Assembly (NCBI RefSeq): GCF_006345805.1
Contig: NC_043001.1
Span: 131,812,001-131,876,000 of the forward strand
Reading direction: 5' to 3'
DNA from: Octopus sinensis
Taxonomy: Eukaryota
Length of the DNA stretch: 64,000 bases
Position 1 is the first letter of the stretch. Each line of letters opens with the position of its first letter. Below are positions 1 to 64,000 of the stretch, piece after piece. Made by a program: the position numbers and the translations under genes. The notes under the pieces are model-generated. The model was not told the DNA's origin, ran no database searches, and was given only the letters and a program-made list of their open reading frames with translations.

Positions 1-239
1 GCATTTCAAATATTTATTTGATTTTTATCAAATGGATAAATATATATTATTACCACACATTATAGTAGATTAAATAAGGTCTGTTGCTTGAAATTTTGCA
101 ATCAGAAGTAACGCTGTGCAAGCTTTGTTGAAGGAATAGAAGAACTTTTAAGATCAATGCCGTTCCAGTGGACAGTAACGTAGCAAAGGAAGTAATCTGA
201 CTGGTTTTCATTCTTCCAGCATCAACATATGCCATGCAC

Positions 240-292
<53 letters not shown>

Positions 293-547
293 CATACATA
301 CATACATACATACATACGTACATACATACATACATATGTACATACATACATACATACGTACATACATACATACATACATACATACGTACATACATATGTA
401 CATACATACATACGTACATACATACATACATACATACATACATACGTACATACATACATACATGCATACATACATGCGTGCATACATATATACACACACA
501 CACGCATGCATACATACATGTATACATGCATACGCACATAGAAACAA

Positions 548-578
<31 letters not shown>

Positions 579-854
579 AACAACTTATATATAAGGGCTA
601 AAGAAAATTATTTCAATGCCAATATGCTGATAACAGACTTTTAAATCGTCAATTTCCACATATTATTTACTCGCTACAGAAAAAAACATGAAGAACTGAA
701 ATCGGGGAAGCCGGCCGATAGAATTTATATATATACATATATATATATTGGCAAAACGGTAAGATAACAAAAGAAAGAAAGAAAGAGACCTCATTATTAT
801 GTAAATAGAGGAAATTTATCTATAAAATAATATGTTACATTACTCGATAGTCAA

Positions 855-915
855 GATAAAACTCTGAGCTTCAGATGCCGAAGTGGGAACCCACGACGCC
901 ATCTCTTCGGTTATC
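855..915 (-). ncRNA. Degenerate hammerhead motif related to 3684-3746
   Basis: Minus strand reads GATAA-CCGAAGA-GATGGCG..CGGCATC-T-GAAGC(TCAGA)GT-T-TTATC. Two core substitutions; stems retained. Confidence 0.5.
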
Positions 916-1014
916 TGGCTATTTGAAAACGCTATGAAAAAATACCGTTATACAAAGGGAAATTACTGTGTTATAACTCTGCTTGCCTGCGTATTTATAC
1001 ATCGCTATATATAT

Positions 1015-1047
<33 letters not shown>

Positions 1048-1241
1048 CTATATATATATATATTATATATATATATATATGTATTGTTTGTGGATTAACA
1101 ACGCTGCCAATGGTTTCATGTTGAAAGAATTTCCACAATCTTCAAACGATCCAATTTGAAATGTGGGAAATTGCCTCTATTTCGGATGATCGTGCTAAAT
1201 GCAGTGTTGAGCACTTATTCCTAATGTTCAATACTATCGTG

Positions 1242-1290
<49 letters not shown>

Positions 1291-1291
1291 A

Positions 1292-1612
1292 TACTCTGTC
1301 GGTTACGACGAAAAAGGTCCCAGATGATACGACCAACAGAACAGCCTGCTCGTGTAATTAGCGTGCAAGTGGTTGAGCATTCCACGGACACGTGTACCCT
1401 TAACGCAGTTCTCAGGGTGACTCAGCGTGACACAGAGTGTGACGAGGCTGGCCCCTTGAAATACAGGTACTACTCACTTTTGCTAGCTTAGTGGACTGGA
1501 GCAACGGGAAAATAAAGTGTCTTGCTCAAGGACACAACGCGTTGCCGGAAATTGAAATCACGACCTTACGATCATAAGCCGAATATCCCAACCACTAAGC
1601 CGCGCGCCTTCA
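1292..1612 (-). mobile_element. SINE with a family-C 3' body and a family-D-type head
   Basis: 1292-1480 matches the family C tail. 1490-1612 matches the head seen at 62830-62975 (AGTGTCTTGCTCAAGGACACAAC). Confidence 0.75.
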
Positions 1613-1718
1613 CGCACACACACACAAGCCCTATCTACCCATTATACATATATACATACACACAGAAGTATACATATGGAATAGAGATGTGCCCAAGATC
1701 CATAGATATTATGAATAA

Positions 1719-2111
1719 TCTTAATATATAAAACTGTAGTTGTGTGAGTGTCTGTCCCCTTCGATTTAGATTCCTAACTACTCCCACATTTTGCGGTGCA
1801 GTTTAACCAAAACCGGGTATCTTATAGTCGTGATTCATATCGAGCACTTCTGGGTATTAGCGCTTGTCTACGACGAGGCTACGATTTTAAAAATAATTTA
1901 CCATCATTTTTTTCCATTTTCATGCATATTTTTTTAAAGGGAAGTAACTCTCTAAAAATGTCTACGATGAGTCAACGATTTAAAAAAAATCTACCATCAT
2001 ATTTTTTCCATTTTTAATGCATTTATTTGCTATTTTTTGGCTATAACTCTCTAAAAATCCTGTATAGTTATTTCCCTTACAAACCCGAGCAACGCCGGGC
2101 GATACTGCTAG
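1719..2111 (+). mobile_element. Non-autonomous Helitron (393 bp)
   Basis: A|TC 5' end at 1719. Subterminal hairpin CCCGAGCAACGCCGGG, then CGATACTG CTAG|T at 2111. No target-site duplication. Confidence 0.85.
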
Positions 2112-2228
2112 TAGTTGATAACATCCTATAGGCGTGAGTATATCTTCACAATTGAACATGTAGCATGCAGAAACGTATGTCGCAATACATTAATAAATTT
2201 TCATCCACAAGTCATTATCGTTATTACC

Positions 2229-2462
2229 TATTTCTTTATTACCCACAAGGGGCTAAACACAGAGGGGACTAACAAGGACAGACATAGGTATTAAGTCGAT
2301 TACATCGACCCCAGTGCGTAACTGGTACTTAATTTATCGACCCCCGAAAGGATGAAAGGCAAAGTCGACCTCGGCGGAATTTGAACTCAGAACGTAACGG
2401 CAGACGAAATACGGCTACGTATTTCGCCCGGCGTGCTAACGTTTCTGCCAGCTCGCCGCCTT
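2229..2462 (-). mobile_element. SINE family A monomer. Similar copies: 4040-4217, 6509-6742, 22430-22620, 26170-26378, 30847-31071, 38410-38595, 40050-40246, 45335-45840 (+), 49303-49521
   Basis: Shared head and core sequence as above. Confidence 0.9.
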
Positions 2463-3683
2463 ACCACACGCACGCACACACACACACACCTACCTACCTA
2501 CCTACATACATACATACATACATCCATAGAAATATAGAAATCCATATATATATATCACCTTCGAAACGTAGAGTAGATGAAACCATGGCGACTGAAGAAG
2601 GGTTTTTTTCTTTGTGTTATTTGTCCTGTACTCTATTTTTTTGTTGTTTAAAAAAATGTCCAGTTCCTTGGGTTTGTGTCTATGTTTTCGTTTCTCATTG
2701 TGTTCGACGTTTTTTTGGTGTCCTGTACTCATATATGCGTGTATATATACATGAAGAGGTTGGTACGTACATATATGTATATATATATGCATATGTTTTA
2801 TTTATTAATATATTATATATATATATATATATACATAGAAATATAGAAATCCATATAAATATATATATGAGAAAATTAGAGGAAATGAGGTTGAAGAACC
2901 TTGGGGGCAAAGTTGTAATAACTAGAACCAGAGTCACTGACGTATGACAAGGGATGAAAGATACTAAGCTTATCTGTCTTGATATTTTTATTGATTTTGT
3001 GTCTACGATTCCTGTTTGGCAGAAATGACATTCAGTTATTGGCCATATAAACACGTCCATAAATCAAAGTCGTTCGTAGGCTGTTCGGTCACACGTATAT
3101 ATACACACAAATATATGCATCCATACACTAGATGCACATATACACGGGAACACACACACACACACACATATATTTATATATATACTCTTTTACTTGTTTC
3201 AGTCATTTGACTGCGGCCATGCTGGAGCACCGCCTTTAGTCGAGCAAATCGACCCCAGGACTTATTCTTTGTAAGCCCAGTACTTATTCTATCGGTCTCT
3301 TTTGCCGAACCGCTAAGTGACGGGGACGTAAACACACCAGCATCGGTTGTCAAGCAATGCTAGGGGGACAAACACAGACACACAAACACACACATACATA
3401 CATATATATACATATATACGACAGGCTTCTTTCAGTTTCCGTCAACCAAATCCACTCACAAGGCATTGGTCGGCCCGGGGCTATAGCAGAAGACACTTGC
3501 CCAAGATGCCACGCAGTGGGACTGAACCCGGAACCAGGTGCTTGGTTAGCAAGCTACTTACCACACAGCCATACATATGTATACACACATACATATATAA
3601 TATGACAACTAAAGAATAAATGAGACCCCGATATTATGTAAAATAACGGAATTTATCTATAAATATAATATATATTAAGATCT

Positions 3684-3746
3684 TAATAACTGATGAGATG
3701 CCGGAGCAGACTTCAACCCCGGTGTCCGAAACACTGAGTATTATTA
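3684..3746 (+). ncRNA. Type I hammerhead ribozyme motif in a short PLE-like repeat (about 3615-3750)
   Basis: TAATAA-CTGATGA-GATGCCGG(14 nt)CCGGTGTC-C-GAA-AC(ACTGA)GT-A-TTATTA. Stem I is 6 bp, the core is canonical, stem II has wobble pairs, cleavage triplet GUA (3738-3740). Confidence 0.75.
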
Positions 3747-3763
3747 TGAAAACCAACTAATTG

Positions 3764-3806
<43 letters not shown>

Positions 3807-4384
3807 TATATATTTAGAGTATTTAGGAAATTACTTGATACAGTTATACTCTATCAAGAAAGATTTTTAAAAAACGTTAACATTAAGTAAAAGACTTTTT
3901 AGAGAGTAGTGTGTAGGCCTTAATAAAGCCTACATACAATTTGTGAAATTCCTTCCTAAAAGTTAGTACCATTCTACTCTTTATAAAGACTTTTCTTGAT
4001 CTTAACTTTTTGAAAAAATCTTTCTCTAAATATATAGGCAGCTATTTTGGGGAGGAGATGAGTCGATAACATCGAATCCAGTGTTTCACGAGTACTTACT
4101 TTCTCGATCTCAAAAGGATGAAAGGCAAAGTTGATCTCGGAATTTGAACTCAGAACGTAGCGACAGACGAAATACCGCTCGCCCGGCGTGCTAACGATTC
4201 TGTCAGTTCGCCGCCTTTCTAAATATCAATAATATTAATACGCTAACTTTTTGTTTTTATACGTACCTGTTGTGTGCGTCACACTTCTTTGAAGTGGCAA
4301 AGCGAGAGAGACAGGAGAACAGAGAGGAAGTAAGAGAAAAAGAGAAAGAGAGAAAGTGAGAGAGTGAGAAAGAGAGAGTGAAAG

Positions 4385-4730
4385 AGACAGTGAGTGATGA
4401 AGGCGTTTGCTTTGTTTTTAAATATTTCAGATAGGATGTAAGAGACAAAGAAAGAGAGTGGGAGCGAAAGTGAGAGAGTGAGAGAGACAGTAAGTGGTAA
4501 TGGCGTTCGTTTTGTGTTTTTAAATGTTTCAGAAAAGAAGTAAGACAGAGTGAAAGAGAGTTAGAGAGAAAATGAGAGTGAGAGAGAAAGTGAGTGGTGA
4601 CGGCGTTCGTTTTGTGTTTTGAAATGTTTCAGAGAGGACGTAAGAGAGAAAGTGAGAGAGAAAGAGAGAGAGAGTGAAAGAGACAGTGAGTGGTGATGGC
4701 GTTTGTTTTGCGTTTTTAAATGTTTATCAC
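4385..4730 (+). repeat. Four-unit ~100-bp minisatellite with (GA)-rich spacers
   Basis: Repeated GTGG(T)GATGGCGTTCGTTTTGTGTTTTTAAATGTTT. Confidence 0.8.
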
Positions 4731-5219
4731 ATCGCAAGAGAGGTAGATACATAGATACATATACACATTGTTAAATCAAAAGCAGGAGAGAAGAGTGACA
4801 CATAGAAAGTGAAAGAGAAACAGAGAAAGTGATAGAGACAGTAGATGCATAAATCCAAAGAAAAGTTCATAGATACATAGACACAGCAAATATTGGCTGT
4901 CAATTTCACTTTTCATTACCACATGAGGATAAAATGAACTCACAAATGGTTGAGTACTCTACAGACATGCATAACATTAACCTAGTTCTCAGAGAGATTC
5001 AGCTTCACACAGAGTATGACAAGGCTAGACCCTTTGAATTACAGCTACAGCTCGAGACATATATATATATGAATATATTTGTGTGTGTGTATAGTGTAGG
5101 TTAGTTAAAACACGTTTGCAATAATAAGTGTCACGTGGTAGAAATAAACGCAATTACCAAACATTCATTCATAAATCCATTTAATATTTCGTTCTTTTGC
5201 ATTCCAATTTGTACATTTG

Positions 5220-5492
5220 TACCCAGAAATTTTCAACAACTGCAAGCCAGAAGAAATGAAAAATCGAGTAATTTTATCTCCTAAAAATTCTGTCTTGCAA
5301 TAAATGAAAAAAGTTCTTACCTGCAAGATTGAAGAAGAGGTTCCGAACTATCCATTTTAATTCATAAACTCACTCACTCCATCCGGTTTGCCTCCTCATC
5401 ACCTCAACTTAAAAGTAGGGGCTGTTGTAATGCTGCTAAGAAATCTTCCGATCAGTTATAGATTATGTAATGGAATTCGCATTGTAGTGTAG
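5220..5492 (+). mobile_element. Helitron PIF1-like helicase relic
   Basis: NRVILSPKN ... [32 protein letters not shown]...LCNGIRIVV, matching the Helitron motif FLNSL..SGLPPH.L.LKVG..VMLLRNL...GLCNGTR. Confidence 0.85.
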
Positions 5493-5795
5493 AATATATG
5501 TTCAGTATCAAGTATTGAAATGGCTGTGTGTATATTATAAGAAGAATTCTTAACAAGAAAGAGAATAAATTTAAGAACTATATATTTACTACATAAAAAT
5601 ATATTTTATTCATTTGTTGTCGATGAAACGTAATCAAAATGTAGAATCTAGTTGAATGAAGTAATCTATGCGAGGAAGTTCAGAAATGTAGAAATAACAG
5701 CTAAATGGTGGTTTTCAGTTATGTGGCATAGAGAAATAGACAGGCATAGCAATGACATGAATGGCTCGGAGTCTAGTCGACTAAGAAACAAAGAG

Positions 5796-6457
5796 CAGGG
5801 CAAGCAAGCTGTTTTATTAATGGAGCGCTAAACATTCTAGAAACTTCCAAGAGAAACGCAAAGCTTCTTGGATAATTAAGAATTGCTTCTCATGACGTAG
5901 GTGTTTTGAGAAACTTATTAAAGGGAGATAACTCTATAAATCTACTTGCAAGATATATCATTCAACTATTTTAACCACAGACTACTACACACCCCCTTGG
6001 CAGAATTAACGTTACGCCATAATGAAAATAACAAATGTATACATCATAAAACGTCAAACTATAGGAACAATATCACAGTTCAAATGTAATAAATGCTTGT
6101 TAAATTTTGGGGCTAATACACATATCTACCGCTTTTGGTAGTCCGAGTTTGTGAAGTTGTGTTTTAAGGATGCATTTGTAATGCTGTGTGTGTTGTCTGT
6201 AGTGGGGTTGGAAATAGTTTTTTAATGTGAGCCCTTTTTAGTTTATCAACATAAATAGTGTCTTTACGAACGTTAGTGTCTAAAATGAAAACTTTATCTG
6301 TACGAGAAAGTACGTGAAAGGATCCTGAATACGGTGCTGCTAAAGGATGTTTAATGGCATCGTTACGAAGAAAAACATGAATCCAGGAAAAATAGTCCTT
6401 AGGCAAATATGTTTTAATGTCTTGTTTTCTGGTGTTCATATGCAGTAACTTTGACAT
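5796..6457 (-). mobile_element. Gypsy/Ty3 LTR retrotransposon 3' remnant (integrase C-terminus, polypurine tract, start of 3' LTR)
   Basis: HVFLRNDAIKHPLAAPYSGSFHVLSRTDKVFILD....DTIYVDKLKRAH, then TTKSGRYV*. Purine tract AAGGGGG followed by TGTAGTAG at about 5989. AATAAA downstream. Confidence 0.8.
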
Positions 6458-6749
6458 ATAATCACGTAAGGTTCAACGCAATTTGTAGTGTCTCAATATA
6501 ATAAGTTTTTTATTTCTTTATTGCCCACAAGGGGCTAAACATAGAGGGGACAAACAAGGACAAACAAACGGATTAAGTCGATTACATCGACCCCAGTGCA
6601 TAACTGGTACTTAATTTATCGACCCCGAAAGGATGAAAGGCAAAGTCGACCTCGACGGAATTTGATCTCAGAACGTAACGGCAGACGAAATACGGCTACT
6701 CATTTCGCCCGGCGTGCTAACGTTTCTGCCAGCTCGCCGCCTAAATAAG

Positions 6750-6877
6750 TTTAATAAGTTTCTCAAAACACTTACGTCATGAGAAGTAATTCTTAATTAT
6801 TCAAGAAGCTTCGCGTTTCTCTTGGAAGTTTCTAGAATGTTTAGTGCTCCATTAATAAAAACATCTTGCTTGCCCTG
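6750..6877 (+). repeat. Inverted copy of 5796-5922 (probable LTR segment)
   Basis: Direct reverse-complement match with roughly 10% mismatches. Confidence 0.85.
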
Positions 6878-7449
6878 TACAAACGATAGAGAGACTTAAA
6901 AGGATGGAAGAAAGGCGTTATAAGTTCAACAGCTGTTTCTGGGAGCTCATGTATATATATGTATGTGTATATGTATATAATATATATATATGTGTATATA
7001 CATGTATGAATGCATGTATACATATTCTTGCTTATATGTATTGGTGAACATTTGTGCCTATAAACAGAAAATTTCTTAATATATAGAGAAAAATGTGAAT
7101 ATCTCATTAGAAACCGAGGCTTGCTCAATTACAACCCTGCAATTATTTCACACTGCCAATTATTCAGACGTGTGAAGTAAGAAAGTAGCCTGACAATATG
7201 TAAAGAAAAATATTCGCAAACATATCTTTAGTTAACTACCCATCAAGATTAGATTGGTCACTAAAAAAGTAAATAAATAAATATAAGCTACAAAAATCTA
7301 TCATACATTCACGTATTGACTAAATAAGCACAGAACACTTAATATTTCCTCTATTTACGTGAGAAAACGGGATATGTTCATATCTTCGATATCGTACGTA
7401 AAACACATATAAGCAAGGAAGGTAACTTTTGTTAACGGAGGTTTAGTGT

Positions 7450-7910
7450 TGCTGAATAAATTGATTTTTTTTACTGATATTAGCATCTTCTAGGGTACAG
7501 AAAATTGATTATTTAGGAAATAGACTACTTTGACTAACTGGTAGTGGGAGCCGGCTAAATAAATAGCAATTAAAGTATGTACACGAATTAATGAACTCAA
7601 ATCTATTTTGTTTTTTAATCGCAAAAGTCAGTAATAAAGCATTATACTTCGCTGATAGGCAGATATCGCACCTTCTGGAAATATAATCGTAATGTTGTTG
7701 GCAGTAGTGTTCTAGAATAGAGCAATCGATTTTATAATTGTTAATACCATCAGCCTTTAAATTCCAGATATATCTGGACAGTGAAGTGGTAAAAAGTTCC
7801 TGTGGGTGTTAAAATGTATACCTATGTTGAGAAATTTTTCTTGAGGATTTTCATTAAGCATACAGCATTTTGTTTCTGGTATCTGAAATGGAAACGTTAG
7901 CTCGATAAAC
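7450..7910 (-). mobile_element. Decayed PLE GIY-YIG endonuclease C-terminus and 3' region
   Basis: Minus-strand translation VYRANVS...TTSLSRYIWNLK....NY...; ...LKNKIDLSSLIRVH, resembling the PLE motifs T.LSKYIW.LK and LNKRSEL.S.CRH. Confidence 0.6.
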
Positions 7911-8636
7911 TAATGTTTTAGAGAATTCATGTCGACATATAACAATGAAAACATTTACGGTCTTATAAAGTAATGAATAAAATTATTAATCCTTCACTGA
8001 TAATCACTAATCTATTTCTTAAACTCCAAAATAAAGTGTTGTCTCGATAGTTTGAGTTTACAGCAATATATTGTCTATACAGGTGCGAAAAGAGTGGGAG
8101 ATAGAGAGAGAGAAGGAGAGAAGAGAAACAGAAGGAAAGAGAGAGGGGGAGTAGGAAAGTTGAAGAGAGAGAATTAGAGGGAGAGATTGAAATGACAGGT
8201 TGAATATAAAAAATGCAAAGTGAGAGATTAAGTGTGAGAAGAGAATGAGGATTAGAGGAAGTGATAGGTAGATTAAGAACACCAATATTTACTGCATCAT
8301 ACTCTATCATACAAGTTACATTTTCTATGGCATCTTATGCTTCATAATATAGCAGAGGTTGCAATTAATGATCACATTTACATTTCATAATATTATTAGA
8401 TATTGTAGTATACAGCGATATTTACGTTCCATTTTATGATATAGATTACGTGATGTAATATTGCATTTTAGTGTGTTAATCGCAGCACTTCATAATTCAA
8501 TAGTTTTGGTTTACAGCAATATTTACGTCTCATTATTTTTACGGGATACATTTTCAAAAAGAACAAGGCGCTTTATTTCAGTGTGGCACAGGTTTTAGTT
8601 GAAAATACTGCTGATGTTCATATCTAATCCGATATA

Positions 8637-9052
8637 AGTCGGCGAGCTGGCAGAAACGTTAGCACGTCGGGCGAAATGCGTAGCCGTATTTCGCCTGCCG
8701 TTACGTTGTGGGTTCAAATTCCGCCGAGGTCGACTTTGCCTTTCATCATTTCGGGGTCGATAAATTAAGTACCAGTTACGCACTGGGGTCGATGTAATCG
8801 GCTTAATACCCATGTCTGTCCTTGTTAGTCCCCTCTATGTTTAGCCCCTTGTGGGTAATAAAGAAATAGGTATTTCGGTTGTCTTTACGTTCTGAGTTCA
8901 AATTTCGCCGAGGTCGACTTTGCCTTTCATCTTTTCGGGGTCGATTAAATAAGTACCAGTTACGCACTGGGATCGATATAATCGACTTAATTCGTTTGTT
9001 TGTCCTTGTTTGTCCCCTCTGTGTGTAGCCCCTTGTGGGCAACAAAGAAATA
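8637..9052 (+). mobile_element. SINE family A (Deu/Nin-like core), dimer
   Basis: Head GGCGAGCTGGCAGAAACGTTAGC...GTTCAAATTCC and core GCCTTTCATCCTTTCGGGGTCGATAAATTAAGTACCAG. The second unit starts at 8869. Confidence 0.9.
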
Positions 9053-9315
9053 CATATCTAATCCGATATCATTAATCATAGTCCAAAAATACCACTGGTT
9101 ATATTGGATCAACAGCTGATCTCATGTTATTAGGGAAATGGAATTCTCACACAGGCAATGTTTGATACAATCCTTTATTATTTTTGGAGCTTCTTGGTAT
9201 TTGACGAAAATATCCAACCAGAAGCTCACCTTGAACAGTTTATTATTCCTCGTTAGTGGTTTCAATAGAATATATTTATACGTAGTACATTCACGAAGAG
9301 CATTACTGTTTATGT

Positions 9316-9704
9316 GTGGAGGCGCAATGGCCCAGTGGTTAGGGCAGCGGACTCGCAGTCGTAGGATCGCGGTTTCGATTCCCAGACCGGGCGTTGTGAG
9401 TGTTTATTGAGCGAAAACACCTAAAAGCTCCACGAGGCTCCGGCAGGAGGTGGTGGTGATTCCTGCTGTACCCTTTCACCACAACTTTCTCTCACTCTTA
9501 CTTCCTGTTTCTGTTGTACCTGTATTTCAAAGGGCCGGCCTTGTCAATCTCTGTGTCACGCTGAATATCCCCGAGAACTACGTTAAGGGAACACGTGTCT
9601 GTGGAGTGCTCAGCCACTTACACGTTAATTTCACGAGCAGGCTGTTCCGTTGATTTGTATCAACCGAAACCCTCATCGTCGCAACCGACGGAGTCCTTCC
9701 ATCC
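9316..9704 (+). mobile_element. tRNA(Arg-like)-headed SINE, family C, 11-bp TSD
   Basis: Head GGAGGCGCAATGGCCCAGTGGTTAGGGCAGCGGACTCGC...GTTTCGATTCC with A and B boxes. TSD ACTGTTTATGT at 9305-9315 and 9705-9715. Confidence 0.9.
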
Positions 9705-9864
9705 ACTGTTTATGTTTTTTCAAAAGAACAGCATTTTCTCATCTTCCAGAATCTTCTGAGGAAATTTGTATAGATGAAAATGTTATGTTAAGGGTGTTGT
9801 ACAAAATGTCCTCACATGGACAGATGCATATTCACCAACTGTGAAATCTAACCTCAGGACCACA

Positions 9865-10290
9865 AAGTTGTCCCCTCTGTGTTTAGCCCCTTGTGGGTAG
9901 TAAAGAAATAGGTAGCAGAATCGTTAGCACGTCGGGCGAAATGCTTAGCGGTATTTCGGCTGCCGTTACGTTGTGAGTTCAAATTCCGCCGAGGTCGACT
10001 TTGCCTTTCATCCTTTCGGGGTCGATAAATTAAGTACCAGTTAAGCACTGGGGTCGATATAATCGACTTAATACCTAAGTCTGTCCTTGTTTGTCCCCTC
10101 TGTGTTTAGCCCCTTGTGGGCATTAAAGAAATAGGTATTTCGTCTGTCTTTATGTTCTGAGTTCAAATTCCGCCGAGGTCGACTTTACGTTTCGATAAAT
10201 TAAGTACCAGTTGCGTACTGGCGTCGATCTAATCGACTGTACCCCTTCCCCAAATATTTCGGGCTTTGTGCCTAGAGCAGAAAAGGTTAT
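9865..10290 (+). mobile_element. SINE family A multimer (partial units)
   Basis: Three partial units with junctions at 9910/9911 and 10133/10134. Confidence 0.85.
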
Positions 10291-10379
10291 ACCGCCTTCC
10301 ATAGAAGATACGAAAGAGAGGTAACCATGTGCTGAGAGAAAGCCATAACTTTATAATTAATCAACCAGTACTAGTAACT

Positions 10380-10705
10380 GATTTGAGCTTGTAGGCAGCC
10401 CAGCCTGAACAAATACATAAGAATTAGCGCGAAACAGACGGACAATAAACAAACTTTAGGTGAGTTCAAATATGTTTGTAACATATTTTAACTTCTAAAG
10501 GCAATTTCACTACATTTCATTCCGAAGAAAATTCTCGCTTATGTTAAAAGGTACAAATACAGTCGGGCGATCTTCGAGTGCAAATCAATCACGAATATTG
10601 AGAGGCTTATTATAAAGTGACGGCTTTGTGGCAACTCAATGTTGGTTTTTCTCTTTTGTATCCTCTACTGAAGATGTATTAAGAATCAGAAATGAATATT
10701 AGAGG
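10380..10705 (+). mobile_element. Possible decayed PLE 3' end (GIY-YIG-like relic plus hammerhead-like motif at 10662-10705)
   Basis: Broken translation resembling LI*ACRQPSLNKYIRISAKQ...KILAY. It is followed by CCTCTA-CTGAAGA-TG(T)AT(TAAGA)ATCA-GAAA-TGAATAT-TAGAGG, where the register is off by 1 nt. Confidence 0.35.
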
Positions 10706-10853
10706 CATAGAGAAGGCGCCACTGGGTTGATAAGGGTGTATTTGCACCTTTTACCGTGAACGAAATTTTTTCTCCCCGGTAAACTGCAGTGAAATTGCCT
10801 TTAAAGTTGAAATATGTCACAAGCATATCTGAATTAATCTGATATATATATAT

Positions 10854-10927
<74 letters not shown>

Positions 10928-12104
10928 CGTGTATAGTTGTAGTTTATAGAATAATTCTTCCAATAAACACACGCACTGATTGTACATATTATCAAATTAT
11001 CAATTAACTAATTAGTTAATTAATTAATTAATCAGTTAATTAATCGTTTAGCGAAAGCCCTTTCGTCTCACGTTGTGACCTTATTGATGACGTCTTCCTC
11101 ACTCCGTATAAACATACACTTTCTGCGCACAACGTGCTGATTTTTCATTTTAAGAAACCATCGACCGAACAGATTTTAATTATAATTTACAATGTAAGGT
11201 ATAATCAAGTTAACACAGATTATGCTTTTTGCGTCGATTCTTGAAATTTTTCCAGGGTATAACTTTTTCCAGGGTAATAATGTTTCTTCTACAATCAAAC
11301 AAAAAATTCAGGACCCTCAAAATAATATTTGTATCTGCCAATGTCTTTATCCAAAAAAATTCAAGCATCAATCTTTTAAGCATATCCCTATGTTAATCAT
11401 ATTCAGATTACAAACCGTCTGACGTATAACTAATATTCGGCGTTGGACTTGAGAATAATATTTTCTGTATTTGCTGATATCATGGGTAATTGTATTATAT
11501 GATGGTGTTTGTAAACATTATATTGTGTAGTTTGTACAGGAGTGGCTGTGTGGTAAGTAGCTTGCTAACCAACCACATGGTTCTGGGTTCAGTCCCACTG
11601 CGTGGCATCTTGGGCAAGTGTCTTCCGCTATAGCCCCGGGCCGACCAATGCCTTGTGAGTGGATATGGTAGACGGAAACTGAAAGAAGCCTGTCATATAT
11701 ATGTATGTGTGTGTGTTTATGTGCCTGTGTTTGTCCCCCTAGCATTGCTTGACAACCGATGCTGGTGTGTTTATGTCCTCGTTACTTAGCAGTTCGGCAA
11801 AAAGAGTCCGATAGAATAAGTACTGGGCTTACAAAGAGTAAGTCCCGGGGTCGATTTGCTCGACTAAAGGCGGTGCTCCAGCATGGCCGCAGTCAAATGA
11901 CTGAAACAAGTAAAAGAGTAAAAGAGTTTCTATTGTCTCTGCTGCTGGAGCGTTGGTGAACACAATTTCTAGTCTAAGCTAAAGCTGTTGCCTATTTTGC
12001 AGGTTCCACAGGCAAGTCATATAAAAATATATGGAGAAGCCTTGGTTTCTCACTTATGGTCTACTTTCGCAGTGTTTTATGAGACCACTATAGATATTTG
12101 CTTC

Positions 12105-12670
12105 AAATATCGGTACAAGGCCAGCAATTTCGGAGGAGGGATAAGATATGTTTATTTTATCGATCCCGAAAGGATGAAAGACAAAGTGGACCTCGATAGG
12201 ATTTGAACTCAGAGCGTAAAGACGGACGAAATACCGCTAAGCATTTTACCTGACGCACCAAAATTTTGCCAGCTTGTCACCTTATGAAACCACTATAGAT
12301 ATTCTTTACTACTCTAGACACAAGGCCCGAAATTTTTGGGGGGGGATAGTTGATTAGATGGACTCCAATGGGCAACTGGTATTTAATTTATCGACCCTGA
12401 AAGGATGGAAGACAAAAGCGACCTCGGCGGAATTTGAACAGGCGAAATACCTATTTCTTTACTACCCACAAGGGGCTAAACACAGAGGGGACAAACTAGG
12501 ACAGGCAAACGGATTAAGTCGATTACATCGACCCCAGTGCATAATTGGTACTTAATTTATCGACCCCGAAAGGACCTCGGCGAAATTTGAACTCAGAACG
12601 TAACGGCAGACGAAATACGACTACGCATTTCGCCCGGCCGTGCTAACGTTTCTGCCAGCTCGCCGACTTG
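12105..12670 (-). mobile_element. Cluster of SINE family A copies, including a multimer
   Basis: Repeated AGGATGAAAGGCAAAGTCGACCTCGG...GAATTTGAACTCAGAACG motifs. Confidence 0.85.
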
Positions 12671-12724
12671 AAACCACTATAGATATTAATACATTGAAAC
12701 AGTAGCAAGGCATGAACATATATT

Positions 12725-13567
12725 ATACACCTGCGTATGTGGACGATATGATCATTGTAACTGACACAATAAAAGACCCTGAGAAATTAAAAAAAAGCCT
12801 AGAAAAACAAATTTGTATTAAAAGTCAATATACAGAACAATACAAATTAAAACTCCTAGCTCTATAGCGTCTATTTCTAGACAAAAACATTCAGATAGAA
12901 AATATTAGATACATCGCATATCTCTAAAACAATGGCACAAATATATGCCTGCGCTTATGTGAATACAGTGAATATTCACGGAGATGCAAAATGTCAAATT
13001 TATGAAAACATTACAATTCTTCTCTATAAACGAAGTTCTATGAAAAACAATCTGTAGAATAAAACAAAGACTCATCAACAATGAGTACCAACAATGAATG
13101 TTTAATGTAACAGACTAAGACATAGAACAATAATACAGACAAATATATCATAATCAGTATAGCAGAAAATCATCCATTAAAAATAAACAAACCCCACATA
13201 AAGTGCATTACTAAATCAATTGCTTAACTGATACATAATATACTACAAAAATATTAAAATTTAAATCCTTTGTATCAATAATAAACCCAGCAACCCAGAA
13301 GCAAGCTACAACTGACCAATGTGGTTTACATATTTGATCCATGCATGAAAGTTGTAAATATCACGATTTCCACCAATTATATTGTCTATACAGGTGCGAA
13401 AATTTCCTGTCAGCTCACCATGCATTTACAAGTAACATTGCATTGCACAACGACACACAACGCCAAACAAACAAAACTACATAGGAAAACATTAGTGGAC
13501 AACACAATATATCCTATAGAGAATTCACAACGAAAATTGGTGATTAATGCTGGAAGTAATACCCAGA
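12725..13567 (+). mobile_element. Decayed Penelope-like element: reverse transcriptase C-terminal half plus GIY-YIG endonuclease
   Basis: AYVDDMIIV (12733) ... LFLDKNIQ ... NNGTNICL; then TNVVYIF..C....YIVYTG..ISCQLTMHLQ (13315-13440), matching the PLE VVY...C...YIG.T...L..RLTMH pattern. Many stops. Confidence 0.7.
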
Positions 13568-13946
13568 GAGTGGAGGCGCAATGGCCCAGTGGTTAGGGCA
13601 GCGGACTCGCGGTCGGAGGATCGTGGTTTCGATTCCCAGACCGGGCATTGTGAGTGTTTATTGAGCGAAAACACCTAAAGCTCCACGAGGCTCCGGCAGG
13701 GATGGTGGTGATCCCTGCTGTACTCTTTCACCACAACTTTCTCTTACTTCCTGTTTCTGTTGTACCTGTATTTCAAAGGGCCAACCTTGTCACTCTCTGT
13801 GTCACGCTGAATATCTCCGAGAACTACGTTAAGGGTACACGTGTCTGTGGAGTGCTCAGCCACTTACACGTTAATATCACGAGCAAGCTGTTCCGTTGAT
13901 CGTATCAGCTGGGACCCTCATCGTCGAAACCGACGGAGTGCTCCTA
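13568..13946 (+). mobile_element. SINE family C inserted at the end of the PLE relic, 11-bp TSD
   Basis: TSD TAATACCCAGA at 13557-13567 and 13947-13957. Confidence 0.9.
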
Positions 13947-14692
13947 TAATACCCAGAACTCAGAACATTGCTGAAATATACACACAGATAAAGTACACGA
14001 GTAACAAACACAAAAGTAAGTAACCGACGACGTAAAAATCTAAGAATTAAAATTTCAGAATCTGACGGCAATGTCTTCGTCAATTGCATAGGCTTTTTAC
14101 CTAACTGTAAAAAGACAGTAAACGTCCTTCATTCAGGTGATGCGGTGAGGGTCTAGAAAATTTAATGATGTGTTTGGTAACTTTACTGTTCCAAAACAAA
14201 CTGCAAAAAACTCATACAAAAATTTGGTAAAAAAAAATAAAATTGCTAACAATGATGAAACTAGAACAATTATGTTATTTTTATCTATGTTTAAAATGCT
14301 GTTCCTCAGAAACACAAATACACTCACAGACAATTATGTATGTGTATGTGTATGTGTATGTGTGTATGTGTGTGTATACATGCTAACTTTGTTGTGTATA
14401 CTTTTATTACATATTTTACCCATTGATTATTTATATACACCTCATAAATATATATTTTTTTCTTTCTTGTGAATTTAAACGTTTTGGAATTTATGTTGCT
14501 CTTAGAGCAAATAAAGAAATGATTTTTATTATCGTTATTATTTTTGTTATTCTTATCTCCCTCCTTCTCCTCTTCCTTCCCCTTCTCCTCATCATTTTAC
14601 ATCGCTTTTATTTTCATTTTGTTACTGTTCTTTAAATATATATATATATGTGTGTATGTATATATATATATGTATATGTATATATATATATG

Positions 14693-14724
<32 letters not shown>

Positions 14725-15139
14725 TATGTATATGTATATATATATATGTATACATATTTACTCATGCCTCCTTACTCCTCCAATTTTAATTCTAATTTAT
14801 TGATATATGTATATATTTTTTTTTTTTTAGTTTCCTTCATAAAAATATGTTTACGTCATATTCTTTATACCATAACCACCTCTCCTCACACCCAACTCAC
14901 ATACTTCAGAATCGAGTAACGTTTTATTTTTCCATTAGTTTTTAATTTCTCTCCTCTTTTTTTTTGTATTTATTGAACTGTTACACAAGATCGATTTTAC
15001 TGTCAAGGTAGGTGGAATAATAATCAATTGCATGAAATAAGTAAAAATATGTCAAAGTAAGTTGTGATTAGTCGTGCATATAGATTGATTTGACATTTAA
15101 AACCATCCATCTGGTTATTGTCGTTTTTTTAAAATTATA

Positions 15140-15292
15140 TTTGTTTGTTCACTTATCATCATCATCATCATTTTCTTCTTCTTCTTCTTCTTCTTCTTCT
15201 TCTTCTTCTTCTTCTCTCTTATTATTATTATTTTATTATTATTATTATTATTATTATCATTATTATCATGATCATTATTATTATTATTGCTG

Positions 15293-15362
<70 letters not shown>

Positions 15363-15415
15363 TATTATTATTGCTGTTGTTGTTGTTATTATTATCATTA
15401 TTATTATTATTGCTG

Positions 15416-15452
<37 letters not shown>

Positions 15453-15789
15453 CATTATTATCATTATTATTATTATATTATTATTATATTATTATTATTA
15501 TTATTATTATATTATTATTATTATTACTACTACTACTACTACTGTTATTGTTATTGTTGTTGTCGTTATTATTGTGCGGATTATATTTATTTCTGCTAAT
15601 ACACTTTTAGTGATCGTATTTGTTGTTGTTGTTTTTGTTTTTGTTGTCATTTTGCTGCAATTTTTTTGTTGTTGTTTTTGGTTGGTTTTGTTATTTCTAA
15701 CTGAGGTTAAATATTATTTACATTTATCTATTGAATAAGAAATGATATTCATAAAAATTTTATTGCTGCTTCTTCTTTGCCGTCTTCTT

Positions 15790-15821
<32 letters not shown>

Positions 15822-15918
15822 GCTACTACTACTTCTACTACTACTATACTACTACTGCCGCTGCTGCTGCTACTACTACTACTACTACTACTACTACTCC
15901 AACTACTACTACTACTAC

Positions 15919-15998
<80 letters not shown>

Positions 15999-16800
15999 TT
16001 TCTTCTCATCCTCATCGCCATCATTGCAACTACCATCATGATCATCGTCGTCATTTTCGTCATCATAATCATCGTTGACATCGTCATCGTCATCATTGCC
16101 GTAATCGCGCTCTTACTCTCCTTCCATTTTGTCCTCATCATCACCTTCCTCGCATTCTTTTATCGTAATTATCATTGTCATTATCTTCACCTCCCCTTCA
16201 TCGCTAACATCATTATCGTTGCATCATCATCATCACCCACATTACGACTAATCTTTCTCTTTCTTGTCTTCATTAATTTCCTCCACCTCCTCTTCCTCCT
16301 CCTCCTCTTCTACCTCTTTCTCCTCTTTCTCCTCATTATTCATAATCACCATCATTGTAAATGGTATGACGATGGCAATTCTTCTTCTTCTTTTTCTTCT
16401 TCCTCTTTCACTTCTTTTTCAACTACTACTACTACTACTACATTTCTTTTTCTGTTTTTCTTTTTCTTCTTCTTTCCCTCTTCTTCTTTTCCTCTTCTTC
16501 TCCTTTTTTCTCTTTTTTTTCTTTTTTCCTTTTTCTTCGTTTCTTCCATTCTTCTTTTTCCTATTTTTCTTCTTTTTCTTCTCCTTTTTTCTCTTCTTCT
16601 TTGCTTCTTTATCTTCTTTTTCCTTTTTTCTTTTCCTTTTTCTTTTTCGTTTTTTTTTTTTTTGCTTTTCTCTTATTTCTATTTTTCTTCTTTTCCTCTT
16701 CTTCTTTTCGTCTTCTTCTTTTCTTTTTCTTCTTTTTTCCCTTCTTCTTTATCTTCTTTCTTCTTCCTCTTCTTTTTCTCCTTCCCTTCCTGCTCCTCCT
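15140..16800. repeat. Large compound microsatellite and low-complexity block: (TCT)n, (TTA)n, (CTA)n, pyrimidine tracts
   Basis: Direct inspection. Comparable blocks at 235-580 (TACA), 25890-26170, 40245-42010, 55270-55800, 58268-58457 and 61288-61685. Confidence 0.98.
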
Positions 16801-17105
16801 GTTAGTAAAATTTACAGTTATCATCATCACAATTATCATCATTGTCATCTTCTTTACTATTATCAATATTTACAAACGTCATCATTATTCTTATTACTAT
16901 AGATATTTAGCGTCATCATTATTATCATTATTATTGAGCACTCAACTTTTTCACGCTTTAAAACATATTTAATATTTATTGTAAAGCAAATAAAGACAGA
17001 AATCCGGGTAAAATATCTGTAAATTCCTTTTTTTTTTCCACTTATCATAAGGAGATTAAATGGAGTGGTGGAGTATATAAAATGTGCCGGATAATAATAA
17101 TAATA

Positions 17106-17155
<50 letters not shown>

Positions 17156-17158
<3 letters not shown>

Positions 17159-17710
17159 GCCCTGATGCAGTACCAGGCAGTAGCTCTCATGGCTTCTGAT
17201 CTTAACTGATTGGAAGTGTTATCATGTACATTGTTTTGTCTTGGTATAAAAGATGGGCTACAGCAAATATTCTGCTCAATACCACAGATTTGCTTGTCAG
17301 TTGTTTGACCTTAACCAGTTGAGCATGTCCCTTAGTGGCTGACGATATGTGCATCTCTGATCACGAGCAGAAGTAGTGGGGGAGCATCATAGCCATGTGT
17401 TGAGAGGGATTCTTTGGGGTTTGAATAGTTCACCTCTGGAAACATGGGTGGTTCTTTCAACATCCTTAAACAACCCTTATTCAGGGACCGTTTGAGCGGG
17501 ATGGGCTACTCAACCTGAAGAAAATTCTAACTGGGCCCCACCTGCAAGGTCATGTGCTGTTTATCTTGATATGAGATCACCATGTCGCGCACATATGGTT
17601 GTGATGCATGTGCCTGGTGTACCTTTATCAGACGGGTAGTCATGATGGGTATATTGGGCTTCGTATATTTTACCCCATGTCACTTTGATGGCATGAACTG
17701 CTCTCTCACT
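17156..17710 (+). mobile_element. ~555-bp interspersed repeat of unknown class embedded in (TAA)n
   Basis: Matches the reverse complement of 43895-45300. Both copies are flanked on both sides by TAA/TTA-rich tracts. Confidence 0.7.
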
Positions 17711-17711
17711 C

Positions 17712-17769
<58 letters not shown>

Positions 17770-17799
17770 GTAATAATAATAATGGCTTCACATTTTACC

Positions 17800-18177
17800 A
17801 CAAGGGCAGCAATTTGGGGGGAGAGGGTGAGTCGATTACATCGACCTCATTGTTCAACTGATACGTATTTTATCGACCCCGAAAGGATAAAAGGCAAAGT
17901 GGACTTCGGTGGAATTTGAATTCAGAACGTAATGCCAGACGAAATACCTATTTCTTTACTGCCTACAAGGGGCTAAACATAGAGGAGACAAATAAGGACA
18001 GACAGACGGATTAAGTCAATTATATCGACCCCAGTGCGTAACTGGTACTTATTTAATCGACCCCGGAATGATGAAAGGCAAAGTGGACCTCGGCAAAATT
18101 TGAACTCAGAAAGCAATGGCAGACGAAATACCGCTAAGCATTTCACTCGGCGTGCTAAGGACAATAATAATAATAAT

Positions 18178-18245
<68 letters not shown>

Positions 18246-18352
18246 TGATGATGATGATAATAATAATAATAATCCCTTCTATTATAGGCACGTAGCACAT
18301 AACTGCTAAGCATTTTACCCGGCGTGCTAAGGATTCTGCCAGCTCGCCGCCA
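17800..18352 (-). mobile_element. SINE family A multimer with (TAA)n expansions
   Basis: Junction GAAATACC|TATTTCTTT at 17948/17949. Confidence 0.85.
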
Positions 18353-18378
18353 AGAAATATGTCGGATAATAATCAACA

Positions 18379-18409
<31 letters not shown>

Positions 18410-18895
18410 TGATGACAATGCTGATGACGATGATGATGACGACGACAACGACGACGACGATGATGATGATGATGGGAATGTAAATATTACTGATGTGAAA
18501 ATGAAAAGGAGAGTATATAAATATTACAGACGAGGGAGTGAAAGAGATGCCTAAGAAAATACCAAATTGGAAAGCCTCTGGATCAGATGGAGTTCAGGGA
18601 TTCTAGCTTAAGAATCTCTCGAGCATTCACAGCTATATACATCAACTTCTTATCGACCGAATAGAAAATAGCACGACGCCAGCATGAATGACAAAATAAA
18701 GATGAGTGCTAATGCAAAACAAAGAAACGGGAGGAGACGTCAGTAACGATAGATCTGTTACTTGCTTATCCTTGCTCTAGAAATTACTAACCGGTCTCTG
18801 ATTTCAGGAGGAAAATCTATTACTAGAGGAGCAAAAGGGACGAAGAAAGAAATCAAAGGAAACTGCTAGTCTGTTACTGTTAAATATATCGATAA

Positions 18896-19410
18896 CTAGC
18901 AGTATCGCCCGGCGTTGCTCGGGTTTGTAAGGGAAATAACTATATAAGCATTTTTAGAGAGTTACTTCCCTTATAGATGCCAATTCGGGCTTTCTTAGCC
19001 ATTTCTGTTTTGGTGTCTTCAAGGCCATGAAGTCGTTGTTCTAAAAGAACGCTGGTCTCCTTGACAACGCATTACGACGTTGATTTCCTTACACTCCCTT
19101 CCCCACAGCTTCACGAGGGAGGGAAGGGGGAGAAGCAAACAGGTGCAGCTGTGACCATGGACGCCAACTCCGCCGCCATCGACACACGAAAAAATATGCA
19201 TTAAAATGGAATCAAAAATAATGTTAAGTTATTTTTAAAATCGTAGACTCATCGTAGACGCGCGCTAATAGCCAGACGGGGCTCGATATGAATCACGACT
19301 ATAAGATACCCGAATTTGTTTAAACTGCACCGCAAAATGTGGGAGTAGTTAGGAATCTAAATCGAAGGGGACAGACACTCACACAACTACAGTTTTATAT
19401 ATAAAGAAGA
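18896..19410 (-). mobile_element. Non-autonomous Helitron (515 bp), same family as 1719-2111
   Basis: Closely matching termini in reverse orientation, with the same 3' hairpin and CTAG. Inserted between A and T. Removing it rejoins the host RT frame (YIDNMV...NLVLGWVD). Confidence 0.9.
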
Positions 19411-19718
19411 TATGGTATCAAGTGAAGCACTAATAGGAAAAGAGAACTTAGTTCTTGGCTGGGTAGACTAAAAGAACGCTTACGTTAATGTTCCACACTA
19501 TTGGTTTTTGGGGAGTCAGAGGACAATTGAGGTCAATGAGAAGGAAATAATGCTTTTTGAAAAAAGTCAATGAGAACGAACAGGTGCAAATGAATCTTTT
19601 GAAAATGTGAAAATATACAGAGATCCCTCGATTTTCCAGGGAAAATCGCTTTCTTCATTACTTTTTGTCATTACGTTAATCCCTCTGACAAGCATACTGA
19701 GAAAATTCATGTCTGTTA

Positions 19719-20102
19719 GTAGGAGCACTCCGTCGGTTACGACGATGAGGGTCCCAGCTGATACGATCAACGGAACAGCTTGCTCGTGGGATTAACGTGC
19801 AAGTGGCTGAGCATTCTACAGACACGTGTACCCTTAACGTAGTTCTCGAGGAGATTCAGCGTGACACAGAGTGTGACAAGGCTGGCCCTTTGAAATACAG
19901 GTACAACAGAAACAGGAAGAAAGAGTGAGAGAATGTTGTGGTGAAAGAGTACAGCAGGGATCACCCCCCCCCCTGCAGGAGCCTTGTGAAGCTTTAGGTG
20001 TTTTCGTTCAATAAACACTCACAATGCCCGGTCTGGGAATCGAAACCGCGATCCTACGACCGCGAGTCCGCTGCCCTAACCACTAGGCCATTGCGCCTCC
20101 AC
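19719..20102 (-). mobile_element. SINE family C inserted in the R4-like RT, 12-bp TSD
   Basis: TSD TCATGTCTGTTA at 19707-19718 and 20103-20114. Confidence 0.92.
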
Positions 20103-22337
20103 TCATGTCTGTTACAGAGCTTATCAAAACCAGAGTAAAAACATATCTCTTGTTATTTATGGATGACTTCAAACTGCATACGTAAATGAAAAAAAAAAAA
20201 AAAAGAAATCTCTTATCCAAACGTAAAGAGCATTCGGTAAGGATATTTCGAATGCAGTTTGGATAAAAGTGCAGTGTTAATTATGAAGTGAGGCTGAAGC
20301 ATAAGCTATGTTGGTATAAAATTACCACAAGATGACATCATTAAATCTCTAAGAAATTATGAAAAGTACAAGTACCTAGGAGATGATAAGATAATGGAAA
20401 AAGAAATGAGAGAGAAAAATCTCCAAAGAGTACTAGAGAAGTACTGGGAAGGAGAGAACACTATCGAAGGAATGAATACGCAATCTATACCAAATTAAGA
20501 TACTATGCTTCCTTTGTAAAAGGAAGAATTAGACAGAAATACGAAACGGCTGGCAATGCATAATGTGCACTACCCCAGATGTAGTATCCGTAGGCTCTCA
20601 CTACCAAGAAAGGAGGAAGGTAGAGGTCTGTTAAACGCAGAAGACATCATCAGTACTGAGATATTAGATTTGTAAAATCACGTTGTACATAATGAAGAAA
20701 GACTATTATCGGCGGCTAGAAATACACAGAAATTTACTGAAACAGTAGGAGACTTCAAGAACAGAAGGAAGAATGAGAGGACAAAGAGGCGGAAAGTAGG
20801 AATTATATGGCCAGTTCATACAATCAGCCAAGGATGTTTGAAAAGAATGGTGGTTGCGGCTGGCAGATGAAAACCTGAAACGAGAAACCGAATCGCTAAT
20901 TGTAGCCATTCAAGAACAAGCCATTAGAACGAATTTGGAGGCAAATATTGACCGAACTCAGACAGAGAGCAAACGCATGATCTGTGCTAAAAACGACGCA
21001 AGTATTAACTATCTCTTAAATGAAAGCAATAAGCTCGCAAAAACAATAGTATAAGCGCATGAAGTGGTATAATCATGACTATAGGCTTTGTAGAGAATAA
21101 CAGTTATAGGATTTTATTGGATTTTCCTGTAAAGACTAACCATACTATTGATGCAAGAAAATAAGATATAGTTGTAGAGGAAAATAGAAACAGTGTAACG
21201 TCATAGACATCGCAATACCATATGATAATAGATTGGATACCGAAGGAATTGAGAAAATTGAGAAATATCAGAAAGTCACCAGAGAGATGACGTGATTGTG
21301 GAAGACAATGATAACATTTGTTCCTGTGATAAGTGATGCACTCAGCCCAACACTCAAAATGCTACCTAAGAGGCTATCAACCTAAATAAAAGTGCAGGGA
21401 CTTCGAAGTTTCAGTCTGCTAATCTATCTTCGAACTGTGATGCATTCGAGTTCATTTAGGCTTTATATAGTCTCTGCTCAGTTAAAATTTTCTGGAGGGT
21501 AAGTGGATCTGTGTTGAATGATTAAGTTGTTGGGTAAGTTGTGATGGAAGATGTTATTGATTAAACTTGGAGTTGTTTTGTTGTTCAGCCATGCATATAG
21601 GACTCTGTTATTAGGTGCGTCTGTTTAGATGTGACAAGTCAGTCTTGAAGTTGTTCTTTTAGGGGTTCACAAAAGAACGTAAACGGGTGAGAATATCAGT
21701 CGCTTTGCAGATGTCTCACTAGGTTTAGACGTAAATGGAAAATTAAATGTTTTGTTTGGGGAATGAAGAAGTTATAGTTCACGGTATTCAATTAAACCTG
21801 TGTGAATAGGTATGTTTAAGTATATCAGCTTTTAGGTCATGTAGTTTTTAGGGTTCACAAACGAATGTAAACAGGTGGGAAGGTTAGTTGGTCAGCAGAT
21901 TTCCTCGTTAGGGGTTTAACCAGTATGCTTTGGGAAGGTGGAGGTTATCGATCAAGCATGTAAGATTCTGTGATTAGGTGTGTTGATTTAGGTGCGTCAG
22001 ATGTAGGTCATGTGTAGTTAGTGTAGAAATTTGTTTATCTTTCGCTTTAGTGTTCACGAAAGGATGTATGTAGATGTAAAGGTTAGTTGGGAAGTAGATT
22101 TCTCGCTATGAGTTAATTGTTCTAGATGTTATCTGATTACTATTTAGAAAATTTAGCCTTTGTTTCTTTTGCGGAAGAGGTTGTGTTTGTGGGCTTTGTT
22201 TCTATAAATATTTCTTCTCTTCAAGCGTGGGTATTTTATAATATATTATTTTGGACTTATGAATATACACAAATGTGGGGCATTATAAGATATATGCATA
22301 TCATTATGTATAAAAATAAACACACACACACACACAT

Positions 22338-22373
<36 letters not shown>

Positions 22374-25300
22374 ACACACACACACAAAATACTCAGCTAG
22401 GTTAATCCAGGTTAATGGTTTTTGATTTAGGTACAAGAACAGCAATTTTTAAGGAAGAGACTAGTCGATACCATCAACTCCTCTACTTTACTGGTACTTT
22501 ATTTTAGCGATCCCGAAAAGGATAAAAGGCAATGTTGACGTTGGGGCGATTTGAACTTAGAACGCAAATAGCTGGAAGAAATACTGCAAAGCATTTTGTC
22601 CGACTTTTCTGCCAACTCACGATGATTTCTTACATTGGCACAGGTATGGTGCAGAATTCGCTAAATCAAATACCGACTCAAGAGGGTTACACTTTGAATT
22701 TTTATTTGAAACAAATAATAATTGAAATACCCTTACAATATTTAATTTATTGCTATATCGGTTCTACCTGATGCTGATTACACCGATGAAGAATGTTAAT
22801 GATTGTAAGTAGGGGAAATTTTACAATGGTATAAATCGCAGTTCAGTAGGTGATACGTACAGTCAACTGATTAGCCTCCAGTGCGCTACTGGTATTTATT
22901 TTACCAACCCCTACTTCCGAATACGATGAAGTGTAAGTTGACATATCGTTTCTGAAAACTCAAAGACCCAGTCATCAAATAAACAAATAATAACTTTTTC
23001 ACATAGGTACGAGACCACAGATTTGTAAAATAAGATAAACGGTAGGAGTAGAATATAGCTGGCGGATTCAAACCCTCTGTTTCATAATATATATCCTTAA
23101 TAAGTATTTTTATGGGCATTCAAATAAAATACAAGACAATACCAACGGAAGTTGAAATATACAAGAAATGAAACTATATAATATATGGCATCCAGCTCTG
23201 TATTCCACCATTCCAAACAACTCGCCGCTCTTACTATGTATTTCAATATTAATATTTGTTATATTATAAAATATAATCATATTAATCGTTGACACTTGAA
23301 AGTCTAGCGATGAGATACTAAATATTCTTAAGTGACTAATAACTCTAGACAATCTGAGATAAATAATTTATGAAATATTCTTAATACAGAAACTGAATTA
23401 ACAGTATTTATTGTCTGCATTGATATATCCTTAATTAAAATTGTTCTCTACAGATGTCCGCAGACATAGAAGCATGCATAGATAAGACATAAATATGAAC
23501 AACGCTACATACATACAGCATACAGGCAACACATACATAAACCTGCAGGCATGGCTGTGTGATTAACAAGTTAACTTCGCAACCGAATAGTTCCAGGTTC
23601 GATTTCATTTGATTGTACCTTGATTTTACCATAGCCTCAAGTTGAGCATTGACTTGTGAGCAAAAATTGCACAGAAATATGTTATGTGTTGTGTGTATGT
23701 GTGTGTGCGTGAGAGAGAGAGAGTGTGAGTGTGTGTGTGTACTGAATTAAGACAGTGTGAGGTCATGTTCCGGTTTCAGACACTGCATTGGAGAACATCG
23801 TCTTTTAAAAGAGATAATGAATTATGCCTATCTGATGGTTGACAATAAACAAAAAGAATGTTGAGGAGTGTTCTGGAGTTGAGTCGGCAAGGTTATGTGG
23901 AGAGAAAGCTGGGTGTGCTACAAAAAAATAATAAGTACATGAGGAATTTAGGGCAATGCTCATTGGTGGCAATAGAAGAGGTAGCGTACGTTTGCAAAAT
24001 TGAGGTCTTGAAAAGAAGTATCTTTGGCGACAATGAAATCAGGATATGAAGAGAAGGAGCAGAACCGTCAATAAGTTGGAAAAAGAGAAAGGACTTTTGA
24101 AAGAACTCATCAGGTGCTGAAAGACGCGTTAGACGCGCGTTTGAAGTCTACTAATTTGGATTAGAACCAAGAAGAGCCGTTTAGTTAGCTGTAAAATAAT
24201 ACTTGTCTACTCTAACGTTGGAATATCAGTGTTAAAATTATCTAGCTTTGCAAAATACATTATCTAACAAATACTATATTCTGCTATCAAATAGAGATTT
24301 ATAAACCAGCATCGTATGTATCCATGAATGTAAACAACTAGTCTGTATACGCAATTCTATTGTGTCTAAGGAGAGTCATTTTATTTTTGTGCCTTATTAT
24401 TGGAAAGGTTGCAAGCCGCAACGAAAATTTTAGGAAAATAAAAATAAGAAAAAAGTGGAAATTTTACCGGTAAGTGTGTTACATAATAAGGCACAAAAAG
24501 AAAATGACTCTCCTCAGATACAATAGAATATGCTTCAACACACGAACTCATATAAAGAATCTTCCAAACCAAATTCAAAAACGAAATATGTATATACAAT
24601 ATTTTCATGGTCAGAAATGCCAGGAACAGTCGTACCATTTTCAGTAAGAAAAAAATTCAGTCCTTGAATTGTGATTGGTTTATGTCCATCGATATATTTA
24701 ATGGTTGACTAAAGAAAATCTGGCGTATTCGGCAATACAGGATAGCAGTGAAACAAAACACTTAAAGAACCAATAATTTAATACCAAATATTAATACCAA
24801 ATATTAATACCAAATACCAAATACCTGATGTAGGAATCTGTAAATTTGCAGAATCTTCCAATCTACACTGACAATGAACAATAGCTAGGAAGGAAACAGT
24901 AATAAACATAAAACAAAATTTAAATACAAGCATCTATGAAAATTTAGAAGGTAAGTTAAAAAAAAAAAAAAGAAATGCTCATCAGACTTTTTATTTATTC
25001 CACTCTTTGACCATTTTGCTGGAAGCATTTTGATGTTACAAAACAAAGTTTAGAAAATTACATAAAAAATACAAACGATGCAGAAGGATATACAAACGCA
25101 TACACAGTCAGACATGGCATCACATGAGATTGTACATATATACAAACACATATACATATACATAAATATTTAGCAAACACATACACACCACACCGTATAT
25201 CTTACACATACAATAAACATAATATTTACACATATTACATAGACATATGCACACATGCATGCGCACATACACAGCTCAGACCACATACACACGTATATAT

Positions 25301-25913
25301 CTAAATTGCACATATGTACGCATGTGTGCACACACATGCACATTAGTTTCAGTACTCACTGCACATTTAATGCATATAAATCCCACGCATATACATACAC
25401 ACATACATGTATATACTTGCACAAACATATATGCGTATGTATGAGTTCGTGTCTGTTAGTATACAAATAAGTTTACACAGTCAAGTATTCTTACATGCAC
25501 ACAGCTGGTACATCAGATACATAGACATTCAAAGAGACACCCTCACACATATTTATACATACACACACACATACACCCAAATACACACACACACATGTAT
25601 GCATAAGAGTGTTCTTCTTGCGATATATTCACGTTTTCAAATGTCTGTTAAAAAAAAAAATATTGGAAATAACAATTATGGTTACTCTGTCAAAATGAAA
25701 TTATGTAGAAGAAATTTTTACAATAATATAGCAGTGTAATTGCCTGAAGAATAGATGATGATGATGATGATGGTGATGATGACGATGATGATTTATTCAA
25801 TGATAATAATGATGAAGAAAGTACAGTAACCGTAAATAATTTTAAAATTTGAATAATTGTATTATCATTATAAAATTCAATATTGCTACTACTACTACTA
25901 CTACTACTACTAC

Positions 25914-25983
<70 letters not shown>

Positions 25984-26009
25984 AATAATAATAATAATAA
26001 TAAAAATAA

Positions 26010-26040
<31 letters not shown>

Positions 26041-26082
26041 ATAATAATAATAATATAATAATAATAATAACAACAATAACAG

Positions 26083-26170
<88 letters not shown>

Positions 26171-26398
26171 CCTTTCTCCTGGAGGCACACGACCTCAAAT
26201 TTGTGGGGTGGGGACTAGTTGATTATATCGACCCCAGTGTTTCACTGGTACTTAATTTATCGACCCCGAAAGGATTAAAGGCAGAGTCGGCAGAATTTGA
26301 ACTCAGAACGTAGCGACGGGCGAAATACCGCTAAACATTTCGTCCAGCGTGATAAAGATTCTGCTAGCTCACCGCCTTAATAATTATAATAATTGTTA

Positions 26399-26836
26399 CT
26401 AGCGTGACCCGTGAATTTTTCACGGAATTAATAGTAAACCTATTGGGTTATTCCTGAAAACTTTATCCAAAAATCCTGAAAGTGTAGCCTGTGTTGTGTC
26501 TGTATCATCTGCTCATCTGCCATTCATTGAAAGGTGAAGGACCTTAGAATACGATGATTACCTAAAGCATTTTATTTATTTTATGCACAGTATCATAGAC
26601 TTAATACACAGCACTTGTAAAATAAATATTCACTCTTATTTTTCCATTTCCCCATAAACAGAAAAAAAATTACATTTTAATATTTACATGGTCACAATTT
26701 CATATCTAGAAAACAATACCCTTATAGTAAAAAAAACTTATTTTATATGTAAAATATAGGGGTCACAATTTCACGGAGGTAAAATTTAATGCAGCATGGA
26801 ATACTCTGAAAAACCACATCGTTGGTCGCTTATAGA

Positions 26837-26875
<39 letters not shown>

Positions 26876-26886
26876 AAGTAAAAGAA
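26399..26886 (-). mobile_element. Second non-autonomous Helitron family (3' end clear, 5' end approximate)
   Basis: Minus-strand 3' end: perfect hairpin CCGTGAA(AAA)TTCACGG, then GTCACG CTAG|T. Confidence 0.6.
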
Positions 26887-26912
26887 GCTCTAGTGACTAA
26901 TAATACACACAC

Positions 26913-26994
<82 letters not shown>

Positions 26995-28883
26995 AGAAAA
27001 TAAAGTGACAAAGGAGTAGACGATTATCTTATGTAGTTCATTAGCTTACAGTTCTTTCTGATGGTGGTGTGTTTACGTCCCCGTAACTTAGCGGTTCGGC
27101 AAAAAGAGACCGATAGAATAAGTACTAGGCTTACAAAGAATAAGTCCTGGGATCTTTTTGCTCGACTAAAGGCGATGTTCCAGCATGGCCACAGTCAAAT
27201 GACTGAAACAAGTAAAAGAGTATAGTGTTACTGTTTCCTGTTGTTGCTTTTGTCCTATGCGTGCTCCTGGTTTAGCCGTAGTCGGCGTTGTTGTTCTTGC
27301 TGTTGTGATAGTGTGGTAGTAGTGCGATTGAGTGTGTTGCTATTTGACGTATTATGTGCTGTTCCGCTGCAGCACGCGCGATTCATGTTGGAATGGCTTT
27401 TTTTGTTTCTAAATTTCTTCTGCATTCCAAAGGAGAACTCCTGCAACATGGTTTTTTTGTTCCATCCTCGTCGTAGCAAAATGTTTTGAAGAAAACTTAG
27501 GCAAGTGGAAGTTGTTCGTCTGTGCTACAAGATGCACTCAATTACGAGTTCACCGCATCTTGTAGCAGAAAGTAGTGAGTTCGATTCCTGAACCGGGCTG
27601 CGTGTTGTGCTCTTGAGCAAGACACTTTATTTCACGTTGCTCCAGTTAACTCAGCTGTAGAAACGAGTTGCGACATCACTGGTGCCAAGCTGTATCGGCC
27701 TTTACCTTTCCCTTTGATAACATCAGTGGCATGAAGAGGGGTGGCTGGTATGCATGGGCGACTGCTGGTCTTCCATAAACAACCTTACCCAGACTTGTAC
27801 ATCAGAGGGGAACTTTCTAGGTGCATCCCATGGTCATTCATGAGCGAAGGGGGTCTTTACCCGTTTAACCTGTTTCTAATATAAGCACACGACCAGAAAT
27901 TTGGCGCAAGAAACAGCTGTATATGTTGGCTCAAGTACTTGACTAATAGCGTTATTTTATCAACTCCAAAAAAATAAAAGGAAAAGTTATTGACTAGCCC
28001 CTTTCTGCAAAATTTCAGGTCTTATACCTATATCAGAGTAGAATATAAGTGTTATTATTATCATTATTTTATTTTTGTAAAATTTCAATAAATACAGGAA
28101 ATATGAAAATATTAAAATAAACACGACAAAGCAAAACAAACTAAAAATTTAAGATAGACAAATAGAAGCAAATATGATAAATATAAAAAGAAACGAAAAC
28201 AACACACAAAGACCAACAAAGTATTATTTATGGAAAAGAAGTAAAAAGGGGGAAAATAATAGATTTATGCAATAGAAGATGATAACCTGAAATATGTCTA
28301 ATACCTGATGTATGTATAAAACGAAATTAATGAAAAAGAAAACAATGAAAGAAACGTAAATATCATAACAAAAATATTGGAACAGCAGGATTCCACAGCT
28401 GAGTAGATATCTGTAAGATTAATATGATTAGCGGATCGTATCTGAAATAGAATAATCTCTTATGATGGATGGGAAGATATAAATCAATAGCTAAGAATAA
28501 GTAAAGATGTCACTTAAGGCATGATTAGTTGAGATTAACAGGTTAATTTGACATTTTCTATGGATTGCGAAAATATACAAATGTGTAATGGAGGGGAAAA
28601 AGAAAATTTAGGTCTATGTGCACATGCGTGTGTGTGAATGTGTGAATATATGTGTTTGTGTGTATGCATGGGTATTATATGTGTGTGCATGTTTGTATGT
28701 ATGTATTTGTATATATATATGCATATATGCATGTGCATATTTAAATACATACACATACACATATACACACACACACGTAGGTAGGTATACATACTAAGTG
28801 TATATGCATAAATGTATCATCATTTTACATCCATTTTCATACTTGGCAATATTTATGCAAGAATATATACATATATGTGCTTA

Positions 28884-28951
<68 letters not shown>

Positions 28952-29149
28952 AATCCATCTAACCATATATATATATATATATATATATATTTATTTATAA
29001 ATATAAGAGTGTATAAAATATTTTTATACACAAAGAGGAGACCATTGACAGGACTTCTTACATGCTAAAAAAGCCAGTTAAAACCCAAACCACACAAAAG
29101 AGAATTCATGAGGCATGCTATTATAACACTAGAATGAACATGAAAATTA

Positions 29150-29809
29150 ATTAGTTAATCCTGAACTCGAGTCTCACTATTAAGTGCCATGTTTTGCAAA
29201 CAACTTGAACATGCGAGTGCTACCAGTCGAGAACTCCACATACCGGAAGCCAGCAAATGTATGGGGTCACAAGGAGAGAAGGTGCGCCATTTTGGAGCTT
29301 ACCTCTCAATGGCATCAGTGCGTACCAGCCCCTCCCCCCTCACTGATATGAGGCCTCACTCGCTAGATCAGCTGGTAATTAAATAAAGCTCAACATTCTT
29401 CCAGTCATTGCTCATCATCTCTTTTTAACAAAATCCAGTGGCTAGCCTTTTCCACTGTAGTTTGGATATCGGTCATGTTGGTATTTATTTTACAATGAGT
29501 TAGGCCTAACGATAACAACAATCATCTGACACTGTGTCCAACAAACCCTCTACATCCAACTTTTATTGGAAAAGTCTCTGCTTTCCAGCCTGCGTTTTCA
29601 CTTTCCTGTAGGAGGTTTACATAACGATCAATCTTTCAAGCCCGAGCGGCGTCCATATTATCTTCACGAGGAACCGTCAACTCGACTAGATTCACAACTT
29701 TCTTTCCTTCACATGACATGAAAATGTTTGGTTTTTTCATAACTGGGATGGGAAAGAGTCTCTGGCACCCTGGTAAATCTGCAGTCACTCCCAATAGCCA
29801 TTCCACTTT
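29150..29809 (-). mobile_element. 3' end of a HERO/NeSL-like non-LTR retrotransposon (restriction-like endonuclease plus 3' UTR)
   Basis: WLLGVTADL....FP...KKPNIF......VNLVELTVPREDNM.AA.A*K..RY..L......GWK...FPIKVGCRGFVG....ASHWILLKR (29809-29390). ELTVP and VGCRGF are typical of this endonuclease group. Confidence 0.75.
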
Positions 29810-30049
29810 TCATCGCTCACAAGAAGTTTGCTGTTCTTCTTCTTGAAACAGATCCGCTGTCCTGAGCACACGAAAGTAATGAAATCTCTAGTTGGTACTT
29901 TCAATGGTTTTTTTGCACTAGATTTGCAGGTGGTGGCAAAACATCATAGGATGAACGAATCAGAAAGCTTAGCTGAGATGTGGTCTACCTCAGTATCTCA
30001 TCTCAACTTATTTTCCTCTCAACAAAATGTTCAACAAAATGTGTGTCAT

Positions 30050-30740
30050 TAGCCAGCTGGAGGAAATGTTTTCCTGGGCTATAAACAGCAATAGTACTGT
30101 CTTGTATAGGATAGCACACTTAGTTGGCAAATATATGTTATAGTTCCGTGCTGCTAATGTTTATATCTCGCTCAGCTGGTGATTAACACATGCTGAGGAC
30201 GGGTAACCACCCAAAAACTTGAGTCCATGTGTATCACGTAAGGCTAGAGATGGGAGCAATGACCTCCCCTCACAAATACTAATCGGACACAGAATGTGTG
30301 TCGTTCCATCTGGGGAACATGTCTTCCTGGGGCTATAAACATCAGTAGCACTGTCCTGTATAGGATGCCAAACTTAATTGGCAAATATATGTTATGGTTC
30401 CATACTGCTACTGTTTAAATCTTACTCAGAGATATGACATTCTCTCCCTTCTACGAGATCAGTGACAGTGAGTCACTAGAAAATATATATAGTAATTTGC
30501 GAGCGGAATGAACTTCTATCAGTAGCTGGTTATTAACACACGCTGAGGACGGGTAACTACCCACAAACTCGAGTCCCTGTGTATTACATAGGGCTAGAGA
30601 TGGAGTGATGACCTCCCCTCGCAAATACTTATTGGACACAGAATGCGTGTCGTTAGCTAGCTGGAGGAGATGTCTTCCTGGGGCTATAAACATCAGTAGC
30701 ACTATCCTGTATGGGACGCCACACTTCATACGCAAATATA
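30050..30740 (+). repeat. Degenerate tandem repeat, about 250-bp unit, 2.5 copies
   Basis: CCTGG(G)GCTATAAAC..TAG.ACT occurs three times. GCTGAGGACGGGTAAC and GGACACAGAATG.GTGTCGTT occur twice. Confidence 0.85.
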
Positions 30741-31532
30741 TATATGTGTGTATTATGTGTGTGTGTGTGTGCGTGCGTGCGTGTGTGTATACACACACAT
30801 ACATATATACACACATACATGTATACACACATACGCACATATATATATTTCTTTACTACCCACAAGGGGCCAAACACAGAGGGGACAAACAAGGACAGAC
30901 AAAGAGATTAAGTCGATTACATCGACCCCAGTGCGTAACTGGTACTTAATATATCGACCCCGAAAGGATGAAAGGCAAAGTCGACCTCGGCGGAACTTGA
31001 ACTCGGAACGTAAGGACAGATGAAATATGGCTACGCATTTCGCCCGGTGTGCCAACGTTTCTGCCTGCTCGCATATATAGGTGGGGTTAAGTTAGAGGTC
31101 TAAGGGATAACTAGTATCCTATGAATCCACTGGTGTATTACCTATATTGGTATATTACCTATGAGCATTGGTGTTAATGCTCATAAATAATAGGTAATGA
31201 CAAAAGTAAACTGGAGTTTATCAATATTCAAAGGCAAACAGGAGATGGAAATACAATTAATTGATAACAATTGGTTTCCATCAATTATCATTTATTAATT
31301 AGTTACAAAAAGACAGAATCCCAACTTACAGCTTTTTCTTATAGCTTTGACTTCTTTTTCGTTTTACTTATATTTTATTTTTTCCTGCTCTGATGACATT
31401 TCATGACTCAATTTGTTATAACTAACTACCTACAATGGTAACTATCATTACCATCATTGTGGCTGCTAGAGCAAAAAACCATGACAACTGAATCATCTGT
31501 AAGTCGAGATTCTGTCTTTTTCATATATATAT

Positions 31533-31975
31533 GAAACCGCGGGATCAGAGTAACGGTTTGCGCGCTCGCTCGATAGAGCGGTGGTGCCAAGCTGCCTCTG
31601 AGCGATAACGGCTGAACGCCTCTAAGCCGGAACCGTAGCCGGACCCGAGTTGTTTTCCAAAAGCGTCTCAATCTCAAAGCGCATGCCTTAGCTCGGCGTT
31701 CGCCGTCCGCCCGTCGCGTTCGCTGTCCGCCCGTCGTGTTCGCGCGGCGAGCGGCAGAGTCGCCGGCGGAATTGCCATTCGGGGACGCGGCAGCAGCTGC
31801 GGCGTCCGCGCCGTCGTCGCCTGCTCGTCGTCCCGCCCCGACTAGTTCGAAGAGATCGAGACGAAAGGGATCGCTTGCATACGACCCGACTTGCCGTTCG
31901 GAGTGACATGCTTAGTAGAGCAGCTACCACACTGCGATCTATTGAGTCTCTTCTCGCGAACGACACGATCCGCGA
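31533..31975 (+). rRNA. Isolated 3'-terminal fragment of 28S (LSU) rRNA (pseudogene)
   Basis: Contains GGCTGAACGCCTCTAAG and TAGTAGAGCAGCTACCACACTGCGATCTATTGAG, both recalled conserved motifs near the 28S 3' end, separated by a GC-rich expansion segment. The flanks are AT-rich non-rDNA sequence. Confidence 0.85.
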
Positions 31976-32086
31976 TAGGACTACACAGCAGGAAATGTAT
32001 CAGGACATGAAATATAAAAGCCGGACTAGATTACTCTATGCGCAACTCCATTGTCTCCCGAGACAGAAAGGATGCCAACAACAATA

Positions 32087-32724
32087 TCTCTATTTATAAA
32101 ACTGAAATGCGAAAAGTTTGTTTGTTTGTTTGTCTGGAACGGTTTAAAGGCCACTAGATCCCGTCGGATTGACTCCAAAATTCACAGGGACATGTAAAAT
32201 GAGGTGAGGATGCCAGTGGGCTAGGTTAGAAATCCCTATCTTAAAAGGTGTCGTTGCTAGGGCCAAAAACGCACTTTGACGAGTCCACTCTCATTCTTTT
32301 ATGTATCTGTCTTTCTCCGTCACTCATTCTATTTCCTCCCTTCCCATCACTTTCTATATATAACGTCGATAACGGCTTCTAACTCCCCTTCACTTTCTCT
32401 TTATAACTTCGTCAAACGGTGTTCTATATCTCCCCCTCCTCCTCTCCGCCTTCCACACCGCTTTCACACACACTCTCTCTCTCTCTCTCTCTCTCTCTAC
32501 GTCTGTCTGCATTCATAGAGAGAATTATCATCGCCACCATAACCACACAATCGTCGATAACGGCGTCTAACTCCCCTTCACTTTCTCTTTATAACTTCAT
32601 CAAACGGCGTTCTATATCTCCACCTCTTCCTCCCCGCCTTCCACAGCGCTTTCACATTCTCCCTCTCTCTACGTCTGTCTGCATTCATAGAGAGAATTAT
32701 CATCGCCACAACCACCACACAATC
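32087..32724 (+). mobile_element. Probable Helitron 5' portion with an internal ~180-bp tandem duplication (32361-32551 / 32552-32724)
   Basis: A|TCTCTATTTATAAAACTG...GTTTGTTTGTTTGTCTG start resembles the 5' end of the other Helitrons here. No 3' CTAG or hairpin found. Confidence 0.4.
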
Positions 32725-33103
32725 ATGAGAACAAATTTTATGAATCAGATATTTATTGGGTTCATTTATATATGTGTGTGTGTGTGTGTGTGTGCGTGTG
32801 TTCTATATATAAATATGTATATATAATATATACAAAGTGTATATATCTGTATTTATGTATATTAAACTTTTTTATACTTTTTGATAGTTATATATATTTT
32901 TATAAAAATTATAAATTTTTATTTTAAATTTAAACAATTTAAATTTTTCAATTTTATATTTTATATATTTTGTATATTATATTTTTATTTTGATGTTTTT
33001 GTTTTTTGTTTTTCACTGTTTGATTTGCCTATTAGTGGTTTTATCTCTAATTTAATTTATACATATATATATATAATTTGTATACATTTGTATATATAAT
33101 GCG

Positions 33104-33141
<38 letters not shown>

Positions 33142-33461
33142 CATATATATAATGTGTGCATTATATGTTTGGTTGAGCTGAAAATATGTACACCTATGTT
33201 AAAATTGCTGGCAAGTTTGCATGACAACTATTTTTTTCCTCAAATGAAAGGCGTGACCTCTAGGACAAAATTCCTCATCTTATAAAATGTGGCCCCAGTA
33301 GACCCGAATGAAATCGGGTTATATTAACCACAATGTGAAAAGAGCTGGAAGGGGATTAAAATTTAAAGGAGCGGGTGTTTAGGAATTCTCTGTTACATCA
33401 AGCTAAAAAATTTGCGCCAGCCTTTTAATTGTCAATGTGTTGCCGTCCATGATGAAGAAGT

Positions 33462-33807
33462 TTTGATCCAATCAACGGAACAGCCTGCTCATGAAATTAA
33501 CGTGTAAGTGGCTGAGCACTCCACAGACACGTGTACCCTTAACGTAGTTCTCGGGGATATTCAGTGTGACACAGAGAGTGACAAGGCCGGCCCTTTGAAA
33601 TACAGGTACAACAGAAACAGGAAGTAAGAGTGAGAGAAAATTGTGGTGAAAGAGTACAGCAGGGATCACCACCATCCTCTGCCGGAGCCTCGTGGAGCTT
33701 TAGGTGTTTTCGCTCAATAAACACTCACAACGCCCGGTCTGGGAATCGAAACTGCGATCCTACGACCGCGAGTCCGCTGCCCTAACCACTGGGCCATTGC
33801 GCCTCCA
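33462..33807 (-). mobile_element. SINE family C
   Basis: High identity to 9316-9704. Confidence 0.9.
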
Positions 33808-34107
33808 TGGTAATGCACATACAGTATAAGATATTACAAGAAAAGGAGAAACCAAATTGTACAATGATGGGTGTCAAATGATGACTTGAGATTAGAAGGT
33901 GTGATGATGTTCTTTAAAGCAGACCCAGCTAAATCTTGAAAACAAGAATGACGCTAACAATGATGTCAACGATTGTGGTGATGATGATGGCGATGGTGAT
34001 GAGGATAATAATGAAGAGGATGATTATGGCAATGATAATGATGATGATGATGATGATGATGGCAACGATTTTGACAGTGATGACAATGATGATGATAGTG
34101 ATGATGG

Positions 34108-34142
<35 letters not shown>

Positions 34143-34413
34143 GGAGATATCTGAATTAGTCATGCCATTGTGAATCAAATCTACTTCATATCAGTTCTAT
34201 GATAATTTAGTGTTGCACCAAATACAACCAGATTCCTGCAGCAAATTAACCCTTTAAGAATAAATCAGCTGATGTAATCTATTACTCAATGAGTGGTGGG
34301 GTGGGGTGGAATGGGGTGGAGGGTGTGCAGCAGCTCAGAGATGGAAAAAAAATAAATGCAAAAGCAGCATTTTTCAGAAACTGAAAATACTCCAGATATG
34401 ACGATCTTCGTCT

Positions 34414-34450
34414 CTAGCATGGATGCCAAGAAAAGGGCAACCAGTACATT
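34414..34450 (-). CDS. Candidate terminal coding exon, phase-compatible with 34946-35111
   Basis: Acceptor AATTTTACAG|. A phase-2 join gives E-MYWLPFSWHPC*. Confidence 0.2.
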
Positions 34451-34945
34451 CTGTAAAATTATTGGTGAGAGGACTGATTCAACCCATGTCATCATGGAAA
34501 GTGAATGTAGAATAGTGACAGCGATACTGATGATGATGATGAAGAATAGGGTTCCAAATTGATTCTAGTGATTTTTGAGATTTTGTCATTGTGCTGTGTT
34601 GGTTCTCGATACAAAAGGAACAAATGACTGAGCAATAACCAGAATGAAAACTATGTAAAGTGATGATTGTTTTGTTAGTTTACAGTGATAAATACAAACT
34701 ATTCATATGCTGAGTCCAGCTTAGAGAGAGGTTAGACTGAATTTGATTGGCTAAGGAATATTATTATAAAAAAAGACAAAAACGTAAGTAATTGTATATG
34801 GGATTCAGCAGCAGCAGCAGCAATAGCAACAACAACAACAATTGAGATGCAAGTTACCAGCTAATGAAGAGCAGTTGTTGAAACATTAAATTAAATGTCG
34901 GACTGCATTTCAGTAGCATTGACACTTATAAAAAACTAAACTAAC

Positions 34946-35111
34946 TCATCTATGCTATCTGTTATCTGCAATTGTATGAGTTTATGGATGGTGTACATGC
35001 CATGACAAGAAACTGGATTAGAGTTAGTATAAGGATTATCAACTAGTTGGCATGGCAACTGATGCCGTTCATCAAATGTGAATACATTGACAGCTATGTC
35101 TTTTAATTCAT
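34946..35111 (-). CDS. Candidate internal coding exon of an unidentified minus-strand gene
   Basis: Long polypyrimidine acceptor TCTTCTTCTTTAG| and donor |GTTAGT. The 166-nt open frame (DELKDIAVNVFTFDERHQLPCQLVDNPYTNSNPVSCHGMYTIHKLIQLQITDSID) is non-repetitive. No homolog recognised. Confidence 0.35.
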
Positions 35112-50466: not shown

Positions 50467-50892
50467 TGTATGTGTGTGCGTGTTTGTGTGTGTGTGTTTG
50501 TGTGTATGTGTGTGTGTGTGTGTGTGTGTTTTTGTGTGTGTGTGTGTATACATGATTAGATTAGTTCAGCTTGTCTACCAAATTACCAAATTCTTTCAGA
50601 ATGCATTGGTTAACCCAGGCTACAGTTCCCTTTCTTCCAGTACAGTAGCTTGGAGCCACTTCAAGTACCACATTACCATCTTTGCGATGATGAGGATGAG
50701 GAGATGAATGATGGACAAAGAAGGCAAACTTTTTGAACAAATGAAAATTAGAAGGAAAATACAGAATAAGCTGGAGTTGAAGGAAGAGCAAGCCATACAA
50801 GGAGGAAGCCATCTTCTGGGACAGCATGAAATTAACAGTTCTCCAAATAACCAACAATGAACAGGTGGAAATAACAAATGAATTAAAGAAGT

Positions 50893-51316
50893 GCCGGTGG
50901 CACGTAAGCGAACCATCCGAACGGGGCCGTTGCCAGCGCTGCCCCGACGGGCCTCTGTGCCGGTGGCATGTAAAAAGCACCATCCGATCATGGCCATTGC
51001 TAGCCTCGCCTGGCCCTTGTGCTAGTGGCATGTAAAAAGCACCATCCGATCATGGCCATTGCCAGCCTCGCCTGGCCCTTGTGCCAGTGGCACGTAAAAA
51101 GCACCATCCGACCGTGGCAGTTTGCCAGCCGCGTCTGGCACGTAAAAAGCACCCACTACACTCACAGAGTGGTTGGCGTTAGGAAGGGCATCCAGCCGTA
51201 GAAACATTGCCAGATCAGACTGGGCCTGGTGCAGCCTTCTGGCTTCCCAGACCACAGTTGAACCGTCCAACCCATGCTAGCATGGAAAGCGGATGCTAAA
51301 TGATGATAATGATGAT
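50893..51316 (+). mobile_element. SINE family E 3' part with ~60-bp internal tandem repeats and a (TGA)n tail. Second copy at 52058-52340 (-)
   Basis: GGTTGGCGTTAGGAAGGGCATCCAGCCGTAGAAAC motif, repeated GTAAAAAGCACCATCCGA, RTE-type tail. Confidence 0.8.
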
Positions 51317-51983
51317 GAGAACTATGTGCTAATGAAGGAAAGTTAAGGTGAAATCAAGAGAGTGGATGCAAGGGAGGCTAGCCTAATGACATTGATAGTT
51401 GTTAACTACCAAGAACCAATCTTTCATAAGCTGTAACAGTTACTGAAATGATGGTTCAAATGGATTTGGTAGATGACTTAATAGAGCTTAACCCTTTAAC
51501 ATTCAGATTACTCTGTCAAATGTAATGCTTATTTATTCACACTGTTTTGAATTAATCCAGTATTATCTTGTAGCTTTGAAATTTCAATGATGTGATTACA
51601 TATTTTTAGAATGGCATTGTAGGATAGGCGTGAAAGACTAGAACTGGCCAGTTTGAACATAAATCAAATAGAATATTTGGGCCAGTTATGGTTGGTTTAA
51701 ACGCAAAAGTGTTAAACAAGATCTGCTAAGATCTGAACTTCATGGTATTTTCAGCACTTGAAAGTTGCAAACGTTCCTGTCAATGCAGAAGTTAATTGTG
51801 ACATTTTACCTCTTTTTCCATCTTCTTAACAGTGTAATCACAGAGAGAAGGAATACATTATTATACATATATATAGTATGTGTGTCCATTTGCTGATATA
51901 TATATATATAGAGATATATATATATATATATAATATATATATATATAGTACGATATATATATATAGTATAATATATAGTATAA

Positions 51984-52025
<42 letters not shown>

Positions 52026-52348
52026 TAAATATGATATATAATATAGTATGATATATATCATCATCATCATCATCATCATCATCATTATCATCGTTTAACG
52101 TCCGTTTTCCGTGCTAGCACGGGTTGGACAGTTCGACCAGGGTCTGGGAAGCCAGGAGGCTGCACCAGGCTCCAGTCTGATCTGGCAGTGTTTCTACAGC
52201 TGGATGCCCTTCCTAACACCAACCACTCCGTGAGTGTAGTGGGTGCTTTTTATGTGCCACCCGCACAGAAGCCAGTCAAGGCGGCGCTGGCGGCAACCAC
52301 GTTCGGATGGTGCTTTGTACGTGCCACCGGCACAGGTATCAAAACTAC

Positions 52349-52381
<33 letters not shown>

Positions 52382-53059
52382 TATTACGGAGATGTACTTG
52401 CATAGCAAGTGATTTGATCTGAGATCGTGTGCTGAAACGAAAACAATTGCAGCGTGGAAGGTGTTTGTAAGCCATTTAAGAAACACAAAAGCCGTTCGAT
52501 TCACTTCAACATTTAAGTTTAATTTGTCAAAATATTTTCGTCGCTATAAAACCGCGACCTGTTCACTGACAAAAATCCGTGCTATATATATATATATTAT
52601 GTATGTCAGGGCAGAACCTTGCCTGACTCCTTTTGCTGGTAGGTCACAGACTTTTTGTCTCACAACAGCTATATGGGACATCGTTTCTGTGTGGAATTGG
52701 TAGAGTAGTTTCACAAACTTGGGCCAGCAATCAAACTTCCTGAGAACATCCCATAGAAGTTCCTTGTTTGTTTCAACTGAAAACCCTTGACAGACCACTC
52801 ACTCTCTCACTCTTTCTCTCTTTCTTTCTGCCTCTTGCCCTCTGTCTGTCTTTATAAGCACAGAGAATGATATACATATCCGAATGAGAAAGAGAGTACA
52901 AGAATGCACATACAAATACATCTATGCTTTTTATTTTTAATATTTAATGTTTATTTATTTTTGTTTCTCTATGAAAATACAATAACACAAACACACATAC
53001 ATATGTATACATTTATGCACACACATGTATACACACATGCACACACAACACACACACAC

Positions 53060-54830
53060 ACATGCACTCAACTGCCATGTATCAGACCCCCACATACTCA
53101 TACATCCATCATACAGAACACACAATACACAATACACACACACACACACACGCACCACACACGCGCGCACACACAAAAACAAACACAAACACACACACTC
53201 AACTGCATGTATCAGACTCCCACATACTCATACATCCATCACACACCACACAATACACATACACACACACACAGACCACACACAAACACACACCACAATC
53301 TAACTGGCATGTATCACCTCCACATACTCATACACCATCACACAAGACACACCAATACACAATACACACCCACACAACTACACACACCACACACACGCAC
53401 ACGCACACACAAATGCGATGCACAACACACACACAAACACATACACACACACTCAACTGGCATGTATCAGACTCCCACATACTCATACATCCATCACACA
53501 GACCACACAATACACAATACACACACACACACACACACATGCACACACACACGCGCACACACACTCACACACACACACACACACACACACACAACACAAA
53601 CACATACACACACACTCAACTGCCATGTATCAGACTCCCACATACTCATACATCCATCACACACACCACACAATACACAATACACACACACACAGACACA
53701 CACAAACACACACACACACTCAACTGGCATGTATCAGACTCCCACATACTCATACATCCATCACACAGACCACACAATACACAATACACACACACACACA
53801 CACACATGCACACACACCGCGCACACACACTCACACACACACACACCACACACAACACACACCACACAAACCATACACACACACTCAACTGCCATGTATC
53901 AGACTCCCACATACTCATACATCCATCACACACACCACAAATACACAATACACACACACACACACACAAACATGCCACACACACACGCGCACACCCACTC
54001 CACAACAACACACACACACACACACACACACAACACACACACACACACTCAACTGCCATGTATCAGACTCCCACATACTCATACATCCATTCACAACACC
54101 ACACAATACACAATACACACACACACAGGACACACACAAACACACACACACACTCAACTGGCATGTATCACACTCCACATACTCATACACCATCACACAG
54201 CACCACACAATACACAATACACACACACACACATACACACACACACACGCACACGCACACACACATGCGCGACACACACACACACCAAACACCACAAAAC
54301 ATACACACACACTCAACTGCCATGTATCAGACTCCCACATACTCATACATCCATCACACACACCACACAATACACAATACACACACACACACACCACACA
54401 CACACTCAACTGCCATGTATCAGACTCCCACATACTCATACATCCATCACACACACCACACAATACACAATAACACACACCACAACACAGACACACACAA
54501 CACACACACACACACTCAACTGGTATGTATCAGACTCCCACATACTCATACATCCCCACACAGACCACACAATACACAATACACACACACACACACACAC
54601 ACAATGCCACACACACACGCGCACACACACTCCACACCACACACCACACACACACACACAACACACACACACACACACACTCAACTGGCATGTATCAGAC
54701 TCCCACATACTCATACATCCATCACACACACCACACAATACACAATACACACACACACACACACACTCAACTGCCATGTATCAGACTCCCAAATACTCAT
54801 ACATCCATCACCCAGACCACACAATACACA
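53060..54830 (+). repeat. Compound minisatellite: 14 copies of a ~45-nt core separated by variable (CA)n
   Basis: Core CTCAACTG(C/G)CATGTATCAGACTCCCACATACTCATACATCCATCAC, counted by eye. Confidence 0.95.
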
Positions 54831-57542
54831 CCACAAACACACACACACACACACATACACACACATTGACACACACAACACACAGAGAAGCAAACAAACA
54901 AATTAATAAACAAACAATAATAATTTCAAATCAGCATTTAATTCATTTATAGAATATGTTCATCTAAACCCTCATTTTATTAATTGTTAAATGTATTGTT
55001 TTGGTTGTCACAAATCACTAAATCATATCGTAAGTTACTCCATCCCAAGAATGAGAAGTCAATTGCCATTTATTGTTCCATAGTTAGTTCATTGAAAATT
55101 TGTAGTTTCATAATTCTAGCTCCAGGGCAAAATTTGAAAATTTGAAAAGTTAATTTGTTATTTCTTTTCCCTTTTTTTATTTTTTTTATAATTTTGCATT
55201 CTTTTGTCTACCTTTTTTTTTTTAGTCAACCTTCCCTTGTGCCTGTGAATTAGATTCTTCTTTAACTTGTTTTTTGATTTGAAAAAAAAAAAAAAATTCT
55301 CTCCTTTGCATCTTCTCTTTATTTCTTTCTACCTTTATCTTTTTCTCTTTGTCTCTCTCTCTCCCTCTCTGTCCATCTGTGTCTCTCTCTCTCTCTCTCT
55401 CAGTCTCTGCGTTTCTTTTTCTCTGGCTCTTCTTTTTTTCCCCACCCCTTTATCCCCCTTCTTGTTCTCTTTCTGCACATGTCTTTCATTCCGTCCGTTA
55501 ATCTTGCACCATCATTTATCTGCTTCTTCATTGTCTTTCTATTCCTCCTCCTCTCCTCCTCCTCCTCCTCCTCTCCTCTTCCTCTTCTTCTTCTTCTTCT
55601 TCTTCTCTCTCTCTCTCCCTTCCCTACTACATCTCTCATTTTCTTTCTTTCTCTCCCTCTCTATTCGTCTCATTTCCCCCTCTCACTCCTCTCTTTCTCA
55701 TCTTCCTCTCTCTTTCACCTCCTCTCTCTCTCTCCCTCATCCCCTCTCTCTCAGCCCCTCCTCCCCCCTCGCACCCCTCCTCCTCTCTCAATTTACTTTC
55801 TTGAAAACAATTTCTTTCTGAATACCAATTCACTGACATGGATATGAAAAATAAATGACTAAAGATTGCCCTGGGGCATTTATATAAACTTAACTTCTTT
55901 GGAAATTTACTGATATTTTTGTTTTTCAATTTACCATTCCTTTTGTTGTTGTTGTTGTCATTAATGTAGAAATTTTCTGCTCGTTTTTTTTTTTTTGTTT
56001 TCTTAGAATCAGTTTTATAATTATTACATTTTTTTGTTATAATTTTTATGAGAAATTATAATTAGGCAGCAGAGATTAGGATAGAGAAGGAGATAGAGAG
56101 AAACAGTATGATGTAGAGAGGGAAAGAGAGAGAGAGGGGGGGAGAGATAGAAAGAGGGAGAGAGAGAGAGAGGAAAAGGCAGAGAGTGAGTAGTAGGAAG
56201 AAAAAAGAAGAAACATGTTAACAATTACTGTTGAGGGTAGATTAAAAATTATGAAAAAAATAATGGTCAAAATAAGAAAAAAGAAAGAAAGGAAAAAGGA
56301 AAGAAAGAAAGAAGGAAAGAAAAAAAGAAACTATAAAGTTTGATAATGATGCTACCAAGAGTTATGAAATGAGATTGGTTAGTTTGTTAAAAATGACAAT
56401 AATATTGCAATTTAAATCTTGATGTGAAACAGAGTAAAGAACATCCGTCTATATTGTGGAAAATTAGTAAATAGACAAACAAGCAAATAAATACAATAAA
56501 TAAATTTCATTTTTTTTTTCACGACAAAAATTTTGAAAAAAAATACAAAATAATTTATCAAGAAAAAAAAAAAGGAAAAAAAAAGGAAATTTTTACATTC
56601 GTTATTTGATATCATTTTTCTCCCTTATCATAACTAGTTGATTATGAGTTTTGCATGATTAGTTATTTGAGACTTGTTAGTATTTAGTGCTATGACAGCA
56701 AACATTTAAACACCCACTAATGATGACTATAAAGTCTTCGGAGCCTAGCTTATACTACAAAAAAAATTTCAAATTACCTCCAAAAACAAAAAATAAATAA
56801 ATACAATGAAAGGAAAAATGAAATAATTCGCCTTAAAAAATACCAGTTGAACCTCACTAATATGGCATTTGCTCATCAGGCAGCTTCGTTAATTTAGGAT
56901 GAGGATTAAAATCTGTTCTTCGTTATTAGATTGTATGATTACTGTTTGGTCCAATTTGGTGCTACTGGTGCCCCATGACATGCTCAGCGTAGTTGATTCT
57001 GCTACAGATATTTGTGTGTTTTTTTATCTTTTACTAGTTGTTTCAGTTGTTGTACTGTGGCCATACTGGAGCACTGCCCTGAAATAGTCAAATAGATTGG
57101 CCTCAATACATATTTTTAGTTTGGTATTTATTGGTGTTTATTCTATTGGTCCCTTTTGCTGAACTGCTAAATTATGGGGGCATACACACACATGCACACA
57201 CAAAAATACATACACTCACAAGCAAACACACACACACATACACACACAAAAATACACACACTCGCAAGTAAACACCCACACACATACACACATGCACACA
57301 CAACAGATTTCTATACAACTTCCATCAACTAAATTCGTTCACAAGGCATCAGTTGGCCCGAGGGGCTGTAGTAGAAAACACTTGCCTAAGGTACCATGCA
57401 GTGGAACTGAACTTGAAATCACATGGTCACAAAGCAAGCTTCTTAACCATAAACTCATGTCTGTCCTTTAATTATAACTTACATTCATTGCTTGTTCTGA
57501 GAGACAAACAATGAATGCAAATATTGACAGGTTACACAAGGT

Positions 57543-58020
57543 CATCATCATCAAGATCCCTCAACTGATGTAGCCAGTCTTTGGGATGACACTAGACATT
57601 TTCATTGTCAGCCGTCACCACTGGTCTCTGTTCTTTGTCAGGCATAGCAGGTTTTCTGTACTGTAACCTGTTGAGTCCTTGATGTTGTCAAACCAGGATT
57701 TCTTTGTTTACCTATCTTTTGCCTTCCCTCAACTGTGCCCTGAAGAATGGTTTGGGGCAGGGAGTTGTGGAAGGATACATGACCATAACACGCAAGCTTC
57801 CGTCATTTTACCTGCACAAGGAGTGCTTCCTGTCTGCCTGTATATTTGTTGACATGCTGCCTTTTCATTTTGTGCTCTGTGTATGGGGTGTGTAATAGCT
57901 TTCTCAGGCACTTGTACTCAAATACCTGGATTCTTTCTTCCATGTCAGCTGTAAGAAACCAGCTCTCACAAAATAAATCAATACAGAAAACATGGAGCAA
58001 ACAACGATGGTTTAAGGCTA
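57543..58020 (-). mobile_element. RTE-clade LINE 3' remnant
   Basis: FCESWFLTADMEERIQVFEYKCLRKLLHTPYTEHK.....GRQEALL, further RTE C-terminal relics and a (TGA)n tail. Confidence 0.85.
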
Positions 58021-58266
58021 TCAGATGACCAGGAAGTTAAGAAACAACAAGACAGGAAAGTAATAAAAATTTCTAGGCATGGATGAGTGGTTAAGAAACT
58101 TGCTTTTCAGTCACATGGTTTTTAGGTTCAGTCCCACTGTGCAGCATCTTGGGCAGGTTTTTCTACAATTGTCTTGGGCTGATCAATGCTTTATTAGTGG
58201 ATTTGATAAACAGAAACTGTGTGGTAGGCTACACACCATCATCATCGTTGTTTAATATCCACCTTC

Positions 58267-58342
<76 letters not shown>

Positions 58343-58363
58343 CTCTTTTCTCTCCTCTCTCTT

Positions 58364-58464
<101 letters not shown>

Positions 58465-58551
58465 TATTAGAGACAAAACCACTATTTTGCAAAACAAACA
58501 AGGAAAGACTTAATCAATACATAAAATTTTAATAAATAGTCAAAAAAACCG

Positions 58552-58594
58552 CCACTACAATTGTTTCTTGTCTTGATCGACAATCTTCAGGTGG
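58552..58594 (-). ncRNA. Mirror copy of the type I hammerhead motif in the left arm
   Basis: Exact reverse complement of 61076-61118. Confidence 0.75.
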
Positions 58595-58629
58595 ACTTCC
58601 AATAAGTCAGTTTCAATTATGAAGTGAAA

Positions 58630-58906
58630 TTAAATTCTGTTCTTGGGAATGTAACAAAACTATTTTCATCCCAAGAACCACCATCACAAAATGCTTGCAT
58701 AATAGAAACAACACCTGCTGAAGGCAAAGGTTTTGCTGCATAGAAACTTGCTTTCCATGGATGAGCTGGCTGTTTTCTTCGAATTAAGATCAAGATGACA
58801 ACAACACTAAAGGAATAAATTGTTCAAACAGCAGAACCAACGGTGAACGCTTCTTCAGAGTAAAGTTTTTCCAAAGTAGCAAACGAAGTTGATGTAAAAA
58901 GCCCAT
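58630..58906 (-). pseudogene. ABCA2: Mirror copy of the ABCA2-like fragment in the left palindrome arm, frameshifted
   Basis: Reverse complement of 60761-61039. ATG at 58906. A 1-nt deletion near 58800 (GACAACAACAC vs GACAAACAACAC) gives [38 protein letters not shown]. Confidence 0.85.
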
Positions 58907-60760
58907 ACTGATGCAAATATGGTTAGCTTGCTCAATAAGAGAAAGGACACGACTGGCTTAGTTCGATATGAAATAGAAGAATATTGTTATGCTACAAGAA
59001 GGCTGGCTGAGAATACTGAAGAGGAGAAAACGGTAGATAACGTCACAACCAGTGATAATAATGAGACCAGGTGTTCCATTCTTAGAGCAGTCATGTATCC
59101 TTAAGGCAAAAGGAGGATATAAATAAAGTGAGGTACAGTGCAAAAATTTTAGTGATTACAGGTGTAACTAGTTTCGGAGTAAAATCCGAATCTTGTAATC
59201 CTTCGTGATAAGTGCGCAACTGGATACTTCTATAAAACAGAGGATAGCAAATGTCTAAGATAATAGTCCAAAAAATAACAAGTTTTCCTATTACATTTAG
59301 TTAGTCATATAGTTACATTAACTATATTTTGGTTCCTTTCTTCCTGTGTATTCGTGAAATTGGATGAAAATTTACGAAGTAAATGAATTTTATACAAGCA
59401 GGAAAAAATCGTGAAGAACACTGTTTTTATATGAAGCCTTCTCAAACATATACTCGGAAGGAAATTGTTGCTGATGTGATCAATAAAGAAGCTAGTTTCG
59501 GGATAAATAAATGACACAACAACCACAATAAATAATAGTGAGGATTTAAGGGAAAAGAAATGAATGTTGGGGTTTCATTTAAGCTGTGGAATAGTCACTT
59601 CCCATGCCAAGATAGTTCTTCCATCTCTATGTTAAAATACTCCATACATTTGAACACTTGTTCACAGATATTTGACTGCAACTTCGATACTATATAATGC
59701 AATACAAGAGAGATTTATCTTGTTTGGACTTTCTGTCTACTTAGAGCAGGCGACGGTCAGTCAGCAATTTCAGTCGCCTACTCGTTCAGTTGTTAACAGA
59801 TTATTGCACAACACACACCGCACCATCATAGAAGGTGAATTGATGGTGCGGTGTGTGTTGTGCAATAATCTGTTAACAACTGAACGAGTAGGCGACTGAA
59901 ATTGCTGACTGACCGTCGCCTGCTCTAAGTAGACAGAAAGTCCAAACAAGATAAATCTCTCTTGTATTGCATTATATAGTATCGAAGTTGCAGTCAAATA
60001 TCTGTGAACAAGTGTTCAAATGTATGGAGTATTTTAACATAGAGATGGAAGAACTATCTTGGCATGGGAAGTGACTATTCCACAGCTTAAATGAAACCCC
60101 AACATTCATTTCTTTTCCCTTAAATCCTCACTATTATTTATTGTGGTTGTTGTGTCATTTATTTATCCCGAAACTAGCTTCTTTATTGATCACATCAGCA
60201 ACAATTTCCTTCCGAGTATATGTTTGAGAAGGCTTCATATAAAAACAGTGTTCTTCACGATTTTTTCCTGCTTGTATAAAATTCATTTACTTCGTAAATT
60301 TTCATCCAATTTCACGAATACAGGAAGAAAGGAACCAAAATATAGTTAATGTAACTATATGACTAACTAAATGTAATAGGAAAACTTGTTATTTTTTGGA
60401 CTATTATCTTAGACATTTGCTATCCTCTGTTTTATAGAAGTATCCAGTTGCGCACTTATCACGAAGGATTACAAGATTCAGATTTTACTCCGAAACTAGT
60501 TACACCTGTAATCGCTAAAATTTTTGCACTGTACCTCACTTTATTTATATCCTCCTTTTGCCTTAAGGATACATGACTGCTCTAAGAATGGAACACCTGG
60601 TCTCATTATTATCACTGGTTGTGACGTTATCTACCGTTTTCTCCTCTTCAGTATTCTCAGCCAGCCTTCTTGTAGCATAACAATATTCTTCTATTTCATA
60701 TCGAACTAAGCCAGTCGTGTCCTTTCTCTTATTGAGCAAGCTAACCATATTTGCATCAGT

Positions 60761-61039
60761 ATGGGCTTTTTACATCAACTTCGTTTGCTACTTTGGAAAA
60801 ACTTTACTCTGAAGAAGCGTTCACCGTTGGTTCTGCTGTTTGAACAATTTATTCCTTTAGTGTTGTTTGTCATCTTGATCTTAATTCGAAGAAAACAGCC
60901 AGCTCATCCATGGAAAGCAAGTTTCTATGCAGCAAAACCTTTGCCTTCAGCAGGTGTTGTTTCTATTATGCAAGCATTTTGTGATGGTGGTTCTTGGGAT
61001 GAAAATAGTTTTGTTACATTCCCAAAGAACAGAATTTAA
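60761..61039 (+). pseudogene. ABCA2: N-terminal fragment (92 codons, intronless, truncated) of an ABCA2-like ATP-binding cassette transporter
   Basis: [92 protein letters not shown] aligns without gaps to the recalled ABCA2 N-terminus ([37 protein letters not shown].SAG...MQ..C.DG..DE.GF). The reading frame stops at TAA, no convincing GT donor follows, and no further ABCA exons are seen in the window. Confidence 0.85.
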
Positions 61040-61287
61040 TTTCACTTCATAATTTGAAACTGACTTATTGGAAGTCCACCTGAAGATTGTCGATCAAGAC
61101 AAGAAACAATTGTAGTGGCGGTTTTTTTGACTATTTATTAAAATTTTATGTATTGATTAAGTCTTTCCTTGTTTGTTTTGCAAAATAGTGGTTTTGTCTC
61201 TAATAATATTTTATAATATTTTACTATAAAATTGGATTTAATCCTAAATCTGATTTTTTTCCCTGTAAATTTGGATTTATTCCCTAA
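61033..61287 (+). mobile_element. Probable PLE terminal-repeat (pLTR)-like tail fused to the ABCA2 fragment
   Basis: Begins where ABCA2 similarity ends, contains the hammerhead, is AT-rich and ends at a (TA)n tract. The left-arm copy (58455-58637) is about 70 nt shorter. PLE identity is inferred from the ribozyme type. Confidence 0.5.
61076..61118 (+). ncRNA. Type I minimal hammerhead ribozyme motif (PLE terminal-repeat type)
   Basis: CCAC-CTGAAGA-TTGTC(GATCAA)GACAA-GAA-ACAATTGT-A-GTGG. Stem I CCAC/GTGG, core CUGANGA/GAAA, 5-bp stem II, palindromic stem III, predicted cleavage after GUA (61114). Confidence 0.75.
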
Positions 61288-61294
61288 TATTTAT

Positions 61295-61375
<81 letters not shown>

Positions 61376-61590
61376 TCATACACACACACACACATATATA
61401 CACATATAGATATAGACTTATATACATATATATGTATGTATGTGTCTTTGTGCTTGAGCTTGCCCCCTGCTATTGCTTGACAACAGGTATTAGTTTGTTT
61501 AAATGTCTCGTAATAGGTCTGGGCCAATCAAAGACTCATGAGTAGAAAGAAACTGAAAAAAGCCTGCTGTATATATATATATATATATAT

Positions 61591-61683
<93 letters not shown>

Positions 61684-61732
61684 GATATTTAAAATTATAA
61701 TTTAGGGTATCTAAGAGATACCACCAGGCTGG

Positions 61733-61839
61733 AAATAGCAGTCAAAACTTGATTCTAAAACCACATTAAATGTTCATACAGCACCAGGTGCTGTATGAAC
61801 ATTTAATGTAGTATTAGAATCAAGTTTTGACTGCTATTT
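61733..61839. repeat. 107-bp near-perfect palindrome (53-bp arms, 1-nt centre at 61786)
   Basis: AAATAGCAGTC...ACAGCACC-A-GGTGCTGT...GACTGCTATTT with 2 mismatches. Confidence 0.95.
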
Positions 61840-62729
61840 TAAATAATTATTACCTTTGAAGGTTTTTATTCCCATGCTGGCCACCTGAGAATATCGGTAT
61901 TTAAATATCAATCTTATCCTTATTTGTATAAATTTATATATATATATTTATATATATATATATATATATATATGGTGTTTGTATCCCCATCACTGCTTGA
62001 CAACTGGTGTTGTTTTGTTTATGTCCCCATGACTTATAAATTCAGCTTAGGACACTGATCGACTTAAGAAAAAATAAGTACTGAGGTCAATTCATTTGAC
62101 TAAAACCCTTCGAGGCAGTGCCCCCAATATGGCTGCAGTTTTACGACTGAAATTGCATCATGTTCTAGTCTCTGCTTTGGCATGTTTTCTATAGCTGGGT
62201 GCTCTTTCTAATGCCTACCACTTCATATCATGTACTGGGTGCATTTTTATGGTACCAGTTCTATTGAGACTGTCAGGGAGTTTGCATGACTAAGAAACCC
62301 AAGGGGGGCAACCCTATGCTAGGAATAAAAAAAGAGAAGCCAAAACAGAACCTGTTTCTACTTTTTTTTTTTTTTTTTTTCGCTGTCGAGGTGCTGTGTA
62401 ACTATTCACCTTTTAGAAGAGAGGGTTGGAATGATTGAATGAAACAAGAGAGCAATAAGTGATGACTGACAGTGCTGAGCATCAGAAGAATAAGGATGAA
62501 ACAGTAGACAGAAGGATGAGAGCTGGATAATGTTGCACAGGTTGCACATGTAATGGAGAAGAGAGAGAGAGAGAATATAATACATGAGGAGAGTGAAAGA
62601 TATATGGTGATGGAGGAGGATAGTTGTTGACTCAGTGGTGTGGGCGATCAATGAATGTGTAGATGGAAAGAACAGTGTTAATGGATAAAGGGTGGATGAC
62701 AAGTGAAATGGTTCTGGGCAATAATTAAT

Positions 62730-63155
62730 GCACCCTTTTAAAGCCTAGCCAGGCTCATGGGCCCGGTTTCCTGGTTTCTATGGTGTATGTGTTCCTCAAC
62801 TGGACGGGATGCCAGTCCATTGCAGTATTACTCATTTTTGCCAGCTGAGTGGACTGGAGCAACATGAAATGAAGTGTTTTGCTCAAGAACACAACACGTC
62901 GCCCAGTCCAGGAATTGAAACCACAATCTTACGATCATGGTACTGACACCCTAACCACTAAGCCATGTGCCTCCACAGTTAATGCACCCTTTTAAAGCCT
63001 AGCCAGGCTCATTTTTAGCAGCTGAGTGGACTGGAGCAACATGAAATGAAGTGTTTTGCTCAAGAACACAACACGTCGCCCGGTCCAGGAATTGAAACCA
63101 CAATCTTACGATCATGGTACTGACACCCTAACCACTAAGCCATGTGCCTCCACAG
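62730..63155 (-). mobile_element. SINE family D with a local tandem duplication (62978-63155). Related copy at 27560-27865 (+)
   Basis: tRNA-like head and the domain CTTGAGCAAAACACTTCATTTCATGTTGCTCCAGTCCACTCAGCT. Confidence 0.8.
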
Positions 63156-64000
63156 TTCTGGGCAATAAGAAAAGTAAAAGGTATGGAGGAAAAGTTGCAA
63201 TTAAGTAGATAATGGGGATATCTTGATGAGAAAGGTAACTGTGTGAAGGGCACAGTCTTGCATAAAGACACACAGCTTAATCAAAACTCAGTTTTGCCCA
63301 GTTGGGCGGGTCTTTTCAAGAATTGCATATTATGGTCATCTCAATCCTTTGTCCTCATGTGTGTGCATGTAAGAATGTGCCTATATGTGTGTATGAATGT
63401 ATATGTGTGTAATGCAGTTCCATAGGGAAAATATGTGCTTTTAAAAAATGCATGTTTTTTTTATAGTTATTGTAAAGAATAAATATAATTATATTTTTTT
63501 TTAGAGAAATAATCTCCACCAACATTGGCCTGCATCAGAAATTTTCTATTTTTTAAGTGAGAAACTTAAGGTAAAAAAAAAAAGGAAAATATTTCAAATA
63601 TTAAAAAAAAATTTTGGAGCTTTTAATATGGCATACATCTAAATTCAATCTCACCTCATTGTTGCACACATTATATTTTAATTTCTTCATTAAATTGAGT
63701 CATTTCACGTTCAAAACTATGAGGAACAGGAATCAGTTGAAAAGAACTGTAATGTAATCAAACCTGTTTGAATTTTATCATGACTCTTGGTCTATCAAAC
63801 AAAAGAGATGGTGGAGGAATTTGAATTTAGTACCATATGCTAAAATTATCATTAATTATTATAGGTTCAAGCATGGCTGTGTGGTAAGAAGCTTGCTTCC
63901 CCAACACATGGTTTCAGGTTCAACTCCACTGCCTTGCACCATATGCAAGAGTCTTTTACTATATGAATGGGAAGCAGCTTGATACTCATATTTTCTGCCT

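What the first reader, a model, noticed from the sequence alone, without database searches (positions are those of the whole stretch)
60761..61040. ABCA2 fragment is intronless and switches to the hammerhead tail at a position matching a conserved phase-2 exon boundary
SEEN: 90 codons run uninterrupted and similarity ends at ...AAC AG|A ATT TAA (61032/61033) with no GT donor. RECALLED, needs verification: vertebrate ABCA1/ABCA2 have introns after codon 22, near codon 53 (phase 1), and in phase 2 at the position aligning to codon 91 here. INFERENCE: the sequence derives from spliced mRNA, and the junction may be a splice from an ABCA2 exon donor into a cryptic acceptor of an intronic PLE (exon trapping), followed by trans-mobilisation. 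The alternative is an RT template switch.
Basis: partly seen in the sequence, partly recalled or inferred. Interest (0 to 1): 0.72.

Follow-up and report, generated by a model that had tools for sequence, protein, structure and literature searches.

The report
Spliced ABCA2 fragment fused to ribozyme tail
The start of an octopus lipid-transporter gene (ABCA2), with its introns already removed, is joined exactly at an exon boundary to the hammerhead-ribozyme end of a Penelope-type jumping gene and inserted as a mirror-image pair, which looks like a retrotransposon copying host exons it had trapped by splicing.

Summary
Bases 60761-61036 are an open 92-codon frame. Codons 1-91 are identical to ABCA2 of Octopus vulgaris, O. 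sinensis and O. bimaculoides. The native protein continues R91-VHEF; the window reads R91-I-stop.

I read ABCA2 genomic loci of a bivalve, a hemichordate and a penguin. All have introns after codon 22 (phase 0), inside codon 54 (phase 1) and inside codon 91 (phase 2). The window lacks the first two. Its similarity ends at AG|A of codon 91, with no GT, GC or AT donor.

The 183-nt tail carries a complete minimal type-I hammerhead motif (61076-61118). Rfam does not score it.

The arms are 58455-59828 and 59841-61215, with the tails outward and (TA)n on both sides. This is the usual inverted layout of Penelope-like element (PLE) insertions.

Best reading: a spliced ABCA2 exon 1-3 / PLE-tail chimeric RNA was retro-copied by PLE machinery.

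Not shown: the octopus parental exon structure, because the gene was too long to fetch; the copy number; and the donor PLE. This is a new variant of known kinds, of moderate interest.

The parts
59841..61215 (+). Right arm of the palindrome: one full copy of the chimeric unit, made of upstream non-coding sequence, ABCA2 codons 1-91 and the hammerhead tail
   Evidence: 1374/1382 identity to the reverse complement of 58455-59828
58455..59828 (-). Left arm: inverted second copy. Its ABCA2 part (58906-58637) carries 1-nt deletions in homopolymer runs that break the frame
59829..59840 (.). 12-nt non-palindromic spacer (TAGAAGGTGAAT) at the centre, where the two 5' ends meet head to head
   Evidence: The Rfam miRNA-like hits here only reflect the long hairpin
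59841..60760 (+). 920 nt upstream of the ATG: non-coding, no Pfam domain in any frame. Inferred to be the 5' UTR of the copied transcript (not shown)
   Evidence: Unique in the window apart from the other arm
60761..61032 (+). ABCA2 codons 1-90 plus the first two bases of codon 91, with no introns at the conserved positions (codons 22/23 and 54)
   Evidence: 91/91 identity to three Octopus species; intron positions in other animals
61033..61215 (+). 183-nt tail, unrelated to native ABCA2 exon 4. It is the 3' end of a repeat family of PLE pseudo-LTR type
   Evidence: Its last ~55 nt recur at 33008-33061, also next to (TA)n
61076..61118 (+). Minimal type-I hammerhead motif: helix I 4 bp, helix II 5 bp, helix III 1 bp closing a palindromic AAUU loop. 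Predicted cleavage lies between 61114 and 61115
   Evidence: The dimer fold gives an 8-bp intermolecular helix III (ACAAUUGU)
58552..58594 (-). The same hammerhead motif in the left arm
61216..61297 (+). 82-nt extension present only at the right outer end, between the arm and (TA)36. It may be the one-sided 'tail extension' described for PLE insertions (inferred)
   Evidence: PMC8557442
58425..58458 (.). (TA)17 flanking the left outer end: the putative AT-rich target
61298..61369 (.). (TA)36 flanking the right outer end: the putative AT-rich target
33008..33061 (+). Solo, diverged copy (80% over 55 nt) of the last part of the tail, also followed by a TA microsatellite

Best explanation
The unit is a young retro-copy of a chimeric RNA. 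The steps, marked as shown or inferred:

1. Shown: the copied sequence is the 5' part of octopus ABCA2 mRNA with introns 1 and 2 removed. It ends exactly at the exon-3 donor position, which is phase 2 in codon 91.
2. Inferred: in the source transcript, that donor was spliced to a 3' splice site inside the pseudo-LTR of a sense-oriented Penelope-like element (PLE). That PLE probably sat in the following ABCA2 intron. The acceptor lay 43 nt upstream of the element's hammerhead ribozyme.
3. Inferred from published PLE biochemistry: PLE reverse transcriptase/endonuclease recognised the pseudo-LTR part and started reverse transcription internally, about 100 nt downstream of the hammerhead cut site. 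It copied back through the tail, exons 3-2-1 and the 5' UTR to the RNA 5' end.
4. Shown as anatomy, inferred as mechanism: both strands of a cut in a (TA)n microsatellite were used as primers. Two cDNAs therefore run towards each other and meet head to head, which gives the 1,375-nt palindrome with the tails outward and a 12-nt filler at the centre.

The 92-codon ORF is most likely a non-functional by-product.
For: - Codons 1-91 are 91/91 identical to three Octopus ABCA2 proteins, and divergence starts at codon 92.
- No further ABCA2 exon lies anywhere in the window, including 58 kb downstream of the left copy.
- Conserved introns after codon 22, in codon 54 and in codon 91 are seen in bivalve, hemichordate and bird genomic loci. 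The first two are also seen in Limulus.
- There is no splice donor at the junction, and a stop follows two codons later.
- A complete hammerhead core sits in the tail. Its architecture (short helix III, palindromic loop, dimer-competent) is the one described for metazoan PLE pseudo-LTRs (PMC4209133).
- The palindrome has its tails outward. This matches the 'inverted 5'-truncated copy adjacent at the 5' end' of PLE insertions and their microsatellite/(TA)n preference (PMC8557442).
- It also matches the finding that a purified PLE protein cleaves and extends both DNA strands at AT-rich sites and initiates internally downstream of the hammerhead (PMC11167929).
- In Drosophila virilis Penelope, a natural intron acceptor maps at the 5' end of hammerhead helix I (PMC4209133). 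A splice acceptor in this part of a pseudo-LTR therefore has precedent.
- PLEs are known to mobilise host genes in trans (PMC3846280).
- The tail's 3' end recurs elsewhere in the window next to (TA)n.
- There is no poly(A) at the arm ends.
Against: - The octopus parental exons 1-3 were never seen, so the presence of introns there rests on conservation in other phyla.
- No PLE reverse transcriptase or GIY-YIG coding sequence was found in the arms, and the rest of the window was not screened for one. The tail is assigned to PLEs only by motif and architecture.
- No Rfam hammerhead model scores the motif, and self-cleavage is untested.
- Target-site duplications cannot be read in the (TA)n flanks.
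- The copy number in the genome is unknown.
- Compound (TA)n...(GATA)n microsatellites lie in mirror orientation on both sides. The palindrome could therefore have arisen later by DNA-level fold-back that included flanking DNA.
- Most differences between the arms are homopolymer-length indels, which could be long-read errors.
- A 920-nt 5' UTR is long.
Confidence: 0.62

Rival explanations
1. Same chimeric retro-copy, but inserted once. The palindrome arose afterwards, either by a DNA-level inverted duplication (fold-back replication or repair) or as a long-read assembly artefact.
For: The arms differ mainly by 1-nt homopolymer indels, which is typical of read errors. (TA)n and (GATA)n tracts lie in mirror orientation outside both arms. 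A second small perfect hairpin lies 520 bp away.
Against: The palindrome is bounded on both sides by different unique sequence inside the window. It has a 12-nt asymmetric spacer, two transitions and a 2-nt indel between the arms, and an 82-nt extension at one end only. Inverted double copies are the published norm for PLE insertions (PMC8557442). Compound (TATC)n(TA)n microsatellites also occur elsewhere in the window.
Confidence: 0.17
2. The junction was made by reverse-transcriptase template switching from the PLE tail RNA to an ABCA2 RNA during cDNA synthesis, not by splicing.
For: Template jumping is a known property of retroelement reverse transcriptases (own knowledge). The junction has a possible 1-nt overlap: the A at 61033 fits both the native codon AGA and the tail.
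Against: A jump would have to land exactly on the last base of exon 3. That position was verified as a conserved phase-2 intron site in three phyla. The only RNA with a 3' end there is a short-lived splicing intermediate. The predicted hammerhead cleavage site (61114/61115) does not create the tail's 5' end at 61033.
Confidence: 0.07
3. It is the native 5' end of ABCA2. Octopus would have lost introns 1 and 2, and the sequence after 61032 would be intron 3.
For: There is 91/91 amino-acid identity with the annotated Octopus proteins, and the ORF starts at the natural ATG. The parental locus could not be inspected.
Against: There is no GT, GC or AT-AC donor at or near the codon-91 position, and an in-frame stop follows. 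Two inverted copies exist. Exon 4 is absent from the 3 kb to the right and the 58 kb to the left. The annotated models that join codon 91 to codon 92 come from annotation pipelines which, as far as I know, normally require canonical splice sites. If so, a copy with a proper donor must exist elsewhere.
Confidence: 0.04
4. It is a LINE-mediated processed pseudogene of an alternative, prematurely terminated ABCA2 transcript whose last exon happens to contain a hammerhead-bearing repeat.
For: The fragment is intronless and ends at an exon boundary. An ATTAAA hexamer is present in the tail. A LINE reverse-transcriptase fragment exists elsewhere in the window.
Against: There is no poly(A) or LINE 3' tail at either outer end. 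Both ends sit in (TA)n. The inverted full-length double copy is not the twin-priming pattern of LINEs, in which the segments do not duplicate each other. The tail's terminus recurs as a repeat end by itself.
Confidence: 0.04

Closest known systems
Penelope-like element (PLE) insertions with pseudo-LTRs and an adjacent inverted 5'-truncated copy (PMC8557442, PMC3846280)
   Same: There is a hammerhead motif in the terminal repeat. The inverted head-to-head layout has the 3' ends outward. The flanks are AT-rich/(TA)n. An extra extension is present at one end only. There is no poly(A).
   Different: No reverse transcriptase/GIY-YIG ORF and no upstream direct pseudo-LTR are present. The body of the unit is host mRNA sequence. 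Both arms are of equal length.
PLE-mediated mobilisation of host genes in trans in the rotifer Adineta vaga (NRPS gene between Pen3a pseudo-LTRs, PMC3846280)
   Same: Host coding sequence is carried by PLE terminal sequences to a new site.
   Different: There the host gene kept all its introns, lay between two direct pseudo-LTRs and had a clear 8-bp target-site duplication. Here the host part is spliced, truncated at an exon boundary and joined only to a 3' pseudo-LTR piece.
SVA_F1: MAST2 exon 1 spliced onto an SVA element and then retrotransposed (exon trapping; Hancks et al. 2009, cited in PMC10681720)
   Same: A host first-exon donor is spliced to an acceptor inside a retroelement. The chimeric RNA is then retro-copied, giving 5' transduction by splicing.
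   Different: SVA is copied by LINE-1 and has a poly(A) tail and target-site duplications. SVA_F1 became a multi-copy subfamily, whereas the copy number here is unknown and the machinery would be a PLE.
Minimal/type-I hammerhead ribozymes of metazoan PLEs and retrozymes (PMC4209133; bioRxiv 10.64898/2026.07.22.740005)
   Same: It has the CUGANGA...GAAA...UH core, a short helix I, a 1-bp helix III with a palindromic loop, and a predicted dimeric active form.
   Different: It is a single motif per arm, not a tandem retrozyme array. It is not scored by Rfam models, and its activity is untested.

Membership tests
Processed (mRNA-derived) gene copy | Lacks introns that the parental gene has | tested here: inconclusive
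   Introns after codon 22 and in codon 54 are present in bivalve, hemichordate, bird and horseshoe-crab loci and absent here. The octopus parental locus could not be fetched.
Processed (mRNA-derived) gene copy | Boundary of the copied segment coincides with an exon boundary | tested here: met
   Similarity ends at AG|A of codon 91. This is the phase-2 intron site in Solemya, Ptychodera and Aptenodytes.
Processed (mRNA-derived) gene copy | Poly(A) tail and target-site duplication (LINE-type) | tested here: not met
   There is no poly(A) at either outer end, and the flanks are (TA)n, so a duplication cannot be read.
Penelope-like element insertion | Hammerhead ribozyme motif in the terminal repeat | tested here: met
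   The motif lies at 61076-61118 and 58594-58552. The chance expectation is 0.0125 per window.
Penelope-like element insertion | Inverted copy adjacent at the 5' end, forming inverted repeats | tested here: met
   The arms are 1,375 nt with 1374/1382 identity, a 12-nt spacer and the tails outward.
Penelope-like element insertion | Reverse transcriptase plus GIY-YIG endonuclease ORF (autonomous element) | tested here: not met
   No Pfam domain appears in six frames of the arm. If PLE-mobilised, the unit is non-autonomous. The rest of the window was not screened systematically.
Penelope-like element insertion | AT-rich / microsatellite target | tested here: met
   (TA)17 and (TA)36 abut the unit. 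A solo tail end at 33008-33061 is also next to (TA)n.
Penelope-like element insertion | Sequence homology of the tail to the pseudo-LTR of an identified PLE family of the same genome | not testable with these tools
   No searchable octopus genome or repeat library was available. The metagenome scan for the hammerhead sequence found nothing.
Hammerhead ribozyme (type I) | Conserved catalytic core and three helices | tested here: met
   The core is CUGAAGA / GAAA / UA. Helices I and II appear in the monomer MFE, and helix III forms as an 8-bp intermolecular duplex in the dimer.
Hammerhead ribozyme (type I) | Match to curated covariance models | tested here: not met
   There is no Rfam hammerhead hit at the gathering score or at E<=10.
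Hammerhead ribozyme (type I) | Self-cleavage | not testable with these tools
   This needs in vitro transcription of the monomer and dimer.
Non-LTR retrozyme | Tandem array of hammerhead-containing monomers | tested here: not met
   There is only one motif per arm, in opposite orientation and 2.5 kb apart.
Native ABCA2 exon | Canonical splice donor at the exon end and downstream exons in order | tested here: not met
   AG is followed by AATTTAA. Exon 4 is absent from the window.

The most novel reading that the evidence does not exclude
A PLE sitting in an intron of octopus ABCA2 traps the upstream exons through a splice acceptor in its pseudo-LTR. PLE reverse transcription starts internally, next to the hammerhead, so whatever is spliced upstream is copied. 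This would be a general, PLE-specific route to exon shuffling or 5' transduction. It could also seed a new non-autonomous family, an invertebrate counterpart of SVA_F1.
Probability: 0.25. Interest if true: 0.7.

Novelty: new variant of a known kind. Interest (0 to 1): 0.5.

Why it matters
PLEs are the least understood class of retrotransposons. So far they are known to move host genes with their introns retained. A spliced host-exon/pseudo-LTR chimera, integrated in the typical inverted double-copy form, would give three things. It would be natural in vivo support for internal initiation of reverse transcription and for priming on both strands, which have so far been seen only in vitro. It would show that splice sites inside pseudo-LTRs can capture host exons. 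It would also add PLEs to the elements that can shuffle exons in invertebrate genomes. Practically, such copies can mislead gene annotation of cephalopod genomes, because they add an extra ABCA2 'first exon'.

Tried and rejected
- Rfam at gathering and at E<=10 gave no hammerhead. It returned only miRNA-like hits caused by the palindrome centre.
- A protein search with the 92-aa ORF returned only short, distant proteins and missed the 2,506-aa octopus protein that shares 91 residues. A full-length query was needed.
- A search with the first 400 residues of octopus ABCA2 found no short octopus ORFs that could have given access to the native 5' exons.
- No DNA could be fetched for the O. vulgaris, O. 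sinensis and O. bimaculoides ABCA2 loci. Their gene ranges are 190, 210 and 146 kb.
- The Lingula contig lacks the 5' exons. The Actinia and Crypturellus loci were too fragmentary. The Gallus protein is not on record. The Bradybaena gene is too long.
- Ten window ORFs and the 92-aa ORF are not in the protein collection, so no other genomic copies could be reached.
- A metagenome scan for the hammerhead sequence gave 0 hits.
- I deduced the native exon-4 mRNA from two overlapping reading frames of the O. sinensis isoforms. It gave only a 19/21 match upstream of the ATG (E=0.11), which I judged to be chance.
- Pfam on six frames of the arm found nothing.

Full report
**What is at the coordinates.** Bases 60761-61039 (+) are an ORF of 92 codons plus a stop. 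It is the N-terminus of an ABCA2-type transporter. A search of 1.84 billion representative proteins gave ABCA2/ABCA1-family N-termini as hits. Many partial hits end at residue 53 or start at residue 23-26, which is a first hint of exon boundaries there. A full-length query then retrieved Octopus vulgaris ABCA2-like protein P0192. The window ORF matches it at 91 of 91 residues. It then diverges: the native protein continues ...FPKNR-VHEFLGEV, and the window reads ...FPKNR-I-stop. The O. sinensis and O. bimaculoides proteins are identical over the first 150 residues. The window is therefore from an Octopus or a very close relative. The break lies at AAC AG|A (61032/61033), or one base later, since the native codon 91 is also AGA. 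What follows is AATTTAATTTCAC. No GT, GC or AT-AC donor is present.

**Intron positions.**
- In the bivalve Solemya velum (L001), exon 1 ends ...AGT CCA|gtaagt after codon 22 (phase 0). Exon 2 ends ...GCA G|gtttgt inside codon 54 (phase 1). Exon 3 ends ...TCC AG|gtactg inside codon 91 (phase 2). Exon 4 starts after ...ttcag|T GCG.
- The hemichordate Ptychodera flava (L005) and the penguin ABCA2 gene (L006) have introns at the same three positions and in the same phases.
- Limulus (L002) shows the first two.

There are no length differences among these proteins over codons 1-91, so the numbering transfers directly. These introns therefore predate the bilaterian radiation. The window copy has no intron at the first two positions. 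Its similarity to ABCA2 stops exactly at the third.

The octopus parental locus could not be read, because the gene spans 146-210 kb in the three species and the tool returns no DNA for such ranges. The parental exon structure in octopus is therefore inferred, not shown. The annotated models that join codon 91 to codon 92 come from annotation pipelines which, as far as I know, normally require canonical splice sites. If so, a copy with a proper donor exists somewhere other than here.

**Not the native exon.** Exon 4 (VHEFLGEVQSVAKDNNFF...) is absent from the 3 kb to the right of the ORF. It is also absent from the whole 58 kb that lie downstream of the second copy on the other strand. I deduced the native exon-4 mRNA from the two overlapping frames used by the O. 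sinensis isoforms X1 and X2. It has no similarity to the tail.

**The palindrome.** The arms 58455-59828 and 59841-61215 are reverse complements with 1374/1382 identity and are separated by a 12-nt asymmetric spacer. Each arm contains three parts: 920 nt of non-coding sequence upstream of the ATG, with no Pfam domain in any frame; the 272-nt ABCA2 piece; and a 183-nt tail. The tails point outward. The left copy has two transitions, a 2-nt indel and four 1-nt homopolymer indels relative to the right one. Two of these break its reading frame. Nothing comparable in size or perfection exists elsewhere in the window.

**The tail.** At 61076-61118 the tail carries CCAC-CUGAAGA-UUGUC(GAUCAA)GACAA-GAAA-CAAUUG-UA|GUGG. 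This is a complete type-I hammerhead core with a 4-bp helix I, a 5-bp helix II and a 1-bp helix III closing a palindromic AAUU loop. The motif occurs only in the two arms. Shuffled windows give 0.0125 such motifs on average, with 4 of 400 shuffles giving any. The monomer minimum-free-energy fold keeps helices I and II. Two copies fold into a dimer with an 8-bp intermolecular helix III. This is the architecture described for hammerheads in the pseudo-LTRs of metazoan Penelope-like elements, which are thought to act as dimers (PMC4209133). Rfam's models do not score it, and cleavage is untested.

The last ~55 nt of the tail recur at 33008-33061 (80% identity), again followed directly by a TA microsatellite. 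The outer end of the arm is therefore the terminus of a repeat family. The unit is embedded in (TA)n: (TA)17 on the left and, after an extra 82 nt found only on the right, (TA)36. There is no poly(A).

**Mechanism.** Published PLE biology matches this anatomy point by point.
- PLE insertions often carry an inverted 5'-truncated copy next to the 5' end.
- They show a short extension at one end only, and they prefer microsatellites, (TA)n among them (PMC8557442).
- A purified PLE protein cleaves and extends both DNA strands at AT-rich sites. It starts reverse transcription internally, roughly 90 nt downstream of the hammerhead cut site, not at the RNA 3' end (PMC11167929). Here the arm ends 100 nt past the predicted cut.
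- In Drosophila virilis Penelope, a spliceosomal intron ends at the 5' edge of hammerhead helix I (PMC4209133). A 3' splice site in this part of a pseudo-LTR therefore has precedent.
- PLEs can move host genes in trans (PMC3846280).

The simplest account has three steps. An ABCA2 pre-mRNA containing a sense PLE in a downstream intron was spliced from the exon-3 donor to the pseudo-LTR acceptor. The PLE machinery bound the pseudo-LTR part and copied everything upstream of its internal start site. Priming on both sides of a break in a (TA)n tract then gave two head-to-head cDNAs reaching the RNA 5' end.

The steps differ in how far they are established. The processed nature of the host part, the exon-boundary junction, the hammerhead motif, the palindrome and the flanks are shown. 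The donor PLE, the acceptor, the enzyme and the double priming are inferred.

**Rivals.**
- Template switching does not explain a junction exactly on an exon boundary. The hammerhead cut site also does not create the tail's 5' end.
- A native exon is excluded by the missing donor, the stop codon, the duplication and the missing exon 4.
- A LINE-type processed pseudogene is unlikely without poly(A) and with full-length inverted duplication.
- The palindrome could be secondary, through DNA fold-back or misassembly. This remains open. Mirror-oriented (TA)n...(GATA)n tracts outside both arms and the homopolymer nature of most arm differences speak for it. The unique flanks, the asymmetric spacer, the substitutions and the one-sided extension speak against it.

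**Comparison and verdict.** The closest known cases are two. [quoted passage not shown] The other is exon trapping by SVA, which created the MAST2-SVA_F1 subfamily (cited in PMC10681720). The present case combines the two: host exons captured by splicing, as for SVA_F1, but on a PLE backbone. It is a new variant of known kinds. It rests on one locus, with the parental gene and the copy number unverified. Interest is moderate.

Noticed in passing
61733-61839: A second, small, near-perfect hairpin (53-nt arms, 96% complementary, 1-nt spacer) lies 520 bp to the right of the large palindrome. It may be a MITE-like or fold-back element.
   Followed up: partly
53118-54884: A 1.8-kb strongly C/A-rich block with GC skew down to -0.67. 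It has a higher-order ~163-nt tandem unit embedded in degenerate (AC)n.
   Followed up: partly
44037-44752: Overlapping ORFs on both strands. The + strand ORF (LGILVDSSF...ARGILFLIRRSF...LVRPILEYG) looks like the C-terminal part of a LINE reverse transcriptase. This was judged by eye only.
   Followed up: no
61216-61297: The 82-nt extension found only at the right end of the palindrome contains two ~21-nt direct repeats (AAATTGGATTTAATCCTAAAT / AAATTTGGATTTATTCCCTAAT). It starts with a repeat of the last 10 nt of the arm (TAATATTTTA).
   Followed up: no
60570-60590 and 59077-59097: A 19/21-nt match (TACATGACTGCTCTAAGAATG) to the deduced native ABCA2 exon-4 mRNA (codons ~135-142), 190 nt upstream of the ATG in each arm. 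With E=0.11 it is probably chance.
   Followed up: yes
28884-28989, 58270-58458, 61570-61681: Compound (TATC)n/(GATA)n plus (TA)n microsatellites recur three times. Two of them flank the palindrome in mirror orientation.
   Followed up: partly
61430-61565 and 61975-62150: SINE-like fragments (…gcttgacaac.ggt.tt.gtttgttta…) lie on the right flank. The first one seems to split a (TA)n tract.
   Followed up: no
62831-62980 and 63008-63157: A 150-nt direct repeat with 98% identity, spaced 177 nt start to start.
   Followed up: no
P0277 (O. sinensis ABCA2 isoform X2): Its first 51 residues are a +1-frame translation of the exon encoding residues 93-143 of isoform X1. It therefore looks like an annotation artefact of a transcript that lacks exons 1-3.
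   Followed up: partly
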